From the NCBI GenBank assembly GCA_028534125.1, contig CM052816.1, forward strand, positions 30,754,001 to 30,818,000: a stretch of DNA of 64,000 nucleotides, read 5' to 3'. Position numbers and translations under genes: made by a program. The stretch's first letter is position 1. Every line of letters begins with the position of its first letter. Shown here piece after piece: positions 1-64,000 of the stretch. Source of the stretch: Lama glama. Its lineage: Eukaryota. Below the pieces are notes generated by a model that saw nothing but the letters and a program-made list of their open reading frames with translations, searched no databases and was not told the origin of the DNA.

Positions 1-77
1 ATCATGAAATCTACTGTCTTAAATAAGAGATGGCACAGGATACCTTCCCCGAGGAAAACCAGGATGTGTAAATAAAG

Positions 78-200
78 TGCTGACTCTGTAGAGCCAAATG
101 CATTCGGAGAGGCAGAGAGGACAGAGGATCACGGGAATTTCCAAGTCAGGGTCTTCAGCATCACTCCCTAATTAACTGAAGGAAGTTTCCTTGAGGAAGT
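78..200. promoter_or_regulatory. Candidate NF-kB/ETS/Maf motif cluster (possible inducible enhancer)
   Basis: GGGAATTTCC (133-142, canonical kB site), GGAAGTTTCC (181-190, kB-like/ETS), GAGGAAGT (193-200, ETS/PU.1 core), TGCTGACTC (78-86, MARE-like). Motif evidence only. Confidence 0.35.
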
Positions 201-3200
201 AGGTTTTGGAAGAGTTCAGACAAATCTGGCGACCCCGACGTGTTCTAGAAAGATTTGCAAATAGAATGTTACCTGTCCACTGTTGCTGTCATTTGAAATG
301 TTTAACTAGGTTATATTTCCAATAAAATGCATAAAACTGCCTCGTATTTTAAATGTATGTGCAGTATGTTTTATTGAGCATATCTAACAAGTATGTGAAA
401 ATATATTGGATTCATTTCCATGAGGAACACACAATGCCAGCTTTCCCAATCTACATCATAATTACGGCACAGGGGGAGGATTATAACTGTGGGGGATGTG
501 TTCTGTCTGAGTTTTTTAGTAAATTCCTCCTCAAATGAAATCCTCTGGTGCATCTGTTACGTATTTAGACTTTTTAAAAAACGTAGTTCTGTATGAGCCA
601 AGCAGGTGTGCAGTTCTCTCACCCATGAGATCACACAAAATGAAAAGTTCATGACTGTCCACAAGCTCAGAACAGCATGGGTCAGCAAAGGTACACCCCT
701 TTGCTCGCACCAACTGAGTTTCAAATCCATGGCTCTCGGGGAATTTGTAGGTGGACTAGTAAACCTGGAACAAGAATGCACAATTTGGCAAAAGAGTTAT
801 TTCTGCTTTTCTCTAGTATTTTGACATTGTGGTCCTATTCAGAGCAATGGTTTTGATTCTTGATACTGAGATAAAAGCATGAAAAAGGGACTAACAGTCC
901 CTAGTGGGGTATACATGTCTGTGTGTATGCGTGTGTGTGCATCTGTAAGACAGATATGTGGGCTCAACGCAGTTTTATTTAATAGAATAGTTTCACTTCC
1001 CCTCAAATATTTGTATTTCTCCCCACTTTTCCATCATTCTTCCAATTCTAAAAAAATCACACGGTGCATTGTCACTGGAGCTGAGCTTGTGTCTTTCCTA
1101 TTTCTGTCCTGTGTGGGTCTGCTCTTATCTCTAATTCACCAATTTGCTTATAAATTTTGTCAGTTCTATCAGCATGAACCTTTCTTCCCTAGAGGAACTG
1201 GAGTTTCAGACCATTGGACTACAGCAAGAAGAAACTCCCCCTCGATTCTGAAATTTCATGTTGCTTTTCCTATTCCAGAGCTTCCTCTTAATATTCTTAT
1301 CTCAGAAGTAGAAATTTCCAGAACAACCACATAATTAAAGAAGGGTATGTGTCTGTATTTGTAAGTGCATAGGTACAAGGAAAATGCACCTCACAATACG
1401 AAATTAAACCAACCCCTATCACTCCGCCTGCCGTCAAAATGACCTGCATAAGCTCCAGAAAGTAGCTAGTAAGGGGCTTAGGGTGTTGCTCTGAGGAAAT
1501 CGGAGGTTTCCTTCTTTGTGCCTTTACATGAAACGTCTGACTTTTGCCCATAAAGGAGAGAGACGTCTAAATTACTTAAATACATGGCAGCTGTTAGATA
1601 CAGAACTGCTTTGTGACCTCTTAAGCGCTAAACTCGGATGTTAAAACAACGGTAGGAAATGGTGAAACTGGTTGTTCTGTTGTTCCGACTCAGTGTGACC
1701 TACAGCTGGTGTGCCTCCTTCCTAATAGCTATGTGTGAGACGATCAACACCCAGCTTGCTTTCCTTCTGCAGTCACCGTTGGCTCATTAGGCTTCCTGTG
1801 TTTGAAATAGCAGTCTCTGATTTACTGAGGCAGCACGTAAGTAAGCACCCTCCACCACACCAACTCCCAGAACACTTTCCAAACATCTGTAAAGGAATTC
1901 CGTAACTAGTGATTCATACAGCCACATCTGGGGGAGACCTCAGTTCATCTTTAATAGCACATAATCATCACAGAGCAAAGTCCTTAGGAAATTAGAGTAG
2001 GAACCAGAGAGACACATCAAATTTCATATTTTAATAGAAATTAAAAGTTCGCACTGCTGTTTAAAACTGGGGCTGGTGTCCCTCGTATTTCCCAGGCAAC
2101 TGAGAATCAGTAATTGATCTCTGGTATCTCAAAGAAGATCTGATGAAAAGAGAGAAGTGACCACTAGTGATTCTGGGCTATTGGAGGTAATTTGTCCAGA
2201 GAAATGTGTTCAAGAGGTACTTCTGCTGCCATCATGGTTCTATTTCTGGCTTCAGAATCAGTATTTCAAAATTATAGACATATAAATGTCCCATTGTTAG
2301 AGATATGTCATAAGATAAAAGAACTTCAGAGACCATGCTGTCCTTTGCCTCTTACTGTGCTGAGCATTGGTCCCCGTAAGTCAAAGAAAAAAATAGTAAA
2401 GCTAGTTAGCATTTGATTATTATTTTTATTACACATCATCATGTCTATTCGGCACAATGTTCTTTATTCCCCTGTTCCTACCCTTAGAGGGTTAACTACT
2501 AAGGAACAGAGGGATATTCAAAAAAAATACAAAAGCAATAAAAGTCAAAAGTAGAAGAGATAAACATGGGGCTCATTTTTTTAAATTGGGAGTTTGGGTT
2601 TAAAGGAAACTAAATATACTCTAAGCACCAAAAGCTATTAGCTCTGTGTTAATTTTTATTCATTTTAAATATTTTTGTGTCTTATTTCATTCTTCATTCT
2701 TAAATTGAGATAGTAAGATATTGACACTTAAACAAAATTAAATGGCCCAAACTAATACGGACTTTAAACTAGTGTGAGAATAGGAAACGGTTAGAGAAGA
2801 GATACAAAAACAAAACAAACAAACAAAAAAAAAACTAAACACATCACATAGGGTAGAAAGGAAAGTTGCATGAAAAATGAAGAGAAGACACAGCAAGACA
2901 TTAAAAAGTGATTTGTTTTTTATGTTTCACTTTTCTTCATTGGAGGTTAGAATGATTCCTAATGAAAGGAGAGAGAGAGATACAGAGATAGATGAAGAGA
3001 AAGAGGGTCGGGCAGGGAGACTGTTGGTAAAACACGCAAGTTAAAATGTCAAGATATAGACAGGATAGTCTAGAAGGGAAAAAAGGAGGAGAGTGCATTG
3101 CATCTTAAACCAGACAGCTGCTGGATATTGGAGCTACGTCTTAGGAAAGTGCTCAGTGAAAATAACTGAAGATGGAAAACAATGTGTCTTTTGAATCTTG

Positions 3201-4100
3201 CCTTGATGCTGTTACTATATAGCACTTTGGAAGAAAAATATTGTGTAAATTTACTAAATAAATGAAGCCTTGGCAATGTATTTAAATTGTGTTGAAAACC
3301 AAAGCACTTCAGGATGCAGAGTAGTATTAAATCAATAAAGTGAACTTTGCTACGTATAAATATATGCTATTCACATAGGTCATTACCCGAACTTCACAAT
3401 GATATTCTGATTAATAGTGCATGGAGTAGATCTCCCAGATGCCAGCCAGATGGTCAAAGAAAACTAATGTTGTTTGACTTAAGGAAAAAAGTATAAATCA
3501 TATGTTCTCTGACATACATAATGGAACAAATGGAAAGCATCCCATGTGAATTCCATACTTATTTTACAGTTCTACTGAGATTTAAAATGAGAGAAAAATG
3601 CTATATAATTTCTAGGTCCACATAAAAAGAGAAAAAAAATGCTATTTAAATAGAGGCAATGAGCATAAATGGTTAAATAGACTCATTATAATTTCACAGT
3701 ATTTTGGGGTTTTGGTAACACTTTCCTCCTAAAAGATAATCAATGATATTTTGCAACCCACCAATGTTTGAAGACATCTCAAAAAGTGCAAATTAGCAGA
3801 TCAGCAATAGAAGGAAGAAAATTTCAGTTCCCAGTGACACAAAACTATGGTTCCAGATATGAAGGGATGATTTCTAAATTTTGAATTATCAAAGGTTTTT
3901 AAGGTTCATCAGACACTGAGTATAGAAACACAATGTATCAAAATATATACCCATAATATTAAAAAATAACATTTTCCTTTTGCTTACAGTTACTGCAAAT
4001 GATTGGAAACTAAGATGTTTCTTTTTCAAAATAAATTTCTACTGTGATAGGCTTGCCTGATGCCATGATCATTTGTAGTTACTAGGTTATAATAAGCATA

Positions 4101-4350
4101 CAGCTGACCCTTGAACAACTCAGAGGTTAGGAGCACTGGGCATCTACACAGTTGACAATCCACAGATAACTTACAGTCAGCCCTCCATATTCAAGGTTCC
4201 TCCTTGTACTTACTTCCTCAGTATCTGCAGTTCCATATCCATGAATTCAACCAACCTGGATCATGTATTAGTGTATATTTACTACTGAAAAAAAATCCAA
4301 GTTTAAATGGACCCACATAGTTCAAACCTGTGTTGTTCAAGGATCAACTG
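4101..4350. mobile_element. Tigger2-family non-autonomous DNA transposon (MER8/Tigger2a-like MITE)
   Basis: Terminal inverted repeats CAGCTGACCCTTGAACAAC ... GTTGTTCAAGGATCAACTG; preceded by TA (4099-4100) and followed by TG (decayed TA TSD); 250 bp. Confidence 0.85.
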
Positions 4351-4445
4351 TGGATAAAAGCTACCAGTTCAAAATTTTTTTAAAAAAAATTAAAAGGAAA
4401 GACAAGGATAAAAAGAATACTCTTTAAGAAAAGAGAAAGGAAACC

Positions 4446-4641
4446 CAGTGGTAAGCTAGTAAATTTTTAACTGGCCATCAGAAAAAAGGGGGAAAAAAAA
4501 AGGCTTGATTCATTGTGTTTGCCATTTCCCATGGTATAAATACTCCCAGTGTGGTCAATTTCATGCTATTAATGTGATGTCCATGAACACACAGTAGGGA
4601 AAGAAGATTTGCTCTCGTGAGCTCTGGCTCCAACATACTAT
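4446..4641. mobile_element. MER63A-like hAT-Blackjack DNA transposon
   Basis: Ends CAGTGGTAAGCTAGTAAAT ... GGCTCCAACATACTAT and internal TTTGCCATTTCCCATGGTATAAATACTCCC resemble the recalled MER63A consensus. Confidence 0.7.
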
Positions 4642-7029
4642 CAAAAAAACATCCTATTTGCTCATAGAGTGGAGCCAACAATCTCCTGTTAAAGGTTAAG
4701 ATTTTTTCCAACCCGGGTTGGCAGATAGCAGCTTGAGTAGGTAGCTAGACATATTTGTATAATAAAGTATGCTGTGGTTTTGTTGATTCTGTAACAAGGA
4801 ATGCTGTGGGGTGCAGTATTCCTGTTATTGTGATGAGGAAATCTGTTACGGTACGCTAAAGCAAAATGGAAGGCTGCAAAAGATAGGCCTCAACAATGGA
4901 TTATGTCTATCATTTGACCAATAGACTGGATTTTAGCAGTCTGATATTACATTTGCAGCTAAACTGATCAGGATCTGCCGTCTATATTGTGAACTTATAT
5001 CTCCCCTGTTTCCTTTCCTTTCTTTCTTTTTTTGGGGGGGAGGGGGCTTACAAAAAATAAATGTAAGATGGTCCATATTTTACTCTTATATGTAGACAGA
5101 TTTCACTGAATGAGAAGTTAAATAGTCTATTCTACTCTATTTTATAGTAGGCCGTGGTATGCTATTATTTTATATGTATTTACTGTGATCCTACTATGTG
5201 CCTAAATTCTTCTAACCAGTATAGGATAAACAGATAGGATAATAAACTGTTCTTCTAAAAACTTAGAATGTTAATTATTACATAATGTGTGGTAACAAGA
5301 AACTGATCAAGTACAAACAAGAATTTGGACTGAGACGCCAAAAAAAAAAAAAAAGACTATTTTGTATCTTCCTTCTTAAAGTACAAGTAGATAATACTTT
5401 TATATATTAGAGCACAGAAACTAATCTCATTCCTACGAGTTTTGTCAAGTAGTTTTCATTTAAGTTTAAAACACTGTATCAGATTTAATCTATTAAATGA
5501 AACTGTGTCTCAGCCTTGTCTTCTTCATGATACCTACATGCTCAACACATAGGTCATAAACTGAAATACAATATTAAAGAATTAGAGAATTTTAGTAATT
5601 TTTAAAATGTCTACTCACATTATTAAACTAAGTCTTAGAAAATATAAACTTTCCTCAGTTCCACATATTGACAGACTTGGAAATTATACTTTCAGTAACC
5701 GAGAAACAAAGATGGGTTGACCTCCCATGATATCTTTTGACAGATACCAAGGCTTTTTAGCATCAAGTTAGACTCAGTGGGTAAAAGAGAGGAAACAAGT
5801 GTAGTATCTGGGATAGTCATCATTTTTCTCCATCTTTAGTTTCTCTGGCATGAACTCTTAAGCTAGGAGCCCCTTTTCTTCCTTGAGATTTATAACATTT
5901 CGTAACACTGTATGAATTACAAATCAAGATGTACTATAGGAATGACATAGTATTGATTTCCTAAGACTAGAAGCATCAATCTCACTCACAAAGACTTTCA
6001 GAAATAACCTAATTCTTTTATTTCTGGCATGTTTAAATGTGAATAAGCTTGTGTCACGACCTCTCTTTACAACCATTTGTGTATTTTTCTTCACAATACA
6101 TCAGTGTTCCTGGCTTCAGCCCATCTCACTACAAGACACTACATTATAATGATATTTCTTTTAGCTGCCTTTAAAATTCTGGTTGGTTCATGATCCAGTA
6201 TGCTTTGCCAAAAAGTACTATAAATTTTGTAATAAGGGTATCTAGCTATGATATACAAAGTTAACATGTTACTTGTGAATTTTATTTTCATAATAACAAA
6301 TTAATCTGCACTATTAAATGCTGAAGAGACAGATAAATGGCGAACTAGGATACTGTGTACAGAATTCCACAGGAGGCTGGCTCTTGTGACTAAAACTTAA
6401 TGCTTTGCATTGGAAAGTTCCATTGAGAAAGTTGTGAAGAACATAATTAATGCATATATAGCTTTTTAAGTATTTAGGGAAGACCTTAAATAGTAACTGA
6501 TTCAAAGCCCTCATTTTTAAGTAATAAAGTTGTGTGCCTCAGTCAAGACAGAGGTCTCCAGTCTTCCTGACTCTAATGTTGTTCTCTGAGCCACACTGGC
6601 TCCCTAATATTCTCTTTGCAGAAGGAGCTGTGTGGGATTCAGTCTTTACACAGACTCTCTGAGGGGAACAAAGACAACTTGGCTCACTTCTTCCAGCAGT
6701 CTTACAATTACAAGTTCAGCTGTGCAAACCCAGTGCTTCTCAGAATGGAAAACAGAAAAACCAATGGGAATTTTCACTCTCTTGGACTCAGTCTTCTTTC
6801 AGACTTGACAAAGATCCCATCTGCTAACTTTGGGACTATAGTGCACAAGTTTTCAGGAGTGACGTTGCTGACAACACTTTGTGCCTCTGATATTCTGCTG
6901 TGTGCATAAGAGAAAAGAGGAACTTGTCACTTGCAGTTACCTCTTGACAGGGAAGAGTGCCATAGTGCACATCCCACTAACTGAGATTCCTCTAATGAAC
7001 TTGTCTATTAATAAAAAAAAATTGTAAAA

Positions 7030-7191
7030 AACAAATTTCTTCCGTATAGCATAGGGAACTATATTCAATCTTACAGTAATCTATAATGAAGAATATGAAA
7101 ACAAATATATGTATATGTATATATATGACTGAAACATTGTTATATACCAGAAATTGACAAATTTGTGGCTATACTTCAATTTTAAAAAAAA
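7030..7191 (+). mobile_element. Short 5'-truncated young L1 3' end (camelid/artiodactyl type)
   Basis: GTATAGCATAGGGAACTATATTCAAT...GACTGAAACATTG...CCAGAAATTGAC...TATACTTCAATT then an A tail; homologous to the copies at 27730-27953 and 52400-52570. Confidence 0.85.
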
Positions 7192-7429
7192 GCAATTGTG
7201 AATTATGAATGCTTAGTACTTTTAGAGAATATGTCTTTAATTTGACCATCAAATTGGTTTCTTGCTCACACAAAAGAACTGAGATTATGAAGGGGGCACT
7301 GAGGGCATTCATAAAAGAAGATCAAATTCTCCTACTGCACATTTTGCTTTGAATCTGTCCATTGATTATTTAATGGGTGCTGAAAATTATTTTGTGTACA
7401 ACTTGGGAATCTGGAGAGTTACATTGGGC

Positions 7430-7580
7430 TTGTTACTGAAACATTCTAAACCTCCTTGCTTCTTATTCATAAAATAAATCCATAAAAATATTCACTGTAT
7501 ATGTTACTATGAGTAGTCAATGAGATAAGTCATATAAACTACTTAGAATAGTTTTTGGAATACGTATATTCTCATATGAA
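7430..7580 (+). mobile_element. Degraded MIR SINE
   Basis: Similarity to the MIR core and 3' half (…CTTATTCATAAAAT…AATGAGATAAGTCATATAAACTACTTAGAATAGT…). Confidence 0.5.
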
Positions 7581-8304
7581 CCTTGATGATGGTGATGATG
7601 TAATGAGGATCATGACTGATATGCCAATACCTGAAGTAAAGTGTGCAGGCTGAAATTGTCTTAATTCCCACATGTAATATGTGATCATGTTTGCCAATAA
7701 ATTTACATAATTGAATTTCTTTTACAGAATGAATAAAATTGAACTAGGCTATGTTGCAAAGGTGCAACTTGCAAAGCTGAGATTGTGAAAGTAAACATTT
7801 ATACCAACAAGCCCTGTACCCTAATAATTATAGTGGTAAATAAAAATATAAATAAAATATTCTCTGTATGCATTACTACTAATTTATAAATCAATTATGT
7901 TGTTTTAGATGGCGGAATTTGTCCCATGTGGGTAATACAACTCCTTTTCCAAATCCTTAAATGCACGAATCTGTAGAGAAGGACATACCTTAAAAGCAGC
8001 CTACACCCTTTCAATTTTCTATACTTTATCCTCTCCCCTGAAACCTGGCCCTAACCCAGTGAAACATTTAATGGAGCAACTCAAAATTGATAGTCAAATG
8101 AACCAAAAGACCAAATTCAGTCTCCCCACAGGAAACTAAAATTTTGAAAAGGTGACAGGTGAATTATTTCATTCTCCATTGCTTCAAGTTTCTGAAAATA
8201 TATTTATTGTTTTCAATAGCGGCAGCCTTGGCCAGAAAGTTAAAAGTTTCTTCAGGGATTTAGATGACCATGAACAAACATTTCAAATCAGATCAACAGT
8301 CCTA

Positions 8305-8450
8305 CATTTCTTCTCAAAGGCCCAAATGATATCCCATGTGGCAGAGCAGGCTGCTTCACTAAAAGGATGGTTCTTATTCCTAACGAAAAGATACAGTAAT
8401 GAAGCTATTTCTTCCCACTGTACTACCTCCTCCTCAAAGGAACACCTTCA
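8305..8450 (+). repeat. Copy 1 of a diverged ~145 bp local direct repeat
   Basis: Aligns by eye to 9217-9355, with an identical core ACAGTAATGAAGCTATTTCTTCCCA. Confidence 0.9.
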
Positions 8451-9029
8451 AGCTTGTTGGGCTTAGAAATGGTCTTAAATAATGGTCTCTATGGTTTTCG
8501 TGCACTGATTTTAGGCAATGTCTTTAATTTTAAAACTATTTTTAAGAGAGAGAAAGCAACACATGCCAGTAAATGCTCAGATCAGACCCACAGGTGCTCT
8601 TACGCAGCTATTCAATGTGCCGTGCTCTACCAAGAGCTACCACCTCCAGTGGAAAGAAGCTGTACTGCTGCCACTTTCTTCAGCCCACCAGGCCGCCCGA
8701 CTTGATGTGGCCTCCAAGGCACATGATTTTGCTACACATTCGATAAAACGTAAAATGTGTATGAAAGGGAACAGATCATTTGGTTGCTCAATTTTTCATC
8801 TGTTTTTCTTTTACAGCATTTTCACCCTTTTGCTCATTCACCAATTCTATCACATAGCTCAGGTCTCAGGTCTTTTCCTGGCCAGTGTATTTAAAGTTCT
8901 ACTCCTTTTAACCTTGTCACTGTCTAATTTAATTTTTCCCAGTGGAAGTTACAGTTACGTAAAATTATCTTGTTCAATTATTTTATTTTTTATTTCATTA
9001 TCTTTCATTTCCTTTTTTTACAGTCTTTA

Positions 9030-9140
9030 TAACTTTATAAACCCCTTAAGAGCAGGGGCATTATGTGTTGTTTTTTTTTTTCCATTGCTCTGTGTCAGCA
9101 TCTTGAAAACTGCTAGGAGATGCTAAGTAACTATTTGCTA
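9030..9140 (+). mobile_element. L2 LINE 3' end
   Basis: TATAAACCCCTTAAGAGCAGGGGC...GGAGATGCTAAGTAACTATTTG resembles the L2 terminal motif. Confidence 0.55.
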
Positions 9141-9156
9141 TCTACCAAAGATTTGA

Positions 9157-9207
9157 TATATATATACACACACATACATACACCTACACACACATACACA
9201 CACACAC
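9157..9207. repeat. Compound (TA)n(CA)n microsatellite
   Basis: Directly visible. Confidence 0.9.
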
Positions 9208-9216
9208 TCTGTCATG

Positions 9217-9355
9217 CATTCCTTCACAAAGGTCCAAACGATATCCCATGAGACAGCAAGCTTCTTCCTTGAAAGAATAGTTCTTATTCCTCAAGACACA
9301 GTAATGAAGCTATTTCTTCCCATTATATTACTTCCTGCCCAAAGGGACACCTTCA
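9217..9355 (+). repeat. Copy 2 of the diverged ~145 bp local direct repeat
   Basis: Aligns to 8305-8450; flanked by microsatellites on both sides. Confidence 0.9.
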
Positions 9356-9395
9356 GGATGGATGGATGGATGGATGGATGGACAGACAGACAGAC
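9356..9395. repeat. (GGAT)n(GACA)n tetranucleotide microsatellite
   Basis: Directly visible. Confidence 0.9.
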
Positions 9396-9849
9396 AATCT
9401 CCCAAGAGTACTTGCTCTTTTTTCCAGAATGTACAGACTGACTCCAGATTGTAAAAGAAAAAAAGTCTGTATGTTCAAGGTTCTGGTAAAACTTCTACAA
9501 ATCTTTATTCTATTGCATAAAACCAGTTCAAAGAGTTCATGTCATCTGTATTCATGTTCATTACCACAGTGAATTTAAAATCATAGAAATAATGAGTAAT
9601 GATAGCAAATCTCACAATAAAGAGATTTTCTTAATTTTTCACATACGTCAAGTATATTCACTGATATCTCAAGTAACTGTAAAACATTATGTGATGAAAT
9701 AATGTTTTGTGTTTTGGTTGTGTGGTAAGAAACATTTGTTAGGTTTACTGTTGACTTGTAGCAGAATAAAAAACAAACTGGAGTATCTCAGTTTTCTAGA
9801 TCTTCTACCAATTCTGGTTCCCTTCTAAAGTCACAATTAATAATATTAG

Positions 9850-10600
9850 TAAACATTACTTAAAGCATATCCTATATTTCACTATGCTAAGGTTTGGAAC
9901 TGCAGCGACAGACCCTGCCCTTGCACCTAAAAAGGAATCAACAGCTCTTTAAGATAAATATGGTAAATGTTATGACAAAAGTTAAACAAAAATTCTTTGG
10001 AATCATAAAGAGGAAGAACTGTGCTCTTCATGAGAGATCACTTATTCATATATTCATGTACTTCTAAATATTTATTGTGCCAACACTGTATGTTAGAAAC
10101 TGTACTAGGTGGTAAGATCGATATATAGTCTTAAAGAAGATAAGGAAATTACAGTCTAGGGAGGAACAGAGAATTTACACTATGGTCACAGTAAATACTA
10201 AAACGCAGAAGTACACAGAGTACTTGACAGGAACTCAACTCATACTGGAAAATCAGGGAAGGCTTCGGAAAATGACAGTTTATAATCTGAACACCGAAGG
10301 ATCAACTGGAATTATAGAGTGATGGTAAAATGGACTAAAAAAAAAAGTATTGCAGACAGACAAACAACATGTTCAAATATGTAGAAAAGAGAATTTAACA
10401 GGTTCTAGGAACTTAAGGTAGCTCAGAAAAATGGGGCATATACACTTGAGAAGTAGATGAGAAAAGAAGTTGAGGAAATAAGCAGGGGCTACATTGTATA
10501 GCACATGGATAGCCATGTTGAGATGACTATTGAAGGGTGAGTCTGAGTTTACCAAAGAAAGAAAGAATGAGGATTTCCAGAAAGTGAGGCTACATTGTAT
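9850..10600 (-). mobile_element. L2 LINE fragments
   Basis: Reverse L2 hallmarks: AAATATTTATTGTGCCAACACTGTATG, TTACAGTCTAGGGAGG, AATCAGGGAAGGCTTC. Confidence 0.6.
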
Positions 10601-13049
10601 AAACATACAACTATGAAAGCCTTATTTAGCAAAAAGCAATTAGGCCCATGGGCTGGAGTTAAGTAGTTATTGAATAAGTTTCAAACAAGCTAGAGATAAA
10701 CGCATTAAGTGTTACCCCACTTTAGGTCTAAAAGAACTCTTTTTCCTTTGAACATTATCATTTATTGCTTTGAATATTATATATTAAATTTGCACGAAAT
10801 TTCTTTCAATAATATCTTTATGTGAATTTCTTATAATTTAAAATGTAAGCTCCTTAAAGACAAGGACTGCTTAGCATTAGGCCATGAAACCCAGTTGACA
10901 CTTGTTGATTTGTTGATAGATTAGATGGTGAAAACCCAACATTTGAAAATAGTACACTTAATTTCTTTTTTTTCCCATTCTTAGTATTTAACGGTAATAG
11001 AAAAAAATCTCAAGGAAAAAAAAAGCTATATCCTTGCTATAAAAACCTACAAAAAGATAAATACTGAGAAAAGAACAGAGATGAATTTTATTACTGAATT
11101 CCCAAGAATATGCAAGTAAATATAACTAAAATTTCCCCCTAACTTACTACATGTCTATATATATTACATCATTGAATACCCACAAGCTGAAAAGAGAAAA
11201 ATGTAACATACACACTATTTGGTTAATTTCACCTTCTAACTGTATCTTAAATGATGTTGCTATTTCATAAGAATGTCTATACATTATGTTTCATCTTCAA
11301 ACTGACTCCATTCACCGTTTATATTTGTTTTAGGTAAGATCTGTGTAGTTATATGGAGTATGGCTATTTTTTTTTGGTCATTTATATCATCTCTGACTAA
11401 GAGAAATTATTACTAGGCCAATTTGTCATAATTGATGCTATTACCATCAGCAGAGATCAAAATAATCTGAATTATCAGGCTTCATTCCTAGTCAGTGACC
11501 ACATACAGAGTTCATCTTTTTCTAATTTAAATTCAAGCTGTTTTCCCTTTCTCTGTACAAACTTCTTAATGATATTCTAATCTAATTTGCATAAAATATT
11601 TTTCAGCAGTTAAAGATACCTTAGCCAACAGATGGTGCTATGTATATCATTTTTATGTTAGTGTATAGTATTTGAAATATACATATTACAGCTGAGCTGC
11701 AATTTAATTACATTGTTAGAAGGCATATTTGAAAGAAAATTTCTTGAAAATACATAATGCATAAAGCTTGTAAGATATGAGAAAAAATGCAAAGTCACTG
11801 AAGAATGTTTGAGTCAGGGGTCACAGGCTTTTCAATTATGCATTAAGCTTGTCAGAGTTTGGGACTTTCGTGTTCACAAAAATGAAACTTAACATTTGGT
11901 TTGCTTTGGGGTCCTGGAAGTGATCAACAGGACTCCTCTGATGCCAACTCTCTGTCCTGAAAGTACCTTTCTATGAAATCTTCTTTCTGCCTCCAACATT
12001 CTGTTTCACAAATCCACCTTTCCAAGACCACCATATTGACTTTTCAAGGCCCGTCTTTTTGCATTTAGCAAAGAGGAACCAATGATGGTCTTTGAGAAGA
12101 TGAATAAAATAATCTGAGGTCCTGATTTCTTAGTCTGGGCTTCAACTACCATTTCTCTGCAAAAATAAACTTATATAATTCAGCTATATTGACTGTGTAA
12201 GACGTTGTGGCTAACTCACAGTCTAGAATGCAGCTATTGGTCAACATCAGCCTCATGTGCCCCATTTTTTCTGTGAAGTTTTTCTGATCACAAAGTCTGT
12301 AGATGCTCTTTTCCATCTCTGAATTTTACTAACACTTAATATTATTCTATTTACTTTAACTTGATTTTTCATTGCTTTCTGTTGTAAAATTTCTTAACAA
12401 AAATAAACCCAATCCACTGTGTTTCTGCCTTATTGACTAAAGCACAAGTTTGTAGAAGGTAGAGCTGGTAACAGCCAACATGTGAAATCTTCAAATCACC
12501 ATTTTCAGTTGGATTCTGTTCTTTTAGCAGCAGATTGATATGCAGCTCTATCTATCAATGAATTTTCAGTCTTTCTTTCCTCAAAAAAATACACAATATA
12601 CTGATTTTAGCTTTTTGCTTTTACTTACATTGTATAAAAAGTGGTTATAGTTAGGTTTATTACTGTTTTTTTTTTCCCTGTAGAATGTGCCAGGTGGATT
12701 CTTACTGCTCTTAAGCAACTATTTGTGGAATGGAAGGACAAAGAACAAAGAGACCAGAAAATCCCAGATTTTCCTTTCTTAGGAAAAAAGTACCAATTAC
12801 AGCCATAATAAACACAGAGTACTTTAAAATATTATACATAGCGATACACACAATAAGAACAAGTCTTTGCAACGGGCTTAGGCTGTAGCATCCAGAGCAT
12901 CTGAAAACGGTTCAGTTCTCACAATGAAAAAATTTCAGTGGTTATTCTAAGCTTCTTAAACATTTTGTAAGCATTTTCATTTGGCTTGTTCTAAATTCCT
13001 GTCTCTCTGCTGATATTCATTCATCGTTGAGTCACTGTCAGCACACTTT

Positions 13050-14220
13050 TTCTTTAACTCTTTAAATGTAGTTGCCTTCTGTTCTTTGAAAATATAAATG
13101 ACTACTAATTTGCAGCCTTTGTCTAATAAATCCAGTAAGATGAGATAATGAATGACAGTTGCTATTTTTTCTGAATATGAATCATATTTTAAAAATTTCT
13201 TTGCTTGTCTTGTAAGATTTTTGTAGAATATTGGTCATTTTACAATATATTTTATTCATTCTAGACTTGGATGTTTTCTTACTGAAGGTTATAATTGCGT
13301 TGATTTGTTTGTTTTCTTAGTAACTTCTCTGGATTAAATCTCTAAAATCTGTTTTCTCAGCAAAGTGAATTTTTGATTTTGTTTTTAATTGTTGTATTTT
13401 CTATTTTTAAGCCTGGGATCCCTAGTGGTTTTTCCTATGTCTGCACAACTTGGTATTAAATGAAAGATTGATCGGAAGTTGTGCTCAAACATACCCAGAC
13501 TTACTTACTAGTCTTCCACTCTCTTTTGATGGATCTCTGTGTGGTTCAAGGAATATATTAAAAGTTTAAACCATTTTCAAGTTTACCCTGGCTCTTATTT
13601 TATGCCGTGCCCTCTCATATCTCTTCCGTATGTATGCACAGATTCCCTTGGCCAGTGATGCATGGGTGGCTTCCCTCTCCGCCACCAACTTCTGTCTCTG
13701 TTGTGCCTGAGCCCAGCCTTAGGTCAACGTGGGGTAGGCAGAGAGCTTATCAAGCCCCCTACAGCTTACTTTCTGGCACTCCCTGGAAATTCCCTGGCTA
13801 TCAGTTATCTACTTGCCTGAAAAGGACTGAAACCTTAGGCTAGCAGATCTGCTGGCCCTCCCTGTTCACTTGTCACTGAAATCACCACTTTAACTGGTGG
13901 TGCTTCACCTCAAGGGAGCCTCCTCTTGCAGCAACAGCCAGACTGCTCATTTTCATGGTATGCCCCATCCTGGTTGAACTACGTCCCCACAAGGGAAGAG
14001 GTGTAGTGTTTTAGGAACACTGCCAATCAAGAATGCCATATACTCCCACTGTTCTTACTCAGTGTTTGGTAGTTTTCATGAATAAACACTCTGATTTTTG
14101 TATATATCTTATCTGTTTCTCTAGCATTTAAATAGTTGCTCTTGAGAGTTCTGTACAGCTTTGTAGTCACCTTCTGAAGAGTGAATTTTTCAACTTCTCT
14201 ACTTTATCATGACAAAAGTA
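13050..14220 (-). mobile_element. Ancient L1M (L1MC/MD-like) 5' region
   Basis: T-rich decayed sequence with reverse L1M 5'/ORF1-type motifs (TTTGTCTAATAAATCCA, TTTCTTTGCTTGTCTTGTAA, TTTTCATGAATAAA). Confidence 0.5.
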
Positions 14221-15925
14221 AATCAGTGCTTCCCCCCCCACCCTCAAAGATCATTTCCATAAAATTTTTCAATGGGCAGTCAGCCTAATAATTGATGTTT
14301 TGCTTCTTCAATTTGACATATAATTCTACATAGATGTTATCTTTACTACTGAGATTAAAAAAAAAAAACCTGAGGTAGTTCATTCTGCTTATTTAAGAAT
14401 GTTGGGTCATTACTGTGGTTATGTATTTATTTGGTTTAACATCAAGACATGTTCACCCAATTACTTCTTTGAAATTTATCTTTCCCTTTGCTAAGCTCAT
14501 TTATATGATCTATATAAACTTTCCTCTTCATTAAAAATAAAATAAAGCAAATCATGTATTTCTATGATATTTTTAAAAAGAAGTTAAAATATGTTAGGAA
14601 TCAAATAGTAGCTCAGGGTACTTCAGAAAAAAATGTATTACTTTTTAAGGTTTTTATTATAGAGCATTCTTCCACTTTTCAAGCAGGGGGAGCAGTGTGA
14701 AGGATATTCAGAGTATTTTTGTTTGTCTATTTTGTTTTAGAGTAAAGTGAATTTATTCAAATCTTTCCATCATTTTCTTGAAACAGAAAATTGTATGGTG
14801 GTTTGGAGGTGACAACTACCACTGCTGGAATCAGGGTATCAACAGACTGAGATCTACTGAAATTCACTTCAGTGGAGTTGAATACACCAAACATAATTTC
14901 CATGATTTCCTGTGGCCATTCAGAGCCCCAGTTACATTTTAAATTTGGGGCTTATACACATTTTAAAAGTGGTTAAAAGAAAATTGCCTCCAGTATTTTG
15001 AGGTTTTTCATGAAAAAAGAAACTATTAAATAATGTTTCCATTACTCTTATCTGAATGCAAAATAAGTATCAATTTTAAAAATGAGAAATTCATGAATTT
15101 CTACATAACCTACTTCAGAGCAAAAGATTAAGAGAAATAGAAAATAAGGAGAAAATTAAGGTATATACAATTATAGTTATTGGCTTGGAGTGCAAAGAAT
15201 ATATTTTCTTCAATGTAAGTATGTGAAAGGTCAAAGAATATTTTTAAAAACTTTAATTTTAATGTTATTGGATACTTTATAATACACTGTAGCAAACAGT
15301 CCAAGTAGAATTCTGATTTATTTTCATTAAAACAGTAAATATATTATGAATTGATAGTTATTCTTTGTGCAATCTGGCTAAATAGGCAGAGAAAAAGATA
15401 CAGAAAATCAATATAAAAAAAGTAAAACCCTATCTTTTAATTTTTAAAATATTTTCTTTAAAAGAAATTTAATTCTACCCAAACTTTGTTTACAGTAAGT
15501 TATCTGCAGCATATTCAAATGGTGTGTGTGTAAAATAATAGCTCACTACAACGTACTGATGTGGTTTTATTTAAACTGATGTCAAATTGTGATTTTTAGA
15601 GATGAGAAGGTTTTGTAGCATAGGGGATAGTTTTGCCTGAAATGTTAGGGTTTTTTTTTTATAGTTTAATATAAATCGCCTTTTATGCATTGAATTTTCA
15701 CTTTTTACCAAGGATTTTTATCAATATTTTCTCTAGGGTAGGACTTTCACAGAAAATAAAATTGCTACCACATATCTGGCAGATTGGAAGCGTCTCTTTC
15801 AGTCATCTTGAATGTATTCTTTTTCACCAAGTCTGGTATGTACACACCAAGCTTCACAAATCCCTCTGGAGAGGTTTTCCTTTAGCCTAAAACAGTGTCA
15901 GTATATGCAGTTGTTTAACAGTAAA

Positions 15926-16079
15926 TGACTCATGAGTTTGCTGACACAGAAAAAATGGACCTAGTATTTTATAAATGCAGCTATTTCTAATAAAGTTTGT
16001 TCATGCTCTTTTTGCACTGGGCTTGGCTTCGAGAGTCCTTTGAACAATTAAAAATATTAAATCCACCGTCAGAGGGCAA
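15926..16079. promoter_or_regulatory. Candidate AP-1/Maf site plus CTCF-like motif
   Basis: TGACTCA (15926-15932), TGCTGAC (15939-15945), and CCGTCAGAGGGCAA (16066-16079), close to the CTCF core CCASYAGRKGGCRS. Confidence 0.3.
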
Positions 16080-18039
16080 ACAGCTGGAATCATTGGCGAT
16101 ATTCGAAAGCATATACCAAGACACCAATGGCAATTCAAAACAAATTAAGAAATCTTAGAAATTGGCATTATTTAGACTCTACTGGAAGCAACAATGTCTC
16201 TTAGATGCATGCATATAATACATTTTTAATGGCTTCATCTCTTCATGGCAGTCAGTATTTAAGTCAGGGCATGAAAATTAATCAGCGTGAAATACTGGGG
16301 AAACAAATAGGGATTAGGACACTTGACACCTGGGTCCATGACCATCTGTGTCCAAGAAGGTGTTTATGATGTAGAATCAGTGATGCACTATCTGTCTTTA
16401 AAAAAGAAACTGGTCTTTCACATGTCAAAAATAAGAGTAATTATAGCAGCTTAGGAAGTAATCACGATGCCACATTGTTACCGCTCTTCCTTTCCCAAGA
16501 GAAAGATGGTGGGAAAAATATTTTTTCAGCAAATGAATTTTTGATACTTAACCTATCTACAATGTAGTGTCTGAAAATGAAGACACTTGCTGTGGCTAAC
16601 TTACCACTGACAAAATACTGCTTGCATCAACCCCAAAGAGTAAACAGAGCATCAAGAGAAAGTTGAAAAGATATCCAAAGATTGTTCTAAGGCCTTAAAC
16701 CATTAATTTATCATCGCCATTCATGTCTAGTAAGTTGCTCGGCTGTGTACCTTTATTACTAGTACAGATCTGAAATAAACTTTAAAGCACAATTTTACAA
16801 TCTATTAACTTAAAGTTTGAAGAAAAAAAAACCCCATAGATGCAGTAAACTAATATAAAAACAATATTGCAACAACAGCAAAACTTTTAAAAAAGGCTTC
16901 ATTTCTAGGGTTGTGCTTTTAAGAGTTTATTAGCAAATGTTATATGCCATATGCTAACTTTGATTTATAAACTGCAGGTGTTTCATTCCGTTTTTCCAAT
17001 TATTAAATAAAAATATTTTCATGGTAAGGATTTTTCCCTCGTTCTCTCCCCAGCGCATTTTTACTAAACTGGCCATCACCAAATTTAGCCACAATTGTTC
17101 AAATGGGTTTTAAAACAGTCTCTGTGGGGATTTTCATTCAGTTATGCTAAAATCAGGGAGAGAGACCTGAAGAGAGGGTTCTCTTCAGAATATTGGTTCT
17201 ACAACTCAACGATTTGTGTGAATCTATATAAACGCTCGAATAAAATATCTAATCAAAAGCCCCTTTCAGCACATTTCAGAGCCATCCAGGGAAACTACCA
17301 CAGTTGGAGCTGTTGCCAAAGCCTCCCTCTGCCCTCCCACCACCTTCATCTTCGGCCCTGGTAAAGGCTGCTTTGTTCCCCAGGGAGGGTGCTAGCCCAT
17401 TTTTCCGATGTGGGACTGAAGTGGTCCATGTTTAGCTGAGCTCAGTAAAAGAGCTGTAGAGGGGTTTTGTTTTTGTTTTGCCAGCTGCTCTCTTGCTTTA
17501 AACCCAAAGCCATAAATTCTTTATTGAAATAACCATCCCTCCGAGGGGGATGACTGGTCAGGAGCCAAGTAGGGCCAGTGAACGGAGAAGGTTTTTTAAC
17601 TGCAACCTTGAAACTAGCCATGGAATCCTGATCTGCCACAGCTGGAAATGGCCCAAACCAGAAGGAATTTCAGTCAGGACAGAGCTTCACAGAATCTTGG
17701 GGGCCGGAGGATAATACCACTATGTCTTTCAGACAAGATCTTGGCCAGTCCTCTGTGAAGCTATATTAAGGGAGTCTTTTTTGTTTTTGTGTTTTCATTT
17801 TTCTTTGAGTCAGCAGTTGGATTCAAGAAATGCAATGGGTAAGTAAAGAAAGCTCGTATTCCTCCTGTCTACACAAGTTTAGACTAGACAGACCCACTAT
17901 TCTACACCTTCCAAAACAACTGAGGCTGGGCAGCACTGGGGTTTCTACTGAGAAGAGGGTGTGGGCTCTTAATGGGCTCATTTACATCCAAGTAAGTCAG
18001 TGTGATTTGTGGCTCTTTATCCTGACATGATGATGGAAT

Positions 18040-18460
18040 AGTGACAAGCAACCTCTACTGAGCACTTACTATGTATCAGCCATTATGCTAACAGCTTTAT
18101 GTGTTATTTTAAAATATTAGATTGTCATGTAGACAGATGCTAGGAATTTCATCTGGTTCTGCACAATTTATTATTCACAATAGCTATGAATAAATATCAC
18201 CACACCCACCTTATAGATGGAGATACTAGTCTTTGCCAACTTTCGTTGAGTAGGTATGGTTTTAAGCATTCAGTAAGAATTAACCCACTTAATTATTTCA
18301 GTGACCTAAAGAGGTAGATGATATCCAGTATTAAGATTTAATATAGATGAGAAAGCTGAGGCACAGAGAGGTAAAGTTCACTGCCAAAGGCTGCACAGCT
18401 GATAAGGGTGTAAAGATGGAATCTGAACTCAGGCAGTATGATCCCAGAGGAAAAATACTA
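18040..18460 (-). mobile_element. MIR SINE fragments
   Basis: CTACTGAGCACTTACTATGTATCAGCCATTATGCTAA and the core ATAGATGAGAAAGCTGAGGCACAGAGAGGTAAAG...TGAACTCAGGCAGT. Confidence 0.75.
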
Positions 18461-18739
18461 TAATCCAGAAGATCATTGTCACCCAGTAGGAAGGTGTAGA
18501 GCCACAGTTTAGCCCAGATCTTTTTGATTTTACAGATTATAGTCTCAAGAACTCTTCTATCCTGTGGTTGAGAGCTGAGTAAAATAAGCCAATGCTTGGC
18601 AAACATTCTACAGTTAGTAGAGATGAAGTACTTGGATTCCACTTTATGAAGGAAACTAACATCTGTCAAATATCGTTATATGGTAGACACTGGACCAGCA
18701 ATTGACTTAGCTCATCAATTTCCATCCTTCTACATAAAA

Positions 18740-18810
18740 CTCTTACTCCTCATTTTAAAGATGGGAAAAATAGGTTCAGATGAGTTAAGCAAACTGTTCA
18801 AACTGGCAAA
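18740..18810 (-). mobile_element. MIR core fragment
   Basis: CCTCATTTTAAAGATGGGAAAAATAGGTTCAGATGAGTTAAG. Confidence 0.55.
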
Positions 18811-19565
18811 GCAGGCATCTGTCTCATTCCAGTTTGTAATGCAGTGGGAAAAGCAGCAACTTGGGAGCGACTGAAATACTGAATCTGAAACTGGGCTGCT
18901 AGAGCTTGCTTAGAGCGGCAGGGCAGGCTGAGAAGGTCTTCAGACTCTGCACATGCCTGGGAACGAGGCCCCCTGGTCTCTCACAAGCTGGACCAAGTCG
19001 CGATCCAAAGCTTACCCGTCATGCCAAGCTGTGCAAAATTTGGAGTCACAGCCTCCATAAACCTGCCAGTGTCTTTTCTTCTGCAGGAAGCTCTGCCCTA
19101 CTGGGCCAGGATCAAAACTTGATCTCCACAGGCCATGTCACACAGATTGTTACCAAGAAAGTAAACAATCCAAAATCAAAAACCCTGCCCTGGAGGAGGC
19201 AGGAAAGATAAGAGGCTTGACTACCCTCGCTTATTGCAAACAAGACAGGCTGGGCTGCAGCTGGCGCATGGGAAACTCATTATGGCCACTTGAATCCTTG
19301 GCAGGTACAGTGGGTAACCCGAGAGCCCAGCAAGGAGCCTCCCGGCCCAGTAGTCAATCAATCCGCTGTCAGGTCAAAGCAGACAGCACAGACTAAAGCG
19401 AGGCACCAGATTAGGCCCCAGTTGTGCACATGGTCAGCTAAGTAGGAAAACAGGGTGGACCACGATCAGCAGCTCAGAATAGAATGACCTTCAGTTTCTC
19501 TGAAGGAGAGATGGGGTTTGACAAAGGACCCCTGAGAGGGGGTAGCTCCATTATCAATAACTATA

Positions 19566-19594
19566 ATGATGATGATGATGATGATGATGATGAT
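19566..19594. repeat. (GAT)n trinucleotide microsatellite
   Basis: Directly visible; it accounts for the poly-Asp run in ORF 19484-19678. Confidence 0.95.
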
Positions 19595-20099
19595 ACAATG
19601 AGTGCTTTACTGTATTTTAGTCAGGACCCTGGCATTAAACAGAGTCCTGATCAGATGGGTTCACTGGAAAGAATTTAATGAGGGGACAGCTTACAGGAAT
19701 GAGGGCAGATTTAAGGGACCCCCAAAATAATATTGAGGTATTCAGTTAGGAAGCCTGAAAGGTGCAAGGGGAAAACATCATGCTGCTAGGGACCAGTGAT
19801 GGCTCGGGGGAGCTGTGATTAGGCAGGATACAGCCCCTTTCAGAACTGTGATGCTGAGGCTGGGAGGGAGTGAGGAGAATGTTCCCCAACTTGGTGTTCC
19901 TCTTGTCCCTTGATCTCTTGCCAAGGCCCCCAGTGACTGCACCAAGCCCAAAGCTACACTGGAAAGGGAGCCAAACCCATACCATCTCTGCAGATCTGCA
20001 GCTCAGAGATAAGCGTACAACATTTTTGAGTGGGCAAACACATTAACCACCTACTTTGTTAAGTGATAAGTGGGTCAGTCTTCAGAATAGTGGCATCAA

Positions 20100-20540
20100 A
20101 TGCAATTATCTACAAGGGACAGAGAGATATGTAAATGGGAAGAGGGAGCAACAAGTCAATAATGGACCAGTGAGCAAGTGCCCATCTAAAAGTACATAGA
20201 CACCAACCCATCCCACCTCCTTCCAGCCTTGGGGTAACGTAGACCCAGCGCTGCGAGAAGATAGCTTTTTACAACTAACAAAGTATGGATTATTATGTAA
20301 AATTTTCTTAATTTTAAATACTGGCATTTAGTTGGGAAAAAATTAGAGCTCATGATGGCCAAACAAAATACAACTGTCAGAGATATTAATCTCACTTTTT
20401 GGAAATGAAGCAGATCACAATGTGAATTCTACTGATTTTTAAACACAGGCAATTATTTGAAAAAAATCAGATTTTGTGACAACCAAAGAAAGGACATCTG
20501 TGTAAGTATCCAACCCACTGGCCACCTATGTTGGATAACT
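20100..20540 (-). mobile_element. MER102-like hAT-Charlie fragments (terminal part present twice)
   Basis: GTGCCCATCTAAA...GGATTATTATGTAAAATTTTCTTAATTTTAAATACTGGCA...GGCCAAACAAAATACA, and a second similar block at ~20420-20540. Confidence 0.55.
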
Positions 20541-20739
20541 CTTGTATCCAACAAAACTGCATCCCCCTAGTCATGTCTTCTAGGCTCACTTGCACTCCAG
20601 GCACGGATGAGGCAAAGAGCTCCACTGTGGGGAACATAATATACTTTTTTCAGAAGTCCTGAATAGATTTCACTTTTCTCTCCATGGCTTTTCTGAGCCA
20701 CCATCTCCCACCCCAGCAGTTTACAGTTGTAGCAATCAC

Positions 20740-21026
20740 TCGATACTCAGTACTCAAGTCTGAGTAATTAGAAACCAAAGTGGGGAAAACTGACCAATGT
20801 GGTACGCAAGCTAGTTGATAATCACTCCCCTATTTCTTGCCCTTGGCTGAAATTCCGAGACTTACATGCATGGCTCCTTAGAGTGTTTGACTGCAATAAA
20901 CCACAAGGGTAGGCAAAGGACGAGAACGCATCTCACTTCTGTACCTCAGGATAGAATACCAAAATAAACCACCTGCACACAACTTCTGTCTTAGCCTCTG
21001 CTTTCTGGAAGGACTGCTTCTAAGAC
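20740..21026 (+). mobile_element. ERVL LTR16-like solo LTR (3' part)
   Basis: Terminal CAAAATAAACCACCTGCACACAACTTCTGTCTTAGCCTCTGCTTTCTGG...CTAAGAC matches the recalled LTR16 3' end. Confidence 0.6.
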
Positions 21027-21539
21027 TCTATCATTTCACAAATTCTGCTTTAGAAAAAAATCAAAAGATTCCTCTTTGTCTGAAAGACATCTTATGTACA
21101 AAGAATAAACATTGAGTATTTGTGGCAGAAGATCCCACCCAATCCCAATTCTAAAATGTTTAAATAGGTTCACTGAAGCTGAGAGAGTAGAAAGACAACT
21201 TGTTCATTTGCAGCCAGGTATGGACTCAAGTTAGGAAACATATTCTGTAATGAACAAGCATGAAGTTTTCGTTACCTTTTCAGTCCCCAGCTCTTGGAAA
21301 ATCAATAGGAAATTTTACCTTGAAATTTTTCATTGTTTATGTGTTTAAGTGCTAATTCCTAAAGTGATTTTTTGCACTCTTTTAGGGAAGGGAGTGTATA
21401 ATACATTATGTTAATACATATATCCTTCACAGTAACAGTGTTAGTGTGTGGCACCTAGCAAATAAGCATGCGACTAAAGAAAACAGGACACAGTGTCAAG
21501 TGATTTATATTTATAAAGCGTATACTGATAACTAATTAA

Positions 21540-22110
21540 ATCAATTTATCTATTCACGTATTCAGTGTATATGGATTATGGATTTTGGATATGCCCGGCA
21601 CTGTCCCTGGGCTTACCCCGGTCAAGCCAAAGCTTTCTCCCTGCCTTCATAAAGTCCATAGGCTAGTTGGTGGAAAAATGAGTTAAACATGCACAAATAG
21701 CAAATTAAAAAATAAATGGATCAGAGAAATATACAGCATTCTGGCATTACATCAGAGGTACTCTTCACCCCAGATTTAGGAGACGAGGCAAAGTTCCCAT
21801 AAGGGAATTAAGTTTCAGCTGAGACCTTGAGGAGAAACAGCTAGCTGAGAAGTAGGAATAGGAAAAGACTTACTTCCAGCACAAGAACCCAAAGGTGCAG
21901 GGACCAGTGGGTGTGAGAGGGTGGGGATGATGGAATTATGAGGCAAGTGTGATGATGGTTTCTCACAAGAGAGGTAGGAAGCAGGTCACCATGTAACGCA
22001 TGTGAAGGAGTGTGGTCTTCACTCCACCTGGTTTTGAGGTAGGAGGGGGCAGAAACCCCCCAGCCTTCTGAGCTTTCTGCGTGAGAGGTCATGGCAGAAC
22101 CCAGCAGCCA
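21540..22110 (-). mobile_element. L2 LINE
   Basis: TATGCCCGGCACTGTCC, CCCTGCCTTCATAAAGTCCATAGGCTAGTTGG, TTTCAGCTGAGACCTTGAGGA. Confidence 0.65.
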
Positions 22111-23369
22111 AGGTTGACCCTCTGCAAAGAGAGGCAGGGGCTTAGCTGCTGGAAATAAGAGCACACAGAAAGCATATGGAAGCCGGGAAGAGGGAGGGGT
22201 GGTGAGCAATGGTGACATCACAGCAAAAAGGATTTGAGGGTATCTGAGGGACATGCTGCCACTATTCAGTGCACCGTACTCACTAAATGCAAATATGTAT
22301 TAGTCATTACAGCTATACACATTAACAAGCAAAAACTATTTTGTAGTGATTTATAAAAAAATTATCTATGACCAAGGCTTTTAAATTATTTAAAAATTAA
22401 GTCTTCCATTCCACAAAACCTGTCTGGCACAGACAGAGCAAGACGGTCAGTAGTAAACCAAAGCTGAAAAGGTCAGATAACCATAAAACCTCTAGCTTCA
22501 GAATGCAGGTCTCCTTAAAAGTTAACATTAGCTTAGTCCCCTCCAGTTTTTATTATTCTGTCCCCATTTTCTCTGCCTCAAGAGTAAGGTTCTTTCCTCA
22601 GCTACAACCATGGGATACCACGAACCATGGGATACCTGAACACACTGGTAAACAAATCAGTTACCAATCAAGTAATTAAATTTATTGAGAGCCCATTTAC
22701 ACCAGCACCTGGGAGAGGCCTGCTGAAAACACACTGAAGGATGTCGTCCTCCCATGAATTTCTCCGTTTTAAACACACGCATACTGCCCTTACATCTCAA
22801 AATTGACCTTTTATTTCCATTTACAGACTTTCAGACTCATTTATTCTTAGCCCCCATGCTGTCATGTTTACATCTTCTTTCAAGGCAAGAGGGGCAACAA
22901 GGAGCAAACATTAGGGACACTCACTCTCATGTTACCGTCAGTGCCAGCCCTGCCCTTGCACAAACCTGAGACTGAGTGTCTCCTTATACTGTGCACCCGG
23001 GCACCTCCCATCCCTCACCCTGAGCAGAGTTCCAGCCTTGCGTATATTCATTCAAGAAGCAGCTCACAAAAAAGAAAACTTTTTCCTTACTGGCCAGAAA
23101 GGGTTAGCTCCTCATTCCTTTTCACATCCAATGATCTATTTATTTCCTATCATCAAACCACACAAGGTGCATAAACCCCAAAGAGAGAACAATCTAAAAT
23201 ACAATAGCAGTACCACAGGCGCTGCAGAGATCCAGCCGCGCCCCTATTCAAGCAGGGCATGTTCCCACCTGTAAAGGACAAGACTGAGTTCTGTCTTCCT
23301 GCGATGTCACACAATAGACGAGGATATTATAAAGAGTCTTTAGAAAATTACTCAGGTGTGTTTGTGCCA

Positions 23370-23465
23370 TTCCCTCATTCAACTCATGCAATAAAAGTGT
23401 CACAAGTACCTACTATCTGCCAAGCACGATGCCCTGTGCTGGGGACACAAAGATGAAGTAGATGC
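23370..23465 (-). mobile_element. L2 3' end
   Basis: CATTCAACTCATGCAATAAA...AGTACCTACTATCTGCCAAGCACGATGCCCTGTGCTGGGGACACAAAGATGAA. Confidence 0.65.
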
Positions 23466-23935
23466 AGTATGGGTCTCATTTCAACAAAGTAATTTAATCT
23501 CTCCTCCTATCACTATGAAGATGACAGACCACTGTGACAGAAAGTTCATCAAAAAAAGTGGGAAAAGGCTGATTTCAGTAACACATCCCATATTCTAACT
23601 TTCCTTTCAGCATCTCACAGCTGAACAGACTAAAGAGCAATTTTCAAGTGGCAGATTGAAAATGAGACGTGGCATGTAGAGTCTGAATGCAAAAGGGCTG
23701 ATAACCACTTGCCACATTTTAATAATAACTAGTAGTAGAAGCAATTAAATCAGTTCCAGGGAGAACAGGTAGACGGCATAATAAACTTGTCTTGAAATGA
23801 AAGAAGTGAAAAGAATTCACTTCACTTGTACATGGCATTCGCTGGCCTGGGCCTGATCACTCCACTTCATTTTAAGATGAGTAATTTAAGTCTAAAATGT
23901 CAAAGCCAAATTCAGTTCAAAATGTCAAAATGGCC

Positions 23936-24195
23936 AAGCCTAGTGGTTAGGATCGGAAGCTCTGGAACCAGACTGCCTGGGGCTCTTGTTCATCTTGGCC
24001 ACTTACTGTCTACAGCACCTTGAATGGGTTACCTAACACTCTGCCCCTCAGTTTCCTCATCTGTAAAATAGTCAACATGATAAGTTCTACTTCATAGGGT
24101 TCTTAGCAAGTCATAAATGAATTAATAATCGTAAAGTTCTTAAATCAGGGCCTGGAACATTTTAGCACTCAATAAAATGTCTTATAATTATTACT
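23936..24195 (+). mobile_element. Near full-length MIR SINE
   Basis: TAGTGGTTAGG...GCTCTGGAACCAGACTGCCTGGG...CCTCAGTTTCCTCATCTGTAAAAT...GCACTCAATAAA. Confidence 0.9.
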
Positions 24196-24280
24196 GCCTG
24201 AAAAATAATATATCTGTGTTCATATAAACTAACATTTATGCAAATAGACAAAATAAGTTAAAATGAACTAAATATAGTAA

Positions 24281-25072
24281 ATTTTTAAATATAGTATCGT
24301 GGTAAGATGTATATAACATAATTTTTTAACCATTTATTGTATACTTTAGTGCCATCAATTACATTCACAACGTTGTCAGCCATCACCATTATTTCCAAAA
24401 TGCTTTCATCATCCCAAAAAGAAACTCTGTAACTAATAAGCAATAACTCCGTACTCCTATTTCCAGTTCCTGTTAACCTCAAATGCACCTTGACATTCCA
24501 TAAATTTGCCTGTCCTAGACACTTTCATGTAAGTGAGATCATACCAAATTTGTCCTTTCAGGTCTTATTCTGCTTAGCATAATTTCAAAATTGATCTAGA
24601 TGTTAGTATGTATAACTTCATTCCTTTATATGGTTGAATATTATTGCAACGTATGGGTAAATTACGTTTTGTTCATGTGTTTATGAATGCTTATTTCTAT
24701 CTTTTGGCTCCGGTCAATAATGCAAGAGTGAACACCGGTGTACAAGTATCTGAGATGCTCTTCAATTTTAGTGCGTATATATCTAGTAGTAGGATTTGGG
24801 GGTTATACGATAATTCTGTTTAGTTTTTTGAGGAACTGCCGCATTGTTTTCCCAAGTGGGTCTACCATTTTCCCTCCCATAAGCCAATGTATAAGGGCTC
24901 CAATTTCTCCATATTGTTTTCTTATGATGATAAACACTGCCATGCCAGAAGGTTTGAAGTTGTAGCTCGTGGTAGTTTTGATTTGTATTTACCTAATGAT
25001 TAATGATGTTGAGAATTTTTTTCATGTGCTTATTGGCCATTTCAATACCTTCTTTTTTCGAGAAATGTCTAT
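24281..25072 (-). mobile_element. L1MB-like 3' end
   Basis: Reverse L1MB 3'UTR (CATTCACAACGTTGTCAGCCATCACC, CATCATCCCAAAAAGAAACTCTGTA) running into the ORF2 end (TTTCATGTGCTTATTGGCCATT). Confidence 0.85.
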
Positions 25073-26947
25073 AATATTAACTCTTCCAATCCAAGAACAC
25101 AGTATATTTTTCCATCTCTTTGGATTATTTTCAATTTCCTTCATCAGTGTTTTATAATTTTCAGAGTATAGGTCTTTTACCTCAGTTAACTTTATTCCTA
25201 GGTATTTTATTATTTTTGATGCAATTTAATGGGAATCTTTCACTGTTTTTTCTTGATGGTTCATTATTAGTATATAGAAAAGCAACAGATTTCTTATATT
25301 AATCTGTGTATTAAGTTGTATCCTGCAACTTTACTGATTTCATATATTAGTTTTTCACAGAATTAGAACAAATAATCTTAAAAGGTATGAAACCACAAGA
25401 TACTCCAAATTGCCAAAGCAATCTTGACAAAGGAAAGCAAAGCTAGAGGTATTATACTCCTTGGCCTCAGACTACCCTGCAAAGCTACAGTCATCAAACC
25501 AGCACGGTATTGGCCCCAAAACAGACATATTAACAGAACAGAATAGAGAGCTCAGAAATAACCCCCACACACCTATGGTCAATTAAACTATGCCAAAGGA
25601 GACAAGAATATACAATGGAGAAAAGATACTCTCTTCATTAAGTGGTGCTGGGAAAACTGGACAGATACAGGTAAAAGAATGAAATTAGAACATTCTCTGA
25701 CACCATATACAAAAATAAACTTAAAATGGATTAAAGACTTAAATGTAAGACCATATACTATAAAATTCCTAGAGCAAAACATAAGCAGAACATTCTTCGA
25801 CATAAATCACAGCAATGTTTTTGGGGATCCACTTCCTATAGTAAAAGAGATAAGAGCAAAAATAAGTAAATGGGGCCTAATTAAGCTTGAGAGTTTTTGC
25901 ACAGTGAAGGAAACCATTGACAAAATAGAAAGACAACACACTGAATGGGAGGAAAAATTTGCAAATGCTATGATGGATAAGGGATTAATATCCAAAATAT
26001 ATAAACAACTCATGTAACTCAATATCAAAAAAAAAAATCCCACTAAATATGGGCAGAAAACCTGAATAGACATTTTTCCAAAGAAGACATACAGATGGCC
26101 AACAGACACATAAAAAGATGCTCAATACTGCTAATCATCAGAGAAATGCAAATCAAAAGCACAATGAAGTATTACCTCACACCGGCCAGAATGGCTATCA
26201 TTAAACAGTCTACAATTAAATGTTGGAGAGAATGCAGAGAAAAGGTAATCCTTGTACACTACTGTAAGACATGTAAATTTGTGCAAGCACTGTGGAAAAC
26301 ACTATGGAGATTCTTCAAAAACTCAAAATATAACTGCCATATGATCCAGTAATTCTACTCCACTATATATATCCAAAGAAAACAAAGACACTAATTTGAA
26401 AAGATACATGCACCTCACTGTTCATAGCAGCATTATTTAATTTAGCCAAGATATGGAGCAACCTAAACGTCCCTCAACAGATGAATGGATAAAAAATATG
26501 GTGTATATATACAAATGAATATTATTCAGCCATAAAGAAGAATGAAATTCTGCCATTTACAACAATGTGGATGGACCTGGAGAGATTATGCTTAGTGAAA
26601 TGAGACAAAGACAAATACTGTATGGTATCACTTGTATATGATACCTAAATAGAAAAACAAATGAATATATGTAACAAAACAGAATCAGTCTCACACATAT
26701 AGAGAACACGTTGTTATCACTGATGAGGAAGAAACGGGAGGGGTAAAAATAGGTGTATGGAATTGAGAGATACAAACCACTACGTATAAAATAGATAAGC
26801 AACAGATATATATTGTCAGCATAGAGAGATACCACCGTTTTGTAATAATGTAAAATTAAGTATGATCTATAAAAATATTGAATCACTATTTTGTATACCT
26901 AAAACTAATATAATACTGTAAATCAACTTACTGCAATCTAAAAAAAA
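25071..26947 (+). mobile_element. Artiodactyl-type L1 3' portion with an inverted 5' segment (25071-25350 on the minus strand)
   Basis: ORFs 25679-26017 (LTPYTKINLKWIKDLNVRP) and 26095-26352 ([21 protein letters not shown]) are the L1 ORF2 C-terminus; 3'UTR and A tail end at ~26947. Confidence 0.92.
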
Positions 26948-27729
26948 GGAATATATTGTAGAAAACAGAAGAAGCAATTCAGTAGCTCAGGGAAAGAGGA
27001 TTAAAAAGCAACTTTGTTGTGAATTCAATGCATGTTAATGCTCTGCACGTTAATATCAGGGCATTTTATATATAACACACACACACACATACACATATGT
27101 ATATTATCTCCAGAAATGAAAATGATTTTCCAGAGAAATAATCAGGTAACCATGGCTGCCACTTAGCTAAAAATGCATCTGAGGTATGTACTGCCTTTAT
27201 TGTACAGTGCACTATGTTTAATGCATAGTTTGCAAAGATTCCTCTGAAGGATTGACAGTGTGGTTGAGTAAGAAAAAACCTTGCAGAACTGATATAATCA
27301 CTCCCTGTTCAGAGAACAAGCTTTGGGAACACAGTTCTATGAAACCAGAACACGTGAAGTTCAACGTTCAAATACTGGAACAGTGGTGAGCCTCAAGAGT
27401 CACTGCCCCTTTCATCCACAGCTTCATTTTTCAAAGTGTATTTCACAAAACTTTGAAGATTTACACCTATTTTCTTTCCTAATTCTCCACAACAGCCCTA
27501 TGTTTTGTCAGGCAAGCTGAATCAAATCTATGATTGGAGTTAGAATGAAAAAAAGTCCACTGATGAAATATTTTAGTTTACCTAGTTATTTCAACAAAAC
27601 AACATCCATTCAATGTAATAAGTGTTTTCACTTAATTCTACTATCACCTTTTTAATAGAAGGTTGGTTGTTTCTTTGATTAGACAGATATTTCAGGATGT
27701 ATATTCATGACCTTATATAGAAACCTCTG

Positions 27730-27953
27730 TCGAGATTTATAGATGCTGACAGGTATATACAGAATTGATAAACAAGTTTATACTGTGTAGCATAGGCAAA
27801 TATATTCAAGATCTTGTAGCTCACAGTGAAAAAGAATATGAAAATGAATATATATATATATTCATGTATGACTGAAAAATTGTGTCATACACTAGAAATT
27901 GACATAACATTGTAAACTGACTATAACTCAATTAAAAAAAAAAAACGAAAGAA
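27730..27953 (+). mobile_element. Young 5'-truncated L1 3' end with poly(A) and TSD
   Basis: Perfect 11 bp TSD AGAAACCTCTG at 27719-27729 and 27954-27964; tail GAAATTGACATAACATTGTAAACTGACTATAACTCAATT followed by A-rich sequence. Confidence 0.92.
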
Positions 27954-29165
27954 AGAAACCTCTGGGTCACACAACTGGTTCACCGGTTTAGTGTTTGAGA
28001 GAAAGAAACAATCTCTTTGGGTTGATTTTATTTTTCCATGCGATAGAGTATCTTAGACTTCCTCATAAATCTATCAACCTTGCCCCTTCTTTAAGGAGTA
28101 TGTCTTTTAAAATGACAAAACTGTGTCTTCAACACCTTTAACTGGCTTAACCATGTTTGAAACAGGGTCTCAGGTTACTACTATGAAAATGGAAAGGAAG
28201 TTACAGACTGTGGTGGGAATTTCTATTAAGTTAGATCCTTCTTGAGCTGGTAAAGCACAAGAAAAAAAAAATAAGGAGTAATAGTGCCAGTCATTCATCA
28301 CTTTAGAGACATATTTTAAAATATCCATGAAAGTCTACACGGTTCAGATATTATTCTCATTTTAACAATATTATGCCTCTGTAGACCTCATAATGGAAAT
28401 AAATATTTGCAATGAAAGCTCATTTTGTACAGCACAAAACAATTAGATTTTTTAAATATTCTGTCTTTATGTCACTTCTGCCTTGCCCTGGTGAGTGACA
28501 GGGATTACATTGGTAACATAGGGCATACTTGAATAATGAAATTTTCCATCAGTTTTCTTTAAAAACGTAGCATGAACTGCAACTACAGAATAATTGTGTG
28601 CATGGCAAGTGATCTTTAAAATCATTTTCCAAGGCTTTCGGCAGAAACTTTTCACTTTTGATTAATACTCTTTCCTGTTTTCTGGTTCAGAATAGTGCTT
28701 CCTAGAGCTACAAATTCAGTTTATGGAGTGCCTCTGACCTGCACTCCGCTGGATAAAAATAAGTGTCAGTCCAATCAGACCCAAAGATCTGTTTCTTCAG
28801 CAGCTTCGGGTTTTCATGGACAATGCAGGGGCTCTGTAAAGTTTCATCCTGTATGCGTACACAAAGTGCCAGCAAAGAGAGTTAAAATAACATTTTTAAT
28901 ATCTATTGTATTTCCTCTAATCTCATCCATCATATGATTTTGGGTGAAGTACATATAACAAGAGCTCAAAAGTTCACCCCAAGTTTTTCACAAAGCAGAA
29001 CACAAAGCAAGTTCATTCTAAAGGCCTGTGGATTTATACTCATTTGGATAACGCTTCACAGTTATTTCTTAGATTTAAGTCACATCAAAAATCACCCTTT
29101 ATCTTCTCTCCTTTATTCCCCTCCTTAACCTCTTCTTGCCATTTCTGTACTAGTATTAAAAAACA

Positions 29166-29428
29166 CAGTGGACTGTATCTCTGTGAAAAACACAATTTTG
29201 CCTTTTTCTAATCCTGTTTGAACAAGCTGGAAGTTTAATTAGCTTTCCAACCAACCAAATTTCTGCATTTGAGTCTTAACCATATTTAACTGTGGCTTCA
29301 AAGAAACTATTGATTCTGATGAAGTGGGTTTGGATCAAGTTGATTGTTTTTAAAAAAAGTTTGATTTTTGTGATTTTTTGTAAAAGTTATAGTAGCAAAC
29401 ATTTGGTTTTGTACAGACATTATTTCCA
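29166..29428 (+). pseudogene. H2AZ1: Inserted fragment of the histone H2A.Z (H2AZ1/H2AFZ) mRNA 3' UTR; no CDS, no poly(A)
   Basis: CAGTGGACTGTATCTCTGTGAAAAACACAATTTTGCCTTTTT...GGAAGTTTAATTAGCTTTCCAACCAACCAAATTTCTGCATT...AAACATTTGGTTTTGTACAGACATTATTTCCA is colinear with the mammalian H2AZ1 3'UTR as I recall it; flanked by 34 bp direct repeats. Confidence 0.85.
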
Positions 29429-29974
29429 TGCTTTTTTGCCATTTCTGTGCTAGTATTAAAAAGCACAGTTAGAACCAAAAGCCTCCAGGTCATTAAAGAC
29501 AGTCATCAATATTGACAACACTTTGTCCTCATATTCAAAGAGCACCCATGACAAGACTTGAAGTCAGAAAGAGTGAAGTTTGTCATTTCTTTAAACCCAC
29601 TACTTATATTCAATATCCTCACTTCTTTCCCTATGCATATGCCACTTTATGCTGCCCTGCCACCCATGCGTAACAATGCACACAATTCTTTTTTGGGGAG
29701 CTGAGGTAAGGGGAAAAAATTGGAGAGATAGGAGTGGACAATCTGGGAGACACACTGTAGAATAGTTTCAAAACTTAAAACACATCATGGGACAAAAATT
29801 GTCTAGAAATACAAGACAATGTCAGTTTATCCCTAACCCTGCTACAGATGAATAGAAAATGTTCTTGAAAACAACAGTGAATGAATAAAACACTGTTTTT
29901 CAATATCCTGCAAGGGATTCAACACTCTTGGAAAAGTAGACAAGCTGCAAGGAATAATGGCAACAGGAAAACTT

Positions 29975-30200
29975 ACAGGTTAAGAACATAGTCTTCTGCC
30001 CTGGGTTTGAAAACTGACTCATCGTGTTGCTGGCTGTTTCCTTGGACAAGTCACTTAACAATCTCTAAGTTATCATTACCATTCTTACCTCAAAGATGAA
30101 GAAACCGAAGCTTATAAAGTTTAAGTCCAGGCTAGCAAGAGACATAACCAAGACTTGAACTCAGGTACATCACAGTACAGTCCTCATGCTCTTTTTCATT
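29975..30200. mobile_element. Two MIR fragments in opposite orientation
   Basis: GGTTAAGAACATAG...CCTTGGACAAGTCACTTAAC (+), then AAAGATGAAGAAACCGAAGCTT...ACTTGAACTCAGGT (-). Confidence 0.65.
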
Positions 30201-32284
30201 ATTATGACATGACCACTTCTCCATGATTATACAGAATATTCTTTGTGCATGTAAAGCCCTCCGTCTAGGGTCACAGGCATGTCAAACGCTGAGTAAATGT
30301 TGTCTCTTAAAACAATGGTCAACGAACTTGGCTGAACAAGGCAGTCTGGTTTGAGGTGTGAAACAGTTGGAGATGAGAAGAAAAGGTTGGCACTGGTTAA
30401 CATGGACAGACCTCCTTGTGCAAAATTCGAAAGATTAATTCGCTAGATGTAATAATTTTTGAAAACTTTTAGTCAAGCTGCCATAAATATGTCCAAGATT
30501 GTGCCTCCTCTGTATGTTTATATAATTTTACCCGAAAGATGAGCAATTATTATTCATGTATGTAGACTGTATTGAGGTGCAAATGAGGTTTCCATGATTT
30601 CATAAGTGTCCAAGATAATCATTGTTTTGGTGAACACAGGCCTGAGAGGCAGAGTCTTGGCAGCTGCATTTGAAGTGAAGGAGGTAATTTCAATCTCCCA
30701 TGGCAGACTTGTCCCAGCAGGGGCTGGACCCAGGACAATAAAAGAGAAATGCACAAAGCACTCCGTGGACCAGGATTCAAATCACATTATGTTAAATTAG
30801 AGGCTTCATGTAAATAAGCAGGCTTTCTCTTGAGAAGGACATAATCTTTAAATGAGGCTGAAATTTATTCTTTATCACTCTGTTACAAAGTCTTTTGTCA
30901 GTGACATCCCTAACTTCATCTTGGTGTATCTGCTACAACCTATGACAACTTCCACTTTTTTCAGTTTATTTTCTTATTTTGTAGCTCTTTAGAAGGTATC
31001 AATCACTTTAATGTTGTTGCCAGAAGGATAACAAATCATGATGAGTATATCAATATTTTTAAAGCCATAATTTATAATCCATTTCACAATGAATAATTAC
31101 ATGGGAGACAATCTGGTTAAACAGAAAAGGATAAAGTAACTCAAGGGGCCAATTAGGAACTGTATGCAACTGGATCATTTAAATGTTATGTATGTTGCCT
31201 TGCTTTTTCTAAGTAGAAAAATGGCCTCATTCTTTTTTATCCCCATTACCTCCACTATTTAAATTATGAGAGAATTCATACACAATTTCCATGGAGTAAA
31301 GAAAAATGGCAAACCTGTAATTTTTGTCCATTTATTGTGACTGCAACTGCATCCTCAAATAAATGTTTGTTGACTGACTGGTAAATAGCTTCTGAAAAAG
31401 TTGAACACATTGTGAAATTTGTGCAGAATGCAACCCCTCACCATCTTGACACAAAGAGCACAGATAAAGTGATGACTTTTAAGTAACTCTAGATTAACAT
31501 GACTGATTTCAGATATCTAAGTTTAAAGTTGTGGGTATTTTTAGTTAATTGAATGAGTAAGTCAACCAGAGCAGGATAAAATAAAGTAGTAGACTGCACC
31601 ACTATTATTAAGATAGTTTTGTGATGAGACTCTCTTTTTCTAGGAACATATATAAAATGCAGACAAACATTGACATTGGGAATCTGCTTGTATTTTATTT
31701 TGACAGCATTTTGTCACCTCTAGTTTAATAGATGTAGGAAATCTCCTGAGATTTATTGATTCTGAATGCACTAGTAGGAAAAAATTCATTTGCAAGGGAA
31801 ATGCTTGACACAGTGAATAAGGTAGCATTTATGCAAAATTCAGAAAAACTAAATTGTGTCGACTGTAGTCGTTTATAAATATTTATGATACTAATTACAG
31901 AAAAATTTGTCCTAGTTTGCTAGCGAATGGGCTAACCAAATCTCATTAGAAAAACAAAAAATTCAGTATGCAGAATCTTATTACATCTAAAAACTAAAAC
32001 TGGGATAATGTTCAGATGTCTTACCATAAACATCCTTATATACATTATCTGAGAGTATTAGCTGAAAAGAAAGAAAAATCCTAATGCATAAAAGCAGATA
32101 CAAACCTCATTCAGAATATTTTAGAATACCAAGCCAGTCATTTCAATGGTCCTTGACCAAGCCATAGCCATCAAATTCTATGTTCTCTACCCACTTCTGA
32201 TTTACAATAAATAATCCTAGGATTAGTATCACTATTTCTTCCTCAGTTAATTAACTACTTAATTTAATTTTGAGTCGTGTCAGT

Positions 32285-33088
32285 ATTTAAAGAAATTGGT
32301 GGATTTTTAAAAAATCAGAAATATATCCTTAGTTTTGAACATCATCAAAAAAGTAAAAAGAATACCCACAGAATGGGAGAAAATGTTCAAATCATGTCTG
32401 ATAAAGGACTTGTATTCAGAACACACATGGAACTCTTACAACTCAGTAATAAAAAGGCAATTCACACAATTTAAAAATGCAAAAGGATTTGAGTACATAT
32501 TTCTTACAAGAAACAGTTTTGTGGTTTCACAACATGTCAAACATAGATGACCCATAATTCCACTCCTAGGTATATACGCTAAATAAAATTAAAAGACACA
32601 TTCACACAAAAACGTATACATGAATATTCAGAGCAGCATTATTCAGAGTAGCCCTGAAGTGGAAATACACCAAATGCTTATCAACCGTTGAACAGATATC
32701 AACGTACAATACATCAAGGAAATGGAAAATTACCCTCAATTAAAAGGAATGCAGTGCCGAGATATGCTAGAACATGGATAAACCTACTACACTAATTGAA
32801 AGAAGCCACTCACAAAAGGCCATGCACTATTTAACTCTACTAATGTAAAATATCCAGAATGGACAAACATAGACAAAGAAAGTAGATGAGTACTTCGTGC
32901 TAGGCAGAGAGGTGAATGGGAGGGCTGCTAATGGGTTCACAATTTCTTTCTGAGGTGATGAATATGTTACAAAACTAGATTGTGTTAATGGTTACATAAC
33001 TCTAAATATATTGAAAACCAAAGAATTATATACTTTAAACAGGTGAAATTTTATGATACGTAAATTATTATCCCAAAGCTGTTAAAAA
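32285..33088 (+). mobile_element. L1MB-like 3' end
   Basis: ORF2 remnant (IKKVKRIPTEWEK) plus a 3'UTR with TTTCTTTCTGAGGTGATGAATATGTT...CAAAGCTGTTAAAAA. Confidence 0.85.
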
Positions 33089-33859
33089 GCTGTGTCCTTT
33101 TCTTTCTGCATTTGCATAACCATATCCTAGGTTTCTTAACTACATTTATTTTGTGTTTATCACTTTGTCTTACTTTTTTAAATACAATTTTATTTTTCAT
33201 ATGGAAATAATCCTTCCAAAAACTGTTGATGAAAATTAATTTGTATTAGGAAAATTTAATAGAATCATATCTACAGGAAAAACTCCAACTTTATAAGGAA
33301 TATCAGTTTGAGGATTCCATGTCATGCTAGAAAATAATAAATTTAAATAATAAAATTCATATTAAATGCCAATTCTTTTGCATCTCTTATGTCTAAAGAT
33401 TTTAAATATGTGTGATTTAGGAAAGAATATTAAATTAAGATTATAGGCTTCAGATATTTAGAAAGGGTAGCTATTGTAAGGTTGAAAATCTGCTGGTTTT
33501 TATTTAGGAATGCTAGTGAAGGTAAAGAGAGGATCCCAGAGTATTTGAAAAACCTTGTCAATAAAACCTACCTGATGAAGTCCCAGACAGAAAGAGAGAA
33601 GAAATGGTAGATAATAAATGGGAACAAATCATACACAGCAATACATTTCAGGTATTTTTCTTGGGATAGAAAGAATAGAATTAGAAGGGAAAAAAAAGAA
33701 ATGGAACTAAAGAAACAAAGCATTTGATGGTTGATTTCCATAACTACCATGTGGTAAAAGTAATTTGGGATGATTTTTCCATGATAAATACAAGACTCCT
33801 GGAAAAAACATTACTTTACCATTAGTCACAAGGTGCCTATTCTGGTCTGAGGTAGGTAG

Positions 33860-33990
33860 TAGAACACAGAGATTAAAAACGTGGTATCTGAAATCAGGCC
33901 ACCGGCACTGAATTCTCTCTCTCTTACTAACGGGAACCTGAGGAACTTATTTCATTTCTCTTTTCCTTGGTTTCCACATGTAAATATCAT
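33860..33990 (+). mobile_element. MIR fragment
   Basis: GATTAAAAACGTGGTATCTGAAATCAGGCC...CTTACTAAC...CCTTGGTTTCCACATGTAAA. Confidence 0.5.
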
Positions 33991-34334
33991 AAAGTTGTGT
34001 TCTTAAATCTCACATATGATATGATATAATATGATAAGGCCATGAGATATGACTCTTACTACTAGCTAGCACTTTGACAATGGAAAAAGCACTTAAGCTC
34101 ACTGATGTATGAGGAAGTCAGTGATATCTAAGATTCTTTTCAGCTCAAATTTTACACCATCCTTTTTTTTTTTTTAAGAGTCTAGTTTTCACAGCTGGAT
34201 CTACAGGCTAGCCTGCAAGTGGTCACAATCAGACCTCTGATTTCTGTTTTCACAACTGCAGTAGCCAGGGCAACCTGAGGACCCTGAAGGAGGAAAACGC
34301 CTGGTGGAAAAATCCAGAAAGACACAGATCTGTC

Positions 34335-34810
34335 TGTGATGGCTTTTTTGATGTGTCCAATTGATTACTACAAGGATGCAAGGGGGCGTAGCAGCCATTT
34401 TGTAACATACAAAATAGAAAACATACGTTTTCTTCTAGTTTTTCAAAGAAACTCTAACACAGGTACTGCTGTGAGGGGAATATGCAGAAGTGATTACAGT
34501 TCGAAGCAGTCGTTGGCTGTAAGTAAGACTGTACTGGTGCACCAGATTTAGTCAGTGGAAGCCCTTTAGAAGAAGGCTCAGGCTTCCCCCCAAAACTGTT
34601 GGATCACGATTTGTTTTCCCTTGACAGAGTCTTCCTTTCCTGATGACTTACGAAAAAGGCTTCATCCAGTGCCCATGAGGGTTTCAGTCTGTTCATAACT
34701 TTCTCCTCTGACTTTCTGCCCTCTGGATTTCAGACTTCACTAGTCCCCACAACCAACCATTCCTTTTCATCTCTCTCTCTTTCTCCATAGACAGAGATAT
34801 ACTGACTATT
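34335..34810 (+). mobile_element. MLT2-type ERVL LTR
   Basis: Starts TGTGATGGCTTTTTGATGTGTCCAATTGA; internal TCAGTGGAAGCCCTTTAGAAG and GCCCTCTGGATTTCAGACTT...CCCCACAACC. Confidence 0.6.
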
Positions 34811-35874
34811 TTTTCATCAGACAAGGCACTTCTCAGAGGTCTAGAAAATGCTTCTCTCTCTCTCCTCTACCCAGTTTCTTAACACATCTGTTCACATCAA
34901 GTGTTTCCTTCATAGCAATACAAAAGTCTAGCTAATGAGATTCTGAGACAATAAGAGAAAATATACTATATACTGATAAAAAAAGACCAAAGAACAGACA
35001 TTACTTTAAAGCCAACACATACAAATTCAAATCTCCTTATAAATCTAAATTTTCACCCTTAGCTACATACCCTTGACCTCTGCACATATTATCACTGCTC
35101 TTGGAGAAGCCGTGAACAGTGGGAAAAGGAGGCCTTATATTTTCCATACAATTTGGAGTACGCCATTAAAGAAGGAACTACTTCTTAGGATACCAGTGTT
35201 CTGTCAAGAATAAAGGAAGAATATAAAAAATCCAAGCAGCTGCCCCCTCGGGAACACTGCAATTTCTAAAACATCACTGTTATTCCAACACCTCTTGAGT
35301 GATGGTGAACTGGGATGAGTGTCTACCACTTATCTGCCTTTGAAGATCTCCAGCAGAGTGTGTAGAAAGAAAAAGTTAAAACTGAAATGATCACACTTTT
35401 GTATCTAAAGGGGGATTTCTAGGGGTTATGATCCCCAGTCCTATTGGAGGCCCTGAAACTTCCTTCCATGTGGATAGCTACAATCTCTTCGTGGCCAAAG
35501 ATCACAATGGAGCCACAGCTGTCCGCTTATAGATGTCTGGTTACCAGACACAGCTGATGAGAAAACAGGATTAATGTGTTTGTATCCACATTATTCCACC
35601 ACCTTTCTTAAAATAGTGATCTATTCAAGGCCAGTTTGTACTCTTTTTACACCAAGTTTCTATGGATTTGTAAATTTAAGTTGATTACAGAACCAACTTG
35701 AACTGTTTAAATTCCATTTAAACTCAGTAGATCTAGACTTTAAATACTTGCGGTTGTTGGAGTTGTCACAGTGATCCATTTACAAAAAGTTCCTTCAAGT
35801 AAAATTAATTACCTACATTTACACCCTCAAAATTATTACAAAAGTATCCATAGGATATGCTCTCATACACTTTT

Positions 35875-37779
35875 GTAATTTAGTAAGACAATTTAACAGG
35901 AAATAAATCTACCTAACACATTTTTACATATTCAAAACAGTATTGTTAACCACAGGCACATTATACATCAGAGCTCTAAAGCTTGCTTCTGCATAACTAA
36001 AATTTTATACCTGTTGAATAGTAACTCCTCATTTCCCCACCTTCAGCCCCTGGCAACCACCATTCTACTCTCTGCTTCTACGAGCTTGACTATTTTTGAT
36101 ATCTCATGTAAGTTACTTTCTGTGCCTGGCTTATTTCACTTAGCATGATGTCCTCAAGTCTCCTCCATGTTGGCTCAGATGGTAGGATTTCCTTCCTTTT
36201 TAAGGCTGAATAGTATTTCATTATATGTAAGTGTTTAAGTATGTGTGTGTGTGTGTATTTATCTATTTACCTATTTATCTGTCAGTCGACATTTAGGTTG
36301 TTTCCCAGTCTTGGTTACTATGAATGCTGCTGTAGTGAAGACAAGGATACTAATAGCTCTTTCACATCCTGATTTTAGTTATTTCAGATAAACATCTAGG
36401 AGACTGTTAGATCATACATCAATTCTTTAAATTTTTTGAGGAAACTTCATACTGTTTTCCATAGCATCTGCACGATTTTATATTCCTGCCAACTATACAC
36501 AGGGGTTCCAATTTCTGTACATGCTTGCCAACACTTGGTACCCTTTTTTTAAAAAATAATGACCATCCTAACAGGTAAGAGGTGATATTTCATTGTGGTT
36601 CTGATTTGCATTTCCCTAATAATTAGTCATACTGAGCATCTTTTCACATACCAGTTAGCCATTTGTACAGCTTCTTTGGAGAATTATCTATTCAAACACT
36701 TTGCTCATGTTTAATCAGTTATTTGAGGGCTTTTTTTTTTTTTGCTACTGAAGTGCATGAGTTCCTCACACATTTTAGATACTAACTTTTTATCATATAT
36801 TTAGTTTGCTAATATTTACTCTCTTTCTACAGGTTGCCTTTTCACACTGTTGCTTCCTTTGCTATGCAGCTTTTTAGTTTGGTGTAGTGCCACTTGTCTA
36901 TTTTTGCTTTTGATGCTTCTGCTTCTAACATCATATCCAAGAAATCACTGCTGAAATCAATGCAATAAAACTTTTCCCCTGTGATTTCTTCTAGTATTTT
37001 TACAGTTTCAGATCTTCCATTTAAGTCTTTACTCAATTTTGAGTTGATTTTTTGCCTATGATGTAAGAAAAGGGTTCAATTACTTTTTTTTTTTTTTGGA
37101 CATGGATATCCAGTTTTCCCAGCACCATTTATCCTTTCCCTATTGTGTATTCTTGGTACCCTTTTCAAAGATTAGTTGAATATATATGCCTACGCTTATT
37201 TCTGGGTTCTTTATTCTGTTTCATTTGTCTCTCTGTCTTTTTAGGCCAGTACCATACTGTTTTACCATATGGTATTTCTCAAAATTGCTTTGGCTATTTG
37301 AGGTCCTTTGTGTTTCCATATGAATTTTAGAATTATTTTTACTCTTTTTGTAAAAAAAATGACAATGGGATTTTGATGAGAAATGCAATGAATCTGTAGA
37401 TTGGATAATATGGGTTTTTTTCAAAATAATATTAAGTCTTCTATAAAAATGGAATGCCTTTCCATTATTTGTGTCTTCCTTAATTTTTCCTCAATGTTTT
37501 ACAGTTCTCTGTCTACAGATATTTTATGCTCTTACTCTTTTTTATTGTTTTATAAATGGGAAAAAGAAAAAAGTCATCAAAATCAGAGAGGAAGAAATAA
37601 AATTATCTCTGTTTGAATATGACATATTATAAGTACAAAATCCTCAAGATTCCATATACCAAAAAAAAAAATGTTAGAATAAACAAACTCAGTAAAATTG
37701 CAGGATAAAAATCTACATGTAAAAACAGTTGCATTCCTCTGCACTTGCAAGGGACTACCAAAAAAGGAAATAAAACAAC
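35875..37779 (-). mobile_element. L1MA-like element with an inverted 5' segment (37561-37779 on the plus strand)
   Basis: Reverse 3'UTR and ORF2 (ORF 36842-37036: KDLNGRSETVKILEE...KAKIDKW); degenerate TSD CTCATACACTTTT (35862-35874) / CTCTTGCACTTTT (37780-37792). Confidence 0.88.
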
Positions 37780-38739
37780 CTCTTGCACTTTTAATTATTT
37801 ATATTAATCATCTTTGAGGCACATGGAAGAGTTTTTAGTGAAAAGTGTTCTGCAACATATGTGATTCTAAAGTGCTACTAAATTGCCCATAGAAAAATGC
37901 AGTTTTGTTTGTAAGCATTCCAAAAGAAGTACTGAATTACCTAGAAATGTATTATGAAATCCACAAGTTACTGCAGTCAGGATAGTGTTGAGAGATGAGC
38001 TACATAGATATTTAACAGTTGGAATACAGGAGCTATTGCAGAGGCTAAAGAAACAGAGATTGTTAAGTCTGGAGATTGTTAAGGAGAGAATGGTCACTTC
38101 CTGTTCTCCATCTTTTCTGAGAACAGGACCAAAGAAAATCAACTTACACTAAAACGGTTATATTAAAAATATACAAAGGTATCTGGGTAGTGAGCATTGT
38201 TCAACAGTGAAATGATTCAGGGTACAGACTCTTCTTATTTACAAGCTTATAAAAAGTAAATGGTTTTGGTTCAACGTGGAGAAGTGGTGATGAAAGCTGA
38301 TCTCTGATGGTTCAATTCAAGGTTCATTAAAAGAAGACAACAGCTTACATCAACTTTTGAAGAAATTATGTATCTCTTCAAAATAATTTGCAAATTGAAT
38401 ATGAGTGATAACAAGAGACTGACAGGTATCTCAGACTGACAGGTATCTCAAGCCTACAAAGGGATATTTTTTGTCCAACATACTTTAATGAATAAAGGCG
38501 AAATTTATGAACTCATGATTTGCTAAGTGTGAAATTTTGGAAAGCTCTAAAAATGTATTCTAAATTAAAAGATACATTTAAGGGAGTAAATTTGCAAATG
38601 TCACATTACATATTATGGAAAGCATCTATATTTCATATAATATTTGAAGTACTTTCAAAGTTTGAGTGTGGCAGACTGTTACAAATAGAATAAATGCTAT
38701 TAAAAAATATATTCAGTAGTTAGAAGAACTTTAAAAAAG

Positions 38740-39100
38740 AGAAATGATTCTTGTCCTCGAGAATTCAAAACCCAACAGTGAATCAGATTAGCAAATACTT
38801 AATTGCTGCCTAATGTACAAAAATGTGATGCTAGAAATACAAAGAGCTGTAGGTGCATAGAAGATCAGATTTATAGGCTCTACTTGGAAATAGAATATTT
38901 GAAATGGGTTTTAGAGAATGAACATGAGTTTTTCAAACACAGAAGCCGATGAGCAGGCTAGGCACAGAAAACCACAAAGGCATGGAGGAAACAAAGAGGA
39001 TGGCATTTCAAAGAATATGCAAAGTTTAGTGAGTCTGGAAGGTAAAGTAATCCAACAGGAGCAATAGAGTATCAGTTAGAACCAAACTGTAAAGATGTCA
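38740..39100 (-). mobile_element. Degraded L2
   Basis: TTCTTGTCCTCGAGAATTCAAAACCCA, TTTGAAATGGGTTTTAGAGAATGAA, CAAAGGCATGGAGG. Confidence 0.5.
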
Positions 39101-42100
39101 GGTAAGGTGTTTGGACTTTAAACTGTCAATGAAAATTGATGCGCCAAATAGTTTCCTTGGCCTCAACCCCAGAATTCTAATGGGAGGACGATTCTGCTGC
39201 AGCTTTTCAAGGATCAGAGTTTGAAAACCAAGAGTACAAGGCAATGGGGAGCCAACAAAGGTCTCTGTGTATTTGTGTATTCCTGAACCACCTAACAAAC
39301 CCTTCCAAAATTTTTGTAAAAAAATAGCCAATTACAACACTTTTCTCTATCCATAGACGGCTCCGCAAAGTGCTCAACAAGACAATAACATCAACTGTCC
39401 TGTTAGACTGGAGAAAACAGACAAATCTACAAAAGTCTCCCAGGTCTAAATTCACCGCACAGTGCACCGGAAAATGGCTGGATTTTTTTCAGTCCCAACG
39501 AAACAGAAGATGTTCTTGGGCAGATAAAGTAAGGTTGATTAATTTACATGCACAGCTGCCTTCCGGGCTAACTGTCATCCACTTGACAGGATGAAGCAGC
39601 CTGACATTCCAAACATGAATATTTCATAGCAAAACTGTGACTCTTACCAATAAATGGGGTAGGGAGTTGGCAAGGAGGGCAGTGAGAGATGTATACAGTC
39701 GTGTTGCTACTGGATAAATACCCCCACACCTAAAGCCAGCTTTGGGTGACAATGTTTTTCAGAGGAAATATATGAGATTTAAGGTTTTCAACAAGCCAAA
39801 GATATTTAAGCCCTTGATTTTCAAGTACTCAAGTGTTCTTTTTAACTTTTAAAAAGTGATGTGAAAAACTGTTAGAGATAATGTGAATGATCTTCTAATG
39901 CTTAATGTGAAAAAAGAAGTAAAGATCGCCCATTTTAGGAGGTAATTTGATTTTATGCATTTGGGAAACAATGAACCTCAGGATTGGAGATCACTGATTT
40001 GCTATACTTGTATGCAGAACATGAACAAATGAAAGACTAGGAATAAATAATATAGGGGTATACATGAGGGTAGAGATATGAAGCATTTGCTTATAGGATA
40101 AAATTTCAATCATATGCTTTAAAAGTAAATGTGATAACTTTTTTTGGAGCCATATCTAATTGATATGAACAGTCTAATAAAAATATTTTTAAATCCCATC
40201 AAAGTTTTAAAAATATATTATACATCAACAAACTTAAAGAGGAATCAGAGACCAGTTTAGGGTAGGTCTATGGTACTAATTTGAGAGGAAACACACCTTG
40301 ACAGAAATTCCAGGGTGTCTGAACTGAATTTTAGAATGTGTAGTTTAAATTTTTCCACCTTTTAATTGCAGTTTTAATGCTTCTTAAAGAATGATGAATT
40401 CCTAGAATATCATGAATTCATACTTAAGAGTAAATATCAAGTCACTGATTATCTAAGTATTGTATAATAGAAAATATTCTAGTATTTACTGTGAAAAATA
40501 TGGGAACACTAGAAAAATGCATAATTCTCAAGTGATAAAAAACATATGACTAAAATTATTATATATATACATAATAACTTAATTTTTAGTGTGATTATTG
40601 GCACTCTAAATCTAGAACATTCAATTAGAATACATGTACACAATTAAAGTCACTTATTTTCTAACTCTCTGCTGATTTCAAAGCATGGAACACTCACTTA
40701 TTATACTAGGCACAAAGTGTTCTGTTTTCAAATTTCATTCTTAGTCAGTGATGGTGTTTGTTGTTCTGAATTTTCAGAATGATTATTTTAATTAATTGAT
40801 TTCCTAGGTTGTGTGTACAATAAATTTAGATATAGTGCATATTTCTCAGATATAGAAAAAATCATTTTCAGTAGTATCATGCAAAATAAAGTTTTTTATT
40901 GATCATTATTCAGTACATGACCATCTACTTTTGGGGAGTGTAATACCATTGAAAACACTAACGCCTACATTTAAGAGACAGAGAGCACAGTAGGTAATCA
41001 AATTTTGCCCATTAGAATCATAAAGATGTTTTATGTTATTTCATTACCTGGGTGTCAGTGTCCCACTGATTTAACTTAAGTCTCAAAAACATTTATTTGG
41101 CTATAGAGATAAAGAGTTTGGACCATTAGAAAATTCTGTTAGTACTGTAGTGAAGACCAGAGGATGCTATCCTTTGGTAAAATACCTTTAATATTAAGAA
41201 GAAGGATATGCAATTGAAAAGACATTACTCATTGTTAGGTTTAGAGATGACAGTCAGTTCCATAAACTTAAAACTATGTCATGTAATATTTTAGTTAGAC
41301 TATTTTCTACTAAAGGCTTTTCTAAAGAATAATCAAACAAACAAACCCAGTTTACATTTACTGAATTTAGGATTTCTGGACCTCAGATAGTAGAGATAAG
41401 TTGTCCACTTTTATGTCCATCACCTCACAGTGAAAACTACAGCCTGACAAACCGGCAAATGCCAACAGGGTTTCTTTTTCTTGCAAGCCTTACTCTGCTA
41501 GTGTCAAGTAAAGATAGCACTGTCTAATTCTCTTATTACTGAGGGCACTCGATTAAGTGGAATCTCACATTTCAGAACTCTATCCATGAAGTCCCCATTT
41601 TACAAAGGTAGAAAACAAATTCACTTTCACTTTTTGTTTGAATAAATGGGTTATAAAATCAAAAATGTATTAAAAATATATAGAAAGTAGAACTAGGTGG
41701 ACTTTAGTAGGCTTAAACTAAAGCTCTCAAGGTATCAACCATATGAGTCCTAACTCAGTTCCCCTCTTGTCTTCATCAACTGTACTGAGGACCACCAGCC
41801 TTCCAGTCAGAGGAGAGCAATGACCCACTCTAGAAGGCTACTGCCAGACCCTAAAGTAAGGCTGGCTGAGAAAAAGAGACCATCCTACTTACTTTTTGTT
41901 TTTGAACCACCACTATGTGTAAACTGGTGGACATGCCCCTCAAAAGTCAAATGTTGACTGTATTCATTTCATCATGAGGAGGAAATACCAGTCAGAATGA
42001 GCTCTCAGTTAGATGGAAGAATAGTGATCTAAACCTTTCCTCTTCATTTTCATCACTAATTCTCTCAACCTGCCTAGGTAAATATGCTACACAAAATAGG

Positions 42101-43079
42101 GAGTGCCAAGATCTAACGCCTCTCCCAAATAGTTCTCAAACAAAAAAATCAATTAAGAAACAGAAACTTCACTTTACTTTTTTCCAAGCCATAGCTAAAT
42201 ATTATATTTAATCACTATCAATGCTGTAAAGTTCACGGGATTCTCATTTCTACTGAAGGTATAAGCATCTTAAAAATCTTTATATCTTTACTCTTGTTCG
42301 TGAAGATACTAGGGAGGTATCTTAAATAGAATTACATTGTCTTAGAACTCAGAATTTCTCTAACATTTTGTACTTTGCAATTCTGTGTCTTATCCCTTCT
42401 AGGTAATTTTCTGACAGGAGAATTCACTTTCAATATCAATGCCCTTGAAGAATGAATCTTCCCTTCATGAATCCTCCTATCCAGCCTCTGTGGGAGCAGC
42501 CAAAATTGTGTTTTTCTGGCTTTTATAACCATGGCAATTTAGGGGCGTATAATTACATCTATCTTATAAAAATAAATAAATGTATAGAGACTTCTGGTAT
42601 GAATGTGGCTGTCTATCAGCTCCCCACCCCTACACCTATTCCTCCTGGAAATTATATAAAGGTCTCTCCTACACACTCCATTTTCAATGAAACTAGGAGA
42701 GAGAGATATACTATGCATTTAACAAATACATATGTACTGACTGCATAAGTAGGTGAGATTTGGCAGAAGGTGCACAAGAGGAAGAACAGAGGAGAGAGTG
42801 AAAAGAGACCCTACAGTGGCAGTTCTTTGAAGGCAACAAAAATACTTCCTGAAGGTGCGAGGATCTCATTCAGTAGTGCAAAAGGTATATACTTTGTATG
42901 CAAGCTGGTACAGAAATTTCTTTGATAAAGTTAAGAAATAAAAATTAAATTACATACTAAAACCTATCCATGGACAAAAGGGAAACAAAACATAAGTCAA
43001 AACAAATAAACCTAAGTATTTCTGCAATATATATCATCTATATAAATGCACTTGCTGTATCCTAAACATATAGAACACT

Positions 43080-43760
43080 GCAAGCCACACAGTAAGTATC
43101 TACAGAATGAATGCATGAACTAAATAGAAAAATTTTGGCTAAGACTATAGTTTGTAGAAAAGAGAATAAAAATAGCTTTTACACATATTTTAAAATGTTC
43201 AGCCACTAGTCATAATAAGATAAATTATCTCATTTTCATCTATTAAATTGGCAAAAATCCAAACACTTGATAAAACTTTCTGTTGGCAAAGCTGTGAAGA
43301 AACAGTTGTTATCATACATAGCTGATGGGCATGTCATTTGGATGGAGAGCAAGTTGGTAATAGCTATCAAAAGTACAAAGGCAGATACCTTTTGACACAG
43401 CAATTCCAGTTTGCGTAGTGAACTAGAGACCTGTTTACGTGCATAAGGAGTTATGGATAAGGCGACTCATGTTATTGTCATGATGAAAGGTGAAAGAATG
43501 CGAAAAAATCAAGTTTCCACTGTTAGGGGACTAGGACTGGTTAAACTGATTATAATGTATTTACTCAATGGGAATATGATATATCTATAGAAAGAATCAG
43601 AACTCCCCGAACATCTTCAGGATATATGATTAAATGAAGAAAGTACAAGTCAAGACAGTATTTATATTATGCCACCTTTTGTATCTTAAAAAAGGTAGAT
43701 AAAAAAGAATACTTATTTGTAATTATTTGAAAAAACTCCAGAAGCACTCACAAGAAGCTA
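43080..43760 (+). mobile_element. Old L1ME-like 3' fragment
   Basis: CATTTTCATCTATTAAATTGGCAAAAAT, TGTTGGCAAAGCTGTGAAGAAACAG, TACCTTTTGACACAGCAATTCCA. Confidence 0.65.
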
Positions 43761-43763
43761 AAA

Positions 43764-45856
43764 ACAACACAGTATTGTAAGTCCTAGCCACAGCAACCAG
43801 GTAAGAAAAAGAAGTAAAAAGGATCCAGATTGGAAGTAACAACATAAAACTGTCACTATTTGCAGATGAAAGGATACTGTATATAGAAAAGCCGGAAGTC
43901 ACCACCAAAAAACGATTAGAGCTAGGAAATTAATTTAGAAAAGTTGCAGGAAACAAAATTAATATACAGAATCTGTTGCTGTTCTACACACTAATAATGA
44001 AGTAACAAGAAATAAAAGCAAGAAAACAATCCCATTTAAAAATCACATAAAAATAATAAAATACCTAGGAATAATCTTAAACAAGAATGTGAAAGATCTC
44101 AACTCTGAAAACTATAATAAACTGATGATGGAAATTGAAGATGAGACAAAAAAATGGAAATATATCCAGGGTTCACAGAGTGGAAGAATTAATATTGCTG
44201 AAACATCCGTACTGCCCAAAGCAATCTATAGATTTAATGCATTCCCTATCAAAATACTCATGACATTTTTCACATAACTAGAACAAATAGTCCTAAAATT
44301 TATATGGAAGCACAGAAGACCCCCAAATTGCCAAAGGAATCTTGAGAAACAAAGAACAAAGTTGGAGGTATCACACTCCCTGACATCAGGCTATACTACA
44401 AAGCTACTGTCATCAAAACAGCTTGATACTGGCACAAAAACAGACACATAGATCAACAGAACAGAACAGAGAGCCCAGAAATAAGTCCACACATTATGAT
44501 CAATTAATATATGACAATAGAGGCAAGAATGTAAGAGTGAAGAAAAGTCAATCTCTTCAGTAAGTTGTGCTGAGGAAATTGGGCAGCTACATGGAATACA
44601 ATCAGATAATATTACTCACACCATATAGAAATATAAACTCAAAATAGACTAAACAACTAAGTGTAAGACCTGAGCTCCTAGAACAGAACATAGGCCAGAA
44701 CAAGCTTTGACTTAAACCACAGCAATCTTTTTTTTGGATCTGCATCCTGTGGCAAAAGAAACAAAAGAAAAATTAAACACATGGGTCTAACTAGACTTAG
44801 AAGCTTTTGCACAGCAAAGGAAACCATTCACAAAATGAAAAGGCAACCAAAGGAATGAGAGAATATTTGCAAATGATATGAATGATAATGGGTTAAAATT
44901 CAAGATATATAAACAGCTCATACAACTCAGTATAAAAAAATAATTAAAAAATGAGCACAAGACCTGAATAGACATTTTTCCAAAGAAGACATTCAGATGG
45001 CCAATAGGTACATGAAAAGATGCTCACCATCAGTAATCATCAGGGAATGCAAGTTAAAACCACAGTAAGATATCATCTCCCACTGGTCAGAATGGCTATC
45101 ATCAGAAAGTCTATAAATAACAAATGTTGGCAAGAACATAGAGAAAAGGGAATCCTTGTACTCTGTTGGTGGGAATATAATTGGAGCAGCCACTTTGGAA
45201 AATAGTATGGAAGTTCCTCAATAAATTAAAAACAGAATTACTACATGATGCAACAATTCTACTCTCGGGTATATATCTGAAGAAAATGAAAATACTAACT
45301 TGAAAAGATAAATGCACCTCAATGTTTACAGTAGCACTGTTTAAAATAACCAGGATAGGGAAGCAGCCTAAGTGTCCATCAAAAAATGAACATATAAAGA
45401 AAATGTATATACATATACAATGGAATATTACTCCGCCATAAAAATGAAACTCTGACATTTGCAACAACATAGATAGGCCCAGAGAGTATTATGCTTAGTG
45501 TAATAAGTCAGAGAAAGACAAACATTCTATATGATCACTGATAGTGGAATCCAAAAATAAAACAAATGGATATAGCAAAGTTGAAACAGCCTCACAGATG
45601 GAACAAACTAGTGGCTACCAGTAGGGAGAGGGAAGAGACGAGGGTCAAGAAAGGGGTATGGGATTAAGAGATACAAACTACTATGTAAAAAATAGATAAG
45701 CAACAAGGATATATTGTGCAGAATGTGGAAATATGGCCATTACGGCCATTGTTTTGAAATAATCTTACGTTGATTAAAATCTATAAAACTACTGAGTCAC
45801 TATGTTGTACTCCTGAAACTAATATAATATTGTAAATCAACTGTACCTCAAAAAAC
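43764..45856 (+). mobile_element. Artiodactyl-type L1, 3' ~2.1 kb (degraded ORF2 RT/C-terminus plus 3'UTR)
   Basis: ORF 44089-44277 (KDLNSENYNKLMMEIEDETKKWK...LPKAIYRFNAFPIKI) is L1 ORF2; the 3'UTR is closely similar to that at 26700-26947. Confidence 0.93.
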
Positions 45857-45899
45857 AAGCAAACATTTCATCCAGAGGCCAGCAGGAGAAAAAACAACC

Positions 45900-46380
45900 T
45901 TAGCTTGTTTGAGGATAGAATAATGTGTAATGTCAATACAGAAAAACCAGTGAGAACTACAGTGGTATGAACAAAGAGGTAAATGTGGACCTGTGATGCA
46001 GAGCCAGCTAGAGCCTTGATGGTGGGGGCAAGAAGTTTAGATTACAGTCTGTGAGGGATGAGAAGACAATGGAAGGTTTTACATAGGTGCACCATGTAAT
46101 CTGACCTATGCCAAGAAAAGGCTTGACTCTGCCATCTGGCTGCATATTTTAGGGGTCAAGAGTTGAAGGATGGATGGGTATTAAACCCAGTTGAACATGT
46201 ATATGAAACTCAGGGGGAGAGTTGAACTAGGACAAAAAGATTTAGAAATCACCTACATGTAAATGCTATTTAAAACCAAAGAAATATGAGGCAAATGACA
46301 TCATTTGTGAATGAGAATAGACAGAGAAGAGATAATAAACACAGAATTCATCCCATGGTAAGCCAACTTCTAGACATGGC
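45900..46380 (-). mobile_element. L2 fragments
   Basis: AGAAGTTTAGATTACAGTCTGTGAGGGATGAGAAGACAATGGAAGGTTTT, GATTTAGAAATCACCTACATGTAAATG. Confidence 0.6.
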
Positions 46381-47819
46381 AAGGGAAAAAGACACAAAAA
46401 ATTGGTAGGTTAATATATACAAGATAATAAAAAAACTCTGTACACATGAAAGTAATTAGTATAGAAGTAATATTTTTGGAAAATATTTGCATCGAACATG
46501 ATTTTCAAACTGCTTATATGTGTTTATTAAAAATAATGGGATCTTGTTCTTTATTTTAAATAAGGCAAACATTATGAACAAATAACTTATATAAACAAAA
46601 AGTATAAAGACAAAGGAAATGTACAATTTTGTCAGTTATGAAAGTGGTAGAAAATATACATTTCTCAGGAAATCATTATATTCTTCATCTATGGGGAAAA
46701 CAATTTTTCCTTAAACAAAACCATTCAAAGCTTGTGAGACTGTGGTGAAGGAAATAAAACTGAACACAGATGTTTGCTTTGTAATAAACAATACATGGCT
46801 TAAGACAACATGTTAATTCAATTTGATTCAGCAATTCTACCTTTGGGACTATGTATCCTAGACAATAATTACAAGAAGACTACTTTATGCAGAACCAGAT
46901 TTAGCTTTAAGAAACTGGAGAAAATCAAGAGAGCCACATATAAAGACTGACTTAAAACAAGTGCAGTGTATGTAAACTGCATGAATATTTTAAAAATTAT
47001 TATTAAAAGTGATCTATGGAAACTCATGGAAATGTGTATATACTATAGTAGGATTTCTTAAAAAGAATACATGGCATTTGTATTGTTTTAGTCTGTCCCA
47101 TTCGCACAGTCAACTGATGGATTTTTCTCTTTTGTATCCCTTCCCATTTCTAAGATATAAAATCCCAAAGACTTGCTCCCTACACACTCCTCTTTCCCAT
47201 ACACAGCTCTATCAGTTACTCAATTACCCACTTTGTTTGCATGAACTTTAGGGATGTGGCTGTGAGTTAGTGAGGACATCATTACTGACTGATCATCATT
47301 TGGAGTAAGTCTTTTTCATAAATCTGTGCAGAGATCTGATGAGGATCTGATAAGTCAGAGATAGAGGGTTAACTAGAGATAAGTTGTAGGACGCAGCTGG
47401 AATTGACAACAGAGAAATGCTCATTACGGAACAGGTAGATGTCTGAAAGGAGACAGAGGGTGGGGTTGAGGCCATGAACACTGAATTATGAGACAGACTA
47501 AGAAAGCAAGAAAAGCGCTTTAATGCACGTGCCAATACACCATACTGGCCTAGGTATAGAGGCCTTAGAGAACATACATTGAGCTAAATAGTTTTTGGGT
47601 GGTTTCAATGGGAAAAAACTGAAAAAAAAAAAAAAGCCTTTTTGAATATTCAAAGAAAGTCATTTAAAACATTTTTCTCTTCTTCCTCTCTTTCCAGATT
47701 TATCTAACCTTAGGTCTTTAGTATCTATTAATTTATAAGCAAAATAATAATATAGTTGCATTGTTCTTCCTAAGTATAATGAGAATTTTAATACTCTGGG
47801 AAACCAAAGTTTGTGTTGA

Positions 47820-48540
47820 AGAAAGGAGCAACTATTCTTATTCCCTATTAGTGAAAATGAAAATTGGTTACAGCGCCACTAAAGGAAAACAGCATGGAGA
47901 TTCCATATGATCCTGCAATCACACTTTTGGGTGGTTATCCAATGGAAATAAAAACAGGATCTAAAGATACATCTGTACAAGCATGTTTATTGCAGCGTTA
48001 TTCACAACAGCCAGGATGTGGAATCTGCCTAAGTGTCTATCAATGTCTGAATGAATAAAGATGCTGTGGTGTATATATATGCGATGGGATATTAGAAAAT
48101 CATGTGAAAGAAAAAAGTCCTTGCATTTGTGACATCTAAGTAAAGTATGTCAGGAAGAAAAAGAGAAAGGCTATATGGTATCGCTTTTATATGTGATCTA
48201 AAAAAGCAAAACTCATGGAAATGGAGCCTAGAATGGTGGTTCCCTGGGGCCCAGGAGATGGAGAAGATGTAGGTCAAAGAACACAAACTATCAGTTCTAA
48301 GATGAAAAATTTAGGGGATCTAATGTACATCGTAGAGATGATAGTTAATACTATATTATTACTTGAAAGTTGTTAAGAGTAGATAAATGTTCTCACCACC
48401 GAAAAGAAATGGTAATAATGTGACCTGACTGAAGGTGTTACCTATGGTGGTAATCATTTTGCAATACGGAAGTGTATCAAATCAACATATTATAAACCTT
48501 AAACTTACACAATGTTGTATGTCAATTATATCTCAAAAAT
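47820..48540 (+). mobile_element. L1MA9-like 3' end
   Basis: CCATATGATCCTGCAATCACACTT...GGGGATCTAATGTACATC...ACCTTAAACTTACACAATGTTGTATGTCAATTATATCTCAA. Confidence 0.85.
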
Positions 48541-49382
48541 TATTTAAACATTATAAAGTTAAGAAAAAGAATTTCTAATAGGAAATTTAATACTTTGGCA
48601 AAGCAAGTTAAGGATGTATGCCACTTCAGAGACGTTTTCAAATCATCTTCCAAGTTGTAATACAAAAGATGACCTGGTGTCAGAAATACTTTCTCAGAGC
48701 TGGGCCATTCCCTTATAGAGATGCAGGCACTTAAGGAAGCCCAATGGCTTTTTCAGACAACAAAGAAGTGACTGAGCATCCCTGCTCCTTATTTAGGTGG
48801 ATCTCCATAATTATTACATGTCTCTATATGTGCATCTCTGCCCCGTGGGGGCACTGAGTCACAATGGAACTTAACTTCTATCAAGATTTACTAAGTCCCA
48901 AGAAGAAATGGAAATGTATACTCTGATTACCTTGTCTACAAAGTGAGTAACTCTTAACAAAAGAAATCCAAAAGAAAAAAGGAAAGCATAAAAATCAGGC
49001 TGCTTAAAAGGGTAAATCCAATGCAGAAGGAATATATTCTTTAATCCTGAATGCTCTACAGAAGCTTACAATTCTATTAAAGAATTCATAGCCCTGTTTA
49101 GTTTTGTGGGGGTGAAAAGCCAAAGGAGATAATAACATGTTAACATCTCATTGAGTATTTGCTAGAATGGTCTAACAGTAAGAAATAGGAAATTAAGTGC
49201 ATATATTTGATATTATTTTTCTATCAGGCATTTGCTTTATCCTTGACTATGTTTAATGTAATAAAAATGTTACAATATTTTATTATAGAAACACTAACTT
49301 TGCGTATCATTTTATATATAGCAAGCATACATCAGACATGCAGCAATGATACTACAGTGAGTCTCAGGTCCTGGGTGACTTC

Positions 49383-49920
49383 TGTCTTAGCCTGGTTCCC
49401 CCAGAAATTAGTGCCTGGGGCAAAGGCTTCCGTGCTACAGCTATTTTAGGAAAACACAATCCCAGAGCACTGACCTGAGGGACAAGGGAGTGAGGAAAGA
49501 AGTAGGGTACCTTACAAGAACATGTTATCAAGTTGATGGCTACTGATTGCTTCATCTCACAGAACACGTCTCGAAGACACCACACAAACTTCATCTCACA
49601 GAGTCTATCCAGAGGGAGGAAGTGAGAATAATATATTCCAGGATCTATCTCCCATTTGTCAAAAATGTGTCCTTGGTGAAGCTGGAAATTCCCCATGCTT
49701 TCAGATTGCATATGCAGAATCACTAAGATGAATTCCACACTTTTGCACCTTTGGGATCCAAAAGTTATCCTTAGCCCTGGGACAGGAGGCAAGAGTTGCA
49801 GGACACAGGCATAGGGCAAGGCACTGTCAGGATGTAGTCCTGGGAAGCCTGCTCGAGTCCAGGCAGAGCAGCTGCGGATGGGACTGGTACAGTGCGGCTA
49901 AAAGGATGTGACGTGATACA
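49383..49920 (-). mobile_element. ERVL LTR33-like solo LTR
   Basis: TGTCTTAGCCTGGTTCCCCAGAAA...GCCTGGGGCAAAGGCTT...GAGGGACAAGGGAGTGAG matches the recalled reverse LTR33-family end. Confidence 0.6.
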
Positions 49921-49926
49921 GAGTAA

Positions 49927-50112
49927 GAGTGGTTCTCCACGTTTTTGCAGGCATCAGAGGTACCTGGAGGGCTTGTTAGAATACAGATCACGAGGTGCCA
50001 CTCCCAGAGTTTCTGATGCATAGGTCTGGGATAGGGCCAGTAACTTTCACTTCTACCAGCTTTGTAGGTGATTCCAATGCTACTGATCCCAGACTAGTCA
50101 TGAGAAGCACTG
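49927..50112. mobile_element. MER5A hAT-Charlie MITE
   Basis: AGTGGTTCTC...CATCAGAGGTACCTGGAGGGCTTGTTA...CCCAGAGTTTCTGAT...TGAGAAGCACTG; ~186 bp with TIRs. Confidence 0.9.
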
Positions 50113-50984
50113 CATACATCTACATTCCATTGCACCCCTCCTACACACGTCCCCCCAGGTGCTGTTGGTGTCTGGTTACCAACTCCTGCGATTCCTTCTG
50201 TGTGTAATCTATTTCCTCCAGGCCACGGGCTATATTTTTCTGGTGATCCACCTAGAGGCAATGAAGAAGGTAGGGGAGGGCCCTGAGGAGATGCCACTTC
50301 CCGATCAAAGTACCTCAGGGGAGGTCTTTGTACAAACTGCAAGGGCAGTGAGGTTCATCTACAGCAAGGGGAGAGAGCTGCTTGTGGCCAGTCCAGAGGG
50401 TTCTACAGAATCTGGAAGACAAACATACTTCTCTCTTGAATCCTAAACCAGAAAAACTTCCTTTTTGTGGTTATCTTTCTTTTCTGTTCACCTACAGAAT
50501 CTACTACGTTTTATGAGAAGATGGGAAAAATAAGGTAAATGAACAAGAAGATTTAAGTTTACTTTCAGTTTAATAAGGTCCACTTTAAATTCTTGCATAT
50601 TTATAATTTAGACTTTTAAGAACAGTAGAGAAATATTTTATGAAGGTACTATTTGAGCAGTAAGTGTATCTAGTTAAATTGATATAAAAACAGGACCTCA
50701 CAACATAGATAAATTGTAAAACAACAGGTGATGGATGGAGAGATGATTTGTTGCTTTTTATAAGGAGTATCTGTTAAACATTCTTTGAGCTCCCTTAAAG
50801 CGACTAAGATAAGTATCACAAAAATCACAACAGATCATCCATTTAGGAACATGTCTGCTAGATAAAAAATGAGGTCCAGAGGTCCAAAGGAATGTTCCAT
50901 CATAGTGACTTCACAAGCGATGGCTCTTGCTGACCTTGCCACCGCAAAGTAGCCCCTGCCAGTAGCCCCAAGGGAGCTCCTGTG

Positions 50985-51020
50985 TAATTGAATTAATGAT
51001 TTAATCATCACTAATCGAGA
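50985..51020. promoter_or_regulatory. Homeodomain site cluster including a P3 palindrome TAATTGAATTA
   Basis: TAAT-TGA-ATTA (50985-50995), ATGATTTAATCAT inverted repeat (50996-51008), and a further TAATC. Confidence 0.35.
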
Positions 51021-51089
51021 ATCTGCGAAGCCAAAACTAAGGGATGAAAATACTCTAAAGAAAACAGAACATTTGGACAATTTCCGTTC

Positions 51090-51230
51090 AGTCATTCAGT
51101 ATTTACTGAACATCTGTCTTACATTAAGAATTTCACTAAGCACTGCAAAGTCCAAGGATGACAGAAAATATTTCTGTCCTCCAGAAATACATGGTCCACT
51201 ATGGGAGATGATAAAGAAGTAATTACAGTA
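51090..51230 (-). mobile_element. L2 3' end
   Basis: TTCAGTCATTCAGTATTTACTGAACATCT...CTGTCCTCCAGAAATACATGGTCCA. Confidence 0.55.
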
Positions 51231-51865
51231 GTTTGTGAAAAGGATTTTTTTTTTTTAATTTGGGGCAAGTATGCTGGCATTCCTTTAAGAAACATTGTTT
51301 CAGTATTATGTAAACCAGAATGTTCATTTCTGGCATAAGTGAGCCGTATATACATGGTAAGCTGAATGCTCAAATCAAATAAGATGCATTTATGATAATG
51401 CATTATGTATACATACACACACACAATATAACTCGTGAGACGCGATTTATCATCACTGTACCCACTCTGTCCACCTTTCTGGAAACTGACCTTTGTCCAG
51501 CCTGTCTCATGTCTGATGCAATATTGACATTACTGTGGAAATGTAAAATGGCAGAGAAGAGGGAAGAAATAAATTTTTTAAAAGTCAAAAATGTGACTAT
51601 GTTGATAAATGTAATTCTAGTCGCCCATTCTCATCAACTGTCTGATTGTTCAGGGTAATTCAAGGAGTGGGAATTCTGGAAAGCCTGTTAAGCCCAGACT
51701 ATTTCTTAGCCCTTCTTCCATAAAATAGAAATTAAGCCACAGATATTGTGAGAGACTCTGTAAGAAAAGAGGTAAATAGGATACAAAGTATGAAAGGAAC
51801 AGGATCCTTGAGATTTTCTTTTAGGGAACTGTTTTGTTTCTTTATCTAATCAAAGATATGTATAG

Positions 51866-52572
51866 ACTGGTGGGAATGTAGTTTGGTGCAGCCATTACTG
51901 AAAACAGTATAAATATTCCTTAAAAAACTATAAATAGAATTACCATATGATCTAGCAATCCCACTCCTGGGCATTCATCCGGAGGGAATGCTACACATGC
52001 ACCCCAATGTTCATAGCAGCAGTATATACAACAGCCAAGCCTTAGAGACAACCTAAATGTCCATCAACAGATGACTGGATAAGGAAGCAGGGGTATATAT
52101 ACACAATGGAATACTACTCAGCCATAAAAAATAATAAAATAATGCCATTTGTTGCAACATGGATGGACCTGGAGATCATTATTCTAAGTGAAGTCAGCCA
52201 GAAAGAGAAAGAAAAATATCATATATCACTCATATGTGGAATCTAAAAAAAAAAGACACAAATGAACTTATTTACAAAACAGAAACAGTGCATACAGAAA
52301 ACAAACTTATAGTTACCAGTGAGGAAAGAGGGTGGGAAAGGATAAATTGAGAGTTTGAGATTTGCAGATACTCACTACTATATATAAAATAGATAAACAA
52401 CAAGTTTCTACTGTATAGCACAGGGAACTATATTCAATACCTTGTAGTAACCTATAGCAAGAAAGAGAATATGAAAAGGAATATATGTATGTATATGTAT
52501 GATTGAAACATGCTGTACACCAGAAATTGATACAACATTGTAAACTGACTATACTTCGATTAATTAAAATAA
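51866..52572 (+). mobile_element. Young camelid-type L1 3' end
   Basis: CTGGTGGGAATGTAG...CACAATGGAATACTACTCAGCCATAAAA...CTGTATAGCACAGGGAACTATATTCAATAC...GAAATTGATACAACATTGTAAACTGACTATACTTC. Confidence 0.92.
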
Positions 52573-52574
52573 AA

Positions 52575-53022
52575 CCTCTATAACAATCCAAATGTGTATC
52601 AAAAAGTGGATGGATAAACAAATTGTGGTACAGCCACACGCTGTACCACATACCAATTAAAAGGTATGATTCAAATGTAAATGCAACATAGTAGATCAAT
52701 CTTAAAATATTATGCTCAGAGAATAAGCCAGACACAAAATAGTACAAACTCCATAATTCTATTTTTATGAAATTCTAGAAAAAAAGCATTAATTACAGTG
52801 ACAGCAGATCCATGGTTGCCTGAGGCCAGGAGTTTGGGAGGGGTGGGGCCACTGAGTGCAAAGGACACAAGGGAACATTTTTGGGTGATGGAAACATTCT
52901 AAATCTTGATTGTGGTGGTTACAGGGGTGTATGCTTTCACCAACGCTGATTGAACTTTGTACTTAAAATGAGCTCAGTTTATTCTTTGTAAATTATGTCT
53001 CAATAAGGCTGACAAAAAAGAA
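52575..53022 (+). mobile_element. Older L1MC/MD-like 3' end
   Basis: GGATAAACAAATTGTGGTAC...TTTTGGGTGATGGAAACATTCTAAATCTTGATTGTGGTGGTTAC...CTCAATAAGGCTGAC. Confidence 0.8.
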
Positions 53023-53193
53023 ATTTTTAAAATATGCATAGGTTGAAGTTAATATTTAAAACTCTGTACTCTAAATATTAAATCTAGTTAGTTTTTTAAA
53101 AGGCTAAATTCATTGTAAGTAATCACCAAATATTATTATTATTAGATATGAATTTGTGCTCATGGGTGCAAAACCAGACAGCAAAGGAGAAAA

Positions 53194-53292
53194 CTTTTTT
53201 CTTTTTCTTTTCCTCTCATCTTTCCCCTCTGTCTCTCCTCCCTCATCTTTTCTCTCTTCCACCTCATCCCTTTTCTTTCTCCTCATCCTCCT
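53194..53292. repeat. Polypyrimidine/polypurine low-complexity tract
   Basis: ~100 bp almost entirely C/T on the plus strand. Confidence 0.85.
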
Positions 53293-56200
53293 GTTTAATA
53301 TAAAGAGTTCTGGTTTAATCAAAATACAGCCAAGTCCTTAGGGTGCTCAGAGGCTGTGATGTTGTGCTAGATGACATGACATTTGAACTTCACGCTCAAG
53401 GAGAAGAAGGGTTTATCAGGGAGAAAAATCACTCAAGTAAGAAGTAACTGGATTTGACCTGGGGACTGATGTGGCCTGTCTGTCACACATGGTGATCAGC
53501 ACAGTGCCTGATGCAGGGTCTGCCTTCACCGACAGAATGTCTGCACTTCTCTTATTACACTTCTTTCAGTCACAGATCTTTGGACTAATACGTATTCCTT
53601 TTTAATCCTTTGAGAAAATTAAAGACGTAACAGAGCAGTCAAAACCAGTTACACAGAATTAGATGTTTCCTTCTTAAAACCTACTTGAAGGCCTTGTGGG
53701 ACCTAAGGAGATGCCACAGAGGGAAACCAGACCATGAGCATGGAGTGGAGAAGTCATGAGAGTTTTATCTTTATTTCAGATTTCTTACTTCAACATTTCC
53801 TCATGATTAACTATGAACCCCTAATAAGGAGACCTGCTCTTTCTCTGTTTTCTGCTGGACTCCATGTCTCTCCACATGCCATCGCCAAAGCCAACTCAAA
53901 ACTCAGTAAGACAGTCTCCAAATAATATTCTGTGTATGCTACACCTACACAGATACACTTTGATGGGTCCACCTTGGACTCTTTTAGTTCATGATACTGT
54001 GCCAATAAGGAAATGCATTCCTGATTTTCAAAGGAGTAACCTAGAAATACTTTGGGTTGGAAAAGATCATTGGGATGTTGGACACTTACATGTGTAAGAA
54101 GTCTAAGGACAAGGAATTCAACCATGAAAGTGTCAACCCTCTGAGGTGGATTTTTTTGTATCCTGTGAGCCTGGGCAAGGACAGTGAGAGGCAGGCACCG
54201 GTTGAATCTTTTATTGCTTTGAATTTCACACTAGATAATGCCAAAAGGTGCATGGCTATTTAAATGTCAGCTTTACCTTTTGTTGATTAGTTCATTGCAT
54301 AATCTTTTCATAAAGGTCTAACAGAAAGTAATGAAATGATATTTGACTTCATATTGAGAGCGAACTGTAAATAATTATGAAAGAAAGAAAAAATGTTTAT
54401 AGCAATGTCAGGGCTATGAGACACATAAAACTGTATTAAAAGGACACTGCATTTACTATTTTTTAATATTCTGAATTAGAAGTTTCAAGTATTTAAAATC
54501 CTGAGTCAGAACTTGGAATTGTAATGATTTTTCTTTTACTATTCAAAATGTACTTGATGTTTTCACCAAGATTCGTCCATTTTTCCGAGTTCTGTGACCC
54601 TAATCTAACCTCTCAGCTGGCTTCCTCCACCTTTTTCTTTTACTGTTTTACTTCCAATCCCCTCATAATCACCCACTGACATCTCTTTTATTGGTGCCAA
54701 AGATATTACTTTTCTCTTAAAAGTTTGTCCTTAAACCTTCTTTGGTTGAAGATTACATTGTATTATCCTTTCTAAATGACCTTTCTTGTTTCACTTTTCT
54801 ACACACACCAAAATAAATAAAACATTAATTTTAAGCAGCACGTTGGTGGAAACTTCAGTCTTTTTCCTTCCTTGCATCAACTTACCTTTCACCTGGAGGT
54901 GGAAAGTATTTTTGACAACTAATAGTATTGACAAGAGATATTACTGCAGAGGAAATAAATGTTTTTACTGCTTTGCTTTGCTTTTGTGTTGTGAGGTGGA
55001 AACAATTCAACTCTAAATTTAAAAATCTGTATTATGAGTAGTCGAAAACCAATACACTGAGTTTCTACTATTAGGATAATGTGGCTTTGGGTTTATTGGA
55101 ATGTTGAGAAATCTAGCTTTAATGACACAACTCCAGCACTTGGAAAGCTATTCAAAGGCACAGAAAACCTCTGCCAACAAACTGAGGAGAGCAAAGGAAA
55201 CAGCAGGGGAAAGTCATTTTTCAAGTCATTTTGGGAGAATGGTTACATAGATTATTGCCAGTGGAGCTTTTAGTTAATCTTCCTGTTCTGAGCACCATGT
55301 CTCATTCTTGCCTCTCCCTTCACTGGATGATTACAAGTTTTTATGAGTTTACCAGGACAGATGGCTTCCTTCTCACCGGTAGCCTCTTCCTCACATTATT
55401 GCAGGGAGGCACGAATAAAAATATTGTTTCTTATTTCCAAGAGTGCTTACCTCCAAGAATCATTGGTGCCCTAGCTAAACACCACACTTAAAATTACATA
55501 GTTCTTCCATGAAACAGAAATATGTTAGAAAAATGTCCCATCTCAACACTCCCAAACAGAATCTTGAACACACTGAAAGATAAGGAGCACTTGGCCAATG
55601 GGTCTGAAACTCAACTGCAGAGTCTTTGAGTCTGGCCAGGAGAAAGTAAGACGTAAATTCCCCTACAGATCACACAGGAGGACTGTCTGTCTCTCAAGTC
55701 CCAGATGGAGGGAATTCAACCACCTACTTGCACTGCCAAAGCTTCCGGAGGCCAGAGAGTGTGTCAGACCTGCTGGGTCTCTACCCTGCATCCTATCAGG
55801 GCCACCTGATTCTGTGGATAGGTTCCTGCAGGATTTGATTTAGGTTTTGTTGACAGTGCCTTGTCTCTAACATGCCTCATGTAACTTTTCCAATACCGCG
55901 ACATAGGGCAGTGGTGAGAGACAGAGGGGCATGGGTACATGCACAGCTGAGAAATATGAGATACAACTTACTCATCCATCCAGGGAAGCTCTCAAAAAAA
56001 GAAAGAGGCAACTAGCACTTTTTCTTGGAAATCTCTTGTGGACAATTTCAGAAATGTTCTGTTTACTCCTCAGAAGGTCTCCGTGGGATCAAATTTCAAC
56101 AGCCACACCCAGTGAGCAATCTGATCCTATGTTCTTGAGTATACTCTATCTTTCCCTGTTTACTCTCACGCGTGCATCCACTATACTCTCTAGATTCATC

Positions 56201-57479
56201 TCCCAACACTTTCCAAATAAACCACCCAAATACAGATCCATAGTTTAGCCTCTACTTTCAGTAGAAATCCAAGCTAAGCTAGAGGGGAATCGAAATCCTA
56301 TATTCAGAATGCTCATCATGATTCTGTGGTAGATCTCAGTTCTCTAAATCTGCAGCATCAACAAGAGTCATACAGAGGAATACATCCAAGCACAAGAGAG
56401 TGGAATTCAGATTTTCTTCAATGCTATCAAAGCTTTATCTGTAGAAGCCATCAGTGAATGTTTCTCCTGATTCTCTTAATAGCCTTTGCTTTGGATTCTT
56501 TGAACCACCTCAGTGAGTCTCAGTCTACAGATGTTTCTTTTCTCCTTTCCAAAGTGTCCTGTCTTAAGCTGTACTTTTCTAGTATCTTAATCAAACTGCT
56601 TCAAATCCAGCCAGTCATTCTCCTTCTAGGTCTTCCTATTGTATTATTTAGGAATGACCTGAAAATCTAATCACTTCATGAGTCTAATGAAAAAAACTAA
56701 GGTTCATAATGGCAAAATAGCTGACCCAACACACCCCAGATGGTTCACAGCCTAGAGAAATCACTTTGTCTACTGCCTTTATCGCAAGTGGACAAACAGC
56801 TAAAATGTTTCTAGAAAATCATTTATCATTATATCAACAAAAACAGTATTTCCTCCACGATGATTGTTTTACTCTTTTCCTCCCAATATAATTCTTGTGT
56901 TCTATGTTGTTAATTAGACATTGTACTTTGTCTCCCAGTGAGATACATATATTCAGAAATTCTACAAAAATCTTTTCAGTAATTCGGTGAATCAAATTTT
57001 ACACTTATGATATTTAATAAAATTAAATGAACAAGTAGCACATTCTGGGCAGCATACTCTCACTTGTACACATGTACTGTAGCACCTTATTACAAGAGAA
57101 ATAGAATAAGACACTGAGAAATTACCTGATTTGTTTTATGTTTATTAATACCTTTTGGGTCTTGGCTACATGCACTGAATTTAGGAAACTCCTCAGTCTA
57201 TTGCACATAATCAACTTTGTTTAATGAAATTGTCCCTTCTTGCTCTATGCATTCAGTCTCTAATTCATTCACTTACATCACTGTATCCTAACTCTCCTTC
57301 TTTCATCCCCAGGCAACAGTTTTAATGTACTCAATGTGTTTCTGTTTATTTGAATATGTTTTTAGAAAATGTGACTTGTGTATTGTGCATATATTTTAAT
57401 TTACTTAAATGACATTATATTATGTATCTCATTATACTTTCCATTTTTTTAATTGAAGAATTAGGCTTAAAGACCCATC

Positions 57480-60400
57480 CAGAGTTTTGCCTCTGCTTGG
57501 AATGCAGAAAACCACATGAGACCCTTGCTCTCACCCAACAATAACAAGAACTAAAAAACATATACAAAACAAGAAGGGTTTTTTTTTTTTTAGTCCATCA
57601 ATGAGCTGAGGTCTCAAGGCAATGAGGTAAATTGAATTTCAAAGGGTGACAAACTCCTCCAAGGAAAAATAGAACATACAAACAGCTCTGCCCTGACAAA
57701 GCACAAGATAGAGAAGCAGCACTCATTAAAATGGGTAAGAAAAAAGAACCAAAATGTTAACAAAAACAGAGCATGAACTGGTATGACACATTAAAACTCC
57801 TGGGATTCCCACGAACAGAAGTAGTCCCCAGCCAGTTGCCCAATTTTTCCCACAAGCCCTCACCTGTGTCCACGAGAAAGGGAGGAGGCAAGAAAGGATA
57901 CCTGAGAAAGCCCTCCTTAGCAACAAAAGTCTGCAGGGGATGATTTACCGGCTGCTGCAATGCAAAAGGTATGAAACCCTCAAGTGACTCGCATTCTTCT
58001 CTCATATTAAGCAGAAGCTCTCTTCCTCTAAGTATAGCACAGGACACCTTCCCAGAAATAGGTGAGCTGTCACTGGAGAAAGGATCAAACAGGATAGAAC
58101 TATGTGCCTTCTAGGGAAGAGGAGGGAAACAACCTTCTTCCTGTCCCAGGCGAAGGCTAGCTGCTGCTGGTCGGGGGAAAGTCTCTTGAGCATCCTACAC
58201 AAATACAAAACAAGGTGCTACTGCCAGCGGAAGAGAAGCAAGAAACCTGCTTTTGTTCAAGAACCCCTGAGCAAGACTCCGCATCTATAAAGGCAGTTTG
58301 ACTGCTGGGTGGGGTGGGACAAAAATGCTGAAAATGAAGCCCCTTGGTATTCCCCAGGGTTCAAGGTCACAGGAACGAATGACTGTACTGTCGCAGTTCC
58401 CTGCAAAACCGGCCAGAAGTAGGGGCATACTGCTTTCTAAGAGTGAATATTATGTACCTTAGTCTAAATACTTCTTATGCACATAATGTCCAAAACCTAC
58501 TGGAAAAAATAATTACAGGAAACAAATATTTTTTTAAATTTTAAAGTGTAACTATTAGCTATTAGGGCAATAAAATGGAAAAATGAAAACATTTAATTCC
58601 AAGAAGGCATGAAAAGAGAAAGTAAGAACAGGCGGGATAAATGGAAAACAAAAACAAGACAGACATAAATCTATCAATATTTGCTATAATATCAATATGA
58701 CATATAAGTCCCAACATACCAGTAACTGCTTTAAATGCAATTTGCCTAAACACTCTTCATAGGTAGAGATCATCAATTTTGATAACAAAGCCAGTCTCAT
58801 GCTATTTAAACATAAAACAATGGAAAATGACACATCAAGAATAATGAAAAGAAAACTGTACGGGCTATATAAACATCAGAGAAAAAGTGTACTTCAAAAC
58901 AAGGAATTTCACCAGAGAGTATAATCAACTAATTGACATTTTAAAAACATTCAACTCAACAATAGCAAAATGCACAGTATTTTCAAGTGGACATGAAACA
59001 TTCAACAAAAAGGACCGTAATCTCATAGACCAAACCCTAACAAACTTAAAATAATTGAAATCATACAAAATAAACTGACCATAAAAAATTGAACTCTATG
59101 TAGAAATAACAATATGTATGGAAAATCTTCAAGTAATCACAAAGTAAACACATTTCTATGTGGCCTATGGTTAAAAGAAACTGTGAAAGCAAATTAGACA
59201 ACATTTTGCATTGAATGGAAATGAAAACAACGTCATAATTCATGGAACACAGCTAAAGCAATGTTTAAAATCAAGTCTGTGGCAGTAAATGCTTATAATT
59301 ATAAAAGAAGGGTCTCAAAAAATGACACTGGCTTTACTATAATAAACCAGAAAGAGAAATAAGTAATGTGAAAGTAAACAGAAGAAAGGAAATGATAAAC
59401 AAAAATGAACAAAAAACGAAAGATAAAACTAAAGAAAATCAATAAAACCAACACTTTTTAAAGATTAACAAAATTGATCAAATACTAGGCAGACAGATAA
59501 ACAAAAATATATCTTACCAATTTTATGAAGGAAAGAGTGTACAGAACTATATCTCCAGGCATTAGGAGAATAATAAGAAAATAATACAAGTAACTTTTTG
59601 ACAATACAATTGTTAACAAGGCAAAATGGACAATTCCTTGAAAGATAAAAATTGCCAAAACTCATTTTAAAAAATAACCTGAATCGCCTAGCCAAAAAAT
59701 AAAATATATATTTCTCAAAAATAAACTTCCAAGCTCAGATACTTTTATGGTAAATCCTATGACACAACTGAGGAATAAATACTATCAATTATATACAAAC
59801 TCTTCTATAAAACAGAAGACTAAGTAATGCTTTCCACCACATTTTTTCAGAGACCAGACTATTCCTGATAATAAAAAGTAAAGACAGTGTAAGAAAACTA
59901 CAGACCAATATCCCTTATGAATGACGGCTCAAAACCTTTAACAAAACATTATCAAATCAAGTCCAACAATACATAAAACAACAGCACATTAGTGGCTTCA
60001 CCCAGGAATGCAAACTTGTCAACAGTTGAAAATTAATCAGCATGATTAACCAACGTCTACAGACTACAACAAACTATAAAAACACACAATAATGTTAAAA
60101 GATGCAGAAAACAGCAGTTGCGAAAATTAAAATTCTATTCTATTCATGATAAAAATTCTCAGCAAATATGGAGGTACCTCAAACTAACAAAGATCACCAC
60201 AAATACATCAAAAGTAAACATTTTACTTATTGCTGAAAGACGGAAATTTTATCATTAAAAAACAGAGCGAGGGAAACAAGGATATTCAATCTTACTGCTT
60301 CTCAGTGAAATTGTAGCAGAGGCTCTAAAAAATTCAAACTTTTGAGGGGGGGTGGAAATCGATGAAGGTGGTCAAAATGTACAAATTTCCAATTATACAA

Positions 60401-61320
60401 AAAAATGTCATGGGAAAGTAATGTATAGCACAATGACTATAGCTAACAATACTGTATTGTGTATTTGAAAGTTCTATGAAAATTGATCTTGAAAGTCCTC
60501 ATCACAAGAAAAAAATACCATAACTGTGCGATGATGCATCTTAACTTGACCTTGTGGTGATCATTTTACAATGTATACATATATCAAATCATTGTTTTAT
60601 ACCTGAAACTAATGTACTTTATCAATTATATTTCAATTTCAGAAAAAGAACTCTAGAAACCCAACAGTAAAAACAAAACAAAAACTATCCAATTAGAAAA
60701 CTGGCAAAACACATGAAAAGATGTTTTACCAAAAAGGATATACAGACAGCAAATAAGCATGTGAAACGATTTCCAACCATTAAGAAATGCAAGTAAGTAA
60801 CACAGTGAAATACCATTACACGTCCAATAGAATGGCTACAATGAAAAAGGAAGAAAATAATCAAGTATTGCCGTGTACATGAAGCAACTACATCTCTCAT
60901 ATACACCGTGTTAAATGGGACAACCACTTAGAAAAAGTTTGGTGGTTGATTAAAAAGTTAAGTACTCACCTACCATATGATCATGCCGTTTCACTCCTAG
61001 GTGTTTACCTAAAGTAAAAAGAAATACATGTCCATTCAAAGACTTTTACATGAATGTTTATAGCAGCTTTATTTTTAACAGCCCCAAACTGGAAATGACC
61101 CAAATGTTCGTCATCAGGTAAATGAATAAACAATTTGGTATATCCATACACTGGAATACTAAATAGCAAGCAAACTGAAAGGGATATTGATAAATGCAAC
61201 AGCAAAAATTCACCTCAAGACAATTACGAATGAAAGAAAAAAGATAAAAATAGTATATGCTACAATTTTATTTATATAAATCTCTAGAAAATGCCAAACA
61301 AGCTACAGTGACAGAAGCCA
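57480..61320 (+). mobile_element. Large, highly degraded old L1M (5' region, ORF2 remnants, 3' region) with a nested insertion
   Basis: A-rich ORF2 motifs (GAAAACTACAGACCAATATCCCTTATGAA, CCCAGGAATGCAA, AGATGCAGAAAA) and a 3' region with ACCATATGATC and AATGTTTATAGCAGCTTTATT. Confidence 0.75.
60341..60649 (+). mobile_element. Nested L1 3'UTR fragment (L1MA-derived) with an A-rich tail
   Basis: GAAGGTGGTCAAAATGTACAAATTTCC...ATACCTGAAACTAATG...TCAATTATATTTCAAT; decayed flanking CTCTAAAAAATTCAA / CTCTAGAAACCCAA. Confidence 0.75.
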
Positions 61321-61685
61321 TTATAAGATATTTTATATATAAACAGATTTATAAAGGTATAATTGAGACACAATAAACTGCATGGGTTTGAATGGATATA
61401 TATTTTATTTAAATTTTGATTATGTTAAAATTGCCTGGATTTCCAAAGAAAACCAATTTAGAGCAACATTCCCTATTATTAAAAAAGGAAAAAAAAATAA
61501 AAATTCAATTGGAAAAGAAAATAAATGTACGGTAAACATTGGAAAGGAAAAATACAACAGTTCTTATTTGTCAATAAAATAGCTGCTACAAAGAAAAATC
61601 CCAAGAAATCTGGAAAAAATTCACTTGAACTACTAAGTGAGTTTATCAAAAACACAGGATACATGTCAAGACATAAAAATCAATT

Positions 61686-62113
61686 GCAATTCTACTCCTG
61701 GGCACATACCCGGAGAAAAATATAATTCAAAAAGACACATGCACCCCAATGTTCATAAGAGCACTATTTACAATAGCCAAAACATGGAAGCTATTCAAAT
61801 GCCCATCAAAAGATGACTGGATAAAGAAGTGGCATATATACACAATGGAATACTACTCAGCTATAAAAAGGAGTAACATAATGCCATTTGCAGCAACATG
61901 GATGGAACTGGAGACCGTCGTCATTCTAAATGAAGTTAAGCCAGAAAGAGAAAGAAAAATGCAGTATGATATTGCTTATATGTGGAATCTAAAAAAAAAA
62001 GGACACAAATGAACTCATCTACAAAACAGAAATAGACTCACAGACATAGAGAACAAACTTATGGTTACCAGCAGGTAAAGGAAGTGGGAAGGAATAAGTT
62101 GGGAATTCGAAAA
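61686..62113 (+). mobile_element. Young L1 internal fragment (ORF2 end plus partial 3'UTR) with no tail
   Basis: ORF 61749-62012 (MFIRALFTIAKTWK...HIYTMEYYSAIK) is the L1 ORF2 C-terminus; homology to 51866-52572 stops about 200 nt before the normal 3' end. Confidence 0.88.
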
Positions 62114-62119
62114 TCACAC

Positions 62120-63118
62120 CTCTCAGGGAGTGATAGAAATGTTAGCTATCTTGATTGTAGTAGTGATTTCATTGGTGTGTTCATCTATCAAAATTCATTA
62201 AATTGTACATTTGAAATATGTGTAGTTTATAGTACAGGAACCATATCATAATAAAGAAGTTAAAAAAAGAAATACAACTTAATACAAAAAGGGCAAAAAA
62301 TTGGTTATGAGACTTCAACACAGACAATAAACAAATTGCTCATAAAGCACATGACACTGATGCTCAAATGTATTAGCTACCAAGAAAATGCAAATTGAAT
62401 CCATGAAACATACCAGTAAACATCTACTAGAATGGCTAAAACCAAAAAGCTTGATGTTAGAAAACGATGTAAATGTGGAACTGGAACTCATATACTGCTA
62501 GCAGGAATGCAAAATGGTGTGATCAGTTGGAAACCAGTTTAGCAATTTCTTATAAAGCTAAATATACATTTTTCATATGACCCAACTATTCAATTTCTGG
62601 GTATTTACTCAAGAGAAATAAAAACATATGTTCACACAAATATCTGTATGCAAATGTTCATAGCAGCTTATTCAAAATTGCCCAGATCTGGAAACAACCC
62701 AAATATCCATCAGTTGTGAAAGGATAAACACATTTTGGTTACAGCCCAATAAGAGAATATTACTCATCAGTACAAAGAACTGTTATTTTCATACCAGAAG
62801 AATCTCAAAAACATGTTAAATGAAAGAATTCAGGAAAAAAAAACCCTACATAGAGTATGAATCCATTTTCCTAATATTCTAGAGTAGGCAAAACTACAAG
62901 GACAGAAAATAAATCTTTGGTTGCTTAGGAATAAGCGTGATAGAGGGAATTAACTGCAAAGGAGCATAAGGAAATTTTGGGCAGATGGGTATTTGTGTAT
63001 CTTGATTATGGTTTTATTTACCTGACCAGAGAGGTTTATCAAAACCCATCAAATTGTATACTTAAAAAGGTAAAATTCAATGTATGTGAATTATTCCTCA
63101 ATAAACTTGACTAAACAA
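62120..63118 (+). mobile_element. Old L1MC/MD-like 3' ends (two pieces)
   Basis: GATAGAAATGTTAGCTATCTTGATTGTAG...; CATATGACCCAACTATTC...ATCAAATTGTATACTTAAAA...CCTCAATAAACTTGAC. Confidence 0.75.
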
Positions 63119-64000
63119 AGGTATACCCATGTTGCTATATATACCCCTAACTCATTGTTTCAAATTGCTGACAGATTCACCAGGTTACACATTTACTTAC
63201 TTTACCAGTGACGATCCCTAAATTGCCTCTAATTTCTGACCACCATAAAAACTGCAGTAATTATCACCTTCATACATGTGTATGAAAACTTCTATGGAAC
63301 ATAAAAGGAATAAATGCCTGGCAACAGAATTACTGAGTCATAAGATAAATGCAATTAGTATGCCTTAATAAGATCAGTTTGCCCCCTCAAAGGACTATAC
63401 CAATGTGTCTTTAGTGTTTCTATCTATGAGGGAGATTAAAAAGACTCATGGAAGACCATCAGCCTCTGTCCCAGGTTACATCCATGACCTTAGCCTCACA
63501 AGCTACCCAAGTGTCTTTACAAATGACTTTTTTCACTTCTGATTATTCCGATTTCACTTGCCTGTCCGTTTGGTCCATAATCATTGTGTTTGTTTTGTTT
63601 TTATCATCTTCCCATAGCTACATTATGCTTTCTGAAACCGGCCTTCCACAATAAATCGTACCGCATAGCAGTCTAACTTCTTCTTCAAATTATTTTATTT
63701 CTTCTCTCTTATTCCATTCAGTCTTGCTGCCTCTCTGAGAAATGATCTCTTTTCAAATTCCAGTTTCTTTCAACATTTTTCACATATACTCTGATCCATG
63801 ATTCTTATTCCCAGAGGGGGAAAATAACAAAACAAAACCCAGCCTAACTGCTCAGATTTTCAATGATGAGTTATCTTGAAAAATTCATACACTCAACTTC
63901 CAACCTAAACCTCTTCTTTGTCACATTTGGAAAGATTAATCGGAGGATTAACACGTACAGTGTACATATATCTGAATACGCAGTTGGGAGTTTCAGGCTC

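Follow-up and report, generated by a model that had tools for sequence, protein, structure and literature searches.

Tail-less, 3'-truncated and templated insertions have already been described and are common. Classical processed pseudogenes made by L1 carry poly(A) after the polyadenylation signal and are bounded by a short target duplication starting at TT/AAAA. Among human mobile-element insertions, 15.7% were scored as non-canonical, with 66% of those being without a tail (PMC12350158). The tailless retropseudogenes of PMC5322556 are copies of cellular RNA that have lost at least 10 nt at the 3' end and carry no A-tail; 5'- and 3'-truncated mRNA forms are numerous among them, their duplication starts at TT/WAAAAWW, and the RNA end is complementary to the target. 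Class 2 templated insertions (PMC5110952) are described as RNA-derived patches of 73–414 bp at breaks. Non-classical, endonuclease-independent L1 insertions (PMC1920257) consist of L1 sequence without a tail, can capture pieces of cellular RNA, and are accompanied by loss, not duplication, of target DNA. In the non-canonical L1 and pseudogene insertions of PMC11702581 a reverse-transcribed insert lies beside a fold-back copy of target DNA, and genes with high expression are over-represented among the donors. As to break repair, 3'-overhang breaks give rise to tandem duplications, which under TMEJ come close to full length (PMC8355091); a stem of 2 bp is enough for Pol theta to extend a stem-loop (PMC11292364), and fold-back insertions of 5–34 bp occur at breaks (PMC11724301).

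The locus analysed here lies in a window of 64,000 nucleotides (the whole stretch of DNA that was analysed). Its features are collated below.

29136 to 29169, forward strand: left target copy, 34 bp (37 bp if counted from 29133), from repeat comparison in the window and a genome pattern search
29156 to 29169, forward strand: TT/AAAA motif and 12-nt A-rich repeat end; this would be the target duplication if the insertion were an ordinary L1 insertion
29166 to 29169, forward strand: CAGT microhomology at the left junction, from alignment of target and donor
29166 to 29428, forward strand: H2A.Z.1 3'UTR fragment, 263 bp, no poly(A), from genome match and alignment to the donor
29346 to 29389, forward strand: T-rich tract of the insert in which indels relative to the gene are clustered, with later slippage likely, from alignment to the gene
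29429 to 29436, forward strand: 8-nt filler TGCTTTTT, the last 1 to 4 T of which may be the repeat's own, from the inverted match to 29458–29465
29436 to 29469, forward strand: right target copy, from repeat comparison and a genome pattern search

The two target copies are 300 bp apart and identical at 32 of 34 positions, so that the coordinates and the two mismatches given in the original prediction hold. The repeat can be extended to 37 nt (from 29133 and 29433) at 92% identity, whereby one more mismatch comes in. It is the only pair of 34-mers with at most two mismatches within 5 kb of each other in the 64-kb window, and a pattern spanning both copies gave two matches in the 2.35-Gb genome, both at this locus (reversed control: none). 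TTAAAA was found inside the repeat, 22–25 nt from its start, where an L1 nick would fall at 29157/29158; the repeat itself starts at TTCTT/TTGCC and not at TT/WAAAAWW. The duplication had been called longer than a classical one, with the motif internal, and this non-canonical form was verified. TTAAAA is present in 5.5% of random 34-mers from the window. Each flank is single-copy, its one genome match being itself, which rules out the flanks as interspersed repeats able to reveal an empty site. No host gene was recognised, as none of the 38 open reading frames scanned (38 of the 39 listed) matched Pfam, a scan that short exons would escape, and Rfam gave no match in the window. Elsewhere in the window, an L1-like 3' end with an A-tail lies at 27740–27945, and a perfect 17-bp tandem duplication at 38416–38450. 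The L1 end is of the camelid type, which makes a South American camelid the probable host.

The insert is in sense orientation and runs from 72 nt after the H2A.Z.1 stop codon to 17 nt before AATAAA. When it was searched against its own genome, all 16 candidates matched; the best non-self match (C2, a scaffold other than the chromosome-scale one that carries the insert; 88%, query 7–269, E 1.2e-90) is an intron-containing locus with GT-AG-bounded exons whose translation is H2A.Z. Exons 3 and 4 of this locus are identical to solved H2A.Z chains, exon 3 scoring 71.5 bits with H2A.Z chains versus 70.1 bits with H2A.V chains. Its residues T14, S38 and V127 are those of H2A.Z.1. The expectation that a host-genome search would return the H2AZ1 last exon was thus borne out, as was the reading of the roughly 260 bp between the repeats as H2AZ1 3'UTR stopping just before AATAAA. 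The insert ends without an A-run, confirming that a poly(A) tail is missing, and the donor itself continues to AATAAA. The 3' end of the donor is a 500-N gap in the assembly (L002:999–1498), and six tiny contigs (L004, L005, L011–L014) hold haplotype variants of this end, with a C/A difference just beyond the end point of the insert.

Identity of the insert is 88% to the gene and 70–79% to full-span H2AZ1 copies. It had been proposed that diagnostic substitutions relative to the gene and its copies would name the donor, and they point to the gene: when the slippage tract (29346–29389) is left out, 10 of the 13 differences from the gene are private to the insert. On these alignments the source is the H2A.Z.1 gene and not another H2AZ1 copy. 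Another retrocopy as DNA donor was rejected, because only 3 of the 13 differences are shared with other copies, at most two of them with any single copy. A search of the window for further H2AZ1 remnants of a longer retrocopy gave none that was convincing.

Divergence of the insert from the gene is about 7–11%: 17 of 258 sites differ in the pairwise alignment (6.6%, interval 3.9–10.3%, plus five gaps), and 30 of 263 in the multiple alignment. At the mammalian neutral rate, these values put the insertion at tens of millions of years. Between the two copies of the repeat, 2 of 34 positions differ, versus 4.5 expected if they are as old as the insert (P=0.16). Between 0.87 and 0.97 of the words of 28800–29800 were present in 19 of the 24 runs listed (four organism labels, seven studies), a listing that is ranked by content and so favours insert holders, and in which one run may be the assembly source. 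Since the insert and the second repeat make up 30% of this interval, the 19 runs carry the filled allele. The locus is real, old and single-copy, and the insertion is very likely a neutral, functionless scar.

As to RNA or DNA as the donor, the fragment lies wholly within the last exon and spans no exon junction, so that any case for an RNA origin is indirect. Six other independent H2AZ1 copies were found at seven loci of the same genome, several of them spliced. On a 146-nt query the alignments of two further copies reach positions 125 and 132, and that of the window insert position 99; the poly(A) site would accordingly lie about 33–37 nt past the end of the insert. An mRNA-derived donor is favoured, on the indirect grounds of the six other copies and of an end near the poly(A) site. 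The original prediction considered RNA and DNA undecidable; the missing exon junction on which this rested stands, and these two observations shift the balance towards mRNA. The argument is weakened by ascertainment, as conserved UTRs are the most easily recognised donors. The letters that follow in the donor, TCCACT, are the reverse complement of AGTGGA at the left junction (one of three such 6-nt sites along the donor stretch). This inverted match fits copying from antisense DNA, a template that cDNA supplies as well.

Two of the other copies are instructive. L008 (G000:C12) is a full-length, classical H2AZ1 retrocopy with a 15-bp duplication starting AAAA, an AATAAA and an A-rich remnant. 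L003:1501–1939 (G000:C3) is spliced, 5'-truncated and tail-less. It is bounded on either side by a 7-bp repeat whose first 4 nt agree with one allele of the donor, a feature of tail-less retropseudogenes, and the copy ends within 1–5 nt of the end of the window insert. A truncation point common to many copies was considered and discarded: matches ending at query 98–101 reflect alignment drop-off for L027 and probably for L009. L027 continues to the poly(A) site, and only L003 keeps a truncation point close to that of the window insert. The L003 copy adjoins an exon of a rhodopsin-family GPCR, and an LTR-like element of about 760 bp (L003:722–1485; 4-bp flanking repeat with one mismatch) lies 16 bp past its end. 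L006 and L007 (G000:C983469) are one and the same H2AZ1 retrocopy, interrupted by about 940 bp of inserted sequence; this retrocopy occurs twice, the two occurrences being inverted relative to each other and separated by about 130 kb.

At the left junction CAGT is common to target and donor, as the original prediction had it; alignment verified this, and chance would give such a match in about 0.5–2% of cases. The 8 nt between the insert and the right repeat, which are absent from the earlier reading, are the exact reverse complement (8 of 8 nt) of 29458–29465, where the A-rich end of the right repeat begins, and the TT/AAAA motif is exactly where the filler stops. Of 63,800 window positions, 200 have a perfect inverted partner of 8 bp no more than 40 nt away, as do 3 of 216 T-run 8-mers, the filler itself included; a local-alignment null gave 1.3%, and the overall chance of the match is put at 0.3–1.4%. 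Because the filler matches the target's own A-rich end in inverted form, it points, suggestively, to fold-back synthesis on that end. When the filler is taken together with the continuation of the donor, a candidate fold-back alignment of 12 of 15 positions with a 3-nt gap results. Assuming the G of the right copy, 173 of 21,101 null stretches score as high; with the left copy unchanged, 18% do.

Compared with the described systems, the window insert resembles tail-less retropseudogenes, class 2 insertions and non-classical L1 insertions, and it fails a defining feature of each. It differs from a classical processed pseudogene both in its 3' end (17 nt short of AATAAA, no A-run) and in its duplication, which is 34–37 bp long with TT/AAAA 22–25 nt inside. 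Mechanistic likeness to tail-less retropseudogenes (PMC2912911) extends to the lost 3' end of what is probably a cellular RNA copy and the absence of an A-tail. The filter used in PMC5322556 takes duplications of 8–35 nt at most 15 nt from the end of the element; the window insert passes with 34 bp and a 7-nt gap, and the 37-bp reading would exceed it. In contrast to the retropseudogenes described there, its repeat does not start at TT/WAAAAWW, its RNA end shows no complementarity to the start of the duplication (the likeness of the donor continuation to that start is not merged at the junction), and an inverted, target-derived filler is present. With class 2 insertions, as portrayed in PMC5110952, it shares a distant template, the missing tail, microhomology with extra nucleotides and a reading as break repair, and 263 bp falls within their size range. 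Those insertions are given there without target duplication, as against 34–37 bp here, and as polymorphic with an empty allele, of which the 19 best-holding runs listed, all with the filled allele, give no sign.

Extra junction nucleotides were reported in 15 of 21 non-classical L1 insertions (PMC1920257) and are likewise found here, together with a captured piece of probably cellular RNA and no tail; the window insert is H2AZ1 UTR with a duplicated target and contains no L1 sequence. The cases of PMC11702581 share the fold-back copy beside reverse-transcribed sequence, but are described as target-primed, with the inversion at the reciprocal end, and as somatic and experimental. TMEJ fold-back insertions (PMC11292364, PMC11724301) resemble the filler in being short inverted copies of a break end, and 3'-overhang tandem duplications (PMC8355091) resemble the repeat in being of overhang size; unlike the window insert, neither is described in these excerpts with an mRNA-derived patch. 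A narrow literature search, which is weak evidence of absence, found nothing relevant on the locus itself.

The reading that we prefer, to which we give an even chance, is a single old insertion in which a staggered break was patched with an H2AZ1 mRNA-derived copy and the target was duplicated by fill-in. Two nicks on opposite strands, 34–37 nt apart, would have produced long 3' overhangs. At the right end, the tip would have turned back onto the T-run within its overhang, been extended by 8 nt, perhaps 12, and then switched to H2AZ1 mRNA just upstream of AATAAA. Of this mRNA, 263 nt would have been reverse-transcribed, either by Pol theta or by L1 ORF2p acting in trans. Pol theta is capable of reverse transcription. 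CAGT at the left end would have paired with this cDNA and so started second-strand synthesis, and fill-in of both overhangs would have given the duplicated target. The opposite direction, in which the left end primes on existing cDNA, folds back and re-anneals upstream, would give the same product and is counted in the same reading. The duplication, the donor match, the missing tail, CAGT and the inverted filler seen at the locus are what these postulated break and synthesis steps would leave behind, and the reading is supported by a genome-unique repeat, single-copy flanks, the gene as donor, the rarity of the inverted match at the filler, the TCCACT/AGTGGA match and the indirect signs of an RNA donor. 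Precedents exist for each step: overhang-derived duplications (PMC8355091), stem-loop extension (PMC11292364), fold-back insertions (PMC11724301) and RNA-derived patches (PMC5110952). Several observations weigh against it. The filler is a post hoc finding, no longer than 8 nt and in part a T-run; it fits the right copy and not the left (one G/A difference). The 12-of-15 fold-back requires a later G-to-A change and a loss of 3 nt, and without this loss the right junction has no microhomology. The internal TTAAAA suits an L1 nick equally, and the class 2 insertions reported in PMC5110952 come without target duplication. The microhomology-mediated template switch first proposed for the locus is supported in part: the microhomology was verified and the inverted filler adds support, while Pol theta, MMBIR and L1 ORF2p are all candidates for the machinery and synthesis may have run in either direction.

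That TTAAAA is the starting point of a real, if minority, alternative, an aberrant target-primed L1 insertion. Here the nick would lie at 29157/29158 and the 12-nt A-rich end would be the true target duplication; ORF2p would have copied 22–25 nt of target DNA, folded back and jumped to an internal point of H2AZ1 mRNA, the 5' end being joined via CAGT. A perfect TT/AAAA lies exactly 12 nt before the left junction, 12 nt is a typical duplication length (12–18 bp in PMC11702581), and the filler terminates exactly at the motif. According to the same source, truncated L1 products typically show 5' microhomology of 4 nt, and local inversions and local templated pieces (three cases each) occurred among 99 L1 and 235 pseudogene insertions. 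The local inversions published there, however, lie at the reciprocal (5') end, whereas the filler is at the 3' side of the mRNA. Extra steps are also needed to duplicate the 22–25 nt upstream of the nick, 5.5% of random 34-mers contain the motif, and fold-back template is another explanation of the A-run. The canonical look of the left half (TT/AAAA, 12 nt, CAGT) would also be expected of an ordinary 5'-truncated retrocopy (A-tail, 12-bp duplication) whose tail region was later replaced by local repair copying 22–25 nt of left flank. The 2 of 34 repeat differences allow such a younger duplication, and non-canonical mobile insertions may change after integration (PMC12350158). Two events would nevertheless be required, no trace of AATAAA or an A-tail is left, and a simple deletion could not create the duplicated upstream flank; the older copy L008 retains its AATAAA, A-rich remnant and 15-bp duplication. 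We consider this remodelling distinctly improbable. Two further variants were discarded: internal priming based on the resemblance between donor end and repeat start, which 18% of random stretches reach, and twin priming, for which, by inspection, no orientation places the T-run beside a duplication ending at the nick.

A genomic H2AZ1 donor used by DNA-templated serial switching of the MMBIR/FoSTeS type is improbable. A broken, CAGT-ended strand would have invaded the H2AZ1 locus and been extended over 263 nt before folding back on its own junction and annealing again upstream. The fragment's lack of an exon junction agrees with this, and TCCACT/AGTGGA suits top-strand synthesis, which requires an antisense DNA template; distant genomic templated insertions occur in yeast (PMC11724301), and a genomic source is not excluded for human TSIs in PMC5110952. 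Nothing in such switching would nevertheless direct it to the 3'UTR of a gene that has six other retrocopies and make it stop short of the poly(A) site, and cDNA gives the same antisense template. An assembly artefact or chance repeat is scarcely credible: fragmentation of the assembly and a gap in the donor gene at the same UTR speak for it, but the insert is 7–11% diverged from any source, the two copies of the repeat are not identical, and 0.87–0.97 of the words of the region are present in 19 of the 24 runs listed.

A single neutral event changes little, and the finding would gain weight only if a survey showed a class. If the repair reading is true, overhang fill-in duplication, fold-back synthesis and RNA-derived patching, known separately from cell experiments, would be combined in one mammalian germline locus. 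It is doubtful that the locus is the fossil of a distinct germline route made up of fold-back priming, mRNA capture and fill-in of long 3' overhangs. Were this so, "duplication-with-mRNA-patch" insertions would be missed by screens for retrocopies and for class 2 insertions, and entry into abundant mRNAs would be favoured within their last 40 nt or so; L003, a second tail-less H2AZ1 copy, ends within 1–5 nt of the window insert. The insertion could be used as a presence/absence lineage marker.
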